From Thecamonas trahens ATCC 50062 (Eukaryota > Protista > Apusomonadida): a DNA stretch of 64,000 bases. Made by a program: the position numbers and the translations under genes. Each line of letters opens with the position of its first letter. Position 1 is the first letter of the stretch. The stretch covers positions 143,021 through 207,020 of the forward strand of contig NW_013657621.1 in the NCBI RefSeq assembly GCF_000142905.1, in the 5' to 3' direction. The notes beneath the pieces are model-generated. The model was not told the origin of the DNA. It was given only the letters and a program-made list of their open reading frames with translations, and did no database searches. Positions 1-64,000 of this stretch are shown piece by piece.

Positions 1-581
1 TGGCCGGCGATGAGGTTGGCCATCTTGGCGGCCAGCGCCGACGAGAGGCCCGAGTGTGTGGCGCACGCCGCGAGCGAGACTCGGAACGCCTCCTTGTCCT
101 GGTCCACGCGTCGCTCGCTGGGGTGCGAGTCGAGGTGCTCCCACCGCGCCACAATCTCTCTCACCTTGGGGATCTTGACGTCGTCGAGGACCTCAACCCA
201 CAGGCGCGCAGTCCGCGGCCATGACCGGGTCACCTCGTCGGTCGCTACCAGCAGCGCCGTCAGCAGCTCGTCAAGCGTCGCCGTCTCGAGCGTCACGTGG
301 TCGACAGAGAGCGTCGGCGTGCCCATGACAAGCTGGAACGACGACGAAGTCGTGACCGAGGTGATGTCCAGAATGTGCACAAAGCGCTTGACGGAGAAGC
401 CCTTGCGGCCGAGATCCTTGTGTACCGTCAGGTGATGGCCGGTCAGAGTCACCAGCCGCTCCTTCTCCTCATTGCTCTTCTTCTCCATAGCCCAGCCCAC
501 ATACCGCAGAGTCGACTGTTCCTGCACCGCATACTCTCGCGCGTACACCCTGTCCGACTCTTCCAGCTCGCGGAACGCCAT
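1..581 (-). CDS. N-terminal part of a protein running off the window edge; CARMIL-type PH-like domain suspected
   Basis: Not in the ORF track because it has no stop in the window. ATG at 581 opens a frame to the edge with GC3-rich codons: MAFRELEESDRVYAREYAVQEQSTLRYVGWAMEKKSNEEKERLVTLTGHHLTVHKDLGRKGFSVKRFVHILDITSV... The pattern resembles the CARMIL N-terminal PH domain; identity is tentative. Confidence 0.6.
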   Translation of the reverse strand, partial: MAFRELEESDRVYAREYAVQEQSTLRYVGWAMEKKSNEEKERLVTLTGHHLTVHKDLGRKGFSVKRFVHILDITSVTTSSSFQLVMGTPTLSVDHVTLETATLDELLTALLVATDEVTRSWPRTARLWVEVLDDVKIPKVREIVARWEHLDSHPSERRVDQDKEAFRVSLAACATHSGLSSALAAKMANLIAG

Positions 582-631
582 ACTATTCAGTTACAGCAAG
601 TTGCCTTCCAGCAGCAGCAGTAGCACCTTGT

Positions 632-786
632 GTGACCTTGTGATGTCGGGTGACCTTGTGATGTCGGGTGACCTTGTGATGTCGGGTGACCTTGTGATGT
701 CGGGTGACCTTGTGATGTCGGGTGACCTTGTGATGTCGGGTGACCTTGTGATGTCGGGTGACCTTGTGATGTCGGGTGACCTTGTG
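632..786. repeat. Tandem repeat, 18-bp unit GTGACCTTGTGATGTCGG, about 8.5 copies
   Basis: Directly visible exact head-to-tail copies with no spacers, starting about 50 bp upstream of the ATG at 581. Confidence 0.97.
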
Positions 787-865
787 TCGACCTTTTCAGC
801 AGAAGTAGCTGGTCGTCGGTGACCGTGGCCTTAAGTAGTTACCAGGCACAAGCGGAAGCACTCGT

Positions 866-1310
866 TGGTTGTGGTGGGTGTGGGTGTGGTTGTGGTGGTT
901 GTGGTTGTGGTGGTGGTGGTGGTGGTGGTGGTGGTGGTGGTGGTGGTGAGGAAGGCCCTTTTTGCCTGTCCGCCGTTTGCTCTTTCGCCACCGACCTGTC
1001 CTTTCCGTCCACGTCTACGTGAACAGGGGATGCACGACTTGGGTACGTGCGCGTTCGTGTACGTATGTATGTACGCGTGTGTGTATGGGTATACCTCTAT
1101 GAGCGTATGTATGTATGTGTGTATATTCGTGTGTATGCGTGTGTGTGTGTGTGTGTGTATGCGTGTGTGTATGCGTGTGTGTGTATGCGTGCGTGTGTGT
1201 TTGGTGACGGAACCCCCGACCTTGGTACTGGTGGGGGCGGTAACGGAGGGGGGGAGGGGGTGGGGGGGGGGTGGGGTGGTACTGGTACTGGTACTGGTAC
1301 TGGTGGTGTA
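866..1310. repeat. Low-complexity tract: (GGT)n, (TG/TATG)n, poly-G and (GGTACT)n microsatellites
   Basis: Directly visible simple repeats. Confidence 0.9.
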
Positions 1311-2507
1311 CGTTCTCCTCCCGGTAAGGGGTTGGGAGGGGGGGGGGGTTGGGAGGGGACGGTAGACGGTAGAGAGGTGTGTGTGCTGGGTCTGCGGTGC
1401 GTGGTCATTGTCTCGGTCTCGGTGCTGTTATGGTCGTCTCCCCCCTCCCCCTCCCACCCCCGCTCGCCCCATGTGTGTCGGTCAACACCGCCACCACCGG
1501 CACTGCCATCGGTTTGAAATGGAGGCTATCCATTGGCGCCATGTGCGGATTGCAAAAAAAATACATCGCCCAGAAATGGTGAGGCGTCATGGATGGACGA
1601 TGTTGCGGTTGATGGCAGGGGAGGTTTGCTTGAGATAGTAGGGGATGGTTTCTTGATGATAGGCTGGGGCAGGGGTGGGAGGCGACGACCGGTGGGTGGG
1701 GATGAGGAAGTGCTTGGGAGAGGCTATCCGTGGACAGGCCGTGCTGCACAGACGTGCGGGTAGGATGCAGGTGTGGCAGAGCTTGTGACATGTGGTGTGC
1801 AGATGCGGGGAATTTCGCTGCGTCTTATCCTCCGCACTGCCGCGTATGCGCATGATCTGCTCCCAGCACGAGGTAGAGAGGGAGATCACCATACAGTCTG
1901 ATGTGTGTGGTGGTGGTTTGCGGCTGGGGGTGGGATGAAAAGGGTGTGTGGCGTGTGTTGATGTGAAGGGACAACATGATGACTGACCGGAAATATGTGA
2001 TCAATGGTTTTCGCCGCCCACACCGGATGAGACCGGCTTGGCTCGCCAGACGGTCGCGCGCGCGCGCGCGAGAGAGAGAGTAGGCAGACCAGCGGTGTTA
2101 ATGCTGTTGTGGTGCTTTTTGCCATCGGAAGCATGTACTGTTCAATCTCCATCGTGATGACCGAGGCCCGACACGACCGTTTGCGCAAGGCAAGATCACC
2201 CGCCAGCACCCCCGCCGCATCCTCCTAGCATCCTCACCCTCACCATCCCACATCGCTAGCTCATCCCCATCCCAGGATCGCCAAGATCCCCATGATCCCC
2301 ATCTCTCCCCCCAAAAGGAACACCTCTTCCAAACAAAAAAAAAGTGATTGCCACCCAGACCACCCGCGCCGAATAGTCCTTTTTACCTGTGAGGTCACTC
2401 GGCTCAGGGCGGTCGGCGCGCCGGGCTCGGCTTCTGCGGCAGCACTCAACGCAGAGCGACTGTGTGTGCAGTCAGCAGGAGACAAGGGCAAGAGGAGGAA
2501 GCCGACC

Positions 2508-2757
2508 ATGTCCCGACATACTAGCTTTTTCAGCATCCTTATCCTTGCTGGTATGCTCCTTTCACTCGCTTTGCCCACCACCCCTGTGCCCGCCCATGCT
2601 AAGGTGAGGTCAGCCTTCGTGACGTCGGCGACTGCCACCTCACCGACAACAGCGGGAGGAGGGGGAGGAGGGGCAGGAGGGGGAGGAGGGGGAGGAGGGG
2701 AAGCAACAAGAGCAACACGATCATCGTCATGGTCATCATCATCATCATCATCATCAT

Positions 2758-2798
<41 letters not shown>

Positions 2799-5700
2799 CC
2801 CCGATCATCATCATCGACCATCCCCACCGCCACCGCCTCGACCATCCCCACCGCCACCGCCACCTCTTCTACCGCCACCTCTGCTACCGCCACCTCTTCA
2901 GCCTCCAATCCCATCCAGGCATCGCCTGCTGCTGCCTCGGCGACCGATGTCCAGCCGCTCATCATCGTGGCCACGGTAGATGGGGCAGTCTACGGCTTGG
3001 CTGCTGGCGATGGCTCGGTGGTCTTCTCCTTTGACACCGGCTCGCCCTTTGCTGCCTCTATGTTCACCGCAGGCATGATGGGCTCGATGGCGGCTGCTTC
3101 CTCGGCTTCGGGCCCGTCGCCCTCGTCGTCGTCGTCGTCGTCCCCGCCGCCTTCGCCATCCCCCTCTCTCCCGCACACTCTCCTGCCGGGTCTTGACGGC
3201 GCCTCGCTGTTCAGCTATACCCACGGCACGGGCCTCTCCAAGCTTCCCTTTGCCGCTCCTCGCTTGGTCCAGGAGACGCCGTTTGTCGACAGCAACGACC
3301 TCATGTATCTTGGCTCGCGAGCGGCCACGATCTACGCGGTCGATCTCGAGACGCTAGCTGTCTCGCGGGTCGGCAGTGCTGCCTCTGCGGCAGGCACGAG
3401 CGCCGCCGACTCTGGCGCCCGCAGCCTGTTTGTGGCTGTCGAGACAATGACCATCTCGGTCGTCGACGCCCACACCGGCCTGCCCTACTCGAACGTCTCG
3501 CTCGGAACCATCTCGCCGAGCCTCGACCTCGCGTCGCTGGCTTCGCTCGGTGGGGCGGGAGCGGGAGCGGGAGTGGGCGAGGAGGAACCGACCTTCCGCC
3601 GCTGACGCTCGACGCGCTCCTCGCCGACGCCACGCGTCCGATCATCTACACCGACCTCTCGGGCCTCCTGCACTGCATCGACCGGAGCACCGGGTACGTG
3701 CTGTGGTCTGTCGAGCTCCCGGCCACGGTTGTCTCGTCGTTCTACCTCTCGCCGGCCGTCGGCGCCGTCCTCCGGCTCACGCCGCTCAACAAGCTCGGCG
3801 TCCACTGCCTCCGCGACCAGTGCTACACCGGCTCGTTTGCGCTTGTCTCGCCGTCAACCGCCACCGGCACGACACCGTCGTCGCACCTAGTTGCGCCGGC
3901 CGACACCTCAGGTCTGGTCTTGGTGGGCGGCTCGCCGGCATCGGGCCTTTGGGCCGACGACAACGGCGCCTTTGTCCGCTTTGCCGATGGCGACGGGGCT
4001 GGCAGCATCGACACCGGCTCGCTCTTTGACGACTTGAACGGCGAGCCGAGTCCGCCACACAGCGGCAGCGGCGGCGGCCTAGTGCCGTACTCGCCCGACG
4101 GCTTCCACTGCGCACCCGACTCTCCAAGCTTCCCGGGCTGCCTCACCGGCGCATGGCAGACCGCGCCGTCGTCGCCCGCCACTTCTGCAGGCGAGCTTGG
4201 ACCGGGCTTTCCCTCTCTGCCCGGCGAGGGTGACAACGCGATGCCGTACAACGCCACGGCCGCTGACCTCGTCCTTGCGCTCGTCCGCAAGGCTCCGACC
4301 CAGCTCGCGGTTGCAGCCGCCGCGCTGCTTCTGCTGCTTGTTGTGCTCGCGGCGCGCACGGTTCAGAACCGCTCGCTGCCGCTCCAGCCCCAGCCCGACA
4401 CCCTCGCGCCACTGACCGCTACAGACTATACCGACGAGCCCGACTCGGCGTCGTCAATGGGCTCGTCGCTCCTGGCTTCCATCTACGCGCGGACCAACTC
4501 GAACAACTCGTCAGGTGCGGCCGGAAGCTCAGTGCCGAGCGCGGTTGTTGACGCCTGGAACGGGCAGGACGAGTTGGTACAAGTCGGCGGAAGCGAGGCA
4601 ACAACCTGGCGCATCGGCGACATCACTTTTGACACCGATGCCGTTCTCGGCAAGGGCTCGCACGGTACAGTCGTCTTCCGCGGCGACATCGGCGGGCGGC
4701 AAGTGGCGGTCAAGCGCATGCTCGCCGAATTCTACGAGGTTGCCTCAAAGGAGGTCGGTCTGCTCATGGCCTCGGACCTCCATCCCAACGTCGTCTCGTA
4801 CTATGGGCGCAAGATGGATGCCCAGTTTGTGTACATTGCCCTCGAGGAGTGCGCGTGCTCGCTGGCGTCGGCCATGACCTCTGGCATGATTTCCGACATG
4901 CCGCTCGAGCTTAAGCGCAAGCTGCTCTTCGAGGCCGCCTCGGGCGTTGCCTTTCTCCACTCGCTTGGCATTGTCCACCGCGACGTCAAGCCGCAGAACA
5001 TCCTCCTGGCCAAGGACTGGACGGCCAAGGTCGCCGACTTTGGCCTCGGCGCTGAGCTCGATCGCGGTCGCTCGTCTTTTGACACCCACACCGCGGGCAC
5101 GCTCGGCTGGCTTGCACCCGAGGCGCTCGCCGGCGAGCGCTGCACCCGCGCCGTCGACGTCTTTGGTCTCGGCTGTGTCGCCTACTACGTCCTCACAAAC
5201 GGCGACCACCCGTTTGGCTCGCGCTACGAGCGCGACTGGGCCATCCTCAATGCCGCGCCCTCGCTCGACGCCGTCGCTTCAGACCCAGCCCGCGGCGGCC
5301 ATGAGGCCGTCGCCCTCGTCTCACGCATGGTCGCCCGCTCTCGTGACGCCCGCATCACCGCCGCCCAGGCGCTCGCCTCGCCGTTTTTCTGGAATACCCG
5401 CAAACGCCTCGACTTTCTCATGGAGGCCTCGGACAGGGTCGAGATCGACTACCAGGACCATGGCGCTGCCGGTCGTGTTGTCCGCCTTCTCGAGGCCCGC
5501 GCCGCCGACGTCTTTGACCTCGACCTCGTTGTCCGCCCGCCGCGCCCGGCAGATAGCAGCGACCGCCCACGCTCGCTCTTCACGCCTGCCACACCCTCGC
5601 GCGCCGACCGAAGCAGCTCCTGGCGTACTCGCGATGCCGGCCCGCCGGGCTTTGCGCCCTCACACTCGCCCCACTCGTCGTCGTCGCCCAAGAAGAAAAC

Positions 5701-6088
5701 GCCGTCGCCGGCCGCACCGCGCCGCGGCTGGATGGCCGTCCTCGCTCCCGAGCTCATCATCAACCTCGGCAAGTACCGCAAGTACGACCCGCGCTCGCTC
5801 CGCGACCTTCTCCGGGTCATGCGCAACAAGGGCCGCCACTACCGCGACCTCCCGCCCGAGCTCAAGGCCGTACTCGGCGACTATCCCGACGGCTACTACG
5901 CCTACTTCCTCCGCAAGTTTCCGCGCCTCCTTGTCGTCGTGTGGGAGGTCGTCGTCGAGGAATTTGGCGTCGACGCCGATCCGGCATTCGACCAGTACGT
6001 GGCCAAGCCACCGCCGCCGGCGAGCTCCTCACCCGCACCTGCTCCCCTCCCTGTCTCCCGGAGCAATGCTACGCCTTCGGCGCCGTAA
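2508..6088 (+). CDS. IRE1: IRE1 ER-stress sensor kinase/endoribonuclease, with one apparent frameshift near 3550-3590
   Basis: Signal peptide MSRHTSFFSILILAGMLLSLAL. Luminal propeller motifs IIVATVDGAVYGL and LSKLPFAAPRLVQETP continue in the next frame as IIYTDLSGLLHCIDRSTGYVLW. Then a TM segment, kinase motifs (LGKGSHGTVV, VAVKRM, HPNVV, HRDVKPQN, DFG) and a KEN RNase domain (KYRKY..SLRDLLRVMRNKGRHY). One extra G in the 3552-3555 run joins ORFs 2292-3605 and 3698-6088. Confidence 0.93.
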
Positions 6089-6126
6089 ACCCCGCGCCTC
6101 CTCCTCTTGCGACAACATTTACGCTG

Positions 6127-8864
6127 CTACTCCATCGACATTGTCGACGATGAGCTAAACGGCGACGATGACCGCGAGTGCAGTCCTTCATCACCGCACA
6201 CTTGCGCCTCAAGTCCTTCCCCGGTGTCTACCATGTCCAGCGTCGGTGCTAGCGATCGCGCCGCCCGCGGCGGCTGAGCTGAGAAGATCGACGGCGGCAG
6301 CTGAGGGACCGGCGGCGGTGCTGAGGTCGCCACCGCCGACACCGGCGGTAGCGTAGGCACCGGCGGCGGCTGCGCCAGCGACGCCTCGTCGTCGTCGGAT
6401 GACGAGAACGAGTCCGGCGCCAGCGGCGGCGCTGTTGCCGGAGACGGCAGCGACGGCGGCGGCGGCGGCGGGAGTGGTGGCGGTGGCGGCGAGCGAGTGC
6501 CAGGCCCAGCGTGAGCTCCAGCCCCACCCCCGTCCTCATCAGCATCAACACCATCACCGTCACCGCGTTCCCACCACAACGCCGATGAGCCGGCGGACCG
6601 GATGCCGCCGGGCGATGAGGCCGCCGAGGCGAGCACCGCGGCTGCCGGCGATCGCGAGCCGGACGAGGCCAGCGTCTCGACGTCATCGAACAGCAGCGGA
6701 TGCGCGTCTTGCTGGGCCTGGACTTGCGGCGGCTGGCGGGCAAGCGCGCGCGAGCGGAGGGTGGCGCGCAGTTGGGCAGCCTCGCTCTCGAGGGCGGTGA
6801 TGTACCGGGCCTGGTCCGCCGCAAGCAGCGCGTACGTAGCCGGCCGGACAAAAACGCGAGCTGGAGCTCGTCAGTGCCCGCAGCGACAAAGCCCTCGGCC
6901 TCGAGGGCGTCGAGACGGAAGAACTTGTTGTAGCCCCAGCACTCGCCGGCCTCAAACTCCGAGGTATACTCGCGGACCACCGGCGGGCGGGACGGCGCGG
7001 TGGAATGGCGCATCTCCACCCGGTACTCATACCGCGCCGAGCCAACGAGGCCGCCGGCCATCTCCAGAAAGACCGAGAGGTGCGTTCCGCGGGCGATGCC
7101 GTTGCCGTTTGGGTAGACCTTGAGCCGCCACGCGAGGCCGTGGGTCACCAGCGGCTGCGAGAACACCACGTCCTCGGCCGCGCGGAGCGCCGAGAACGAC
7201 GCCAGCACAAAGTCGCCCGACGCATACTCGGGCACAATCTCAGAGGCAAAGACCGGCGGGACGTAGACGTGCAGCGCCGAGCTCCCGGCCTCACTCTCGG
7301 CCGCGTCCTCGCTGTCGTCGACTGCCGCTACCAGCGACGGCCGCTGGCACATCTCCCGCAGCAGACCCAGCAGCTCGTCGGTCTTGGCAATGAGCCGCGA
7401 CCGCGGCGCGGCACTCAGCTGGCGCTCCAGCTCACCGAGGACCGATGAAATGAGCTCGAGTTCCTCAGCCATCGAGCCTTTTTGCGCAAGCAGCGCCAGA
7501 AGCTTGGTCTTGAGCTCGGCCTCCAGCCGGGCGTACATTTGGTCGACCGCGTCGCGGATCTCCAGCATCCGCTCTTCCTTGGCCCTCGTCACCTCCTCGA
7601 TGTTCTCGTCGATGCCTGCAATCGCCGCCCGCAGCCGCTCCAGCCGCTCCGACAGCGCGTTGGTCTCTACCCGGATTCGCGACGTGTGGATGGCATACAC
7701 CGCATCAAGCTTGTTGAACGCGTGCCCGGTGTGCGTCGAGCCAAACATGGCACAGTCGGAGCAGATCGCCACCCCGCACGTCTCGCAGTAGTATCCTAGC
7801 TCTTGATCGGGGTGGGCTGGGCACGGCTCGGCAACCCGCCCGCCACCGACTACCCCGCGGCGCCCGCCTGGCGACCGCGACCCGCCACCACGCGGGGGCG
7901 ACGCCAGCAGGCCCATCGCCGCAGAGGCAGAGCTCGACGCTGTCGCCAGGTACGCCTTGTCCAGCTCGTCGGTCAGATCGTTCATGAACCGGCAGGTCAC
8001 AAGCTCGTCCAGCTGCAGCGGCGCCCGGCAGTGCGGACACGTAGCACGCTGCACCAGCCACGTCGACATGCACGCGCGACAGCCCATTTTGGAGCACGCC
8101 GGGCACATGACCGCGCCCTCGACCCGCGCCATGCAGATGAAGCACCGGAAGAGCTCCTCGATGTTCGACAGTACCGATAGCGCCGCTGCATCGCCGCCCG
8201 CCATCGCCTGCCACCGCTCGCTGCCCCGCTCGACCTCATCCAGCGCGGTGAGCCCACCCGGGACAAGTCCACCTCCCGACGAGCTTGCTGCTGTGCTTCC
8301 AGCGGCTGCAACCGGACTACGACCCCCATCGCTATGCCCGTGACCAAGCCTGTACCCGTGACCGAGTATGGGATCATGCACATGGTGGCGGGCACGGTCG
8401 TCATCGTGATCGCGGCCTTGTCCGCCTCCGCGGCCGTGTCCGACTCGGTCCGCGCCTCCGCCTCCCACCCCCGCCACAGCCTCTGCCGCCGCTACGGCCC
8501 TCTGCAGCCGTCCACGAACCCCACCAGCGGCGACCTCCGCCCCCGCCGCCACCCCCACCGCGCGTTGCTCTCCACCAGCTCCACCATGACCGACACCGAC
8601 CCGAGCTCTGTCACCATGACCGACTCGCCTTCCTCCGTCCGTCCCCACCCCCATACCTGTAGTCATGCCCATGTCCATACCCATGCCTGTCGTCATGCCT
8701 GTGGCCATGCCTGTGGCCATGCCCTCCCCCATGCCCTCTCGGTCTCCTTCCCGACTGTTCCTTCCACCACCACCACCACCACCACCACCACCACCACCAT
8801 CATCACCACCACCGCTCCCGCCACCGCTCCTGCCTCGGACACGACCACTTCGAGAATGCTCCAT
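6127..8864 (-). CDS. TRIM37: TRIM37-like E3 ubiquitin ligase (RING, B-box, coiled coil, MATH), frameshift at 6850-6854
   Basis: RING (FRCFICM..CPACSKMGC..C..CPHCR), B-box (CPAH..YYCETC..ICSDC..H..H) and MATH (WRLKVYPNGNG..LSVFLE, FEAGECWGYNKFF). Adding one T restores FFVRPATYALLAADQARYITALE and links to the 6127-6636 frame. The start is uncertain: ATG 8864, or about 8203. Confidence 0.88.
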
Positions 8865-9182
8865 GCTGAACACGCCACCAGCAGCTAGCTGATCGTCAAC
8901 CTCCTCCGTTCTTCCAGCAGCTGTCAAGGATCCTCTCCAACCCTCAGCCTCCTACTCAGTCTCTTCCTCGAGTCAACTGTCTCCAACGCTCCGTCAGAGT
9001 CGTCGATGATCATGGTCGTGGTCATCATTGCCGTTGTGGTCGTTCTTGTGGTCTACAGGTTGTTCGCAACGGTGAGTGACACGAGTACGGTATTGGCAGG
9101 TAAGAGCTATCTGTCACAAGCTCCAATGGCCATCCTCCCCACTACCGTGCAACCACTCTACTGCCAGCGTCTGAATGTAGGG

Positions 9183-9183
<1 letters not shown>

Positions 9184-9256
<73 letters not shown>
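9184..9256. repeat. (TG)n microsatellite
   Basis: Directly visible. Confidence 0.97.
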
Positions 9257-9259
<3 letters not shown>

Positions 9260-9834
9260 TAGGTAGACATAGCGGCGCGTACGAGAGTGAGTGCAGTGCG
9301 TTTGAGAGCGAGAGTGTGTGTAGCGTATGCGGGAATGTGTGGTTTAGTAAAATTTTCTCCAACCACCCTCGAACCAATTAACCACTTACATCTGCGGGCC
9401 AAGGTCTTCACATTCCTCCGGCGTGTCCCCACGTGAGAAAAAACCCCACACAGATTGAGTGGACACACGTTTGCGGAGACTGGCCTCCCCCTCCCGCTCA
9501 CCCGCACTACTCTCCGTTGCCCCCTCCCCTCCCCCTCCCCCTCCCCACCCCCATCCGCCCCCATCACGGTAGCATCCACCGTGACTTGTCGGCCAGGTAG
9601 TCCCCCTCCCCCCAGTACCAAAAGTTGCAGCAAACGCAATTGACTTTGGCAGCACGCGTCTGCAAGCGCTCCACCACTCGGCACACGGTCTGGACGGCGG
9701 GGGGAGCCATGACCACGGCCAGTGAGCGGAACAAGAGACGGAGATGTACCATTTCCAGCGTATGGAGATTTAAGACCAGTTGCTACAGATCAGCCAAGTT
9801 TCGTGGCCATAGAGTTTCTCTAGCTCTCGTAGGC

Positions 9835-12800
9835 ATGGCTGTCGTTCTCGCCTTCCTCTGCCAGGCGCCAATGGCGGAGGCTAGCTGCGTGTCGCCTTTG
9901 CTCGCACCCGCACCCGCATGGCCACTTGCCGGCGACGCCTCGTTCGGCCCATCGCCACTCGCGGTCATGCCTGACATACCGGCATGTCTTCCAGAGCGAG
10001 AGGCTATTGCTGTGGTGGCCACTACCAGCGCAGACGGCGTGACGGGCGTGCGGCTGGTTGATATCAACAACGACGGCGCGCTCGACGTCATCTCCTACGA
10101 GGAGCTCGACGACTCCATCTCGCTCTTCCTCAACCAGGGCATGGGTGCTGGCCTCGCTCCGAGGGCTGTCATTGGTCCGCCCTCGCCGCCTATCGAGTAC
10201 GATCGCCCGCGGAGTGTGGCCTTTGGCGACATTGACGGTGACTCGCTCGTCGACATGGCCTCGGCGAGCCAGGTTGATGACGCCGTCGGCTGGACCCGCA
10301 ATCTCGGGAGCGGATTGTTTGGCTCGCGGAATGTGGTCTCGCCTGCGGCTGACGGCGCGTCGGGCGTGGCGCTCGCGGATTTGGATGGCGATGGAGATCT
10401 CGACCTCGCCGCCTGCTCCGCCAACGACGACTCTGTCCGCTGGTGGAGGAACGTCGATGGGAAGGGGAACTTTGTCTTTGTCCAGCTTGTCTCGGCGGCC
10501 ACCGACGGCGCCGCTGACATAGCCGCGGTGGATGTGAATGCTGATGGCGACGTGGACCTTGTTGTTGTCTCGTCGAACGACAACAAGCTAGCCTGGTTCG
10601 CTAACAACGGCTCGTACTTTGGCACCGAGCGCATCATCTCGGCCACGCTCGCCAAACCGGTTGCCCTCGCGGTTGGCGACATGAACGGCGACGGCGTGTT
10701 GGACCTTGTTGTTGCGTTTGAGAGCGCCAACACCGTCGCCTGGTTTGCCAACTCCCACCCGGCACCAGGCTCCTTCTCGTCGCCGCTCCCGATCACTACC
10801 TCGGCGCTCTCGGTCCGTGGCGTCGCTGTCGGCGATCTCGACACCGACGGCGACCTTGACGTCGCCCTCGCTTCGGACGGCGACCAGACCGTGGCCTGGT
10901 TTGCCAACGCCGATGGTCGTGGTACCTTTGCGACCTCGCCGCGGGTGGTCACCACTGCATACGCTGGCCCGCGCGACGTCGCCATTGGCGACATTGATGG
11001 TGACGGTAAGGCCGACCTCGCCGCCGTCTTCCGCACGGCAGATACCGTTGCCTGGTTTCCACACGCCGTCGTACCCGGCTCGTTTGCCGCTGGTCCGACA
11101 TCCATCGCCACTGCTCTTGACGGCGTCGGCGCCGTCGTCCTAGGCGACCTCGATGCTGACGGCGACCTCGACCTTGTCACCGCCTCGCCGGGCGAGCTGG
11201 GTGTCGCCTGGCGTGCCAACATCGATGGCGACGCAGTTGCTTGGTCCTCGCCGCGTTCCGTCGCACCGTCGCCTCCGGGCACGCATGCACTCGCTCTGGC
11301 TGACCTCGACGCCGATGGTGACCTAGATTTGGTTCTCGGCTCATCAGAGCCCGGGGCGGCCGCGCTCGGCTACGCGCTCAACGTCGATGGCGTGGGCGGC
11401 TTTGCGCCTGTTGTCGCTCTTGCTTGGAGCGCCAACGCCACTGGTGGCCTCGCGCTCGCCGACTACGATCTCGACGGCGATGTTGACATTGCCGTCTTTG
11501 ACTCGTCGGGCACCACGCTTGTTGTCTTGCTCAACCGCGGAGGCGACGATGGCTTTGGACCAGAGCTTGCTGTTGATACGACCGGCTCGGACATTGCCGC
11601 ACTCGTCGCCGCAGACCTCAACAATGACGCGCTGCCGGACCTTGTCGCTGCCCACGCTGGTGCAGGTGCGGTGTTGTGGTACGCGGCAAGCAACGGAGCC
11701 GGCCTCGCGTTTGTCGCTGCGGCCGTGGTAGCCAACACCGACGTCGCTGGTGCTTCTGCGCTTGCGATCGGAGACGTAGACGGCAACGGCGCGCTTGACG
11801 TGATTGTCGGCGCGACAACCGACACCACCATTGCTTGGTACGCCAACGCTGGCAACGGGGCGTTTGCGCTTGGCGCCACCGTCGACGCTGGCGCCAGCGA
11901 CGTCGCGGTCCTTGCCACTGCCGACCTCGACGCCGACGGCGAGCTCGACATTGTGGCTGGACGTGGCGGCGTTGTCAACACCATGGCCATGTACGCCAAC
12001 ACCGGCAACGGTACGAGTTTTGCGGCGGCATCGGTGCTGGTCGCCGGCGTGACGCAGCCGACTGCCGTGTTGGTCGCTGACATCGACGGTGACGGCGACA
12101 GAGACCTTGTGTATACCTCTGCCGGCGCCGACCTTGTTGCCTGGCTACCACAGACGTCGCGAACTGCCTTTGCCGACTATCTCCCGCAGCAGCACGGGCT
12201 CGCGCGAGACGATCCGGCGTGCGCTGTGACATCGAGCTTTGCCTGCGTCACCGCGTCGCTCGGGCGACTCTCGCGCTGCGTCCGCGACACACTGGTCCTA
12301 CCTACTGGCAGCTACGGGTGCCGGCGCGACGCGCACGCGCTCGTTACCCGTCCGATAGCGGTGGCATCGGCCGACTGCGCGGCACCGGCGGTGTTCAACT
12401 GCACGGCTCGTGGAGGTGGGGTGCTCTTCCGCGCGCTAGCGCATCCTTCAGCTGGTGTGCCGACCGTGGGCGATCTCGAGCTGCAGGGCGTGAGCTTGGT
12501 GCGACTCGGAACCGCACAGGTCTCGCCCTTTGGCGCACCAGGCCTGCGTGCCGAGGGCGCCGGCGCGCGGCTTGCTCTGGTGAACGCCTCTGTCAGTGAC
12601 GCAACGTCGACGGTGCGACCGGGAGTCTTCTTCTTTGACGAGGGCATCGGTGGCGCAGTGCTTGTCGATGACGGCGCGACCTTTGTCTCGCACCGGACGC
12701 TCTGGGCGAGGTGCACGTCGTCGCGGTTCGGCGGCGCGGTGGCGCTTCGCCGGGCCGGAACGACGGCGGTCGTCTCCGACTCGGTCTTTACCAGCTGCGC

Positions 12801-15800
12801 GAGCGACGGGTCCGGTGGTGCGCTGGCGGTGCTGGCCGGCGTGGCGGTGTCTGCGAACAACACGCGGTTTGTGGGCAACAGCGCGGGCGTAGGCGGTGGC
12901 GCAGTGGCCTTGCTGGAGATCGAGGCGACGCTTGTTGGGCGTGGCCTCGAGTTTGACGGAAACGTGGCTGCCGGTGGGCTCGAGGCCGGCGGTGGCGGCG
13001 GCGCGGTGGCTGTGGTCGGCTCGCGGACGGTGCTTGTGCTGGAGAGCGGATCGCGGGTTGTGAACAACACAGCGAGTCGCGGATGCGGCGGTGGCGTGCT
13101 TGTCCGTAGCTCGGCGTCGCAGGCGCGGGTCTCGCTGCTGGCAACCGCGCTGGTGGGCAATGCAGCGGGCGTGGCTGGCGGAGCGGTAGCGACCCGCGCC
13201 GCGCCGCAGTCGGGCGCTAGCGTGGTGCTGGGCACCGGCAGCTCTGTGGCTCGCTCGCGGGCGACGTTTGGCGGCGCGCTTGCAGCTGTGAGCTCGGCGT
13301 ATCCGTGGCCGAGCTCGTCGTCGCTCGCGAGTGTGGCACGCGGCTTGGCGACGAGCGCAGTTCCGAGCATTGCGTCGATTGCGTTGGTTGACGGCGTAGA
13401 GGTCGGCGAGGCAGAAGCACCCTTTGGCAGTCTTGTGTTTGTCTGCGACGCGGTGATTGAGCTCTCCGGGAGCGTGTTGGCGCCTCGCTCACCTAGTTCC
13501 GGCGGCAGCGCGTTGGCTTGCGCGGCGAGCGGGGTCAACGCGCCAGCGCCACCCAGCGGCTGGCTTGTCGAGTCCGGTATCGGAGCGAGCTTGCTGCGCG
13601 TGACGCCGCCGACGGCGCTTGTCCCAGATCCGGGTACATTTCCACCAGCGACGGTCTCTGGCTCCCTGTTGGGGGCCGGAAGCATGGGCGTGTTTGACAG
13701 CTATGGCCAGCGAGTCCGCGACCAGACGCTGGTACTGTTCGCGACGTCAGCAACAGCTGGAGTCGAGGCGAACGGTCTGGAGACTGGGACCGCCGTCAGC
13801 AGCGTGACCGGGAGCGGGGGCCTCGGCGTGCTGCGACTGAGCGCACTGGCGGAGACAATCGGGGACGCACGCGGCGGGCTGCCGAGTGCGATCCAAGTAC
13901 GACTCAGCGGAGCGGTCGGTAGTGAGCCGCCGACAGCGGCAGTGACGGTCAACGTCACGCTCTGCCCGATCGGGTTTGGGGCGGTGTCTTCACCCGGGGC
14001 GGTACTCGAGTGCGGCGCGTGTTCGGACGGGTCGGCGTCGGCGACTGTGTCTGCCGAGCCGTGCGTGGCTGTTCCACCGTGCCCAGCAAACACGTTGCGG
14101 CTGGCCACGACCAACGCCACGGTGGTGGCGCCGTGTCTATGTAAGGAGCGGTTCTGGAGCCCATCGAAACAGGCTGATGTGGAGTGCATAGCGTGCCCGC
14201 GTGGCGGGCTGTGCGATGGTGGGCTGGCGGCGCCTCGGGCTGCGCCCGGGTTCTTCCCCGACGCCACGGATCCGGCGCTCTTTGTCTCGTGCCCGCGGGC
14301 AGAGGCGTGTTTGGGTGACGGGCTGTGTGCATCGGGTTACCGTGCGCGGCTGTGTGCCGAGTGCGAGTCGGACTACTTTAAGCTGTCTGGCTCGTGTCGG
14401 CGGTGTCAGCCTGAGCGCAACGTGGCAATTGTGTTGCTTCTCCTTGCGGGTGTGCTGATGGTGACGACGGTCCTGCTGGGGTTCAATCTCGCCGAGAGTT
14501 TGCGGTACAAGTTTGCAGCGGCGATGATCGGGCTCAATGCGCTGCAGATTTCTGCCATCTACGGCTCGCTCGACTTTGACTGGGGTGAGCTGGCGACGCT
14601 GTACTTTGACATTGCGTCTGCGGTGAACCTCAACGTAGAGCTGACGAGTCCCGAGTGCGCGTCGGCGTCGGGCACCGACGTCTGGGTTCTCAAGTGGGTG
14701 CTCACACTCCTGCTGCCTCTCTTTGCGGCGATCGTGCTTGTGCCGGTCTGTGGCGTGTTTGCCGGGCTCATTGTCGGCAACGTGTGGTGGCTTGGGAAGA
14801 AGAATCTGGACCAGCTGCGCGGAGCGGCCGGGCGGACGCTCTTCCAGATGATTGTCTTGCTGTACTTGCCGCTGACAAGCGCGTCGCTGGCGCCGTTTGG
14901 CTGCCGCAAGGAGGAGACCGGGCGGTGGGTGCTCGACGCGGATCCAGTGCGGAGCTGCTACAACGAGGCGTGGTGGGGCGGGTTGTTTGTGCCAGGTGTG
15001 TTGGCGACGGCTGTGTACGCGGTGGGGCTACCTGCGGGCGTGGCGATTCTGCTCTCGCGGCGGCGGGCGGCGCTCGATCCGATCTCCTTTGTCCTCCGCT
15101 TCGGCTTTCTTGTGGGGCGGTTTGCCGACGAGGCGTGGTGGTTTGAGGTGGCGATCATGCTCCGCAAGCTCGGTGTTGTGGTCTGCATGACAGCCTTTTT
15201 CTCGAGCGAGGGCAAAGCGTCTGCGGCGGTGCTTGTGCTTGTCGGCTCACTCGGGCAGCTGGTGTATCTGCGGCCGTACCGGTCGACGCTGCACAACCGG
15301 TTGGCGGTGGTTGTTCTCGCTGCGGCATCGCTCATTCTGTACACCGGCATGCTCGACGCGCGGACGCTGCGGATGATAGGAGTGACGATCGGGGTCGTCA
15401 CCATTGTTGCGGCAATTGTAGTCGGCAACGGGCTCGACCTCTACCTCATGGCGCGGCGCGAGAAGGAGATTGAGGAGGATGAGTACTTCAGCTCGGGAAC
15501 GTTTCACATGCACGACGGCGGCGAAGTTGAGCTTGGTGGGCTCGGGATGGTGCATTCGATCTCGGGCACCGAGCTCCATAACATGCAGGCGTCGAGCGTG
15601 GACATTGGGTCGACGCTCTCGACCGCCCCGCTCGTCGAGTCGGCTGCGCCTGCTGCGGCCGGGATGTTTGACTCGCCGCCGACCGAGCCCGAGCCGCCTC
15701 CGGCCCTGCTCTCGTTCAGGCTGCCGCCGCCGATGCCGCATTCGGTGACGTCTTTGGCGCAGCAGTTTGACTCGGTGGATGCAAACAGGTCAAACATCGC

Positions 15801-16281
15801 CACCGGCGGCTCAGTCTCGTCGACGCCGACGGCCACCGTGGCGATGGCGACCCACGGCGCGCTCGGAACCATCGATCTCGAGTCTTGCGAGTCGGAGACG
15901 GCGCCGCTGTACTCGGTCACTGCTGGCGTGACCCACGCCGAGCTGTCGGATGCCGGCGAGCTGTGCCGACCGCTCGACACGGGACCTACTGCATTGGCGT
16001 CTGCCACCTCGTCAGGCGACTCGTCGTCATCGGGCGCCGACACGCAGGCGTCGACAACATGCGCGGCGACAACGTGCGGCTCGGTGACTGCGCCGTTTGC
16101 GTCGATGAATGACCGTCCACATGTGGCCAGCACGACCGCCAGCACGACCGCCAGCACGACCGCGGGCACCACCACCAGCTCTTCCACCGCCGACCGCCGG
16201 CGAGCCGGAACCACGTCAACAGTATGCAGCACGAACTCGAGCTCAAGCTCGAGCGCAAGCGCAACCACAAGCACATCGTGA
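9835..16281 (+). CDS. Giant surface protein: 14 FG-GAP/VCBS-like repeats, Pmp-like beta-helix, Cys-rich region, about 9-TM TRP/FLC-like membrane domain
   Basis: 14 DxDGDGxxD Ca-binding repeats and GGA(V/L)..F..N repeats. CxxC-rich region (CIACPRGGLC, CASGYRARLCAEC). About 9 hydrophobic segments with WWFEVAIMLRK and LRPY..HN motifs. Alternative in-frame ATG at 9709. Confidence 0.88.
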   Translation: MAVVLAFLCQAPMAEASCVSPLLAPAPAWPLAGDASFGPSPLAVMPDIPACLPEREAIAVVATTSADGVTGVRLVDINNDGALDVISYEELDDSISLFLNQGMGAGLAPRAVIGPPSPPIEYDRPRSVAFGDIDGDSLVDMASASQVDDAVGWTRNLGSGLFGSRNVVSPAADGASGVALADLDGDGDLDLAACSANDDSVRWWRNVDGKGNFVFVQLVSAATDGAADIAAVDVNADGDVDLVVVSSNDNKLAWFANNGSYFGTERIISATLAKPVALAVGDMNGDGVLDLVVAFESANTVAWFANSHPAPGSFSSPLPITTSALSVRGVAVGDLDTDGDLDVALASDGDQTVAWFANADGRGTFATSPRVVTTAYAGPRDVAIGDIDGDGKADLAAVFRTADTVAWFPHAVVPGSFAAGPTSIATALDGVGAVVLGDLDADGDLDLVTASPGELGVAWRANIDGDAVAWSSPRSVAPSPPGTHALALADLDADGDLDLVLGSSEPGAAALGYALNVDGVGGFAPVVALAWSANATGGLALADYDLDGDVDIAVFDSSGTTLVVLLNRGGDDGFGPELAVDTTGSDIAALVAADLNNDALPDLVAAHAGAGAVLWYAASNGAGLAFVAAAVVANTDVAGASALAIGDVDGNGALDVIVGATTDTTIAWYANAGNGAFALGATVDAGASDVAVLATADLDADGELDIVAGRGGVVNTMAMYANTGNGTSFAAASVLVAGVTQPTAVLVADIDGDGDRDLVYTSAGADLVAWLPQTSRTAFADYLPQQHGLARDDPACAVTSSFACVTASLGRLSRCVRDTLVLPTGSYGCRRDAHALVTRPIAVASADCAAPAVFNCTARGGGVLFRALAHPSAGVPTVGDLELQGVSLVRLGTAQVSPFGAPGLRAEGAGARLALVNASVSDATSTVRPGVFFFDEGIGGAVLVDDGATFVSHRTLWARCTSSRFGGAVALRRAGTTAVVSDSVFTSCASDGSGGALAVLAGVAVSANNTRFVGNSAGVGGGAVALLEIEATLVGRGLEFDGNVAAGGLEAGGGGGAVAVVGSRTVLVLESGSRVVNNTASRGCGGGVLVRSSASQARVSLLATALVGNAAGVAGGAVATRAAPQSGASVVLGTGSSVARSRATFGGALAAVSSAYPWPSSSSLASVARGLATSAVPSIASIALVDGVEVGEAEAPFGSLVFVCDAVIELSGSVLAPRSPSSGGSALACAASGVNAPAPPSGWLVESGIGASLLRVTPPTALVPDPGTFPPATVSGSLLGAGSMGVFDSYGQRVRDQTLVLFATSATAGVEANGLETGTAVSSVTGSGGLGVLRLSALAETIGDARGGLPSAIQVRLSGAVGSEPPTAAVTVNVTLCPIGFGAVSSPGAVLECGACSDGSASATVSAEPCVAVPPCPANTLRLATTNATVVAPCLCKERFWSPSKQADVECIACPRGGLCDGGLAAPRAAPGFFPDATDPALFVSCPRAEACLGDGLCASGYRARLCAECESDYFKLSGSCRRCQPERNVAIVLLLLAGVLMVTTVLLGFNLAESLRYKFAAAMIGLNALQISAIYGSLDFDWGELATLYFDIASAVNLNVELTSPECASASGTDVWVLKWVLTLLLPLFAAIVLVPVCGVFAGLIVGNVWWLGKKNLDQLRGAAGRTLFQMIVLLYLPLTSASLAPFGCRKEETGRWVLDADPVRSCYNEAWWGGLFVPGVLATAVYAVGLPAGVAILLSRRRAALDPISFVLRFGFLVGRFADEAWWFEVAIMLRKLGVVVCMTAFFSSEGKASAAVLVLVGSLGQLVYLRPYRSTLHNRLAVVVLAAASLILYTGMLDARTLRMIGVTIGVVTIVAAIVVGNGLDLYLMARREKEIEEDEYFSSGTFHMHDGGEVELGGLGMVHSISGTELHNMQASSVDIGSTLSTAPLVESAAPAAAGMFDSPPTEPEPPPALLSFRLPPPMPHSVTSLAQQFDSVDANRSNIATGGSVSSTPTATVAMATHGALGTIDLESCESETAPLYSVTAGVTHAELSDAGELCRPLDTGPTALASATSSGDSSSSGADTQASTTCAATTCGSVTAPFASMNDRPHVASTTASTTASTTAGTTTSSSTADRRRAGTTSTVCSTNSSSSSSASATTSTS

Positions 16282-16300
16282 CGGCGAGGACCTTTGGGGC

Positions 16301-16537
16301 ATGGCCAACGATTAATGGGGGAATGACATGGCCAACGATTAATGGGGGAATGACATGGCCAACGATTAATGGGGGAATGACATGGCCAACGATTGGCCAA
16401 CGATAAATGGGGGAATGGCCAACGATAAATGGGGGCATGGCCAACGATTAATGGGGGAATGGCCAACGATTAATGGGGGAATGACATGGCCAACGATTAA
16501 TGGGGGAATGACATGGCCAACGATTATTGGGGGCATG
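16301..16537. repeat. Imperfect tandem repeat, 22-27-bp unit ATGGCCAACGATTAATGGGGGA(ATGAC), about 10 copies
   Basis: Directly visible, intergenic between the FG-GAP gene stop and the PH-protein start. Confidence 0.93.
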
Positions 16538-16697
16538 ACCAGGAGCAAAGGGGGAGGGGGGAGGAGAGCGTGTTGGTGGTGACGGGCACGGGCACGGGTG
16601 CACGCACCTGACCCACCCATTAACCCCCCCCCCCCCCCTCTCCTTCCCCCTCCTTCCCTTCCCGTGTTCGTTCTGTGTGTGCAAGTGTGTGGCCACC

Positions 16698-18926
16698 ATG
16701 AGCGAGACCGGCAGCAGCAGCAGCAGCAGCAGCAGCCGCAACGACGGCAGCAATGGCGATTTGTGCAACGGTGGCAACATGCGCAGTGATGGCAATGGTG
16801 GGGCCAGAGGTGGTAATGCTGGTGGTGGCGACTCGTGGGAGTCGACCAACTCGGATGATTCGGGCGCAGGCACTGCTGTCGAGGTTGATGATAGTGATGA
16901 TGATGGCCGGAGAGGCAGTGTGGTGGACGTGGAGACGATCGGTGGGAGCAACCATGGCGGTGGCTCGGCTCCTGCGAGGCGGTTTACCGAGACTGGGACG
17001 CTGGTACTGGACGATGTGGATACCTCTTCGCGGCGGAAGAGAGCGAGGAGGAAGGGCCGGGCCAAGACGTATGACGCAGGCGTGCCGTCGCCCAAGGCCG
17101 AGACGGCGACTGCGTCGTCGGGGCTGGGCTTTGGGCTTGGCACCAGCGACGCGAATCGGAGCGGATGGACCGAGTCTGGTACGCTTGTGGCCGCACGGTC
17201 GACGCTGGGCGAACCGCCTCGGGTCCGTGACGAGCAGGCTGCCATCGACGCACTGATGGCGCTGGACAAGGTCCAGCTCGCCGCCCGGGTGGTGGCGGCC
17301 GAGGCTCGGCTGAGCGAGGTACTCATTCTAGTGGACAACATGCGGGCGGAAATGCTGGCGCGGCAGGGAATCGACGCCGAGGACGCGCGGGCTCACACGG
17401 CGGGCGCGCCGCTTGCGCGAGCCAAGACCGACGTGGCGCTGATGGGCAGCGACGAGACAGGAAGCCCCGAGCGCAGCGGGAGCTCCGCGCCTGTAACTCC
17501 GCGGAGCCCGACGTCGCCACAGGCGGCGACCGACGGCTTGCTTCCGGCATCTGCAGCTGCTGCAGACTCGACGTACGCGTCGTGGCTACAGAAGCGCGAC
17601 CCGATCACCGGGCTCTGGTCACGGTTCTACGTTGTGTTCCACGGAGAGGAGCGAACGCTCTCGTACTATGCGCACGAGAAGGCGCCGGTCCGGCTGGGGC
17701 GGTTTGTCTTTCAGGAGCTTCCGCTCAAGGTGGTGTACGGGGCCGATGTGCTTGGCGAGCTCGACGAGGACATCCCGTATTGCTTTGGGCTCTCGTGCAA
17801 CTCGCGCCTCTTGCATGTGTTCTCGGCGGTGACCGGGGTGGATTTGCTCAACTGGTGCGCGGCGCTGGGCCAGGTGTGCGCCGGGGTAGAGGCGAACGCA
17901 GTGGCGTTGCCGGGCACGGAAGCCGACACCGAGGCTGCGCTGAACGCGTTGGTGGCGTCTGTGTTCTTTCTCCGCCGGCGGGCGCAGTACCTGTCGACTG
18001 TGGCGCGCAAAGGCAAGCTGATGTGGGGTCAACAGCTGGCGGTGTTGTACAACTTTCGGTTGTACTTTTTCGAGAGCGACGAGGACATCAAGCCGATTGA
18101 GTCGGTGTGTATTGTCGGCTACTCGGTCAGGCCGCTCACTTCGGAACGAGCGCGGCCGAACTCGTTCCGCATCTCGCACCCGGGCCTTCCCTCGTATACA
18201 CTCGCCGTTGACTCGCGGCGGAAGCTCGCCACCTGGGTCGGCGCCCTCACTTCTGCTGCCAATCTCCAGCGGCAGTGGTTCATTGAGGGCAACGAGGAGT
18301 TTGACCGGCGAGCGGCGCCGGCAACGTCCCAGGTCCATGTCTCGATCAAGCTCGACAAGGAGGTCATCCGCAAGCCGTCGCGGCCGCGGGCGGCGACTGA
18401 TGCGCAGGCGGTGGCGGCGGCAGCGGCAGCCGACGGCCCGCTGCCCGACGATGGGCAGGACGGCGGCGGGGCCGGTACCAGCAGCGATGTGGCCGATGGC
18501 CTTGCCAACGTCCGCTCGCGGCTCACCCGCGGGAGTTCGATCTCGGAGCGGCGCAAGCGGCTGATCCGGAGACGGTCGGCGGTCTCGCGGGCGCTTTCCA
18601 TCGCCGAGCTCAAGGACCGCATGAGCTCCAAGCTGCTGGCGGCATACAAGTTCCGCTCGTCGCTCTCCATCGACGATGTCGTCAACATGCTCCGCGAGTT
18701 CCACGGCCTCCCGCTGCTGCGCGACGAGCGCAAGACCGGATTCGAGACGCCGTCGGACGACGAGTACGAGTATGCCACTGCGTCCGATGACGACAGCTCG
18801 GGCGATTCCGATAACGGGACCATGGTGCTCACCTCGACGCCGCGCTCGCCGGCATGGTCGCCTCTGTCGAGTCCCGCGGCGGCCAGCACGGGCTCTGGCG
18901 GCAAGAGCAGCGACGGCGATGCGTAA
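16698..18926 (+). CDS. Tandem PH-domain protein with an N-terminal coiled coil
   Basis: GCCACCATG start context. PH1: WLQKRDPITGLWSRFYVVF..LSYY..DLLNWCAAL. PH2: LMWGQQLAVLYNFRLYFF..NSFRISHP..LATWVGAL. Confidence 0.85.
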   Translation: MSETGSSSSSSSSRNDGSNGDLCNGGNMRSDGNGGARGGNAGGGDSWESTNSDDSGAGTAVEVDDSDDDGRRGSVVDVETIGGSNHGGGSAPARRFTETGTLVLDDVDTSSRRKRARRKGRAKTYDAGVPSPKAETATASSGLGFGLGTSDANRSGWTESGTLVAARSTLGEPPRVRDEQAAIDALMALDKVQLAARVVAAEARLSEVLILVDNMRAEMLARQGIDAEDARAHTAGAPLARAKTDVALMGSDETGSPERSGSSAPVTPRSPTSPQAATDGLLPASAAAADSTYASWLQKRDPITGLWSRFYVVFHGEERTLSYYAHEKAPVRLGRFVFQELPLKVVYGADVLGELDEDIPYCFGLSCNSRLLHVFSAVTGVDLLNWCAALGQVCAGVEANAVALPGTEADTEAALNALVASVFFLRRRAQYLSTVARKGKLMWGQQLAVLYNFRLYFFESDEDIKPIESVCIVGYSVRPLTSERARPNSFRISHPGLPSYTLAVDSRRKLATWVGALTSAANLQRQWFIEGNEEFDRRAAPATSQVHVSIKLDKEVIRKPSRPRAATDAQAVAAAAAADGPLPDDGQDGGGAGTSSDVADGLANVRSRLTRGSSISERRKRLIRRRSAVSRALSIAELKDRMSSKLLAAYKFRSSLSIDDVVNMLREFHGLPLLRDERKTGFETPSDDEYEYATASDDDSSGDSDNGTMVLTSTPRSPAWSPLSSPAAASTGSGGKSSDGDA

Positions 18927-18957
18927 ACAGGAGGAGCGAGACTCATCGCATGATGTG

Positions 18958-19575
18958 TTATGTGGTGGTGGTGACCGCTGTGGTACCTTCAGGCGAGACC
19001 AGGGTGTGCGCGGCGAGGGCGGCAAGCTTCTTCTGCTGCCCGAGGATCTGGCTGTAGGTGGCGACAAGGAGGTTACGGCTCTGCTCCTGCGCGTTGAGCA
19101 GCTCGTCCTCGGTCTCTTTGACCATCCTGAGCAGGACCATCTCCTCGACGGACATGCTCGGCGCATCAAGCAGCATCCGTTTGCGCTTCTCAGTCCGGCT
19201 TGTGTACTCGTCGTCATCGGCATCACCGCTGCTATCGTTGTCATTGTCATTGTCGTCGCGTCGCCGCTTTGGCCGCGGTGTCGCATCAGGCGACGTTGAT
19301 GAGCGCTGCTGCCGCCGCTTTGGCTGCGGCGTCACCGCCGTCGCCGCCTTGTCCTTGCGCGAATTTTTGCCGGCATCCGATACTGCAGTTCCGCCACTTG
19401 TACATGCCCTGCGTGGTCTTCCACGAGATGGTTGTGATCGAGTGGTTGAGGCGGTAGCGGAGGTGATGGTGGTGGTGGTGGTGGTCGCGGGCGTGGTGGA
19501 GGTGGAGGTGGCGGTCCGGGCTGCTTCTGCTGCTTCTTCTTCTGCTGCTGCTGAGCGGGTACGGCGGGCGGGCAT
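18958..19575 (-). CDS. Hypothetical basic low-complexity protein with a C-terminal coiled coil
   Basis: ATG at 19575 (MPARRTRS...), NLS-like PKRRR motifs, and heptad-like EEMVLLRMVKETEDELLNAQEQSRNLL. Confidence 0.6.
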   Translation of the reverse strand: MPARRTRSAAAEEEAAEAARTATSTSTTPATTTTTTITSATASTTRSQPSRGRPRRACTSGGTAVSDAGKNSRKDKAATAVTPQPKRRQQRSSTSPDATPRPKRRRDDNDNDNDSSGDADDDEYTSRTEKRKRMLLDAPSMSVEEMVLLRMVKETEDELLNAQEQSRNLLVATYSQILGQQKKLAALAAHTLVSPEGTTAVTTTT

Positions 19576-19683
19576 GGATGGAGCGGTTGGGCTGGTCTCT
19601 GGTGGCGGATGGGGGAGGGGGATGGGGGGGGTGGGGGGTGGGGGAGGGGAAGTGGTCGAGTGTTGGGCGGTGACCGTTGGTTG

Positions 19684-19867
19684 ACGCAACGTTTGGCTAA
19701 TGGTTATGGAGGGTGAACGATAAACGCAACGTTTGGCTAATGGTTATGGAGGGTGAACGATAAACGCAACGTTTGGCTAATGGTTATGGAGGGTGAACGA
19801 TAAACGCAACGTTTGGCTAATGGTTATGGAGGGTGAACGATAAACGCAACGTTTGGCTAATGGTTAT
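19684..19867. repeat. Tandem repeat, exact 40-bp unit ACGCAACGTTTGGCTAATGGTTATGGAGGGTGAACGATAA, 4.6 copies
   Basis: Units start at 19684, 19724, 19764, 19804 and 19844, inside a divergent (bidirectional) intergenic region. Confidence 0.97.
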
Positions 19868-20036
19868 AGTGTTGCGGCACAGACCATCGATTATCCCATG
19901 TTCCCCGCAACGATTCCTCCCCTCGGCACCGTTGTAGGCAGTCCCCTCCCCCACCCCCCCTCCCCCCACCCCCGCACCCCTTCTCTCCCCCCTCTACCCC
20001 CTCACCACCACCACCACTACCACCATCACCACCACC

Positions 20037-22388
20037 ATGCACAGCCCCCAGAGTGCAGGACGCCTCACCCGGCGGGTGGGAGGGAGACGGAATGGCACAG
20101 CTGGGTCACCAAGGGGGACAGGGCGGCGAGCAGGCAGAGGAGCAGGCGGAGGAGCAGGCAGAGGAGCAGGCGGAGGAGCAGGCGGAGGAGTAGGCGGAGG
20201 AAGCCCCGGAGCAGGACGGGGTGGAGATCGGCTGAGTAGCAGTGAGCTGATGGCTACGCTCAATGCCTCTCCGTTGGCTACGATGAGCTCGAGAGATCGG
20301 GCCATTGCCGCACTCGGCATCGATGCTGCTCATCTCGTCTCCTTGCCTCGATCACACTTTGATGGTTCGGGCTTGGATCCGGCCATCATCCGCATGCGCA
20401 TCGAGTATCATGAGGAGAGGAAGCAGAGGCTGTTGGCTCTGGTTGAGGAAGAGGCAGAGCGATTGGATGCTGGCGGCACTGTCGGTGATCATACCTCGCC
20501 CATGTCGTCGCGGAGGTACCCGATGTCGCCTCCTAGGACCCCCATGGCGGCGACGGCAGCGTCAGCTGCGCCCGGCTCGGCAACGGCTGGGGATAGCACT
20601 CCAGGAAGAGGCTCGGCCAGAGGCACTCCGGCCAGCTCAATGCCTGGCACCCCGCTGGGCGGCGAGAGCACAGACGGCTCGCCGCGCCGATCGCTGCTGC
20701 GGTCGAGCCGTGGAGAGGTGACCATCCGGTCGCCGCAAGCAACGGCAGCGGCGGTGGCTGCCATCGATACCGAGGTGGCGGAGCAGTACGAGAAGCTGGT
20801 CGACAACGAGGCGCGGCGGCTGGCGGCGATCGAGCGGCGGATCGAGCGGAGCGTGGCGGCGCTGGAGCGGAGCGAGCAGATCCGCCGCGACATGGAGGAA
20901 AAGTTTGAGCGCAAGATGAAGCTCGAGGCCGAGCGGGTGGCTCGCCGCAAGCGCGAGCGCGAGGAGGCCAACGCCCGCCAGGCCGAGGCCCAGCGGCGGC
21001 GGACGGCCAAACAGGCGGATATCAACCGCCGGCGCGAGGCGCTGCTCGAGGCAAAGCGCGAGCAGGTCGAGGCTGCCGAAAAGCGGGCTGCCGAGCAGCG
21101 CGAGCTCGCGGCGGCGGCCGCCATGAAGCGAGTCGCCGACCAGGCAGCGCAGCACGAGCGCCACGCTCTCAAAGTTCGCGCCAACCTCGAGGCCGAGCGC
21201 CGGCGGCAGGAGGAGAAGCGGGCGGCGCGCGAGGCGCACGTCGCCGCCATCCGCAAGGCACAGGCCGAGCAGCAGTCGGAAAAGATCCGCGCCTCGCAGC
21301 GCGAGGCCAAGCGGAAGGAGCAACACCGCGCTGCAGTGGTTGCCCGCGCCGAGCGCGCTGCCCAGGATCGCATGGACCGGATGCTGCGGAAAGAGGCGGC
21401 GGTGAAGGAGCGGCTGGACTTGCTGGCGGCCGAGGCCGATGCCCGCAAGGCCGAGGCTGCGGCGGCACGGGCTGCGGCAGACGCAGCAGCAGCGGCGGCG
21501 CGCGCCGAGCTCGAGGCCGAGGAGCGGGCCCGCCAGGAAGAGCTGGCAGCCGAGATGGCCACCCGCGAGGCGGCCGCCGACGCCGCGCGCCGCCGGCAGG
21601 TCCAGGCCACGGTGGTCGAGCGCGAGGAGCGCCGGCTCAAGCGCCTCGCCCGCAAGGATCACGCCCGCATGATGCAGCGGCAAGAGGCGTTCCGCCGGGC
21701 GGTGCTCGCAGAGAAGACCCAACAGGAGGCCATCCTCGCCCAGTACATGGACGCCCGCAAGGCCGAGCTGCAGGCCGAGCGGGCGCGGATGCAGCACGAG
21801 GTCGAGAGACATGCCGCCCGTAAGCTCCGCCAGCTGCAGACGCAGCAAAAGGTGCGCCACCGGATCAAGGTGACCGAGCCAGCGGCACGTGCCGCCGTCA
21901 CCAGCGCCCGCACCCACGGGACCAGCGGCGCAGCGCACGGCAAGTCGAGTGCGGGCGCTGCCGGTGGCGGCTCGGCCCGCCGCCGCGGCACTCTCCTCTC
22001 GATGCTGACGACCAACCCGTCGGCACTCATCGAGCACACAACACACGACGGGCTCGGCGCTCAGCACTCTCCGGGTGGCGGCGGCGCTGCTGAGACTGCG
22101 GAGCTTACTTCGGCGGCGCACGCCCTTGAGACCATCATTCCACCCGACGTCCGGCGCTCAACCTATCGCCCGCCGTGGGCGCGGTCGCCGGCCGGCCGCA
22201 AGCCGACATCACCGGCGCACGCGCCCGGGAGCGGGCGGCCGGAGCGGCCGTCACCGCGGGCGCGCCGCGCCGCAGGGCCCGGGAGCCCAAGCCGGCCGAC
22301 GCACGCGACGAGGTCGGCGCGGGCCGACCTTGGCGCGTCGATGCAGCAGCTCGGCTCGTCGAACTTTGACCTCTCGGCAGGAGCATGA
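20037..22388 (+). CDS. Long coiled-coil protein, CCDC177/CCDC185-like
   Basis: 783-aa ORF with an E/R/A/K-rich coiled coil. The N-terminal motif AIAALGIDAAHLVSLPRSHF..IIRMRIEYHEERKQRLL resembles the CCDC177-family N-terminus. Confidence 0.7.
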   Translation: MHSPQSAGRLTRRVGGRRNGTAGSPRGTGRRAGRGAGGGAGRGAGGGAGGGVGGGSPGAGRGGDRLSSSELMATLNASPLATMSSRDRAIAALGIDAAHLVSLPRSHFDGSGLDPAIIRMRIEYHEERKQRLLALVEEEAERLDAGGTVGDHTSPMSSRRYPMSPPRTPMAATAASAAPGSATAGDSTPGRGSARGTPASSMPGTPLGGESTDGSPRRSLLRSSRGEVTIRSPQATAAAVAAIDTEVAEQYEKLVDNEARRLAAIERRIERSVAALERSEQIRRDMEEKFERKMKLEAERVARRKREREEANARQAEAQRRRTAKQADINRRREALLEAKREQVEAAEKRAAEQRELAAAAAMKRVADQAAQHERHALKVRANLEAERRRQEEKRAAREAHVAAIRKAQAEQQSEKIRASQREAKRKEQHRAAVVARAERAAQDRMDRMLRKEAAVKERLDLLAAEADARKAEAAAARAAADAAAAAARAELEAEERARQEELAAEMATREAAADAARRRQVQATVVEREERRLKRLARKDHARMMQRQEAFRRAVLAEKTQQEAILAQYMDARKAELQAERARMQHEVERHAARKLRQLQTQQKVRHRIKVTEPAARAAVTSARTHGTSGAAHGKSSAGAAGGGSARRRGTLLSMLTTNPSALIEHTTHDGLGAQHSPGGGGAAETAELTSAAHALETIIPPDVRRSTYRPPWARSPAGRKPTSPAHAPGSGRPERPSPRARRAAGPGSPSRPTHATRSARADLGASMQQLGSSNFDLSAGA

Positions 22389-22449
22389 GCGCCAGGCACT
22401 TGTGGATTTGGTGTTCCATGCCCAGGCGGCAGCGGTGACAACAACATGT

Positions 22450-24315
22450 TTACATCGACGAGTAGAGCGGACCGTTTGCGCCCTCAGGCACGCGCCACTC
22501 GATGTAGTGCGGAGCGACGATGGAGCAGCACTTGCACTGGACGCAGTTGGACGGCGAGGTGTGGAGATAGGGGCCGGACTCGTTCTCCATAAAGGTGTAG
22601 ACGCCAGCGGGACAGAACCGGTGGGCCTGGCCGGCAAAGCGGTTGAGATCGTCGACAGCGGTCTGCTGGGAGTGGACGTGGAGGTGCGACGGCTGGTCCT
22701 CCTCGTACGAGTTGTTGGCGAGGAAGACCGAGGAGGGGAGGTCAAACGAGAGAACGCCGTCAGGCTTGGGGTACTCGATCTCCTTGGCCGCCGGGTTGTC
22801 TGCGGTGACGCGTGCCTCGTGGTCTTCGTGCTTCATGGTGAGGGTCCACGGCGCCTTGCCAAAGGTAGCGGTCTCAAAGGCCGCGTTGGCCATGCCGGGC
22901 CAGAACCCGTACTGGAAGCCTGGGCGGATGTTGCGGACAGAGCGGAGCTCGTCGTAGACCCACGATGACTCGATGGTCTCGACGTAGTTGTCGAGTGTGA
23001 TGCCCCCGGCGTCCGATGCGAGGATGGACGACGCATCGTCGCCGGCGGCCATGAGGGCAGAGACGGCGGCGTCGGCAGCGTACATGCCCGACTGCATGGC
23101 TGTGTGGGTGCCCTTGATCTTGGGCACGTTGAGGAAGCCGGCCGAGCAGCCGATGAGGGCACCGCCTGGGAAGGCCAGCTTGGGGATGGCCTGCAGGCCG
23201 CCCTCGTTGATGGCACGAGCGCCGTAGGAGATGCGCTCGCCACCGGCAAGGTGCTTGGCAACCTCGGGGTGATGCTTGAACCGCTGGAATTCGCGGAACG
23301 GGTTGAGGTACGGGTTCGGGTAGTCGAGCCCGATGACAAAGCCGACGGCGACGGTGTTGTCCTCCTGGTGGTAGAGGAACGAGCCGCCGTAGGTGGCAGT
23401 GTCGAGCGGCCAGCCAATGGTGTGCTGGATGAGCCCAGGCTGGTAGATCTCATCCGGAACCTGCCACAGCTCCTTGATGCCGAGGCCGTACGACTGCGGC
23501 ATGACGCCGTCGCGGAGGCCAAACTTGTCCATGACCATCAGCGACATCGAGCCGCGCGCACCTTCGGCAAAGAGCGTGACGGGCGCGTGGAGCTCCATGC
23601 CGGGCATAAAGTCGGGCTTCTTGGAGCCGTCCTTGGCAATGCCCATGTCGCCAGTGGCCACGCCACGGACCGAGCCGTCGTCGTTGTACACCACACGGGC
23701 GCCAGCGTAGCCCGGGTAGACCTCGACGCCGAGCTCCTCGGCCTGCTCACCGAGCCAGCGGACGAGTTTGCCGAGCGAGATAATGTAGTTTCCATCGTTG
23801 TGCATCTGCGGCGGAACAATGGGCGAGGTGATGGCTGACGACTCGGAGGTGAGGAAGACAAACGAGTCATCCTTGGCCGGCGTCACCAGCGGCGCGCCCT
23901 TGTCCTTCCAATCCGGAATAAGCTCATCCAGAGCACGAGTCTCAAACACGTTTCCCGAGAGAATGTGCGCACCAAGCTCGGCGCCCTTCTCCAGCACCAG
24001 GACTCTCCGATCGTCCTGACCAGCGTCAGCAAAGGCCTGCTTTGCCCGAATAGCAGCCGAGAGACCAGCCGGACCGCCACCGACAATAAGCACATCGACC
24101 TCATCAATGAAAGCCTCATCCTCTGCACCATCATCACTCACATGTGCACTCGTCGAGAACATGCCCATGCCCATGCCCATGCCCATGGTGGCACTCGTCG
24201 GTCTCGCACAAGACTCGGTCAGCTGGGAACTCGGTCCTCCTGCCAGCTTGTGTGCCAGGATGCTGGCAGCACTTGTGGCCCTGCGGTACAGGCTCGGCTT
24301 TGCCCAGGTCAGCAT
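22450..24315 (-). CDS. ETFDH: Electron transfer flavoprotein-ubiquinone oxidoreductase, mitochondrial
   Basis: Mitochondrial-type presequence. Motifs DVLIVGGGPAGLSAAI, LEKGAELGAHILSG, GCSAGFLNVPKIKGTHTAM, and 4Fe-4S ligands CPAGVY..CVQCKCC. Confidence 0.97.
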   Translation of the reverse strand: MLTWAKPSLYRRATSAASILAHKLAGGPSSQLTESCARPTSATMGMGMGMGMFSTSAHVSDDGAEDEAFIDEVDVLIVGGGPAGLSAAIRAKQAFADAGQDDRRVLVLEKGAELGAHILSGNVFETRALDELIPDWKDKGAPLVTPAKDDSFVFLTSESSAITSPIVPPQMHNDGNYIISLGKLVRWLGEQAEELGVEVYPGYAGARVVYNDDGSVRGVATGDMGIAKDGSKKPDFMPGMELHAPVTLFAEGARGSMSLMVMDKFGLRDGVMPQSYGLGIKELWQVPDEIYQPGLIQHTIGWPLDTATYGGSFLYHQEDNTVAVGFVIGLDYPNPYLNPFREFQRFKHHPEVAKHLAGGERISYGARAINEGGLQAIPKLAFPGGALIGCSAGFLNVPKIKGTHTAMQSGMYAADAAVSALMAAGDDASSILASDAGGITLDNYVETIESSWVYDELRSVRNIRPGFQYGFWPGMANAAFETATFGKAPWTLTMKHEDHEARVTADNPAAKEIEYPKPDGVLSFDLPSSVFLANNSYEEDQPSHLHVHSQQTAVDDLNRFAGQAHRFCPAGVYTFMENESGPYLHTSPSNCVQCKCCSIVAPHYIEWRVPEGANGPLYSSM

Positions 24316-24368
24316 GGTCGTGGTCAAGAGTATGAGGGAGAGAGAGAGAGAGAGAGAGTGTGTGTAGT

Positions 24369-24408
<40 letters not shown>

Positions 24409-25104
24409 TGTGTATGGGGGAGGGGAGGGGAGGGGGCGGAACCGACCGCTTTTCGTTCGGTGCGGCTGATTTTTGCCGGAGGCTGTCGGTGGCGAGGATG
24501 AGCGAGTTGGTCGACGATCAGTGCGCGCGCGCGGGTGATTGTGAGTGATCAAGGTGGGTGATCAAGGTTGGCCATTTGGTAGAGGGGCGGTTGGGTGGCT
24601 TTGAGTGGGTTGTCTGGCTTGGCCTGACGGTTGAAGGCGGTGGTGAGGACATGGGACGTCATGATGACGACGCGTGTCGACGTAAGCTCTGTACTTGCGG
24701 CAACTGGCGGGGCTATTGCTCGGCGGGCAAGGTCATCCAGGGGCACGCCCACACCCAATATCATGCTCAGTACAGCAAACTCAGCATCGCCCCTCCTAAT
24801 CGTCACCACACCATTCAGTCAACAACCGTCTGCTTGCCATCAGTCGCCTGCACACAACGGCCACGGCCACGGCCACCATCACCATCACCATCACCATCAC
24901 CATCACCATCACCATCACCATCACCATCACCATGCGCAGATCATACTCGTGGCGACCACGGGTCCTGTGTTGGGACCCATCTCGGAGGTGTCGGCAGCAG
25001 CTGGCCGGGGAGCAGTGACAGCTGGCGGACGGGGAGCAGTGACAGTTGGCGGGCGGGCATGGACGGCCACTCAACCCTGTTGCCGGACCGCGGCGGGGTT
25101 GGGC

Positions 25105-26363
25105 ATGTCGCGCGAGGCGGAAGCACTGAAGCGGCGACGAGAGGAGGCGCTCGACTTTATCGCCGACTCGCTGACCGAGTTGGCTACCGGCGAGGTCATT
25201 CTCCCTCGGCACCTGCTCCATGGCCGCCAGCCTGTGCCTGCTCAACTCGAAGCTCCTCCCCTCGATCCGCACGCGGCCGATGCGTACTTGAACCATGCCC
25301 TGGCTCGCCCGCTGGCCAATGTAGCTACCACCGCTACCCGGAGACGTGCGGCGAAGATCGAGGCTGCTCTGCGGCCTACCCGTCTCTCGCTCGTTGTCCA
25401 GCGCCGCATCGATGCTGCTGCTGCATTGCCAGCTGATTCACCTGCGCCTCGCTGGCCTCCGCCTCGCTCCCGTCGTCCGCATCGCATTCCGCGTGCTCCA
25501 ACCATGTCGCCCGAGCTCGCACGGCTTCGTCGCAAGTATGCTGATGCAGAGCTTCCCGGTCGGGCCCCCGATCACCGGCCTCGCCGTCCGCCGGCGCGCC
25601 TTCCCCCCGGGGACACTCTACACCGCCGCGCTTGCACGCCTCGCCGCCGCGGGCGCGAATCTTTGTCACCGCACTCGAGACGCCGGCGGGCATCGCACTG
25701 AGCGACAAGCTTGAAGTGCTGAAAAAGGTTCGGCACAGCGCGCGGTCTGAGGCCAGGCCCGAGAAGCAGAGGCGCAAACCGAGGATCCTGCGGTTCTCGT
25801 CGCCGTCGCCGCCTCTGCGAAATGCAACGGCGAGTGGCGCAGCGCGGGCGCTGTCACGGGTGACGGGTCGCTCGCGCGACGCGGTCTTGCTCCGATCGCA
25901 CACACCGAGTGTGTCCTCGCCACGCTCGACGGGTTTGGCTCCGGGCGCTTCGCGGCGCGATGTCCGCATCGCCGAACTTGCCGCGGCCTACCCCTCGCTC
26001 AACGTGGCCGAGCTTGCCAACCGTGGCGCCTACCACGCAATCGCTGCTGTCGTCGCCTATGTCGAAGCCGAAGCGCCAGTCCCTCTGCCTCTGGCGGCTG
26101 CCGCCCATGACGCCCTCGAGCTTCTGCACGCCGAGGAGTCGTCGCGGATCGGGATAGAGAACGCACTGGCGACGTCATCTGCGCTTCGCCGCGCACACCA
26201 CTCGCTCACCCGCCGTGCTGTCTCGGCGCTCGACACCGTCGACCACCGGGCGACTGGGACTGAGATTCCGTACCGAGCCATGGCGTACTCACCGTTTATG
26301 CGGGGTGAGCTCGATGCCAAGTTTACACTGGAAGCTAAGCCGGCAAGTAGATGGCGAACGTGA
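25105..26363 (+). CDS. Hypothetical protein, apparently frameshifted at the C6G4 run 25603-25612
   Basis: Coding-like ORFs 24631-25701 and 25632-26363 join if one C or G is added at 25603-25612. The start is ATG 25105 (MSREAEALK) or the upstream in-frame ATG 24661. No family recognised. Confidence 0.5.
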
Positions 26364-26372
26364 GCTCCGCCT

Positions 26373-27689
26373 TCACGATTCCCCAGTCGCCTGGCACTGC
26401 GGCTTGTGCGTCTTCCAGTGGCCGACCTGGCACGCCCGAGAGCAGTAGCGGACGGCCCTGCAGCGCGAGCATCTCTTGAGCGCCTCGGTGGCCTTGCCGC
26501 AGGAGGCACAGCCCGCGGCCGATGCAGCAGGTTCTGTCGAGAGGCCAGCCGGCGCCTCCTGCACATCATCGTCCGAGTACGACTCGTAGCTGTACTCGGA
26601 GCTATGGGCGGGTGGGTTCGGCCTACTCTTGACGCCCGGCTCGGGCTCCGGCTGCGTCTCGGGCCAGACCAGGAGATCGACGAGCGAGCGCAGGTCACCC
26701 GCCGTAGCCGCCGATCCACAGAGCAGGCGGCGGAGGCCATCCAAGCCAAGGCGGGCGCCGAGCGCGAGCTGGTCGGCCGGGATGTGCGGCGGGGGGAGGG
26801 TGTAGCGGGCGCCAGGCGGCGGGATGCTTCCATGCTGCATGACAAGGAGGGAGAGGCGGGCGGTAAAGGCGACGAGGACGTTGGTGCGAACGCGGAGAAG
26901 AAGCGAGTGGTACTCGGGCTTGAAGATCAGATCGACAAGCGCATCGTCGTCGTGGGTGCCCCGGAGCGAGGCGCCGAGGCCCTCGACCATGTGGGAGAGG
27001 TTCTCGAGGAGGAACATCATACTGAAGAACCCGTAGCGGACCGGAATCTCCCGCATCAGCGAGTCGAGAAAGCGCAGCGAGGCGCCGAGCCTGCTCTTGC
27101 GGACGCCGACACGGAAGCGCTTGATGAGCGCACTCCGTCCCCGCATCTCTGCGTCCGTCGGCGTGTACTTGCGGCCATCGACCGAGCAGCGATACGGCTG
27201 CGCGGCGGCGGTGATGAAATCGGCCATGACATGCTCGCTCTCACAGAGGAGCGGAATGCTGATGATCTCGGGGACAGCATAGGGCAAGAGCGCGAGGAGG
27301 GGCGCATCGTGCCGAGCAGCCGAGACAACGTCACTGAGAGCTGTAAAAGCCATCATGCCGCGCCACAGCGGCGGGAGGGCATGGAAGCAGTCGGCAATAG
27401 CCCCTGCGCGTCGATCGTCACCCGAGAGAGCCAACACCAACGACGCCATGTCCGCTAGCGACAGCTTTGCCACCGATCCGATGAGCGGCCAGTACGAGTC
27501 GTCGGCCCAAGCCAGGAAGGCCAGGCTCGAGTTGAGTCCGGCGTATCGTGCCATGGCGGCCTCACCGGCCTGGCTTGCCGCCTTGCGAGCATGGGGCGAG
27601 GGTGAGGAGGGTGTGGGCATGGGTGAGGGCGTAGGGGTGGATGTGGCGGGGAGAAACTGCTCGAGCCGTCGCCAGTCGTCGTCCGCCAT
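26373..27689 (-). CDS. MYND zinc-finger protein
   Basis: C-terminal CASCGK..LKRCSRCRAVRYCSRACQVGHWKTHKPQC; ATG at 27689 (MADDDW). Confidence 0.88.
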   Translation of the reverse strand: MADDDWRRLEQFLPATSTPTPSPMPTPSSPSPHARKAASQAGEAAMARYAGLNSSLAFLAWADDSYWPLIGSVAKLSLADMASLVLALSGDDRRAGAIADCFHALPPLWRGMMAFTALSDVVSAARHDAPLLALLPYAVPEIISIPLLCESEHVMADFITAAAQPYRCSVDGRKYTPTDAEMRGRSALIKRFRVGVRKSRLGASLRFLDSLMREIPVRYGFFSMMFLLENLSHMVEGLGASLRGTHDDDALVDLIFKPEYHSLLLRVRTNVLVAFTARLSLLVMQHGSIPPPGARYTLPPPHIPADQLALGARLGLDGLRRLLCGSAATAGDLRSLVDLLVWPETQPEPEPGVKSRPNPPAHSSEYSYESYSDDDVQEAPAGLSTEPAASAAGCASCGKATEALKRCSRCRAVRYCSRACQVGHWKTHKPQCQATGES

Positions 27690-27911
27690 GGCTGGGGGGG
27701 GGGGCGAGTGAGCGAGGTGGAGCTGCTCGCCGAGGGAAATGGCGGCAGGCGAGGGAGGCCAACCATGGGATGTGATGCAGTTCATTTCAAGTGTGGTGAT
27801 GTAAGTGAGGCAGGGAGGGGCAAAGGGGTGGGGTGGGGGTGGGAGGGAGGATCGGGAACACCGCTAGAGGGCGCGCGCAGTGCACACGACGCGACGCCGA
27901 GGGAGCGATGG

Positions 27912-30671
27912 TTAGGCAGCGTACTGCTCGATGCGGGTGAGGAGGGCCTCCGAGTCTGCGACAAAGTCAATGGGGACGGCGCGCATGACGGTGCAGCGGA
28001 CGCGGTCCTCGTCGCGGTAGGTCTCGACCTTTGCGCGGAGGCGGAAGTTGTATGCCTTGAAGGTGGCCTCCTCAAAGGCATGCTGGTAGGCCGGGTCGTC
28101 GGCCTCCTTGAGGGCGGCCATCTCTGCGGCGGTCTTGCCGAGCAGGGTCGGAGCCGAGTCGTCAAAGGCGGAGAGCCAGAACGAGCCGGTGTGGTCTGCG
28201 GCCGAGACGGAGAGAACGTAGCGGTAGTTGATCGAGGTGAACTCCTTGGAGCAGCTCTCGCACTGCCAGCGGCCGGTGCCGATCTCGACAACCTTGCGGT
28301 TGCAGGTGCGACCGTCGGGCTTCTCGTTGGGGCAGGCCGGGTAGTAGAGGGTGCCGTCGGAGCGGATGTATGAGATGGTGCCGCGGACCCAGAACCAGTC
28401 GGGCTTCTCGCCGTGACCGAGGTTCTGGGTATCGATCTGCGAAAAGGTCTTGTAGACCTTGGAGAACGAGCCGCCACCACCGGCCGAGATGTTGACGCCC
28501 TGCCCGGCGGCAGCGCCAGCGGTCTCGTACCAGCCCTTGAGCTGGGCGGCCTCGGGGATGTCGGGCGAGACCGAGATGCCGGACGAGGCGCCGGTAGAGA
28601 GCGACTTGCCGTTGTAGTCGGAGATGCGGACGCCCTTAAAGGCGACGACCGGCGCGCCCGGGTAGTTGAACGCTTCGGCACGGTTGCCCCAGAGGGTGAC
28701 CTGGACCAGGTGGGCGGTGTCGTCCATGATCTCGATGTCGCGCTTGGGAATCTGCGTCCCGCGAGTCTTGGACGTGACCGAGCCAAGCGGGTGGATCTTG
28801 GTCACGACGCCAATGACGTCGACGTTGGTGTCCTTGGGCAGCTCGGCAATGGCTGAGATCTTGACAAAGTTGTAGTGCTGGGCCTTGATCTCGGTTGCCG
28901 GGGCGGTGCAGAGGATGACCTCCGACTCGGCGCGGAGCGTCATCTCGTACGGCGAGTTGGTCCGCGACCAACGCTTGTCGGCCATCTTGAGCGAGCCGCC
29001 GGTGATGTAGTAGACCGAGCCCTGCTGGATGACAGGCTGCCACTTGTCGCACTGGTCGTTAAAGGCGGCAATCTTGATCTCGCCACCGGCGGCGTCGAGC
29101 ACTTCGAACGAGAACAGCTTGCCCTCGGACGACGGCTTCTTCCACGTCCGGATGTCCGACTTGTTCGTCACCCGCGCCTTGATCGTCCACCGCTGCTGGT
29201 ACGGGTGGAGGTCGGCAATGCGGGTGATGTGTGCCTCGGGCACCGGCGCACCCGACGCTGCCGGCGCGCCCATGGTCGGACGGGCCGAGGTGGCCATGGT
29301 GCTGGCCGAAGCCGCTGCCGCCACCGCCGCCGGCGCTCCACCGTCGGTCGGGCCCGTCAGCGTCTGCTCGGCGTTGACCGGCGAGCCGATGCGGGCATCA
29401 GCCTGCGAGACAATGTCGAGGGCAATGAGAATGACCACACGCCGCCCGTGGACCGTGTTGCACAGCGACTCGGTGAGCCGGACCAGCGAGTTGTTCTTCA
29501 GCATCTCGGTGTGCACAAGCTGGTTCAGCTGCGTCGCAAGGATGGCCTGCTGGTAGTGCTTGCCATCGGAAATGACCAGCCTGTGCGGGATAGGAAAGTC
29601 TACGCGNNNNNNNNNNNNNNNNNNNNNNNNNNNNNNNNNNNNNNNNNNNNNNNNNNNNNNNNNNNNNNNNNNNNNNNNNNNNNNNNNNNNNNNNNNNNNN
29701 NNNNNNNNNNNNNNNNNNNNNNNNNNNNNNNNNNNNNNNNNNNNNNNNNNNNNNNNNNNNNNNNNNNNNNNNNNNNNNNNNNNNNNNNNNNNNNNNNNNN
29801 NNNNNNNNNNNNNNNNNNNNNNNNNNNNNNNNNNNNNNNNNNNNNNNNNNNNNNNNNNNNNNNNNNNNNNNNNNNNNNNNNNNNNNNNNNNNNNNNNNNN
29901 NNNNNNNNNNNNNNNNNNNNNNNNNNNNNNNNNNNNNNNNNNNNNNNNNNNNNNNNNNNNNNNNNNNNNNNNNNNNNNNNNNNNNNNNNNNNNNNNNNNN
30001 NNNNNNNNNNNNNNNNNNNNNNNNNNNNNNNNNNNNNNNNNNNNNNNNNNNNNNNNNNNNNNNNNNNNNNNNNNNNNNNNNNNNNNNNNNNNNNNNNNNN
30101 NNNNNNNNNNNNNNNNNNNNNNNNNNNNNNNNNNNNNNNNNNNNNNNNNNNNNNNNNNNNNNNNNNNNNNNNNNNNNNNNNNNNNNNNNNNNNNNNNNNN
30201 NNNNNNNNNNNNNNNNNNNNNNNNNNNNNNNNNNNNNNNNNNNNNNNNNNNNNNNNNNNNNNNNNNNNNNNNNNNNNNNNNNNNNNNNNNNNNNNNNNNN
30301 NNNNNNNNNNNNNNNNNNAGGGGAGGGGAGGGGGTGGACGTCGCACTTTGTGGTGAGTTTTGGATAGCGGCGAGGAATCTACAAAAAGGTCGTACTTTTG
30401 GCCCCTCTCCCTGCCGCCATTGCGGGGGGGGGGAAGAGGTAGACCCGGGAGCGGCGGAGCGCGGCGGGTGGCGGCCACGATGGGGAGCCTCGGGCACACA
30501 CAGCAGGGGACGACGGGGGTGGGTGTGGGTGTGGGGAAAGGCGTACCGGTAGCGGTCCGGGTTGTCGGCCTGCTGTGCGGCGATCTTCTTGATGTCAATG
30601 ATCTGGACGACCGGGTTTGAGACGTCCTGGCCTTCGTACATGGCCTTGATGGCGCCCTCGGTAAGCGACAT
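27912..30671 (-). CDS. RPA1: Replication protein A 70-kDa subunit; exons 30547-30671 and 27912-29580
   Basis: DRYR|LVISDG joined across a GTACGC...CAG intron (30546-29581). OB folds (WTIKARVTNKSDIRTW, GKLFSF, VDVIGVV) and Zn-finger YYPACP..CNRKV..CESC. Confidence 0.97.
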   Translation of the reverse strand: MSLTEGAIKAMYEGQDVSNPVVQIIDIKKIAAQQADNPDRYRYAFPHTHTHPRRPLLCVPEAPHRGRHPPRSAAPGSTSSPPPQWRQGEGPKVRPFCRFLAAIQNSPQSATSTPSPPXXXXXXXXXXXXXXXXXXXXXXXXXXXXXXXXXXXXXXXXXXXXXXXXXXXXXXXXXXXXXXXXXXXXXXXXXXXXXXXXXXXXXXXXXXXXXXXXXXXXXXXXXXXXXXXXXXXXXXXXXXXXXXXXXXXXXXXXXXXXXXXXXXXXXXXXXXXXXXXXXXXXXXXXXXXXXXXXXXXXXXXXXXXXXXXXXXXXXXXXXXXXXXXXXXXXXXXXXXXXXXXXXXXXXXXXXXXXXXRVDFPIPHRLVISDGKHYQQAILATQLNQLVHTEMLKNNSLVRLTESLCNTVHGRRVVILIALDIVSQADARIGSPVNAEQTLTGPTDGGAPAAVAAAASASTMATSARPTMGAPAASGAPVPEAHITRIADLHPYQQRWTIKARVTNKSDIRTWKKPSSEGKLFSFEVLDAAGGEIKIAAFNDQCDKWQPVIQQGSVYYITGGSLKMADKRWSRTNSPYEMTLRAESEVILCTAPATEIKAQHYNFVKISAIAELPKDTNVDVIGVVTKIHPLGSVTSKTRGTQIPKRDIEIMDDTAHLVQVTLWGNRAEAFNYPGAPVVAFKGVRISDYNGKSLSTGASSGISVSPDIPEAAQLKGWYETAGAAAGQGVNISAGGGGSFSKVYKTFSQIDTQNLGHGEKPDWFWVRGTISYIRSDGTLYYPACPNEKPDGRTCNRKVVEIGTGRWQCESCSKEFTSINYRYVLSVSAADHTGSFWLSAFDDSAPTLLGKTAAEMAALKEADDPAYQHAFEEATFKAYNFRLRAKVETYRDEDRVRCTVMRAVPIDFVADSEALLTRIEQYAA
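29607..30318. other. Assembly gap (N), inside the RPA1 intron
   Basis: Run of N. Confidence 1.
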
Positions 30672-30799
30672 GCTGCGGGGGGGGGGGTGGAGTTGGGTGT
30701 GGCTGGTGGCCGAGGTCGGGCGAGTAGTGGCAGAATCTAGCGTTTTTGGCCCAAGGACCCTTACTTTTACTCTGCCGCGTCCACAATCTGCGCCACGTT

Positions 30800-32408
30800 T
30801 TACGGGAGATCGTAGGAGAGGTCGACCGAGACATAGGGGTAGAACGAGTCGCCGTCGGCCTCATCGCCTGGACCAAAGGTGGCGCCGTCGCCGAGGTGGC
30901 CGAGGAGCGACGCGAGGTGTGCGCGGAGCTTGGTGCCCGCCTTGCGGCGCGGCTCGACAAGGAGGGTGAGGTACGAGACCGGGAGCCCGTAGCGGAGGAC
31001 GGCCTCGACGTGGACGCGGATGGCCTTGAGGTGGACCCAGGCGATGTAGGTCTCACCAAAGTTTGCGGCACACCACTGGGCAAGGCGGCGCTGCTTGAGG
31101 ACAAGGCGCTCCTCGAGCGAGCCACGGGCGTTGCGGGCGTCGGGCAGGTCGCCGACGGCGTCGTCGTCGGCGAGCGGAGCGTCAAACTCGCGGACGACAA
31201 ACTTGGAGGCGGCAGCCTCGCGCTTAAAGTCGTCTGCGAGCTTGGCAAGGACGTAGACCGAAAACAGGGTGTACTCCGAGTCCTTGGCGACGCACTGGGC
31301 CGAGCGCGGGACGACAGCCGAGAAGTTCTCCATGGTGTCCGGGTCGAGAACGTTGACGAGGAACTCGTACTTGGCCTCAAACTCAGAGACGGCCGAGTTC
31401 CTGACGGCGACGTAGACGGTGGTGAGGAAGGCTGTCGACATGTAGACCTCCTTGACGCCCTCGAGCGAGTCCAGCGATCGCATCAGCAGCGAGCCCGTGG
31501 TCTTGCGCACCAGCTGCGCGAGCTCCGACTTGAGCTCGGCCACCTCTGCAAACTTGATCTTCATCTGCTCCTCCACCCGCCCAACATCATCCTTGATCTT
31601 CTGCACCAGCGCCACCGTCGACTCTCCCACGCTTGTGTACCGCTGCTCGTTCCACGAGAACTCGGCCACGTACCCGCGCATCGATCCGCCCTCTACCGAC
31701 AGCTGCACGTTTCCCGCCCCTGACGACGACGCGCCGCCATCCACACTTGCTGCAAGATCGACGCCTTGCTTGGCAATCTTTCTCGCCACTGACTCGACAT
31801 AAGCATCCGTCCGGCCGAGATCGTCGGTCAGAGCAAAGAGCGCGTCGAGGTTGCCCACTCTCAGCGACGGAATCCGGAACCGAGTGCAGGCAGCATGAGC
31901 CTGTGAGGGGCGACCGCAACCACACGAGTGCGACGAGTGCCACAACGAAGACGACGACAAAGACGACGAAGACGAAGACGACGACGAAGACGAAGACGAC
32001 GACGGCGACGACGACGACGGCCACAACGAAGACTACGTGAGTATTATGGCTATCTTCTTCTCCCCTCTCCCCCCTCCCCCCTCCCCCTACCCCCCCCCCC
32101 CGTCCACCCCACCCCCATACCAACTCCAGGTCACGCGCTGTGCTCGTCCGTCACCGACGAGTCACCACCCACTGGCGCATCGATTTTTGCCGCCGACCAA
32201 CCAACCGCACCACCCTTCCCCCCCCCTCTCCAACCCCTGCGGCAACCACGTCACGAGGTCTACAATACTTCTGGGGGTTGTGGCGTATGGGCAAATGGGT
32301 ACGTACGCTGATGGAAGAGCTCAGCTTGGAGTACTGAGAGCCGCGAACGCTCTCGTCTGCGTCTACAGGGACGCAGAGGAGGAACGGTCCGTCGGTGGCA
32401 GAGGTCAT
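30800..32408 (-). CDS. ATP6V1C: V-type H+-ATPase subunit C; exons 32307-32408 and 30800-31900
   Basis: Motifs FRIPSLRVGNLDALFALTDDL and FGETYIAWVHLKAIRVHVEAVLRYGLP. A phase-0 intron GTACGT(32306)...CACAG(31901) joins MTSATDGPFLLCVP..SSSIS to AHAACTRF, giving 400 aa. Confidence 0.93.
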
Positions 32409-32584
32409 GTGCTCCCGGCGAGTTCGAGTCGAGTGGCGAGCCGCGAGTGGTGACGGCGACGAGTTTCTGCCGGCTGGCGGCTGCGACCCAGCCTGGCGGC
32501 TGCGACCGGGGGGGGGGGGGGGTGGACCGAGCCCGGCGGCTGCGACAGGGCAAGAGGTGAATCGGATGGATGCCTTTACACAAG

Positions 32585-35500
32585 CTACGTGCTCGATGAA
32601 GCGGGGAGTCCAGAAGTGGTGGCTTCAGATGTGGCGGCAGCGTCCGAGTCTTCAGGTGCAGGAGGTGTGACGACGAGATCGCCAACGCGCTCGAGCTCGG
32701 CCTTGAGCTTGGCGATGATGATGGGCTTGGCCACAAAACCGTCCATGCCAGCGCCGAGACACTTTGCCTTGTCCTCGTCGGTGGCAAAGGCGGTGATGGC
32801 CACAATGGGAACGTGGAGCCGCGGGCCCGTGGGTTTGAGCCACTCGGGCAACGGCCAGTCGCGGGCGTGCTCTTCGGCGTCGCCGGCCTCGAGCGCGCGG
32901 ATGACACCCGTTGCCTCGAAACCGTCCATGATCGGCATGGAGATGTCCATGAGGATAGCATAGAAGCCCTGCGGCTCAGTGGCATGGAGATGTCCATGAG
33001 GATAGCATAGAAGCCCTGCGGCTCAGTGAGATAAGCAAGTACGCCATTACGCCCGATGAGCTTCTGATTGATGAGCGAGTCTTCGACAACGAGAACACGG
33101 CGCTTGGGCTCGGGCTCGGGCTCGGACAACGAGAACACGGCGCTTGGGCTCGGGCTCGGGCTCGGACTCGGGCTCGGGCTCGGGCTCGGGCTTGGTCTCG
33201 GACTCGGGCGAGATTTTGGGCGAGATGTCGAGTGAGGTCAGAGGCAGGGTCTCGTGCAAGGTCTCGTGCGAGGTCTTGGGCGAGTCGTTGGGAACCACGT
33301 GGAGGCTGGCGTCTGCAACGAGGTTGACTTCGTCGACCGGTACGAGTGTACCCGAGGGGCGGGAGCGGTTCGGTCCGCCGAGCTCGAGTGGCGAGTTGAG
33401 GGTGACGTCTGCGTGCGGCGGTGCGATGCCCATGACCGTGTTGCCGACGGCGTACAGGAGGTTGCGAAGGCGGACGGGACGCGGCAGGTAGCCGAACCGC
33501 TCACCGTCCTCGGCGGCGATGCTCTGGGTGGCCATGACGGTTGGTGCGGCAATGATGACCGGGAGCGGCATGCGGCGATGGCGCGAGATGCGGATCGAGG
33601 CGAGGAAAACGGTCATGTTGATAGAGAGAATGACGCCGGTCCGCCAGCCCCACTCGTCCATAGTGCTGATCGACCTGTTGGACTGCGGCAGCTGCGACGA
33701 CCACTGAAAGTTGGACTGCGACGCCTCGGTGACAAACGAGTCGACTGAAGCAGCCGACGCCGATGTAAACTGCGGTCGCGAGTGCAAGCCGTTGCTGGTG
33801 GTGGACAGCGCCGCCGAGGCTACCGACGAGACTGAGCCGGATTCGTCGAGCCGCCACAAGCGAACGATCTTGTTCGCCTCCTCTACGGTTGTGGCAAGCT
33901 CGGCAGTGATACCGGTCTCGCGCAGCATGGCAACAATGATACCACCGATGTGCGGGTTCTCGTCGACGACGAGGAGGCGAGTCTTTGGGATGGCATCACC
34001 GTAGTGGGCAAGGAGCTCGGCGACGTCGGCCTGCTGCTCATTGAGGGCAAGCGTCGAGAGGGTAAAGCCAAAGGTGGTGCCCTTGCCAGGCGTCGACCTG
34101 CAGTACATCTCACCGCCCATGAGGTTGACAAACTTCTTTGACAAACTTCTTGGAGATGGAGAGGCTGAGTTGAGCCCCGGTCGGCCTGGAAGAACGGCGT
34201 GAAGAGCTTTTCGACGTCGTCCTCGTCAATGCCGATGCCGGTGTCGGTGCACTCGACACGGATACGGGTGGGCGCGCCGGCACCACGCGGTGTCGCCACC
34301 GACGGCGCTGAAGAGCGAGCCGATGAGATGGCTGACGAGCGCGCCGACGAGCGCGCCGACGAGCACGCCGACGACGAGCCCACGACGGCAGGTGTCGCTG
34401 CGAGCGTCCGCCGCGACCGCGAAAGCGGCCTAGACACAGGGTAGCCATCATCATCGTCGGACACCACAAAGCGTGCGTTGACTGACGGCTTGGTGGCGTC
34501 CTGCTCGTGCTGGTCGTCCTGGTCGTCCTCGTGGCAAACGGTGATGACGACCTCGCCGCGCTGGGTGAACTTGATGGCGTTGGAGAGGAGGTTGGCCAGG
34601 ATCTGCGAGAGGCGCGTAGGATCACCATATAAACGGTCCGGCATCGAGAGCGGAACATGGGTGGCGAGGCGGAGCGACTTGGCCTGGGCGTTACCCTTGA
34701 CCATTTCGACGGCAGACTCGACAAGCTGACGAAGCGAAAACGCAATGTTGGTCCGCTCGATGACGCCACCGGCGTTGACCTTGGAAAAGTCGAGAATGTC
34801 CTGAATGATGGTGAGGAGAAGGTGCGACGACGACTCAAGAGCCTCGAGGCAGTCACGCTGCTCGCGGGTGAGCGCCGTGTCGAGCAGGATCTGAACGTTG
34901 CCGAGAACGCCGTTGAGCGGGTTGCGGAGCTCGTGCGAGAGGCGGGCGATAAAGGCGGATGTTGCCTCGGACGCACCCTCGCTCTTCTTCAGCTTGAGCT
35001 CGGTCTCCATGGCGTGGCGCTCGTGAGTGAGGTCACGAATGGACATGAGGTAGAGGTTGCCCTTAGCGGCCTCGGTCGACGCAATCGGCGAGCAGTGGAT
35101 CGAGAGGTAGTTACCGCCGATGGAGACCTCGACTTCGTCCCCCGAGCCAGAGGCAATGAGGTCGCGGAGACTGTAGATGGCGGCGATGACCTCGGGCATA
35201 GTCCCCCCCAGCCGGAGCAGGCAGTCGTGAAGTGTGACCGAGCCCGGCCACCGCGCATCGACGCCCTCGTCGTCAACCGAGCCCATCATCTGCTGCAGTC
35301 GGACGGTACCGGCGGTCCTGTCGAGCGGATCGAGCGAGTCGAGGTTCAGCTGCGGCAGATGGCGCTCGCGCGATGCGGCGCCGACCGACGATGTTGCCGT
35401 CGCAGGTCCCGACGTCGACGAAAGCGAGCACCGCCGTTCAAACGGCGACACGCTCTTTGTCGAACGACTTCCAGCCGAAAGCTTCACGCTCACAGAGTGC

Positions 35501-38500
35501 TTCGACTGGGACAAGCGGTGGCGCGATGCCCACGAGAGAGTCTGGGCACGTGAGGCCAGCACCTTCTGTTGGCCGTTCTCTCCACTGTCGCAACGACTTG
35601 CAGATGACAATGACTGAGAGTGGACGGGCTTGCGGCGATGCGGCTGACCGACGACAGAGAGCGACGACGAGATGGTAGCGAGTGGCATGAGTACATCGAC
35701 CGAATGCGCCGAACCACCCGAGGATGAAGAGTCTGTGTTCGACTCGATGTTGGCCATGGCCGACCGACCTGGCTTGGATGCCTCCAGCACCGACATCGAC
35801 TGCGAGAGGGCCGACTCAAGCGAGACGCGAGTGGACCGAGAAGTGCTCTTCTTGAGCGGGCGGGTTCGAGGGACTTGCGACGAGAGAGAGCCCGAACACG
35901 AGGGAGACGAGTGTAAAGCCATTGCATCCGGCGGTGGCGACGGTGACGGCGACGACGACGGCGACGCCGACAGTGATGACGATGGCGATGACGGCTCGTA
36001 GATGTATGAGCCGTGGGACGAGGTCGTGGAGGAGGAGCAAAACGACGACGAGGCTGGCACTGACGAGGCAGCCACCTTAGCACTGTCACATTCGATGCAG
36101 CACTCGGATGTAGAGCGGGAGAAGAGCGAAGATCCTGAGCCATGGATGCGAGAGCGGTTAGTTGAGAGTCTATGGGAGATGCCCGAGGCCGATGACGCAG
36201 CCGAGTTGGCACTGTAGAGGAGGTTAGTCGAAGCTCGGCGTGAGAGGCGACCCGCGCTGGCTCCGCGAGCGATGTCGCGCAGGGGCTTGTCACGAGAGGC
36301 AACAGTGGCGCGAGGAGTAGAGACGGACGAGAGGGAGAAGAGCGAATCCGAGTCCGAGGCGTTGGCAAAGACGCGTGGGGAAGCCTGGACGGTGCTGTAG
36401 GCCTTTCCGGCGAGAAGGCTCATGACTTGCTCGAGCGCATCCTCGGCCGATGCCGCGCCCGACATGGCTGCACGGGCCTGACCATAGATTCGGCGCATGT
36501 GGGAACGAGGCGTGACATGGCCAGTCGCGCGCGTTGCCGCTGGTGACTGTATGGCTGGTGCCGATGTGGCACTCGAGGCAGGGGCATGCGGTGGCAAGTC
36601 CGCACTCGTCAAGAGCGACATGGGAGTGGCAGTCTCGGCAAAGAGCAGCGGAATGTTGACCGACGGCGATGGGACAGATGCAGCACAGACACTCGACCTG
36701 CTGGCGGTGGCACTGCTCTTTCCAGAACGATCCAGCTGAAGTGACGAGTCGACGACGTGGCGTAGCTCGCTGGCAGAAGGAGGGGAAGCGGTAGCATTCC
36801 GGAACCGCTCTGCCGCTGACGGCGATGATGTTGGCGAAGATGATGACGACGTCGATGACGATGTTGAGCTTTCGCTCCTGCCGCTCGACGCGTGGCGCTT
36901 GAAGGAGACTACGTCCGACTCGCCGTATGAAGTGTAGCGGCGACGCGAGTACGCACTCACAAGTGATGAATCATTGAGATAGACCGTGGTAGAGTATGAG
37001 AACGAGTCAAGGGTACCACTTGAGTTGTCCAAGTTGGAACGGCGGGAGTGCGAGCTTCGTGCAGCGCGCGAGCCACGCTGCAGTGCAGTGGCAGAGATAC
37101 GAGGCAAGGCGACGGGTGCGTCGGTTCCGGGGACGCCTGGGACGCGTTGAGCGGCATCGAGTGTGAGTGAGGAGCGACGGCTGCGGCGCTGACGCGATGA
37201 GCGATGGCGGCTACGGCGCTTGTGCTCACGACGGGCAGTGAGGGCAACGGTGGCGAGTGTCGATGTTGGCTCAGGACTCGCCAGATTGGGCGAGGCATCC
37301 CCAGCGACAGGTGGCGAGTGGCTATGGAGAAACGAGGATAGGACGCCGCCGGAGACAGCCATGTCCTGCAAGACCATGGGGGAGAGAACGCCGCGCTCGA
37401 TGGTGCTGGTGCGTGCAGCGGACGACGACGATCTCAACGAGGCGGCTTGTAAGCCGCTTGCCGGCCTTGCGGAGCTGTGCGGGCTCGTCGGGGAGCTCAC
37501 GTCTGTGCTCGGCGAGGGAGAGGAAGATGGCGAAACCGAGACTTTTCGAGCATGCGACATTGCGCGCTTGGGAAGCTTGGACGCGAGCGAGTATTTTCGT
37601 GTCGACCCACGGTAGAGCGCTTTCACCACCTGCGGGTCGAGCGAGTCGGCCCGTGGCTGAGTCTTCTTGCGGGCGGCGGCCATGATGGCAGCTTCGCCCA
37701 GCGAGCGCGAGCGCTCGAGCGAAGGCGTGTTTCCACATGCAACCAACGAGTCGGTGTCGTTGACATCGACAGTGAGGCCAAGCGAGGATTCGGACCGGGA
37801 GGAGCAGGCGTCAGGATGGATTGAGAGGCGGGCGCGCGGTGGCGAGATTGGCGGAGATGTCGACGCCGTCGAGCTCGCTGCACCAGGCGATGCCCGGCGC
37901 GCACCGGAGAGAGCCGATAGGCGGCTGCTGTGGGAGGAGCGCCCCGAGTGCGGGGCGGACGAGCGGGCCAAGCTTCCGCTACCGAGCTCTCTGCAGGGCA
38001 ACGGGGTCATGCGGATGTCTGCAGAAGAGGGCTTGATGAGAAAAAGGTCAGGCCCGCGCGGAGCGACCGATCCGGAAGCGAGCGATGAGTGTGATGCGGT
38101 TCCGGACGATCGCAATCGCGACCGCGACCTCGACGTTGACGCTGACCGCGGCGACGACAGTGATGACGACGATGAGGCCGACGACGACATTGTCCCTTCA
38201 TAGTCGGAAGTCATGCAACCTGACTGATAGTCGTTCGAGAAGAAACGCTCAAACGCGCGGTTGACTGAAATGACACACATGCGGTCAAGGTTGTCAGCCG
38301 AGACGACGGCGAGCGGAATGGGGACCGACTCGATAACGGCTTCGGCAAAGTGCTGGGCTGCGAGGATGTCGAGCTGGACTTGGACTCGATCGGTGATGTC
38401 GACGCCGACGCAAAAGAGGCCGTCGACGTGCCCATCCGTACCAAAACGCGGCGTGATGTTGAGGACAATGGTACAGGCAGGTTCGAGCGCCGAGTTAGCG

Positions 38501-40374
38501 CCGGTGGTACACGAAGCGAGCGAAATGCTCTTGGCAGTAGGCGTGTTGTGCGCCGATTGGCGACCGGCGGGCCGCCACGCGGTCTGCTCCACAACGAGAC
38601 CGACGATTTGCAGGTTGTCAACGAGCGCAAGGTTGAGGATGTTGGCAAGAGTGAGGTCCTGGCCACGGGCGCGAAGCAGATTAGTCAGCTCTGAGCGTTG
38701 GGGCTCGGACAGTGGTGGCGAGTCGAAGATCGACCTGTCGTCATCATGCCATGAGGCCGAGGCCGAGGACAGCGGCGCACTCGTGCCTTCGACCTGATCC
38801 AGAACAGCCGAAGTTGACTGGGAAAACTTGGCCTGGGGAATGATGAGGCCGGTGACGTTACCATCGTGGACTTTTGGCTCAAAAACGCGAAAGATGCGGG
38901 TGAAGGCGTTGCCGACAGCGTCGGCGGCAGACACACATGTGAGGTCTGCGGCAGCCGAGTTCCACGAGACGATGGTAAACGAGGTATCAAGCATGGTGAC
39001 GATGCCACCGGTGCATGCCGCGAGCTGCGAGGAGTTGAACGAGGTAGTGAGCGCAATGCGCTGGTATGTCTCGGAGAAGAAGCCGAGGAGGCAGCCAAAG
39101 ACGACGATGACGACGATGACGACGGTGCCCTGAATGGCGCACGCAGAGGCGTGCGCGGCGACGGACCACGGACCTAGGGCGGGCGACGAGTGGTCAAGGA
39201 ACGGGGCATGCCAGATGTTGGCCCAGGCGAGAGCAAACTCGACGGTAGCGGCGAGCCAGATGACGGCGATCGTTTGAAGGCCAGTCATTATGATGCGAAT
39301 CCAGGAGAGGCAGAGGGTGGCGATGAGTGGGGTGAGAATGAGCGGCGACCAGACAATGTGAGCGACTCCGCCCTGGACAAACGAGCCACAGACGCAGATG
39401 AGCTCGATGGCGTAGATGAGTGCGGTTGCCGAGGAAGCGGCCGAGTCGGAGGTGGCAAGCATGGCGGTGAGGAGCGAGATGGAGAAGAGAGCGCGACCAG
39501 CGAGCCATGCCGGCGCGGCAGCGAGCCAGCCGATCGACTTGATGTCGGACGGCTCTGCAGAGAGCCAAGCTGGGCGGACGATGACGGGAACGACAAGCAT
39601 GGCTATGAGTATGACCCAGACAACAGTGACGATCTGGAGCTTCATGGCCTCGAGCGAGCCGAGCCACTCTGTTGAGGTCAGATTGTTGAGCGATGGCGGG
39701 CTGTAGGAGAAGAGCTTGCGGAAGAGAAACTGCGACGGCTTGTTGTCGAGCTTACGGAGCATGCTGAGGTACTTGGCGGCCGAGGCAGCGGTGTCGCGCT
39801 CGGCGCTGACCTTGGCTGCCGACTCGCCGAGCTGAACGCGGATGCGATCTAATGAGTGGAATGACGCCGAGAGCGAGCCCCGGCGCGTCGACCAGGACTT
39901 GCGCTTGTCTTCAAACATGCAAGAGATGGAGCCACTCTTTGATGCACAGACGCGTGAGGCCGAGGGTGTCAGGGCCGGTGGCGTGCTTGCACTTGTGGCT
40001 GTTCCCGCAACGGCGTCATCGCGGATCGAGTAGACTGAGAGCCCGCGTGGAAGGCGGGCAAACGACGAGGCGCCCGATCGGATGCTGGCCACCGAAGTGT
40101 TCGGTGAGGTCTTGGACGGCATTGCAGCCGTCCTACCACTTCGTGACGAGGAGTATCGATGACGGTCGAGTCGCGGCTCTCCGCCATGTGCGCCTGAGCT
40201 CGACTGGAGCATCTGTGCCGTCGACGTGAACCGCAGTCGCCCAGGCGTCACTGACCTCGCAGACGGCCATGGCTTTGACGGACGCGCTGTTGACGAGGTT
40301 CGGCTCTTGTCTGACTTGCGGAACGATGTGGCGTCTGGCGACTGCTCGCTGGCGAAAGGCGGCGAGTCGCGCAT
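32585..40374 (-). CDS. Hybrid sensor histidine kinase (multi-TM, PAS, HisKA, HATPase_c, pseudo-receiver, receiver); 3' part disrupted
   Basis: TM cluster, PAS (IVSWNSAAADLT; VGVDITDR), H-box FIARLSHELRNPLNGV, N-box LANLLSNAIKFT, G1 DTGIGI and F-box LFTPFFQAD. Receiver motifs VLVVEDSLINQ, ILMDISMPIMDG and MDGFVAKP. The frame is broken by short duplications at 34125-34150, 33085-33164 and 32934-33027. Confidence 0.88.
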
Positions 40375-40787
40375 AGCCGTCGTCGTTGCGATGGACCGAC
40401 ACCAGCGGAAGGCTTGAACGCAACAACAGGTGTAGTGCTTGAGGGGCAAGTAGTAGCGGGACTATGTATAGTCTCTGCCCGCCAGGCTCGTGATGGGTGT
40501 TGGCGAATGTCGTTCGTATGGGTCAACACAGGGTTGTTCGGTGTGTTTGCTGGTCAGGTTGTGCAGAGGTGCGGGTGTGTCGTCGAACATGCGGGCGGCG
40601 AACGTACCGATTGCGGGCCGGCGTGGCGAAGATTTTTTTTTTTGCCACTGCCGACGGATCGCCGGTTTCCTTTTGCCCTCGGCGGTGCACTTTGCAGTTG
40701 CGAGAGCGAGGAGACGGCGAGGAGGAGCGAGAGGAGCTTGGATCGAAGGATCGGGTGGTGGCTCACTTGTCTCGTACACATTGACGG

Positions 40788-41333
40788 ATGCTCGACGTGC
40801 TGCCTGCGGAGATTCTTTGCCATGTGGCTTTCAACATGGGGCTGTCAGCGCAAGACGTGGCGGCACTGGCGTGTGTGTCCACATGGACTGCGAGGGTGCT
40901 GACCGGGAGCGCGTACGTGGAGGCACGTCGGGCATCGCACGCGGGACTCGCGGCGTGTGCTGCGCAGGGAGCGTACCGTGCGGCGCGGATGGCGGTGGCG
41001 TATGCGCGGTATACTCGTGGGACGTGGACGACCGACGAGTTGTCATCGGCGCTGTGGACGGTGGCGGCCGATAGCCGCGGCGGAGCCGAGGCGGCGGCAC
41101 TGGCGGCGGCGCTGATCGCGGCGGCGACCGACAACGATGACGACTGCATGGTCTTTGCCGGCACAATGGCGATCCAAAGCGCAGCTATGGCCGGAAACAT
41201 CGACGTCCTGCGCGTCTTGCTCGAGTCGGACAAGTTTGATCCGAGTGCTGATGGCGAGTATGCGCTGTCCGAGGCCCGGATCCGCGGGCATGGGGCATGC
41301 GCGGCGCTGCTAGAAGCGGTTGGTAGCCGGTAG
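40788..41333 (+). CDS. F-box plus ankyrin-repeat protein
   Basis: F-box MLDVLPAEILCHVAF..DVAALACVS. Ankyrin-like AIQSAAMAGNIDVLRVLL..DPSADGEYALSEARIRGH. Confidence 0.8.
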   Translation: MLDVLPAEILCHVAFNMGLSAQDVAALACVSTWTARVLTGSAYVEARRASHAGLAACAAQGAYRAARMAVAYARYTRGTWTTDELSSALWTVAADSRGGAEAAALAAALIAAATDNDDDCMVFAGTMAIQSAAMAGNIDVLRVLLESDKFDPSADGEYALSEARIRGHGACAALLEAVGSR

Positions 41334-41491
41334 CGAGCAAGCGGGAGTGCGGGCGGCGGAGGTAAAGACTGCGACGGCGGGCGATGTGTAGGTGATGTGT
41401 GGCGGGTTACAGAAGGTGCGGGAGTCGCAGGTGCGTCGAGGTTGTGGGCGGGCGGTGTGTCGACCAGTCGACTTGGTGAAGGGGCAAAGAG

Positions 41492-42877
41492 ATGGCCGAG
41501 GACGAGTCGTTTTGCGAGGAAGACGAGGTCATGGCCCGCGTGCTGGGCCAGGGGTGGGACGAGGTGCTGGTGGCGGTGACGCGGGCGGTGGTGGTGGACG
41601 ACGGAGTGCGACACAATGCGCTGCAAAAGTCGCCGAATCCGTTTGTGGCCATCCTCATTCCAGCAACTCGCGGCAGCGGCGGGAATGGTGGCGGCGAGGG
41701 CGGTGACGGCGATGGGCACGACGATGGCCATGGTGATGACGGTGGCGCTGGCAGAGGTGTGCGGATTCCGCTCGGCCGCCGCGAGCGCAAGATGGCGCGC
41801 CGGGTTATGGAGAGCCTCGATGGCGATTGGGAGGTGATCATGGTCTCGTCGCGTCGGTTTGCCACGTACGAGCCGAGCTTTAAGGACGCAGCTGTGCGGA
41901 TGGTGGTGCCGGCAGCTGCGACGTCATCGATCCTGGTTGTGCTCGCGGACCACCACAAGATCAAAAAGTGCAAGATCTTTGGCTCGGGCCGGCTCGCTCT
42001 CCCGCCTACGGCGTCGAGCGAGCTGGCAGCGCCGGTCCGGCGCGGGACGTGGGTCCACATGACGCCTCTGGCGACACCCGATGCACCGCAGGCGGCAGCA
42101 GCGGCAGTAGCCGCGGCGCCACCGACGGAAGTTGAGCTCCCACCGGGCGCGACCGGCTCGGTCCGGGTCCACGTCACCCGGCGAGGTGTGGAGGCCGAGT
42201 CGACGGCGGCGGCGGCGGCACTGGGCGCGGCGCTGGCGGCAGCAGGCGATGGCGACGATCCGGTCGTTGTTCCACTGGACGAGTATGTGGGAGGTGGGGA
42301 TGACGGTGAGCTTGACGACTGTGAGTGGGACGAGGAGTGGGACGTGTATTCGAGCGACGACGGTGTGAGCGAGTGCGGCGGCGGCGGCGACGACGGCGAT
42401 GACGGGAGTGGCGACGAGAATGGCGGCGTCGTGAACGACGATGATGACGCCGAGCCGGACGAGCCGCTGACGCTGCTGAGCATTCTGTGGCCGTTTGGTG
42501 GGCTCTACGACTATCCCGAGGACACGCTTCGCGGCATCCGCGCGGCGCGGGTCCGGAGGGTCATGCTCCGGGCGGGAGTTCTTGTGTGGTGCATCTCGAT
42601 TGCGCTCCGGTTTGTGCACTGGCAGTTGTGGCTTGTCCTCACGGCAGCTTGTTCAATGGGCGCATGCGGAGTGGTCAAGCACCGCGGCAACGTCATCAAG
42701 TCGCTGGTCAAGCGATCGGTTCATCGCGGCAAAGGCGACATCCGGCAGTGGATTTCGACCAAGCTGGAGACGCGGCGGGCGGCGCGGGCGTTGCGCAAAG
42801 CGCGCAAGCGCGCTCGCAAGCGGGCACGATTCTGGGACCAGGCGCCGGCGATTGTGGTCAAGGCCAAGGCCGAGTGA
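41492..42877 (+). CDS. Hypothetical membrane protein (acidic linker, two C-terminal TM segments, basic tail)
   Basis: 461-aa ORF with GC3-rich codons and hydrophobic AGVLVWCISIALRFV and LWLVLTAACSMGACGVV. Confidence 0.7.
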   Translation: MAEDESFCEEDEVMARVLGQGWDEVLVAVTRAVVVDDGVRHNALQKSPNPFVAILIPATRGSGGNGGGEGGDGDGHDDGHGDDGGAGRGVRIPLGRRERKMARRVMESLDGDWEVIMVSSRRFATYEPSFKDAAVRMVVPAAATSSILVVLADHHKIKKCKIFGSGRLALPPTASSELAAPVRRGTWVHMTPLATPDAPQAAAAAVAAAPPTEVELPPGATGSVRVHVTRRGVEAESTAAAAALGAALAAAGDGDDPVVVPLDEYVGGGDDGELDDCEWDEEWDVYSSDDGVSECGGGGDDGDDGSGDENGGVVNDDDDAEPDEPLTLLSILWPFGGLYDYPEDTLRGIRAARVRRVMLRAGVLVWCISIALRFVHWQLWLVLTAACSMGACGVVKHRGNVIKSLVKRSVHRGKGDIRQWISTKLETRRAARALRKARKRARKRARFWDQAPAIVVKAKAE

Positions 42878-42897
42878 GCTGGCTGCGTTGAGTCCTG

Positions 42898-44289
42898 CTA
42901 CGGCATGATGTGGACGCCGTTGACACCGACGACGAAGAGAGCGAGGAGGGCGGCGAGAAGGAGCAGGTCGCGAGCGAGCGAGGCGGCGGCGGCGCGAAGA
43001 GGGTTGCCACACACGCCTAGGCTCAGCGCCTTGAGGACGAGAGTCGGCATCATAAAGTACCGCGGCTCGATGAGGCCTGCGGGGACAGTGGCGCCGAGTG
43101 TGGCAGCGAGCCAGAGCAGACCCCAGCTTGGACGGCGCATGGCGGCAAAGGAGCGGCAGACGGCGAGGCCAGCAGCAGCGTAGAGAGGGACAAGTGCGAG
43201 GCGGACGCCAGGCCCGCGCGAGAGTACCCGCTTCCACAGGTAGAACGGGAGGTGCGAGTTGTCAGCGAGGAGGTAGCGGTGGGCGAGAGTGCCATAGGCG
43301 ACGGCGAGCGCGGCGGCGGCAGCGAGCGCGGCGGCGGCTGAAAGCGTCTGCCAGCGAGCGAGCCATGAGCAGAGTGAGCGACGGGTGGGCCAGCCGGCGA
43401 GCTCAAGCTCGGGGACAGCGAGCGCGGCGACGGTGGCGAGGGCGTATGCGGCGTTGGCGGCGTGGAAGACCGGCTGGTGGGCAGACTTGTCGCCGACCAC
43501 CAGCGCGCCGTCGTTGTGGACGACAAAGGCAACAAAGAGGCCAACGTCGACAAGATACGGGCCTGCGATGGTGACGACGACCTTATATGGGCAGCGGACG
43601 AGGGTGGCGAGCGTCCCGAGCACGTCGTCGACCAGGCTGGGGTCGTCAGTATCGAGGCGCGAGTCGCGTGCGTCGGCGCGGAGGTGCTCGATGACGCCGA
43701 CGCCACCACAGAAAAGAACCCACACAATGTTGTTTTGGCGGACAGCCATGGCGGCGACGCCGGCAAGTGCAGCCAGAAGATGGCGGCGATGCAGCGCGGC
43801 GGCGAGCATGGCGAGCACCATGGTCGCCGAAGGCACATCAGTGTAGTACAGGAGAGCGTAGAAGGCGTGGAAGGGAGAGGCAGCAACAGAAGCACCGACT
43901 ACAGCCCACACGCTCAGCGGGAGTCGCTGGGCGTGATGAGACTTGCCAGGAGGCGAGACGACGCGACGAGCAGCAGCAGCTACAAGGGCGGCGATGAGAA
44001 GATTGATGACAACAAGAGCAGCCGAGAGGGCCCTGAGAGAGAACAGATTGTGGCAATCGATGAGCGAGAGCCGAGCGAGAGCCACCGCCAGTAGATAGGT
44101 ACCAGGGAGAGTGGTGATCATGGGATCCCACTTGTGGTACTCGCCCGAGCAGTAGACAGAGGTCTGAGGGTGGTGGAAGAGCTCGTCCATGTGGGGTTGA
44201 GGGAGCGCAGCATTGACCCAATGTCCTGCTGTGGCCACGGCCGCCACAGCACCGCCCACTACAGAGAGGGCCACAACAGTGGGGTGCAT
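42898..44289 (-). CDS. ALG10: Dol-P-Glc alpha-1,2-glucosyltransferase ALG10/DIE2
   Basis: Motifs PHMDELFHHPQTSVYC, WDPMITTLPG, LYYTDVPS, RQNNIVW, VVGDKSAH, HRYLLADNSHLPFYLW and IEPRYFMMP. Confidence 0.96.
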   Translation of the reverse strand: MHPTVVALSVVGGAVAAVATAGHWVNAALPQPHMDELFHHPQTSVYCSGEYHKWDPMITTLPGTYLLAVALARLSLIDCHNLFSLRALSAALVVINLLIAALVAAAARRVVSPPGKSHHAQRLPLSVWAVVGASVAASPFHAFYALLYYTDVPSATMVLAMLAAALHRRHLLAALAGVAAMAVRQNNIVWVLFCGGVGVIEHLRADARDSRLDTDDPSLVDDVLGTLATLVRCPYKVVVTIAGPYLVDVGLFVAFVVHNDGALVVGDKSAHQPVFHAANAAYALATVAALAVPELELAGWPTRRSLCSWLARWQTLSAAAALAAAAALAVAYGTLAHRYLLADNSHLPFYLWKRVLSRGPGVRLALVPLYAAAGLAVCRSFAAMRRPSWGLLWLAATLGATVPAGLIEPRYFMMPTLVLKALSLGVCGNPLRAAAASLARDLLLLAALLALFVVGVNGVHIMP

Positions 44290-44361
44290 ATCTCTGTGCG
44301 TGCGCGGGGCGGGGTGTGGGAGGGAGGGAGGGAGGGGGAGGGGTGTGTGAGGGCGAAGCAC

Positions 44362-44403
<42 letters not shown>

Positions 44404-44474
44404 ATACCACCATCATCATCACCTTATCACCAATGTAACCATGTCCATCACAGCCACACCCTGTAATCCCCCTG

Positions 44475-44728
44475 NNNNNNNNNNNNNNNNNNNNNNNNNN
44501 NNNNNNNNNNNNNNNNNNNNNNNNNNNNNNNNNNNNNNNNNNNNNNNNNNNNNNNNNNNNNNNNNNNNNNNNNNNNNNNNNNNNNNNNNNNNNNNNNNNN
44601 NNNNNNNNNNNNNNNNNNNNNNNNNNNNNNNNNNNNNNNNNNNNNNNNNNNNNNNNNNNNNNNNNNNNNNNNNNNNNNNNNNNNNNNNNNNNNNNNNNNN
44701 NNNNNNNNNNNNNNNNNNNNNNNNNNNN
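44475..44728. other. Assembly gap (N)
   Basis: Run of N. Confidence 1.
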
Positions 44729-44822
44729 ACATTCCACCACCACCACCCGCCACTCGCCTATTCGCCTACTTCCCACCACCTCTCTCTCTCCCGCCCCCCC
44801 CCCCACCCCACCCCACCCCAAC

Positions 44823-46115
44823 ATGTCTGTAGATGGACTTGACGAGTACACGGCGGAGAGCATTGTGGAGCGGTACCGCGACGAAGGCGTGGTGACGCGA
44901 CTGGCGTTTCTCGCAAGGGCACGGCAGAGGGCAGGCGAGGAGGAGGCTGGGAAGGAAGCCATGCGGCTGGCGGTGGAGGCGGTGAAGGGCAACTCGCTGG
45001 ACGTGGAAGGGTACAAGGCGCGGGTGACGGAGATGCAGGAGATGGACATGTCGTACATGGCCGACTCGGAGTGGATGGCTCATGCCATGGCCGAGGGAGA
45101 GGCGCTCCTTGGTGAGCTCAACACGGACATGGCCCACTCGCGCGGCACGCTCAGCCGGGAGGCTGCTCGCACAAAGTGGACTGAGATTTCGCTGGCGTAC
45201 ATGCGGGTCGGTGCGTGGAAGTCGGCGCAGCGGGCAGCTATTCGCGCGCGTGACTATGCCGGATCAAGCCATCATCTCGCGCTGGCCAACGCCATCCTCC
45301 ACATTGTCCGCTGTCTTTTTGCACTTGGCGAGGCCCCGCAGACGGTCACCTTTTCGGCCAAGTTCCGCAAGTGGACCGACATCCCGCCCGAGACCGTCGC
45401 CCATCTCCGCGCCGCGGTGGGCGTCGGCTACCTTGCGGCCGGCTCGTTCAAGTCGGCGGCGCGGGTCCTAGTCGACGTCACCGCCGCCCTCGACTCGGCC
45501 TTCAACTACGTGGCGACCATGGCCGACGTCGCGGTCTACGGCGCGCTCACCGCGCTCGCCTCGTTCGACCGTCACGAGCTCAAGAGCCTTGTCCTCAACT
45601 CGGCCTCGTTCAAGCCGCTTCTCGAGCTGGTGCCGGCCATCGGCGAGCTCGTGGCCGACTTTTACGGCTCGCGCTACCACGCGTGCCTCGGCGCGCTCGA
45701 CAGCCTCCGCCTCCGCCTTGCGCTCGACCCGTACCTCGCGCCGCATCTCGACGCGCTCTACGCGGCCATCCGCTCAAAGGCCCTCATCCAGTACTTTTCG
45801 CCCTTCCGCTCGGTCGACCTCAACCGCATGGCCGAAGCCTTCTCCACCTCGCTCGACGGCATCACTGCCGAAGTCGCCGCCCTCATTGTCGCCGGTGACA
45901 TCTCGGCCCGCATCGATTCGGAGAACAGCATCCTCTACGCTTCCCACACCGACCAGCGCGCTTCTACCTTTCACGCGGCGCTCAAGGCCGGGGCCCAGTT
46001 TGAGCGCCAGACAAGGGCCATGCTCTTCCGCGTCAACCTCCAGCGCGCCGGCTTTGTTGTCGAGCAGCCGCCGAGTGCCCGCGTACCGACCTCCGGCGCG
46101 GCTGGGAGCGAGTGA
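44823..46115 (+). CDS. CSN1: COP9 signalosome subunit 1 (PCI domain)
   Basis: Motifs RARDY, DVAVYGALTALASFDRHELK, LDPYLAPHLDALYAAIRSKALIQYFSPF and ISARIDSENSILYA. Confidence 0.94.
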   Translation: MSVDGLDEYTAESIVERYRDEGVVTRLAFLARARQRAGEEEAGKEAMRLAVEAVKGNSLDVEGYKARVTEMQEMDMSYMADSEWMAHAMAEGEALLGELNTDMAHSRGTLSREAARTKWTEISLAYMRVGAWKSAQRAAIRARDYAGSSHHLALANAILHIVRCLFALGEAPQTVTFSAKFRKWTDIPPETVAHLRAAVGVGYLAAGSFKSAARVLVDVTAALDSAFNYVATMADVAVYGALTALASFDRHELKSLVLNSASFKPLLELVPAIGELVADFYGSRYHACLGALDSLRLRLALDPYLAPHLDALYAAIRSKALIQYFSPFRSVDLNRMAEAFSTSLDGITAEVAALIVAGDISARIDSENSILYASHTDQRASTFHAALKAGAQFERQTRAMLFRVNLQRAGFVVEQPPSARVPTSGAAGSE

Positions 46116-46291
46116 CAACAGGTAAAAGGTCAGGTACAAGAACGTGTGTTAATGTGGATGTGGTTCGAGTGGCACAATGGCCAAGAGACTGCGAGAGGTG
46201 CGCCGTTGATCAGTAGCGTGTGCCTGTTGATGCGATGTGATGCGGTGAGTGTGACGAGACGGGAGAGGGAAAGGGGAAGGGGAGAAGGGGG

Positions 46292-46374
46292 GCAAGATTG
46301 TCAGAATCAAAGGTAGTCTCCACGAAGGGTCAGACATATGCTTGTCATTGATAAAGATCATCGTCCGATCTTGC
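46292..46374 (-). ncRNA. Box C/D snoRNA, U27 (SNORD27)/snR74-like; predicted guide for SSU rRNA Am28-equivalent
   Basis: 7-bp terminal stem GCAAGAT/ATCTTGC; C box ACGATGA; guide GACAAGCATATG just before D' CTGA, perfectly complementary to conserved 18S CAUAUGCUUGUC; C'-like GTGGAGA; D box CTGA. Confidence 0.9.
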
Positions 46375-46607
46375 ATTTGCGAGAAATAAGGTTGGCCGGA
46401 AGACTCTATGATACTTACATGTCGCCAGGCGGTGAAACCTGTATCTCCTCGATCCACGCACGTCTCTGTTCCTGACTGCGGTTGCGTGCTTGCACTGGGA
46501 AGTCCTACTCTCACTGTACCGTTTGCAATGTAGCCTCGGTGAGTGCTGTGTCGTCATGACGAGGTGAGGGGGGGGGAGGGGGCAGGATAGAAGAAAGAAA
46601 ACAATGT

Positions 46608-46697
46608 TCAACTCGGATGGTGATGCATGAATATCCTCAACGCACGATGTGCTCAGAAAGGATTCTATGGATATTAAAGCAATTTCGTCACTGTCAA
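46608..46697 (-). ncRNA. Box C/D snoRNA, U33 (SNORD33)/snR55-like; predicted guide for SSU rRNA Um (yeast U1269/human U1326 equivalent)
   Basis: C box GTGACGA, D' CTGA, C' TGAGGA. Guide CATGCATCACCAT before D box CCGA pairs with 18S GUGGUGGUGCAUG. A second element CCATAGAATC pairs with the adjacent 18S GAUUCUAUGG. Confidence 0.85.
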
Positions 46698-47164
46698 TGC
46701 TGTGCATGCACTGTGGGTGCAAGAGTGAGCCTGGCCGATCCAGAACGAGGTCTGTGGCGGGGGAAGGCTGCACGGGTCACAGCAGCTGCTGTTGCCTTGG
46801 GAGGGAAAGAAGGAGAACATACCATGAGAGCAAGACACGCAATGGAGTGCACGCGTGACCACCTGCCTCGACCAGTCGTCGGTCACCATTGAGTGGCGGG
46901 CGACGGGGCGGGTAAGAGGCAGACAAAGCGTCGGACAAAAGCCGGATGGAGGAATCCAAATAATTGGTCGCAAAGTGCTGGACACGACAAATGCGGAAGA
47001 GGGGCCGGGTGAGTGATAGAGCGGAAGGATGAGAGGCTGAAAAGCAAGAGCAGAATAGCAAGAGCATGGAGTTGGCAGCAAGGATGTTGGACAGCCCCGC
47101 TCGCTTGGGGGAGGTCAGGGGGGGGAGTGGGAGGCGGTGAAGGTGGAGCAAAAAATGCCTCCCA

Positions 47165-47248
47165 AGTGGCGGTCAGAGAATCATATTTGGTTTGTCTCAT
47201 TGCAAGCGCTCTGAAGTAGCAAGTATTGTTTCACATCACACCGCCACT
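47165..47248 (-). ncRNA. Box C/D snoRNA, U24/snR24-like; predicted guide for LSU rRNA Am1449 (yeast numbering)
   Basis: 9-bp terminal stem AGTGGCGGT/ACCGCCACT; C box GTGATGT (U24-type variant); guide AATACTTGCTACT before D' CAGA pairs with LSU AGUAGCAA(A/G)UAUU; C' ATGAGA; D box CTGA. Confidence 0.88.
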
Positions 47249-47585
47249 GCGTCCAAGAAGGATCAAGAGGAGGGAGCAAGGGTGGGGGGATGGGGAGAGG
47301 CCGAGGAGGGGGGTTAGGGAGGGGGGGGCGGGAGTGATGCAAACACATACAATTACGACATTGTCGGAGCTGAGAAAAGTGGTGCCGTCTGGGAAATGGA
47401 TGGCTGGTCGATCGGTCGAGCTCGCCAAACCGGGTGAGTTTGGTACGACGCGTCGATCCGATCCGTCGAGCAAGTGGTTCGGAAATGCGAATGGGGGGCT
47501 GGCTTGTTTCCTCGTCTCTGGCTACCGTGGCTAGCCGAAAGTCGCGAGCCACGCGTTCATTGTGGATCGAGAGGAGAGGGGGGGC

Positions 47586-49117
47586 TCAACAGGAGCAGCC
47601 ACCCGAGTCCTTCTTGGCCGGGGCACTCTCGCCGGTGATGATGCGGGAGGAGGAGGTGGTGGAGCCAGCGGCAGGCTTGTACTGGACGCCGACTTCGCCC
47701 TCGTTGAGATCGAGCGAGCCGTCCTTGATGTTCTTGTAGATGAGCTTGGCCGAGTCAAAGAAGGCGTCCTGGACACCGTCGCCGGTCCTTGCCGACGTCT
47801 CGAGGAAGAGCAGGTCGTTCTCCTCGGCAAACTTGGCGGCCTCCTCGTAGGTCACGTCACGCTGGGTCGAGAGGTCGCTCTTGTTTCCAATGAGCACAAT
47901 GACAGTGTTCGGATTGGTGAGATTGCGGGCGTCGGTGAGCCATGACGCCAGGTGCACAAACGTCGACCGCCGTGTGATGTCGTACACCAGCAGCGCGCCT
48001 GCCGCCCCACGGTAGTACGACCGCGTCACAGACCGGAACCGCTCTTGGCCGGCTGTGTCCCAGATCTGCAGCTTGATGTGCTTGCCTAGCACGTCGATGA
48101 TCCGCGTCCCAAACTCGACCCCGATCGTGTGCGTCGAGTCCGCCATGAATTTGCCCTCTGTAAACTGATGCAGGATGCACGACTTGCCCACGCCCATGTC
48201 GCCTGTTCCCACCACGCCACGCCACGCCATGCCATGCCACGCCGTGTAAGTCGTGTCGACGTCCTGTCGTCCCGCCGCGTCCAACCATACAGCACCGCCT
48301 CCCCCCCCCGTTCTCGCCTCCTCTCGCCCTCGCCCTCGCCCCCTCCCCCCCTGCTCCTGTCCTTCCTCTTCCTCTCTCTCTCTCTCTCTCTCTTCACTCC
48401 TCCCGCCCNNNNNNNNNNNNNNNNNNNNNNNNNNNNNNNNNNNNNNNNNNNNNNNNNNNNNNNNNNNNNNNNNNNNNNNNNNNNNNNNNNNNNNNNNNNN
48501 NNNNNNNNNNNNNNNNNNNNNNNNNNNNNNNNNNNNNNNNNNNNNNNNNNNNACGCGATTCCCCCCCCGCGTTTATAGCATTATTTGGGCTAGCCTTGGC
48601 CCTTCCGCCAGGCGGGGGCTTCCTTTCTGTTTTTTGTTCTTTTAAAACTACGCGCGCTGGGGAGCATTCTCCCCCACTCGCCCTCCCGTCTCCACACACA
48701 CACGCCAGGGTCGGGCGGCGGCGAGAGGGGCAGCGAGGGGGGGCAAAAACCCCCGACGGACTGGCGGGCACACCCGGACTTCCATAACGTACCAATGACA
48801 ATGTACTTCCTGTAAATGGCAACCAGGCATGTGAGTAGATAGCCAAGACCATGAGCTACACAATGGTACCCATGGAGAGTGTATAGGCACGAGCATGTGC
48901 CATGTAGGAGGCCGGCGGTTGGACAGCCGCGCCTGTGGTGGCAAGCCATGGAACGCCAGGTCATCACCCGCCACGCGGCGTTATCGCCCACAGCGAGGCG
49001 CGGAGGGAGGGAGGGAGGAGGGGAGGGAGGGAAGGAGGAAGGGAAGAGGGAGAGGGAGAGGGAGAGAGCCAAGCCAGCAACATACATGATGTACTCATAG
49101 TCAAAGGACGCCGCCAT
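47586..49117 (-). CDS. RAB14: Rab14 small GTPase; exons 49086-49117, 48793-48809 (17-nt micro-exon) and 47586-48202
   Basis: The spliced product reads [65 protein letters not shown] (221 aa). Donors are GTATGT and GTACGT; acceptors are CAG. Confidence 0.95.
48409..48552. other. Assembly gap (N), inside Rab14 intron 2
   Basis: Run of N. Confidence 1.
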
Positions 49118-49349
49118 GGTCCGCTCGGCACAGTTGAGTGACTCGTCCTCTCTCGGCTTGCCTTGCCCACTCAACAGCTTGTGTGCTGTGCTGGTGAGCC
49201 TTTTGCTGTTCACGGGCTTTCCCCCTCTCCGTTGTCCGGCCACTAGTCGACGAGTCACGCGGAGAGGGGGACCGTACTTGCAGGCGGGCGGGGGCGGGGG
49301 GGGGGGGGGGGGTCGGTAGCGGAGCCACTCGACGCTAGCCAGCAGGAGG

Positions 49350-50816
49350 ATGTCGAGCAAGCGCGGGGGCGTGACGGACAAGCCCGCGGGAGGACGTGGC
49401 GCAAGTGGTGGTGAGCGCGACCTGCTCAAGTCGATGCAGCAGGCGCTGACGGTCCGCCAGGCGCTGGCTGCCCACTCGGCGCTCGGGGGCGGACTGACTG
49501 ATGGCTGGAGCGACGACGACGAGGCCAAGATAGGCGAGCTCCCGCAGGTCCACACAAGCAAGTCGAGCTCGCGGCGGAGCTCGAGGAGGAGCTCGCGGCG
49601 GAGCTCGCAGCACGGCTCCGGGGCGAGTAGCTCGAGGTCGCGCGGCTCAAAGTCAGGCACGCCGCGGTCGGGCCCCGAGGCGTCGACGTCGCGGAGCGGG
49701 CGGCGGCGTGGCGGTGGTGTTAGGGAAGCGCCTGCCGAAGCGAGCGAGGTTGAGGCACGGGCTAGCAAGCGGGCGGCGCGGCGGAAGCGCGGCGCAGTCC
49801 AGGCTGAGCCAGCAAGTAAGCTGAGCGGGGTGCGCGAGGACAAGGCGAGCGGGGTGAGCGAGGGTGGCGGGACAGAGCCGGCGCCAGCAGACGCACCGGC
49901 AGATGGAGAAGAAGCGGCGGCAGCGGAGGGTCCGACGTACTTTCTCAAGCAGCTGGTCAAGGCGTTTACTGAGATCGAACGCGATTTGGGCGCCGAGTCG
50001 ATGCGGGTGGACCAGCTGCAGGCATGGATTACGACTACGCTCAAGCCCGGGCTGGCGCAGATGAACTCGCGGCTGACTGAGCGGTGCGGCGAGCTGAAGC
50101 GCGAGTTTGAGGTTGCGGCAGCGCCGTTCAAGGAGCGCGGCGACCGGCTTCGGCCGCAGGTTGCGGCGCTGGTGCCTGTGCTGGAAGATCTTGTTCTGCG
50201 GCTGACGTCGCAGGTCGATGGGGCGATTGGAACGTACGACGCGGTGGCAGAGCATGAAGCTGAGCTTGCGCGGCGGATCGAGCGAGTGCTGGTGGACTTG
50301 CAGGCACAGGCTGCCGAGCTCGAGTCGCTCATGGACGAGGCCGAGGACGCCCAGCTTGAGTCGCTGGAGGAGCGGCTCTCGGCACGGCTCCTCCGCGAAG
50401 CGTCGGAGAAACTTGCGGTAGGTGCAGCCGAGCGCGGGAGCGGGCTCGACGCGCGGATGGCGTGCATGCATGCACAGCTCGACCAAGTGGTGGCGACCGA
50501 AGCCGGGCGGCAAGTCCAGGCTATTGCCGAGGAGCTGATGGAAGTGCGGGCGGCCGAGGAGGCCAAGCCGCACCCTCTCAATCCGGGCGGCAACTCGATG
50601 GCGACGCGGCAGGCCGAGTTCTTTGACTGGCTCTCGCAGCACGGCTACGAAGCTTACTTTGTCAACTTTAAGGAGTACGGCTACGATACGCTTGCGGTTC
50701 TCGGCACCCTCACCCCGGACGAGATTGCACTCCTCGGCATCCGCAAGGCCGGCCATCGCCGCGGTCTGGAGATGGCCATCGAGCAGTTGCGGCGGCAGCA
50801 AATCCTTGAAGGGTAA
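49350..50816 (+). CDS. Coiled-coil protein with a C-terminal SAM domain
   Basis: FFDWLSQHGYEAYFVNFKEYGYDTLAVLGTLTPDEIALLGIRKAGHRRGLEMAI fits the SAM consensus. Confidence 0.85.
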   Translation: MSSKRGGVTDKPAGGRGASGGERDLLKSMQQALTVRQALAAHSALGGGLTDGWSDDDEAKIGELPQVHTSKSSSRRSSRRSSRRSSQHGSGASSSRSRGSKSGTPRSGPEASTSRSGRRRGGGVREAPAEASEVEARASKRAARRKRGAVQAEPASKLSGVREDKASGVSEGGGTEPAPADAPADGEEAAAAEGPTYFLKQLVKAFTEIERDLGAESMRVDQLQAWITTTLKPGLAQMNSRLTERCGELKREFEVAAAPFKERGDRLRPQVAALVPVLEDLVLRLTSQVDGAIGTYDAVAEHEAELARRIERVLVDLQAQAAELESLMDEAEDAQLESLEERLSARLLREASEKLAVGAAERGSGLDARMACMHAQLDQVVATEAGRQVQAIAEELMEVRAAEEAKPHPLNPGGNSMATRQAEFFDWLSQHGYEAYFVNFKEYGYDTLAVLGTLTPDEIALLGIRKAGHRRGLEMAIEQLRRQQILEG

Positions 50817-50980
50817 ACTTAGTAGTCTATGGCGAGCAGGCGTGCTGTAGCAAAGTGACGCCGACCAACAGACACGTCGACTGCCACGACGAAAGGGAAG
50901 CGACAGAGGCTGGAGCGACCAAGTCCGGGACCAACACCACCCCACTCCCCCCCCCCCCCCCCCTCCCCTCTCCCCTTGTC

Positions 50981-52399
50981 ATGGACACGACGCTGTCCGA
51001 GTATGCGGCGAGCCTGGCCGAGTTCTACGTGTTTGACCCGCGTCTGGGCCGGTCTGAAGGGAAGGAGCACGAGGCCGTGCTGTACTACTACCCGCACTCG
51101 CTGCCGTTGTCTGTAAAGACAAGGAACGTTGGCCTCTCGCAAGCCTTTGTCAACTTTGCGGCGCAGTTTTCTCCCAATCAGCCGCTGTCTGCAGCACACA
51201 CTCGCAAGCATCGGGCGGCGTACTTCAATCCGGAGGGCGAGTACTGGCTGGTCCTTGTTGTCCGGCTGCCGTACTCTGTGGTGGAGAGCAAGGACGAGGA
51301 GGGCAATGTCGTGCAGGATAACGTGTACGATGGGACCAAGGTGACGGATGGCGGGTTGACGACCATGATCAAGCAAGTCTACGCCATGTTCAAGCTCTTC
51401 AACGCCTCATTCTCGTCTGTGGTGAGCAAGTACTCGATCGAGGTCCTCCGCTCCAAGCTCGAGTTCTTCCTCACGCCGTACATCACCTCGATTGACTTTG
51501 GCTCGCTGGACATGTTCCACTCGCTCGCCGGCATCCACTACCTGCCCATCGACAAGAACGTGTACCTCCGCATCCAGTGCTTTGTTAACGCTCTGGAGGA
51601 CGCATTCCCGGTTGTCGGCGCCTCGGTCTTTCTCTTTGACGACCACCTGGTGTACTCGGGCCTGGGGCCGGACGACATGCGCATCCTGTACAAGTACTTG
51701 CTGGACAATCTGGCGGTTGGCGGCGCCAACGTCGACCTCTCCAAGACGCCGCGCAACCACCCGATGCCGTCGCTCAAGCCCAAAGCCGGCACGCGGCGCG
51801 TCCTGCCCGACGGCTTCCTCACCGGCCCGGCGAGCCTGACGGATCCGGACTCGCCGATCAATGCGCCGCACGTGTTTGTGGGTGATGACGAGGAAAAGTT
51901 CCTGCTCATCTACCATGCCCACGGCGCGGTCCTCCTCCTTCTTCTTGATGTGACCGACCCGGTAGCGCTGACTTCAGTTGACCTCTACGCTGCGCTCGAG
52001 CGCGAGATCAAGCCGCAGATGGACACGCTTGTCTCGTCCATCCTGGGCTTTGCGGCCGACACCCGTGGCGCGAGCTCGTCGTCGACCGACTCGGACTCGG
52101 CCTACGCCTACTTTAACTCGATGAACCTCGCGCTCAAGAGCTCGCTCGCCTCAGCCGACGCGCTCTCGCCCTCGCTCCGGTCCATGATTTGGGCCATCGG
52201 CAGCGACCTCTCGCTCCACCGCGAGGGCATCACCGAGGTCGACATCAAGGCCGACCCCGAGGGCTGGGTCACCGGCCGCAAGTCGGACTCGCGCGAGTTG
52301 TACGTCGTCTTTGACGCCAAGAAGGCCAACCTCATCGAGGTCTCACAGGAGATTGCCCGCATCTCCAAGTCGACCTTTTCCAACGTCTTTATCGAGTAA
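50981..52399 (+). CDS. CCZ1: Vacuolar fusion protein CCZ1 (Mon1-Ccz1 Rab7 GEF subunit)
   Basis: Motifs FYVFDPRLGRSEGKEHEAVLYYYP, NVGLSQAFVNF, YAMFKLFN, GIHYLPIDKNVYLRIQCFVN, YFNSMNLALKS and WVTGRKSDSRELYV. Confidence 0.94.
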   Translation: MDTTLSEYAASLAEFYVFDPRLGRSEGKEHEAVLYYYPHSLPLSVKTRNVGLSQAFVNFAAQFSPNQPLSAAHTRKHRAAYFNPEGEYWLVLVVRLPYSVVESKDEEGNVVQDNVYDGTKVTDGGLTTMIKQVYAMFKLFNASFSSVVSKYSIEVLRSKLEFFLTPYITSIDFGSLDMFHSLAGIHYLPIDKNVYLRIQCFVNALEDAFPVVGASVFLFDDHLVYSGLGPDDMRILYKYLLDNLAVGGANVDLSKTPRNHPMPSLKPKAGTRRVLPDGFLTGPASLTDPDSPINAPHVFVGDDEEKFLLIYHAHGAVLLLLLDVTDPVALTSVDLYAALEREIKPQMDTLVSSILGFAADTRGASSSSTDSDSAYAYFNSMNLALKSSLASADALSPSLRSMIWAIGSDLSLHREGITEVDIKADPEGWVTGRKSDSRELYVVFDAKKANLIEVSQEIARISKSTFSNVFIE

Positions 52400-52477
52400 A
52401 GCCATGTCCACCAGCTGCTGGCACACTCTGCTTCACGGCCACCTTGGCTGGCTCACCTGTCTCGCCGGGTGGTCGCC

Positions 52478-53560
52478 ATGTCTGCCGACGCCCGACAGGC
52501 TGCCGACGCCCGGTCGAAGCGACCATGGCCAGCAGAAGCAGCAGGCGAGGCAAGGAGTAGAGGCGGTGGAGGCGGTGAGGGAGAGGTCGAGCTGGCGTTG
52601 CCGGTCGTGCGGTTGGCCGTGGCCGTGGCGGGCGATGGCTCGTCGGCAACGTGTACGGAAGTTCGGCCGAGGAAGCGGGCAAGGACCACTGCGCTGGGCA
52701 GGGTCTCGGCGCTGCCGTGGGACTTTTCGGCCTTTGGGCAGGGGCAGAGTGTGGCGGGAGGCGTGGCAGCTGGAGATGCGGTGGCGGAAGGCGCGGCGCC
52801 GGCGGCAGCGCCGGCCGCAACAGGCGATCTGCTGGGCAACATGGGGCTGCCGCCGTTGCTGGTACGGTTGCCTGGGAGGGAGCCGATCTCGGCTGCAGCC
52901 CGGTCGCGATCACGCGTACCTTGCTCTACTTCTCCCCCTCCTCGTCCTCCGCCACCACCACCGCCGCTGCCAGCGCTCCCACGACCTGTGGGCCAGACGG
53001 CGGCTCGCCGTCAGGGTGGCATTGCGGCGCTGGGGGTGACCAAGCTCGGCTCGTTCTCGCCGCGGCAGAGACAGTCGAGGCCGCGGGTGCAGCCGTTGCC
53101 GAGCTCGGCGGCAGGGCAGGCGGCGATGCGGCTCGGGGTGCGGCGGAGAGCAGGCGAGGCGGCAGCAGGCGAGGCAGCAGCGGCAGGTGCGGCGGTGGCA
53201 GTGGCCGAGGCCACGGCAGATGAGGTGGGCGGGGAGCGGGTGATGACGGCTGAAGAGCGCCGGAAGGCGGCAAAGCGAGCGAGGAACAGGCGGTACTACG
53301 CCGAGAACAAGGCCCGGCTGCTGGCCAAGGCCAAGACGCGGTACTCGCCGCGCAAACGGGGTGGCCGACGCCAGAACCGTGATCTGCCGCACAAGTGCGC
53401 CGTTGATGGTTGTGACTTTGCCTGCAAGTACCCGTCCAAGCTCGCCGTCCACATGCGGAGCCACACCGGCGAGCGGCCGTTCCGCTGCACTCATTGCAGC
53501 TACGCGGCGACGCAGGAGGGCAATCTCAAGTCCCACATCAAGGCCAAGCACGGTGGGTGA
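52478..53560 (+). CDS. C2H2 zinc-finger protein (two fingers, TGERPF linker)
   Basis: HKCAVDGCDFACKYPSKLAVHMRSH-TGERPF-RCTHCSYAATQEGNLKSHIKAKH. Confidence 0.88.
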   Translation: MSADARQAADARSKRPWPAEAAGEARSRGGGGGEGEVELALPVVRLAVAVAGDGSSATCTEVRPRKRARTTALGRVSALPWDFSAFGQGQSVAGGVAAGDAVAEGAAPAAAPAATGDLLGNMGLPPLLVRLPGREPISAAARSRSRVPCSTSPPPRPPPPPPPLPALPRPVGQTAARRQGGIAALGVTKLGSFSPRQRQSRPRVQPLPSSAAGQAAMRLGVRRRAGEAAAGEAAAAGAAVAVAEATADEVGGERVMTAEERRKAAKRARNRRYYAENKARLLAKAKTRYSPRKRGGRRQNRDLPHKCAVDGCDFACKYPSKLAVHMRSHTGERPFRCTHCSYAATQEGNLKSHIKAKHGG

Positions 53561-53611
53561 AAGATTGTGTTGTATATTTGGGGAAGGGGGGGAAAGACGC
53601 TCACTTGCTTG

Positions 53612-56270
53612 TCAGATTTCGTCCGACGAGAGCTGCGAGGTGTCGTCAGTCGAGGAGGGCTCGGGCGCTTGAGGCCCGAGGGAGATAGCTGAGGCGACGG
53701 CAAGTGCCTCAGCATCCGAGAGGGGCGGAGGGCGGGCGCCAATCTTGGGACGAACAATCCGGCGAGTTCGCGACCGCTTGTACATGAGAGTGATGACGAT
53801 GGCAGAAATGACGACAACGATGCCCGACGAGATGAGGACAGCGAGCACAATGTTGCGATTGCTGGCGCGCGGCGGCGGCGCGGTCGTTGTGGTCGCATCC
53901 GACGAGGAATCCGGCTGCTGGGCGTGAATCGAGCATGACGACTCGTCACAAGCCAGGCGGTAGGTGCCCGCGGCGTCGGTGACGTCGCGGACACCGGTGG
54001 CGGTCCGGACTTGCAGATTGGTAAAGTGAGCATCAGAGCGCGTGGAAAGGTCAGAACGACCTGCTCGTCGCCCGGCATTAGCCGAACGTCGGCATTGAGC
54101 ACCACCTCGAGCGAGCCGCCCAGCTCGACTGAGCCCTCGACGGCGAGACTCGGTGAGGCACCGCGCGCGATGGCGACAACGAGTGAAGCTTGCGGAGCTT
54201 GCACAAAACATGCGGCCGTGAGCTGGACACCCGACCCGATGGCCAGCGTCGACACGTCCTCGATGCGGACACACCCGGCCGGAACCGCGAGGTTGTCAGC
54301 AATGTCGAGGTGGGCGCCGTCGCGGACGATTAGCGGAGTCTTGAGCACCTCGGGCGCCGAGACGGTGGTCGAGTTGGCGACGACGGCGGAGCGGCCCTCG
54401 AGAACGCCAAACGGCGGCGTAAGATCGTTAAAGTCGCCAAAAGGACCGTCGACGACCAGGCCGTAGTAGCCGAGCGAGCCGTAGTCGGAAAAGCCCGACG
54501 AGAAGCCGATGCGGTTGCCGGTTCCCGTGACGCACACCGCATACCGCCGCCCATTCTCGGGTTCAACAAGCAAAAGCTCGGCATGCAGCTGATCGTCGGG
54601 TGCGACGGTGACCACTGGCTCAGCCTCGACGTCGATGTACGCCGTGAGGCCGACGTCGAGGTTGGGACCGTCGGCCAGGATGTGGGCGGTGACGGTGATG
54701 GAGCCGTTACCTGCGACAAACGAGATGCAGTCGACGTCGGACGAGGACGTGATGGCGCTGATGATCGAGTACGCTGGCGGACGCGGGGCAGTCATGATGT
54801 CGAGGGCGTCGGCAAAGGTGTCACCGATCGAGTCGCGTGCGTGCGAGAGCTTAGTGCCGATGATGGCAAGGTCATCCTCGGTATTGGTTGCGCCACTGTA
54901 CTCACCCTTGGACCACTGGGTGACCGACATGGTGTAGGGAGTGCCCATGATGGGGCCCCAGCCGTAGTGGCCGAGGTAGTGGGAGAGAATTGCCCATCCG
55001 TCGTGCGAGAGGCCAAGCTGGTGGCCGAGCTCGTGCGAGACCGAGTCGCCGATGGCATTAACGCGATCGTCGAGGTGGTCGGAAAGACCCATGACGGCTG
55101 GTAGTAGTCGGAGGCCTGTCCATAGGCGTCCGTGTACGAGACGCCGCCGGTCGGCGCCACCCAGCTGTCGGTGGGGTGATGGCGATGGTGGCGCGGCGCT
55201 GAGGCGGGTACGCGGCGCAGATGGACTCGTCGGTGGTAACTGTTACGTTAAAGGCGATAAAGTCCTCTGCGACGCGGGTGACAACGGCCTTGATGACGTC
55301 GCGCTCGGCGGAGGAAAAGTCGACAAAGTTACCGTCGAGCGACCACGCGTCGTAGACCATTGCAGGCTGCGAGGTGTAGGCGTTCCATGCCGAACCTGTC
55401 ACCACACCGCCGTCGAAATCGAGGTGGAAGCAGTCGGGTGCGTTGGCCCGGGTGGTGAAGATCGGGACGCTGGACCGGGTAGAAACCCGCGCCCGCCCAG
55501 CGCTGGCCTTGCCTCCGGTGGGAAACAACAGCGAGCCGCCTGCAGCAGCCTCGGCCGCGGCCTCGTCCACAAGCTCGGCGGCAAAGAGATCGAGGGCAGG
55601 ATTGTCGCCACTCTCATCGGCCGCAAGCGCTGGCTCAGGGCGCGGCAGGTGGCAGAACGCGGAGGCGAGCGGACCGACGGTGAGCGTGGCAGGTCGAAAA
55701 GCGTTGCCGTTGTCGGAGCGGGTCACCGAGAGCGTGGCGCCGAGCTCGGCCTTGGCCGACACAACGTGGATCATGACCGAGCCGTCGGCATGCTCGGTGG
55801 CAAGCAGTCGTTCGGACGGCGGACAGTTGGGAGGAAGAGTGTCTACAGAGGCAGCAAGACAGCCAAGGACGACAGCAACCGGCCGCGGCTGGTCATTGCC
55901 ATCGGCTGAAGGCCGAGTGCGGATGACCGAAGTGACACGGACGGTCAAACCTGACGTTTGATCAAAAGCACGGCCGAGCGGGAGCGAAAGAACCGAGCCA
56001 GGCGCGAGCTCCGACCAGGTGTGGGCATCAAACGAGACAACCGACCGGACCTGGCCACGGATGGCATTGTCGCCTCCATCGCCTCCATTGCCTCCATTGC
56101 CTCCATACCGGCACCGAAAGCTGACGTCAGGAGCGAGGGAGCCACAAAGTGGGAGACGAACGCTTGTTGGAATCGTGGCTGGTCTTCGGGTGTGCCACGC
56201 CATTGCCTGCCACACCGACCACCAGCAAGACCAAACCCAACACCAATCCAAGGGCCACGGTATTAGCCAT
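53612..56270 (-). CDS. Membrane-anchored bacterial-type metzincin (signal peptide, HExxHxxGxxH, PPC-like domain, TM); several frameshifts (errors or pseudogene)
   Basis: Signal peptide MANTVALGLVLGLVLLVVGVAG. Motifs FHLDFDG, VAEDFIAFNVTVTTD, SHELGHQLGLSHDG, Met-turn PIMG, VTQWSKGEY and SDYGSLGYY. C-terminal TM IVLAVLISSGIVVVISAIVITLM. Frame breaks near 56116-56190, 55173-55176, 55081-55086 and 54044-54049. Confidence 0.8.
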
Positions 56271-56625
56271 GGCGGTTAAAGATTGGACGGTGGGTGGTAT
56301 GGAGGAGGTTGAGAGTTGCGGGGTGTGTACGTGTGCGAGACGAGTGAGGTTGACATGAATCGAGCTTTGTGGCGGCGTTGGTCCATCATAAGTCGATGTT
56401 CTTTGGCAAAGGGGGGCCAAAAAAAAACGCTGTTTATGCGAAAAAAATAGTGTTTGACGTGTTGCGGGGTACTACCCAGGTCCCGGCGGACGTTGGCGAA
56501 TTGGGACAAATATTGCTAGCCATGCCCCACCCCCCACCCCCCCATTCTCGACCTCCGGCCGGCCTCGCAAGGCTGGCGGTGGCAGCCCACACAGTCGCGG
56601 GCGGGTCGAGCACTGCTCTACTTAC

Positions 56626-59439
56626 ATGGCAAGTGGACTCCGGATTGCGACCGACGGGAGCCTGGGTAGCGGGGGCGGTGGCGTGTCGCTGGTCTCGCCG
56701 CGTGGAATGGTGCTGACGCCGAGGGTGAGCGCGGGGGCGGGCGGTGAGGGTGGCGGCGGAGGCGGAGTGAGTGGGGCCGGCGGAGGCGGGAGTGGAGGCG
56801 GGCGGCTGTGGAGCCATGGGGATGATGCGCTCGCGAGTGGCATGTCGCTCTTCCACCTGCTGCGGTCTGCGACGCGTCCAGACGAGGCGGTCATTCGGCT
56901 GACGGCGGCATTGGAGCAGGCGGCCAACGGGACGGACGCACACGTGGTGGGGACGGGCGAGCAGGCGGAGATCTTGCTGTTCATGGCACATTCAGTGGCG
57001 TCGGCCCGTGCACCAGCTACGGTCGGTCTGGCGCTCTCCAAGCTCGCGTCTATTTTCCGGGTCGACTCGAACCGGCTGCGGGCGCTTATTGTGCACGCAC
57101 TGCCGCTGGCGGCACCGCACGTGGTCAAGCTCGCCGCGCCGGGCCGTGTGGTCGATCCGGTGCTCTTTGTGACGGTCTCGAACGATCCGCTGGCGCGGGC
57201 ACTGGCGCTGCAGGCACTGGCGCTGCTTGCCCCGGTGGTAGCGGACCGGGTGGATGTGCGGCACGCGGTGCTGGCGGGACTTGTCTCGCCGGCACACCGC
57301 GAGGCTGCAGCGGCGGGCGCGGCAGCCAAGGCCATTGCGCCGCACTCGCCACACTTTGCTGCGGCGCTGCTTGCGCATGCGGCGGAGCAGATGGCTCCTG
57401 GCACGGTCTGCTCGACGGACACACTGCTGAGAGTCCTCGACTTGCTGCCCGCGATCAACGCCGGCGATGCGTCGCTATTCGACAAGGTGGCGGGGCTGGC
57501 GCTGGGCGTGCTCGACTCTGCGCCTGCTCCGCCGGTCATGGTGCCGGCGGTGGCGGTCCTTGCCGAGCTTGCGACGTCGTCAGCGGCGGCGGCAGCAGCA
57601 CTGGTCGGCGACTCGCACTTTCACGCCTCGCTGAGTGGGGCGCTTGCCGAGCTGGTCGAGAACTCACCTGCCAAAGCGGTGCGGCTAGCGGCGGTAGCTG
57701 CGGCGCGGCGGATGGCATCGCGGCCGCTCCTCGCAGCACATCACATTGATGCCGGGCGCGTCATTAGCTGGCTGGACGCACCCGAGCTGGCGCCTGGCGC
57801 CGCTGCGCTTCTCCGTGCCGTTGTCCGGCAGCCGGCCCAGCTCGCCCATCCGCCGGCGCAGCTCTTGGCGGCGCTGCTTCAGCGATTTACCGAGAGCAAG
57901 GCAACGCCGCTGCTTGCGCCGTTGCTGGTCGACCTCGCGTGTCGCGAGGACCACTCTGCGGCGCCCGAGCTGTACACTGCAGTGGAGGACGCCGTGCTGG
58001 CTGCGGTGCTTGGCGAGACCGATGACGCGCCCGAGATCTATGCATGCCTTGCGCGGCTGGCGACGTCGCGCGACGCGCCACACACTTTTGTGGCGGCGGC
58101 GGTAGAGGCTGCGGCGCGCAAGGTTGAAGCGGCAGTTGTAGGGCGGAAGAGCGAGCAGCTCACGTCACCGCTCCGGGCGCTGACGGCGATGCTCAAGAGC
58201 GGCGCAGCCGAGGCGGCGGCCGTGAGCGCGATGGTCGATAGCCTGCGGGCTGTGGCGGATGCGATCCGGGGATGGATCGAGGCCGAGAGTGCCGGCGAGG
58301 CGGAGTGGACAAAGCCTGGCGACATGGTGCGGTGCGTGGCGCTGTGCTTCTGCTCCTCGCCGGGCGAGGAGCGCGTGCTGAGCGCGCTGGAGAGCAGCCC
58401 TGATGCGTTTGAGGAGAAGTGGATGCCGCTGCTGCTGAGCAGCGAGGCCTGCGGCAGCGGATGGGCGCTGTACCAGTTGGGCGAGCGCGCGGCGCGCGGC
58501 GGTCACTTTGAGAGCGCTGTGACGCTGTGGGCTTGCGTGGCGTCGGGCGTGGCGTCGCCGTGGTCGTACTGGCTTGACGCTGCCGTCAGAATGGTGAGCG
58601 GAGCCGAGGCATTGGCGAATGGGTCCAAGGCTGCGAGCGCTGGGGCAAACAGCGCAGTTGTGGCTCGGTTGGGCGAAGCCGAGGCTGCGCTGGCGGCTGC
58701 GCGTCTCGCAGTCTGCGCACTGCAAACGGCGCACGGTGAGCGCGGGATCGGAGTTTTCCAGGGTGCGTGGCTCTCTGCGGTGAGCGACATGTGCGCGGGG
58801 CTGAGCGGTGTGGCACAGGTCGGTGCCGGGCTGCAGAGCGCGCCTGCTCTGTTTCGGGCGCGGCTGGCAGCGAGCGTGGGTGTGGGCGCGGTGCGGCTGG
58901 CGGAACTGTCTGATGCAGCGCTGGACATGCGTCAGGGCGACGTGGCGGCGATGGAGGCTGTGCGGTGCGGAGCGGCCCAAGTCGAGGCTGCGCTGACTGC
59001 GCCGCGGCTGGACGGTGACGAGCTGGCGAGAGCGATGGCGCAGTGCCTGGCGTCGCTGGCAGTAGTGCCGTCACGGGTGTTTGTGCTGAGCGCACCACCG
59101 GCGCCGTCGCTGTTTATTTCCGAGGCGAGTCGCGGCGACGATGGCGTGGCGGTGCCGTGCCGTGCCGGGACGGACGTCAAGCTCACGCTTTCGGGCGAGG
59201 TCCCGCTCGGGCTGGCGCACTCTGTCGTCATCGAGCTCTCGACCGGTAGCGCGTGGCAGCACCGGGTCGAGGCCAAGTTGCACGGCTCGCGGTTTTTTCG
59301 GACAGCGGTGGTGGTACCGACCGAGGCAGCGAGCGGTGGGCGACGGCTGGTGGCGAGCGTGTTTGTGCGGAGCGAGGACGGCGGGAGGCTGCGCGCGTCA
59401 GGCCCGGTGGTCGACGTGGCGCTGGCAGTCGAGCGGTAG
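56626..59439 (+). CDS. INTS7: Integrator complex subunit 7 (HEAT/ARM repeats)
   Basis: GEQAE, KLASIFRVDSNRLR, SNDPLARALAL and WALYQLGERAARGGH match the INTS7 motifs GEQCE, KLADVFRVGNNFLR, SNDPVARAITL and WTVYRIARQASRMGNH as I recall them. Confidence 0.82.
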   Translation: MASGLRIATDGSLGSGGGGVSLVSPRGMVLTPRVSAGAGGEGGGGGGVSGAGGGGSGGGRLWSHGDDALASGMSLFHLLRSATRPDEAVIRLTAALEQAANGTDAHVVGTGEQAEILLFMAHSVASARAPATVGLALSKLASIFRVDSNRLRALIVHALPLAAPHVVKLAAPGRVVDPVLFVTVSNDPLARALALQALALLAPVVADRVDVRHAVLAGLVSPAHREAAAAGAAAKAIAPHSPHFAAALLAHAAEQMAPGTVCSTDTLLRVLDLLPAINAGDASLFDKVAGLALGVLDSAPAPPVMVPAVAVLAELATSSAAAAAALVGDSHFHASLSGALAELVENSPAKAVRLAAVAAARRMASRPLLAAHHIDAGRVISWLDAPELAPGAAALLRAVVRQPAQLAHPPAQLLAALLQRFTESKATPLLAPLLVDLACREDHSAAPELYTAVEDAVLAAVLGETDDAPEIYACLARLATSRDAPHTFVAAAVEAAARKVEAAVVGRKSEQLTSPLRALTAMLKSGAAEAAAVSAMVDSLRAVADAIRGWIEAESAGEAEWTKPGDMVRCVALCFCSSPGEERVLSALESSPDAFEEKWMPLLLSSEACGSGWALYQLGERAARGGHFESAVTLWACVASGVASPWSYWLDAAVRMVSGAEALANGSKAASAGANSAVVARLGEAEAALAAARLAVCALQTAHGERGIGVFQGAWLSAVSDMCAGLSGVAQVGAGLQSAPALFRARLAASVGVGAVRLAELSDAALDMRQGDVAAMEAVRCGAAQVEAALTAPRLDGDELARAMAQCLASLAVVPSRVFVLSAPPAPSLFISEASRGDDGVAVPCRAGTDVKLTLSGEVPLGLAHSVVIELSTGSAWQHRVEAKLHGSRFFRTAVVVPTEAASGGRRLVASVFVRSEDGGRLRASGPVVDVALAVER

Positions 59440-59444
59440 CGTGA

Positions 59445-61739
59445 CTATGAAACAGCGCATGACTCGACGCGCTTGTCTTTGTCGATAGCCTTGAGTGCCG
59501 AAGACCGCGAGGCTGGAAGCGAGAGCGAGCGGGCGTGGAGTAGAGACGGCGGGCCGGTGGGCAGGCTCTCGGCGGCTGACAGGGGCGCGGCGAGGACGGC
59601 AGCGAGATGGGCGAGCGGCGTGGTGGCGTTGACGGCGGTCTTTGCCGAGGTCTCGACAAAGTGCATGTTGTGTGCGGCGGCAAAGGATGCACCGGTAGGT
59701 GTGTCAACGACGCGGGCAGCGGTAGCGTCGTTCTTGTTGGCGACGAGGACGAGGCGGGCCGAGGTGAGGAGGCCATGATTGGCCAGGAGCGGGAGCCAGT
59801 TGTCCGCAATAGCGGCAAAGGAGGCGGCGTTGGTGACGTCGTACATGAGGACGACGGCGGCGGCGCCGGCAAAGACCAGCTGCGAAGCGAGGCGGTAGGC
59901 CCGTACGCCGGCGGTGTCCCAGAGCTGGAAGAGCACAGTGCTCGATCCAGGCTGCTCTGAGCGCGGGAAGCGGACAAATACATGGTCGACGCCGATGGTG
60001 GGTGGCAGCTTAAAGGCAAACTTGAGATTAGCCATGCGGCGGCAGAGCGAGGACTTGCCGACCCCGGCCTCGCCGACGAGGACAACCTTCAGCAGGCGAT
60101 CGCGGCGGGGCGTAGCCGGCGGCGGACTCGACGGTGGCAGTGTGGGCGAGGCGAGGTCGTGGGCGGGCGCGGCAGCGCGCGACCAGAGAGTGTCTTCCAC
60201 GGTGGAGGGGGCATGTGCGACGGGCCGACAGCCACAGTAGGCGCAGTTGACGGCGTCTGTGCCGCGGACAAACTCGGCGCAGCCGCAGTCTGAGCACGCG
60301 CTGCGGACGACGCCCTGGGCGTCGGTCTGCGACCAGCGGGTAAAGACATAGAAGAGCCAGGCGTCCTTGAAGGAGTGACGGTCCTTGCAGTGAGAGAGGA
60401 GGCCGAGGGCGGCGAGGGCGTTGCCAAGTTCGACGGCGTGCGTGCGGCTCGTGGCAAGACCCTCAGCGACCATAAAGTCGACGGCCTCGGATCCGACAAA
60501 GACGTTGCGATAGGCCTTGAGGCGGTAGGTGCGCTTGTCGACGCGGAGACCGGCGCGGAGGCGACGGATGAGTTCCGGCCCGTCGACGGTGAGGAGGGCA
60601 TCCGCGGTGACGTGGGCGGCAAAGCCGACGGCGGCGGTCGATGACGAGATCGACTCGGCGTCGGATGCGGTGGCATCGGGCTCGTCGACACGTTGGTAGC
60701 CCGGCGGGGCGATGTTTGCGGCGCCGAGCGAGGCGAGGAGGTAGTCGCGGGCGGCCGGCTCGGTGACATTTTCGAGCAGAGCTTCGCGGAGAGTGGTTGC
60801 TTTTGTCGAGCACATGAGCGAAGTTCCGGAGCGTGGAGCGTCGGGGGCCAGGGCGGCAGCGAGGACGTGCCACGGGAGGACGACAGCGTGGTCAGCGACG
60901 CGAAGGCGGAGGCGGGCCTCATGAGCATGGAGCGCGTCGAGCAGGGCGTCGGCGCCATTGGCGGCCTTGGCGGCGACATTGGCCATGATGCCGAGGACGT
61001 GGGCGACGACGGTGTGGAGCTCCGACTCTGGCGGGAGCTGAGCGGCAGAAGGACGGTCCGAGGGCAGGGCCGACATGGAGAGGGCGAGGCGCGACGAGCC
61101 CACGAGCGGCGAGCGTTGCGGGCCGGAAGCGATCGGCGACTGCGGCGAGGCTAACCGTGGCTTGAGCACAGCCAGAGTCGCCTCGCCAGAGGATGGGCTC
61201 GGGGCGAGCGCGAGATGGGCCAGCATGAGCAGATGGACCAAATCGGCAAGCACTTCGGCCGAGGCGCCGACGGCGGCAAGACCCGAGGGAAAGCGAATGA
61301 TGGCACGGAGAATGGCGAGCGGAAGGGCAGCCCAAGTGAGCTCGCCACGAGAGAGCGGAACATCACCAGAAGCATCGGCGTCGGTGCGTGTGGCAGCAGC
61401 AAGGAGGGCAGCGAGGAGGAGGACACCGCCGGGAGCGTCGGGAAGAGGCCGTTCTGAGCAGACTTCGGCAATCCACTCATCATCAGCACCGAGTGCCGAC
61501 GTATGTATGTGTCGAAGCGAAGCCATGAGCTCATGTGCAAGAGCCACTATCTCTGCATCTCCGGCGCCCAAGCCCGAGCACCCGCCGCCGCCCGGCTGTC
61601 TCGCCTCGGCCGATGACTCCACCGTCCGACCCACGAGCGGAAGCGACAGGTCTAACGTCTTCAAGGCCGACCCTGTGCGTCCTGCCAAGTGGCCCAGGAC
61701 ATCCAGCATCCTCTGCTGTGCGTCTCGGGCACTTAGCAT
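59445..61739 (-). CDS. Large Rab-like GTPase fused to a DEP domain and a Cys/His zinc motif
   Basis: DEP: RTYRLKAYRNVFVGSEAVDFMV..AVELGNAL..HSFKDAWLFYVF. Zinc motif: CSDCGC..F..CAYCGC..H. G boxes GEAGVGKS, PTIGVD, WDTAG, NKND and ETSAK. C-terminal CAVS. Confidence 0.88.
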   Translation of the reverse strand: MLSARDAQQRMLDVLGHLAGRTGSALKTLDLSLPLVGRTVESSAEARQPGGGGCSGLGAGDAEIVALAHELMASLRHIHTSALGADDEWIAEVCSERPLPDAPGGVLLLAALLAAATRTDADASGDVPLSRGELTWAALPLAILRAIIRFPSGLAAVGASAEVLADLVHLLMLAHLALAPSPSSGEATLAVLKPRLASPQSPIASGPQRSPLVGSSRLALSMSALPSDRPSAAQLPPESELHTVVAHVLGIMANVAAKAANGADALLDALHAHEARLRLRVADHAVVLPWHVLAAALAPDAPRSGTSLMCSTKATTLREALLENVTEPAARDYLLASLGAANIAPPGYQRVDEPDATASDAESISSSTAAVGFAAHVTADALLTVDGPELIRRLRAGLRVDKRTYRLKAYRNVFVGSEAVDFMVAEGLATSRTHAVELGNALAALGLLSHCKDRHSFKDAWLFYVFTRWSQTDAQGVVRSACSDCGCAEFVRGTDAVNCAYCGCRPVAHAPSTVEDTLWSRAAAPAHDLASPTLPPSSPPPATPRRDRLLKVVLVGEAGVGKSSLCRRMANLKFAFKLPPTIGVDHVFVRFPRSEQPGSSTVLFQLWDTAGVRAYRLASQLVFAGAAAVVLMYDVTNAASFAAIADNWLPLLANHGLLTSARLVLVANKNDATAARVVDTPTGASFAAAHNMHFVETSAKTAVNATTPLAHLAAVLAAPLSAAESLPTGPPSLLHARSLSLPASRSSALKAIDKDKRVESCAVS

Positions 61740-61969
61740 GGCTAGCCAGTGGATAAGTGGGTGAGGTGGGAGAGGAGGAAGGAGAGGAGGGGAGGGGGGG
61801 GGGGTGGGGTGGGGTGCGTGACACAAAGACTCGTTCATTCATTTTGAATGGTGACATTGGAGGCGAGGAGCGGGGGAAGGGGGGGGGGGGGGGGGGGGGG
61901 GGGGTATCGGGCAGCATGTTGGGGAATGGTGTGTGAGGCACAGGGTTGTTCGGCTGGGGGGTTTAGATC

Positions 61970-63790
61970 TTATGCTCTGGACTTGGACTTGGACTTGGAC
62001 TTGGACTTGGACTTGGTGCGCGGAGGCGAGGGCGAGGAGGCGGTGGACTTGGTCGGCGGCCAGACACAGTCGAGGAAGCGGAGGGTGGCAGCGTGACCGG
62101 CAGTCATGAGGGCTTCGAGACGGGCAGGCGTCATAGCCATCTCCATGGTAGAGTAGCCCTTGGCAGGCAGGTGGCAGATGAGTTCCGGATAGGAGCGCTC
62201 GAGGACGCGATACGGCCCGGACATGGTGGCATCAAGGAGGTTTTCCAGGTGCTCCAGAGCGAGGTTGTGCAGGCCATCGCGCGACGGCGGGGAGGGCTTT
62301 GGCGGGCGCCAGGAGTCCTCGTGAATGGCAGCAGAGAGCGGCATGTCGTCCTCGATGAGGAAGCCGATGATCGGGTGGTCGGAGCCCGGGGCGGTGCGGC
62401 CCATCATGGCGCGGACGCGCGGATCCTCCGAGGTGACGAGATCGAGGGCAAAGACATCGAGAAGGCCGCCGTCAACAACCACAGCGCCAGTGCGGTCGTC
62501 GCCGAGATATGTGCCCCACTCGGAGCGCCAGGTGACGAAGCGGTAGGCGGCCATGAGCGCCATAGACATGCGGGTGGCCCAGGCGACAGGCACGTCTGGC
62601 GCAGTCCGGTGGTTGAGGACCAGGCGTTCGCCGTTGGTCACATCGGCGGCGACGACGGTGAGATCTGCGCCGGTGACAGCGTACAGCTGAGCCATGGTTG
62701 GCTCAGGAACGGAGGCCAGGCTTGGGTGGTAGGTATGGATGGCCTCGTTGATGTAGTCGACGAGGGCGTTGCCGACAAGGGCGCCACCGAGCTCGTAGAG
62801 ACCAAACAGGACCCGGAAGTCACGCGAGTGGTTGAAGAGCGCATTGAGAATGAGCGAGTTGCCGGCGGCAACGGCGGCTTCGGGGACAAGCGGAATGTGG
62901 AGGGTGTTGAGCGCCTGCGCGAGCTGCGACGACGACCGGAGCTCGGGCGAGACGTCGCTCGGCAGCGGGAGGTCCATGGTGATGGCTTGCATGGCTGAGA
63001 CCATCTTGCCGGTGTTGTCACGCCGCTTGGAGAGCGCGAAACGATGGACGTCGCCCGGCGAGAGGCCAATGGCGGTGATAGTGGCCATGAACGCGCCGGC
63101 CGAGGTGCCGATGAGCCGACCAAACTTAAGCCCACGGGTGACAAGCGCGCCGAGGGCGCCGATGAACACGTTGCCCTTGGCACCACCGCCCTTGAAGACC
63201 ATGTCAACACCGGCGCTGATATCAGTCTCGTGCGCGGTAGAGTCGGCAGCTGCCATCGCTGCGCGGTAGAGCGCATCGACCGAGCGGCCGGCGCTCGCCG
63301 GATGCTCGGCGACGTAGGCGGCGGCAACTGCGGCCTTCTCCTCCTCGGCGCGGGCATGGACCTCGCTCCAGTCAATGACCGGCGGCAACGGGAGATCGTG
63401 GGCGTGTGAAGCACGGCGGAGGACGTTGACGGCCTTGTCGGTGGCAGCCACCATGGTCGGCGGCGGCGATTCGAGCGGGGCGCTGGTGGCCAGTGGGTGG
63501 CTTGCCATCCAGGCCGGCGAGAGCGAGGTGTGGTGGTCGATGGGCAGTGCGCCGTTGTGCAGCGCCACCGACGTAATGCCAAACATCTCACTGTACTCTG
63601 TCTCGCCGCTGCTGCTGTGATCGGCAGCAATGCCCGCCAGCACAGCCGCGTCGCCGGTGAGGACCTGTCCGCTGCTTGGCGTCTTGCGACTGGCCCGGCC
63701 CGGCTTGGTCTTTGCCCGCTTGGTCGCAGGCGACCGGTGCGAGCTCGATGCGGCAGGCGGCGTCTTGGCGCGGCGCTTGCGGGTAGACAT
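61970..63790 (-). CDS. Patatin-like phospholipase
   Basis: Gly-rich GGGAKG, nucleophile GTSAG and catalytic DGG. Basic N-terminus and a C-terminal (KS)n tail encoded by (AAGTCC)n. Confidence 0.92.
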   Translation of the reverse strand: MSTRKRRAKTPPAASSSHRSPATKRAKTKPGRASRKTPSSGQVLTGDAAVLAGIAADHSSSGETEYSEMFGITSVALHNGALPIDHHTSLSPAWMASHPLATSAPLESPPPTMVAATDKAVNVLRRASHAHDLPLPPVIDWSEVHARAEEEKAAVAAAYVAEHPASAGRSVDALYRAAMAAADSTAHETDISAGVDMVFKGGGAKGNVFIGALGALVTRGLKFGRLIGTSAGAFMATITAIGLSPGDVHRFALSKRRDNTGKMVSAMQAITMDLPLPSDVSPELRSSSQLAQALNTLHIPLVPEAAVAAGNSLILNALFNHSRDFRVLFGLYELGGALVGNALVDYINEAIHTYHPSLASVPEPTMAQLYAVTGADLTVVAADVTNGERLVLNHRTAPDVPVAWATRMSMALMAAYRFVTWRSEWGTYLGDDRTGAVVVDGGLLDVFALDLVTSEDPRVRAMMGRTAPGSDHPIIGFLIEDDMPLSAAIHEDSWRPPKPSPPSRDGLHNLALEHLENLLDATMSGPYRVLERSYPELICHLPAKGYSTMEMAMTPARLEALMTAGHAATLRFLDCVWPPTKSTASSPSPPRTKSKSKSKSKSKSRA

Positions 63791-64000
63791 GGTGCTGTGG
63801 AAGGGGAGGGAGAGTCAAGTATGCGTGGCTTGCGGCTGCGGTGAGGGAGGGGGGTGGCTGGCAGTTGAAGGCGAATTTCTTTGGGGTCTTTTTTTTCGAG
63901 AGGCCAACGGCGTACAGGTGCGGCTGCTCGCGGTGGCAGTCAGGGCGAGCGCTCGACAATGTCGTGGCCAACGCCATCGATGCCACCAGTAAGCTCAAAC

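Follow-up and report, generated by a model that had tools for sequence, protein, structure and literature searches.

A probable non-protein-coding snoRNA host gene with one box C/D snoRNA in each of three introns in Thecamonas trahens

Gene organization between CSN1 and Rab14

We analyzed a 64-kb stretch of DNA (64,000 nucleotides, hereafter the window) from the compact, 28.7-Mb genome of Thecamonas trahens. Between the genes for CSN1 and Rab14 lies a minus-strand snoRNA host locus of about 1.2 kb (46148-47379), which contains three GT-AG introns with one box C/D snoRNA in each. The exons, introns and flanking genes are as follows.

44823..46115, plus strand: CSN1 (COP9 signalosome subunit 1), convergent with the host; Pfam RPN7, PCI and CSN1_C; GC3 0.84
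46148..46223, minus strand: exon 4; the contig of run X4 ends at 46148, and the 3' end is at or beyond 46148
46224..46418, minus strand: intron 3, 195 nt, GTAAGT at 46418 to a CAG ending at 46224; ACTCAC at 46250-46245; joint 46222/3 to 46418/9 in the X4 contig
46419..46513, minus strand: exon 3, 95 nt; RNA contigs from runs X4 and X9
46514..46822, minus strand: intron 2, 309 nt, GTATGT at 46822 to a CAG ending at 46514; ACTCAC at 46544-46539; joint 46513/46823 in RNA contigs
46823..46977, minus strand: exon 2, 155 nt; RNA contigs from runs X4 and X9; GC3 0.57-0.59 in all frames
46978..47350, minus strand: intron 1, 373 nt, GTATGT at 47350 to a CAG ending at 46978; ACTCAC at 47014-47009; an RNA contig alignment ends at 46977
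47351..47379, minus strand: proposed exon 1, putative 5' end at 47379; two-codon ORF ATG-TCG-TAA at 47361-47353
47586..48203, minus strand: last exon of Rab14, upstream of the host on the same strand; stop codon at 47588-47586; Pfam Ras

Together, the four exons measure about 355 nt (29+155+95+76); it should be mentioned that contig ends do not define RNA ends, as at exon 4. The convergent CSN1 gene has its stop codon 33 nt away from the RNA contig end at 46148. On the other side, the Rab14 protein is 100% identical to the NCBI entry "Ras-like protein Rab-14 [Thecamonas trahens ATCC 50062]", and the exon boundary at 48203 is derived from an RNA contig. A first-pass annotation, made from the sequence alone, had described the interval as less GC-rich, and this was borne out: the GC content is 0.41-0.58 in the host exons and 0.49-0.57 in the introns, compared with 0.637 for the window. 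A scan with bacterial promoter and terminator models, which are unsuited to a eukaryote, gave nothing in this region. Synteny was searched for in metagenome contigs, a set from which near relatives may be absent: a CSN1-based search gave 98 pattern matches, none of which was confirmed, and the exact exon 2 pattern gave no match.

Splicing of the host transcript was assessed with RNA contigs. Intron 2 (46514-46822) is skipped exactly in contigs of two libraries from different studies, and intron 3 (46224-46418) is skipped in a contig of one library (X4) whose shorter flank spans 75 letters. The ends of both skips read CT..AC on the plus strand, corresponding to GT..AG on the minus strand. The match of a 342-nt RNA contig breaks off at 46977, where exon 2 is predicted to begin, and the contig carries 16 more letters that are not on the adjoining genomic sequence. 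These 16 letters fit the removal of intron 1 and would come from an upstream exon of 16 nt or more. The first-pass annotation had placed the donors and acceptors of all three GT-AG introns at the positions listed above, where we also find them. Of the three junctions that it proposed to check with RNA, those of introns 2 and 3 are confirmed by the contigs, while that of intron 1 is supported indirectly by the alignment end at 46977. The pyrimidine stretch CTTTTCTC at 47379-47372, the putative 5' end of exon 1, is present on the minus strand as had been described, followed by ATG-TCG-TAA. One other joint, 47030/48049 in run X2 (depth 2.2, with six extra letters), was held to be spurious; one of its sides falls on 48034-48077, a pile-up of many contigs with three to five mismatches that evidently come from other organisms.

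Each host intron had also been said to carry a branch-like ACTCAC motif shortly before its AG. The motif is there: its branch A lies 32, 26 and 22 nt before the last base of introns 1, 2 and 3, respectively. The same is true of the first Rab14 intron, where the motif claimed at 48836-48831 lies 21 nt before the AG. The whole window has only 19 copies of ACTCAC, counting both strands (about 0.15 per kb per strand), so that its presence in three of three host introns is far beyond chance; three matches in three target zones of about 20 nt would be expected with a probability of roughly 3e-8, by arithmetic from the window count.

The three snoRNAs and their predicted rRNA targets

The snoRNAs in the introns are as follows.

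47166..47249, minus strand: snoRNA 1, U24/snR24-like box C/D, in intron 1; 7-bp terminal stem; C UGAUGU, D' CAGA, D CUGA
46607..46698, minus strand: snoRNA 2, U33/snR55-like box C/D, in intron 2; variant boxes C GUGACGA and D CCGA; weak stem with G-U pairs
46293..46373, minus strand: snoRNA 3, U27/snR74-like box C/D, in intron 3; 6-7-bp terminal stem; C CGAUGA, D' CUGA, D CUGA

Box C/D snoRNAs are recognized by a C box of the type RUGAUGA towards the 5' end and a CUGA D box towards the 3' end, joined by a short terminal stem. All three have C and D boxes and a terminal stem, although the boxes of snoRNA 2 are variant and its stem is weak. The first-pass annotation expected Rfam matches to SNORD24, SNORD33 and SNORD27. 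At gathering thresholds there was no Rfam match in the whole window. Below the thresholds, each intron gave one full-length match on the minus strand (Rfam E-value mode): SNORD27 at 46369-46297 (35.2 bits against a threshold of 52, E 7e-4), SNORD24 at 47245-47168 (25.9 bits against 41, E 0.15) and SNORD33 at 46698-46607 (22 bits against 44, E 0.77). Because the scores are below the gathering thresholds, the labels U27-, U24- and U33-like denote the target site and guide and not membership of the curated families. In the whole 28.7-Mb genome, the match in host intron 3 is the single one for SNORD27, and snoRNA 1 is the best one for SNORD24. A genomic SNORD33 match on another contig (C29, L009) sits in apparent coding sequence and was discarded as a false positive.

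The guides were tested against the 18S and 28S rRNA of Thecamonas trahens itself. Each of them lies beside a D or D' box; the antisense element was required to span at least 9-10 nt and to place a known methylation site opposite the fifth nucleotide upstream of that box. The D' guide of snoRNA 1 forms 14 bp with 28S 1630-1643 and is predicted to direct methylation of A1634, the equivalent of yeast Am1449, which is the U24/snR24 site (table in PMC3511168); another reading of the D' box would shift the predicted site to C1636. The D guide of snoRNA 1 gave no match with these 18S and 28S sequences. The D guide of snoRNA 2 forms 14 bp (two of them G-U) with 18S 1274-1287, with U1278 as the predicted methylation site. 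A second stretch of snoRNA 2 forms 12 perfect pairs with the adjoining 18S 1264-1275, for which the chance expectation is about 0.002 by arithmetic. The predicted site is homologous to yeast ~U1269; the U33/snR55 site is 18S Um1265-1269 (PMC2780460). In snoRNA 3, all 12 pairs of the D' guide with 18S 25-36 are Watson-Crick pairs and the predicted methylation is at A28, homologous to yeast A28; Am28 of 18S rRNA is the snR74/U27 site (PMC2780460). Thus, as had been proposed, every intron holds one C/D snoRNA with an rRNA-complementary guide, which pairs over 12-14 bp with the organism's own rRNA at a conserved methylation site. The snoRNA 1 guide reads AAUACUUG, whereas the family consensus is AAUAUUUG, and the 28S rRNA of Thecamonas has CAAGUAUU there. 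Because this change in the rRNA mirrors the change in the guide, the U24-like guide is tuned to Thecamonas trahens rRNA.

The 3' ends of snoRNAs 1, 2 and 3 lie 190, 93 and 73 nt, respectively, from the 3' splice sites. A distance of ~70 nt is reported to be important for splicing-coupled processing (PMC5054931). The distances in introns 2 and 3 are near this value and snoRNA 1 is outside the usual distance. The long tail of intron 1 was searched for a second RNA, with no Rfam match and no excess structure (z = -0.5). None of the RNA contigs extends over a snoRNA.

A second locus, coding potential and alternative explanations

A second locus of the same design (L006), with introns predicted from sequence, is present elsewhere in the genome (G000:C8, about 409196-410500, plus strand). 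Its short first exon begins with CTTTTG and ends with ATG followed by a GTACGC donor. Three putative introns hold one C/D snoRNA each; they have donors of the GTAYG type and C-rich tracts, and ACTCAC precedes each AG by 18-40 nt. The exons are non-coding, being full of stop codons. Since its upstream neighbor is divergent, this unit must have its own promoter. The anatomy is the same as that of the host between CSN1 and Rab14, but the snoRNAs differ: one is snoZ157-like and two are near-identical U24-half RNAs. The latter are two copies of the U24 D guide, which has no counterpart in snoRNA 1, and their predicted target is 28S C1622, which corresponds to yeast Cm1437. The functions of the two-guide snoRNA U24 would thus be split between two Thecamonas loci.

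A 5'TOP is a start at C followed by an uninterrupted pyrimidine run, and it makes translation or stability responsive to growth signals. Putative pyrimidine starts are CTTTTCTC at the host, CTTTTG at the second locus and GGCACCGTTTCTCTCTTC in the RPS8 leader. A search for a shared host-gene start motif (CTTTT..CAGCTC..GTAYG) found only its two seed loci, compared with three matches for the reversed control, and gave no evidence of a motif family. The RPS8-like start motif GGCACC..TTTYTCTC gave two matches, one beside an assembly gap, without enrichment over the reversed control.

The interval had been said to contain no credible ORF. An ORF of 78 codons does exist: it runs from an ATG at 46889 across exons 2-4 to the TAA at 46151-46149, and an alternative donor at 47356, suggested by the first-pass annotation, would lengthen it to 109 codons. 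It was read from exon-wise translations, and the coding tests were run on the exons singly. The spliced RNA might therefore be the mRNA of a small lineage-specific protein of 78 or 109 residues, with the snoRNAs in the introns of a coding gene; the frame is uninterrupted through exons 2, 3 and 4 to its TAA, and the abundance of the spliced RNA sufficed for its assembly in two libraries. We consider this improbable, because GC3 in the ORF frame is only 0.59, 0.42 and 0.40 in exons 2, 3 and 4, against 0.84 in both neighboring genes. No Pfam family matches any exon peptide, and the exon 2 peptide, compared with 1.84 billion representatives, gave only two repetitive, multi-stretch matches in long proteins and no credible homologue. 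At this GC content, many frames of the host interval contain ORFs of 100-140 codons, accepted non-coding Neurospora hosts carry ORFs of 159-267 bp (PMC2780460), and the upstream ATG-TCG-TAA comes before this ORF. The 78-codon ORF looks accidental. What stands of the claim is that the exons lack coding GC3, a Pfam match and a homologue; a conserved protein encoded by them, which had been named as evidence against a host gene, was not found in these Pfam and exon 2 peptide searches.

Nonsense-mediated decay classically targets mRNAs with exon junctions well 3' of the stop codon. This is relevant to the possibility that the snoRNA introns lie in the 3'UTR of a long Rab14 mRNA, or belong to read-through transcripts, so that the host would be protein-coding. 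No more than 207 nt separate the proposed host start from the Rab14 stop codon at 47588-47586, which lies upstream on the same strand, and ACTCAC followed by several AGs at 47436-47370 suggests that exon 1 could be an internal exon. However, three exon junctions far 3' of the stop codon would be expected to expose every Rab14 mRNA to such decay, and no contig joins Rab14 to the host exons. Contig coverage, which cannot prove absence, is reciprocal: in run X4 the host exons are at depth 9 and no near-identical Rab14 contig covers 47568-47879, whereas in runs X1 and X2 Rab14 contigs are present and host exons are absent. Moreover, the second locus has the same kind of short first exon next to its divergent upstream neighbor. 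This reciprocal coverage and the analogy with the second locus favor a host transcription unit independent of Rab14, and we regard the Rab14 explanation as unlikely.

The snoRNAs might also come from their own promoters or from splicing-independent cleavage, the spliced transcript being incidental. SnoRNA 1, at 190 nt from the 3' splice site, is outside the usual window, and splicing-independent processing is documented for some intronic snoRNAs, in frog oocytes and in human in vitro systems (PMC11028025). Nevertheless, a promoter would have little space ahead of snoRNA 3, which starts only 49 nt from the 5' splice site of its intron. When the two loci are taken together, the distance from the snoRNA end to a 3' splice site is 73-99 nt in five of six cases. 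That six introns should hold one snoRNA each is difficult to account for if snoRNA production has no connection with splicing. This explanation therefore seems very improbable.

Accordingly, we propose that the locus is probably a dedicated non-protein-coding snoRNA host gene. The first-pass suggestion of a spliced gene without coding potential and with one snoRNA per intron is supported by the RNA contigs, the rRNA pairing and the exon composition. RNA polymerase II would transcribe the minus strand from a start near 47379 to an end at or just beyond 46148, and the spliceosome would remove three GT-AG introns, as the contigs show for introns 2 and 3. By analogy with animal and yeast intronic snoRNAs, the excised introns would then be debranched and trimmed by exonucleases to box C/D snoRNPs. 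The U24-like, U33-like and U27-like RNAs may direct 2'-O-methylation of their predicted targets, 28S A1634, 18S U1278 and 18S A28, respectively. The spliced exons, which have a two-codon ORF near the 5' end and none with coding character, would most likely be a by-product, possibly prone to decay. The first-pass annotation further supposed that this protist is intron-poor and that the introns are probably kept only to release snoRNAs; both points are inference.

Comparison with known host genes

Very few snoRNAs have been annotated in protists (PMC11028025, PMC12309372). The literature that we searched reports non-coding snoRNA host genes from animals and fungi alone, and contains nothing on the snoRNAs of Thecamonas or the genes that host them. 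The first-pass annotation placed the host-gene design outside animals and fungi. Thecamonas trahens, a marine flagellate, is an apusomonad, and apusomonads are the sister group of the opisthokonts (animals and fungi); the statement is thus taxonomically true, but its phylogenetic reach is modest. The locus represents a known design newly seen in an apusomonad and overturns no current view. A validated example would show that a gene whose products are its introns does not require a large, intron-rich animal genome and occurs in a compact protist genome as well. For a non-coding host, no intron function is apparent beyond carrying snoRNAs. The locus also gives three concrete methylation predictions, one for each snoRNA. 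A more speculative proposal, which we consider doubtful, is that dedicated non-coding hosts carrying a single snoRNA in each intron are older than the split of apusomonads and opisthokonts and are regular in Thecamonas (at least two loci), perhaps with pyrimidine starts like those of ribosomal protein genes that couple snoRNA supply to growth; U27 in a non-coding host of humans, fungi and Thecamonas would then reflect ancestry and not convergence.

The mammalian hosts UHG/SNHG1, GAS5, U17HG, U19HG and U50HG resemble the Thecamonas host in having a spliced, Pol II-type transcript, a single box C/D snoRNA in each intron, and exons with short ORFs only and no coding signature. Their snoRNAs lie ~70-90 nt before the 3' splice site, as in two of the three Thecamonas introns. 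In contrast, their exons have no sequence relationship to those of Thecamonas, their snoRNA mix is different, and the Thecamonas host is tiny by comparison. The mammalian class is defined by a 5'TOP start, polyadenylation and sensitivity to nonsense-mediated decay, and the likeness of the Thecamonas gene to it is one of architecture. Tycowski et al. are said to have found in 1996 that human U27 is hosted by the non-coding gene UHG; human U24 and U33 are in RPL7A and RPL13A, respectively.

Among fungi, the hosts of clusters I-V of Neurospora crassa are compact and non-coding, each intron carrying one C/D snoRNA, and the homologues of U27 (snR74 / Nc CD21, 18S Am28) and U33 (snR55 / Nc CD34) are intron-encoded (PMC2780460). 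Alternative splicing is reported for the Neurospora hosts, their snoRNA combinations differ from that of the Thecamonas host, and nothing indicates that the host genes are orthologous. In yeast, the snR72-78 polycistron is the intron-less counterpart of the fungal UHG-like hosts. Splitting and recombination of guide elements among snoRNAs is seen in the fungal hosts, and the U24 guides of Thecamonas show the same.

[quoted passage not shown]

In the assembly (28.7 Mb, 131 contigs), the window is C59:143021-207020. The host interval lies between a convergent gene and an upstream gene on its own strand. An ORF at 44823-46115 (+) contains RPN7, PCI and CSN1_C domains in Pfam and was identified as CSN1. 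The last exon at 47586-48203 (-; stop codon 47588-47586) is 100% identical to the NCBI entry "Ras-like protein Rab-14 [Thecamonas trahens ATCC 50062]". The sequence features that the first-pass annotation listed for the host gene were all found on the minus strand:

47379-47372, -, pyrimidine run CTTTTCTC
47361-47353, -, ATG-TCG-TAA
47350, 46822 and 46418, -, intron donors GTATGT, GTATGT and GTAAGT
46978, 46514 and 46224, -, CAG acceptors (intron ends)

The lower GC content claimed for this interval was also observed (exons 0.41-0.58 and introns 0.49-0.57 versus 0.637 in the window). In introns 1, 2 and 3, the putative branch A of the ACTCAC motif lies 32, 26 and 22 nt, respectively, from the intron end. 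Because ACTCAC occurs only 19 times in the window on both strands together, chance does not account for its presence in each of three narrow zones. The same motif is present in the first Rab14 intron, as had been noted, 21 nt before the AG.

We searched for RNA libraries with near-identical sequence and compared four of them with 45800-48900; their contigs carry no information on RNA ends, strand or level. A 342-nt contig from X4 (a marine metatranscriptome) matched 46148-46222, 46418-46513 and 46823-46977, and each piece had 0-2 mismatches. A 169-nt contig from X9 (a rRNA-depleted single-organism library from another study) matched 46459-46513 and 46823-46936. The skipped stretches (46514-46822 and 46223/4-46417/8) are CT..AC on the plus strand, which corresponds to GT..AG on the minus strand. 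Therefore, a minus-strand RNA loses introns 2 and 3, with both junctions precisely as predicted. Past 46977, the X4 contig has 16 extra letters that diverge from the adjacent genome, which would fit removal of intron 1. The spliced contig ends at 46148, and the stop codon of CSN1, on the other strand, is 33 nt away (46115-46148). The two converging transcripts must lie almost end to end or overlap.

Several features of Rab14 were observed in passing. A 17-nt micro-exon (48809-48793, -; GAAGTACATTGTCATTG), which encodes KYIVIG, lies between the short first and long second introns. The second intron contains an assembly gap (N run, 48408-48552) with GA/AG-rich simple sequence on both sides, and the repeats at 48314-48408 were skipped in the RNA-contig comparison. 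The 5′ leader has a possible intron (49084-48932, -; GTATGT ... CACAG) with a long CT-rich tract. It contains GUGAUGA, but no D box follows, and it was not taken as a snoRNA.

Intronic snoRNAs in the host gene and in a second locus

The first-pass annotation had suggested an Rfam comparison with SNORD24, SNORD33 and SNORD27. At curated thresholds, Rfam gave no match in the whole window. Under permissive settings, three full-length minus-strand matches were obtained, one per intron.

47166-47249, -, snoRNA 1, intron 1, U24-like (SNORD24, 25.9 bits)
46607-46698, -, snoRNA 2, intron 2, U33-like (SNORD33, 22 bits)
46293-46373, -, snoRNA 3, intron 3, U27-like (SNORD27, 35.2 bits)

In the whole genome, no second SNORD27 match was obtained, and no other SNORD24 match scored higher. 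Two weaker SNORD24 matches, 300 nt apart on contig C8, revealed a second locus, L006, which by sequence reading is an apparent non-coding snoRNA host.

G000:C8:408736-411815, +, locus L006, gene at ~461-1800
756-853, +, snoRNA in intron 1, snoZ157-like (35.7 bits), predicted target 28S C2606
1196-1274 and 1501-1580, +, near-identical snoRNAs in introns 2 and 3, CAUACCAAGAUC-G-CUGA, pairing with 28S 1619-1630

L006 has the same design as the host gene: a short first exon (CTTTTGTTCACAGCTCATG/GTACGC, ending ATG/GTACGC), three predicted introns with one C/D snoRNA in each, and ACTCAC 18-40 nt before every AG, together with C-rich tracts. Its exons contain many stops (GC3, 0.46-0.70), and the ORF ends after five codons of exon 2.

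From the 3′ end of each snoRNA to the 3′ splice site, the distance is 190, 93 and 73 nt for snoRNAs 1, 2 and 3, respectively, and ~84-99 nt in L006. Thus, five of the six snoRNAs are near ~70 nt, a distance reported to be important in mammals for the coupling of box C/D processing to splicing (PMC5054931). Because snoRNA 3 starts only 49 nt past the intron 3 donor, there is little room for its own promoter.

Predicted rRNA targets

The guides were tested against the organism's own 18S and 28S rRNA. The fifth-nucleotide rule assigns the methylated base from the D or D′ box. In snoRNA 3, the guide GACAAGCAUAUG, separated from the following CUGA D′ box by a single base, pairs perfectly with 18S 25-36. 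By this rule, the predicted target is 18S A28, the snR74/U27 site (PMC2780460). snoRNA 2 forms 14 bp with 18S 1274-1287; its predicted target, U1278, is the counterpart of Neurospora Um1265, the snR55/U33 site (PMC2780460). snoRNA 2 also forms 12 perfect pairs with 18S 1264-1275, adjoining the main target. As this stretch is set apart from the D′ box by four unpaired bases, it looks like accessory pairing and not a second guide. The boxes of snoRNA 2 (46698-46607, -) are variant, GUGACGA and CCGA, with C for U at C-box position 5 and D-box position 2. These two bases normally form the facing U-U pair of the kink-turn.

snoRNA 1 forms 14 bp with 28S 1630-1643, and its predicted target is A1634 if CAGA is taken as the D′ box. 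The near-identical pair in L006 has 28S C1622, the equivalent of yeast Cm1437, as its predicted target; its guide is exactly the U24 guide that has no counterpart in snoRNA 1. A1634 is 12 nt downstream of C1622, and the yeast Cm1437-Am1449 spacing is identical. By this spacing, A1634 corresponds to the U24 Am site, which is listed for plants and yeast (PMC3511168). The snoRNA 1 guide is AAUACUUG, the family consensus is AAUAUUUG and the organism's own 28S is CAAGUAUU. Where the U24 consensus guide implies GUAGCAAAUAUU, the 28S rRNA reads GUAGCAAGUAUU, and the snoRNA 1 guide has the matching C. The guide thus departs from the consensus where its own 28S does, a co-variation of guide and target. 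For the D guide, snoRNA 1 had no match in the organism's own rRNA, and this guide is probably orphan or decayed.

Probable independence, coding potential and comparison with known hosts

The pyrimidine run at the proposed host start is similar to the L006 start, and the RPS8 leader (GGCACCGTTTCTCTCTTC...ATG/GTACGG) resembles the host gene (GGCACCACTTTTCTC). Patterns derived from these sequences showed no enrichment over reversed controls. The host gene is only a candidate 5′TOP gene. The first exon of RPS8 (G000:C39, ~2075-1725, -) ends directly after the ATG (ACCATG/GTACGG), and the protein resumes with GISRDSRHKRR past a ~300-nt intron. The 5′UTR intron in the RPL32 leader ends 5 nt before the ATG. 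A possible box C/D snoRNA (UGUGAUGU ... CUACUGAUCC) lies within the RPS3A intron (G000:C48, ~1100-1500, +).

Because Rab14 ends only 207 nt upstream of the proposed start on the same strand, and ACTCAC and several AGs lie between them, the host exons might be produced by read-through from Rab14. However, no RNA contig joins the two. In X4, the host exons are present at depth 9 with no near-identical Rab14 contig over 47568-47879, whereas the libraries X1 and X2 have the opposite pattern (Rab14 present, host exons absent). Moreover, the upstream neighbour of L006 is divergent and, therefore, this twin locus must have its own promoter. We consider read-through unlikely. Contig coverage and L006 favour, without proving, a host gene independent of Rab14.

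The reading frame was followed exon by exon, by translation and in the sequence. The first-pass annotation had seen no credible ORF. In fact, a spliced frame of 78 codons begins at the ATG at 46889, stays open across exons 3 and 4 and ends with the TAA at 46151-46149, and an alternative donor (GTAATT, 47356), if used, would join the first ATG to it. However, its GC3 by exon (0.59, 0.42 and 0.40 versus 0.84 in CSN1 and Rab14) is not that of coding sequence, and no host exon peptide matched Pfam; to this extent the claim stands. Among 1.84 billion representatives, the exon 2 peptide (51 residues) had only two multi-stretch matches, both to long proteins; we read these matches as low-complexity ones. 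In this GC-rich interval, ORFs of 100-140 codons are frequent whichever frame is read, and accepted non-coding Neurospora hosts have ORFs of 159-267 bp (PMC2780460). For these reasons, the 78-codon ORF is most likely accidental.

The core of the host gene reading is solidly supported. Because apusomonads are sister to the opisthokonts, the step "outside animals and fungi" proposed at first pass is real for Thecamonas, but short. Our search, outside which most subscription journals lie, found no paper on Thecamonas snoRNAs or their hosts, and earlier reports in other protists or plants are possible. In the literature searched, reviews report hosts of this kind from animals and fungi, and they emphasise how poorly snoRNAs are annotated in protists (PMC11028025). 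The host gene has the same design as mammalian UHG/GAS5 and the UHG-like cluster hosts of Neurospora. We propose that the finding is of moderate significance: the same kind of host as in animals and fungi, now in an apusomonad.
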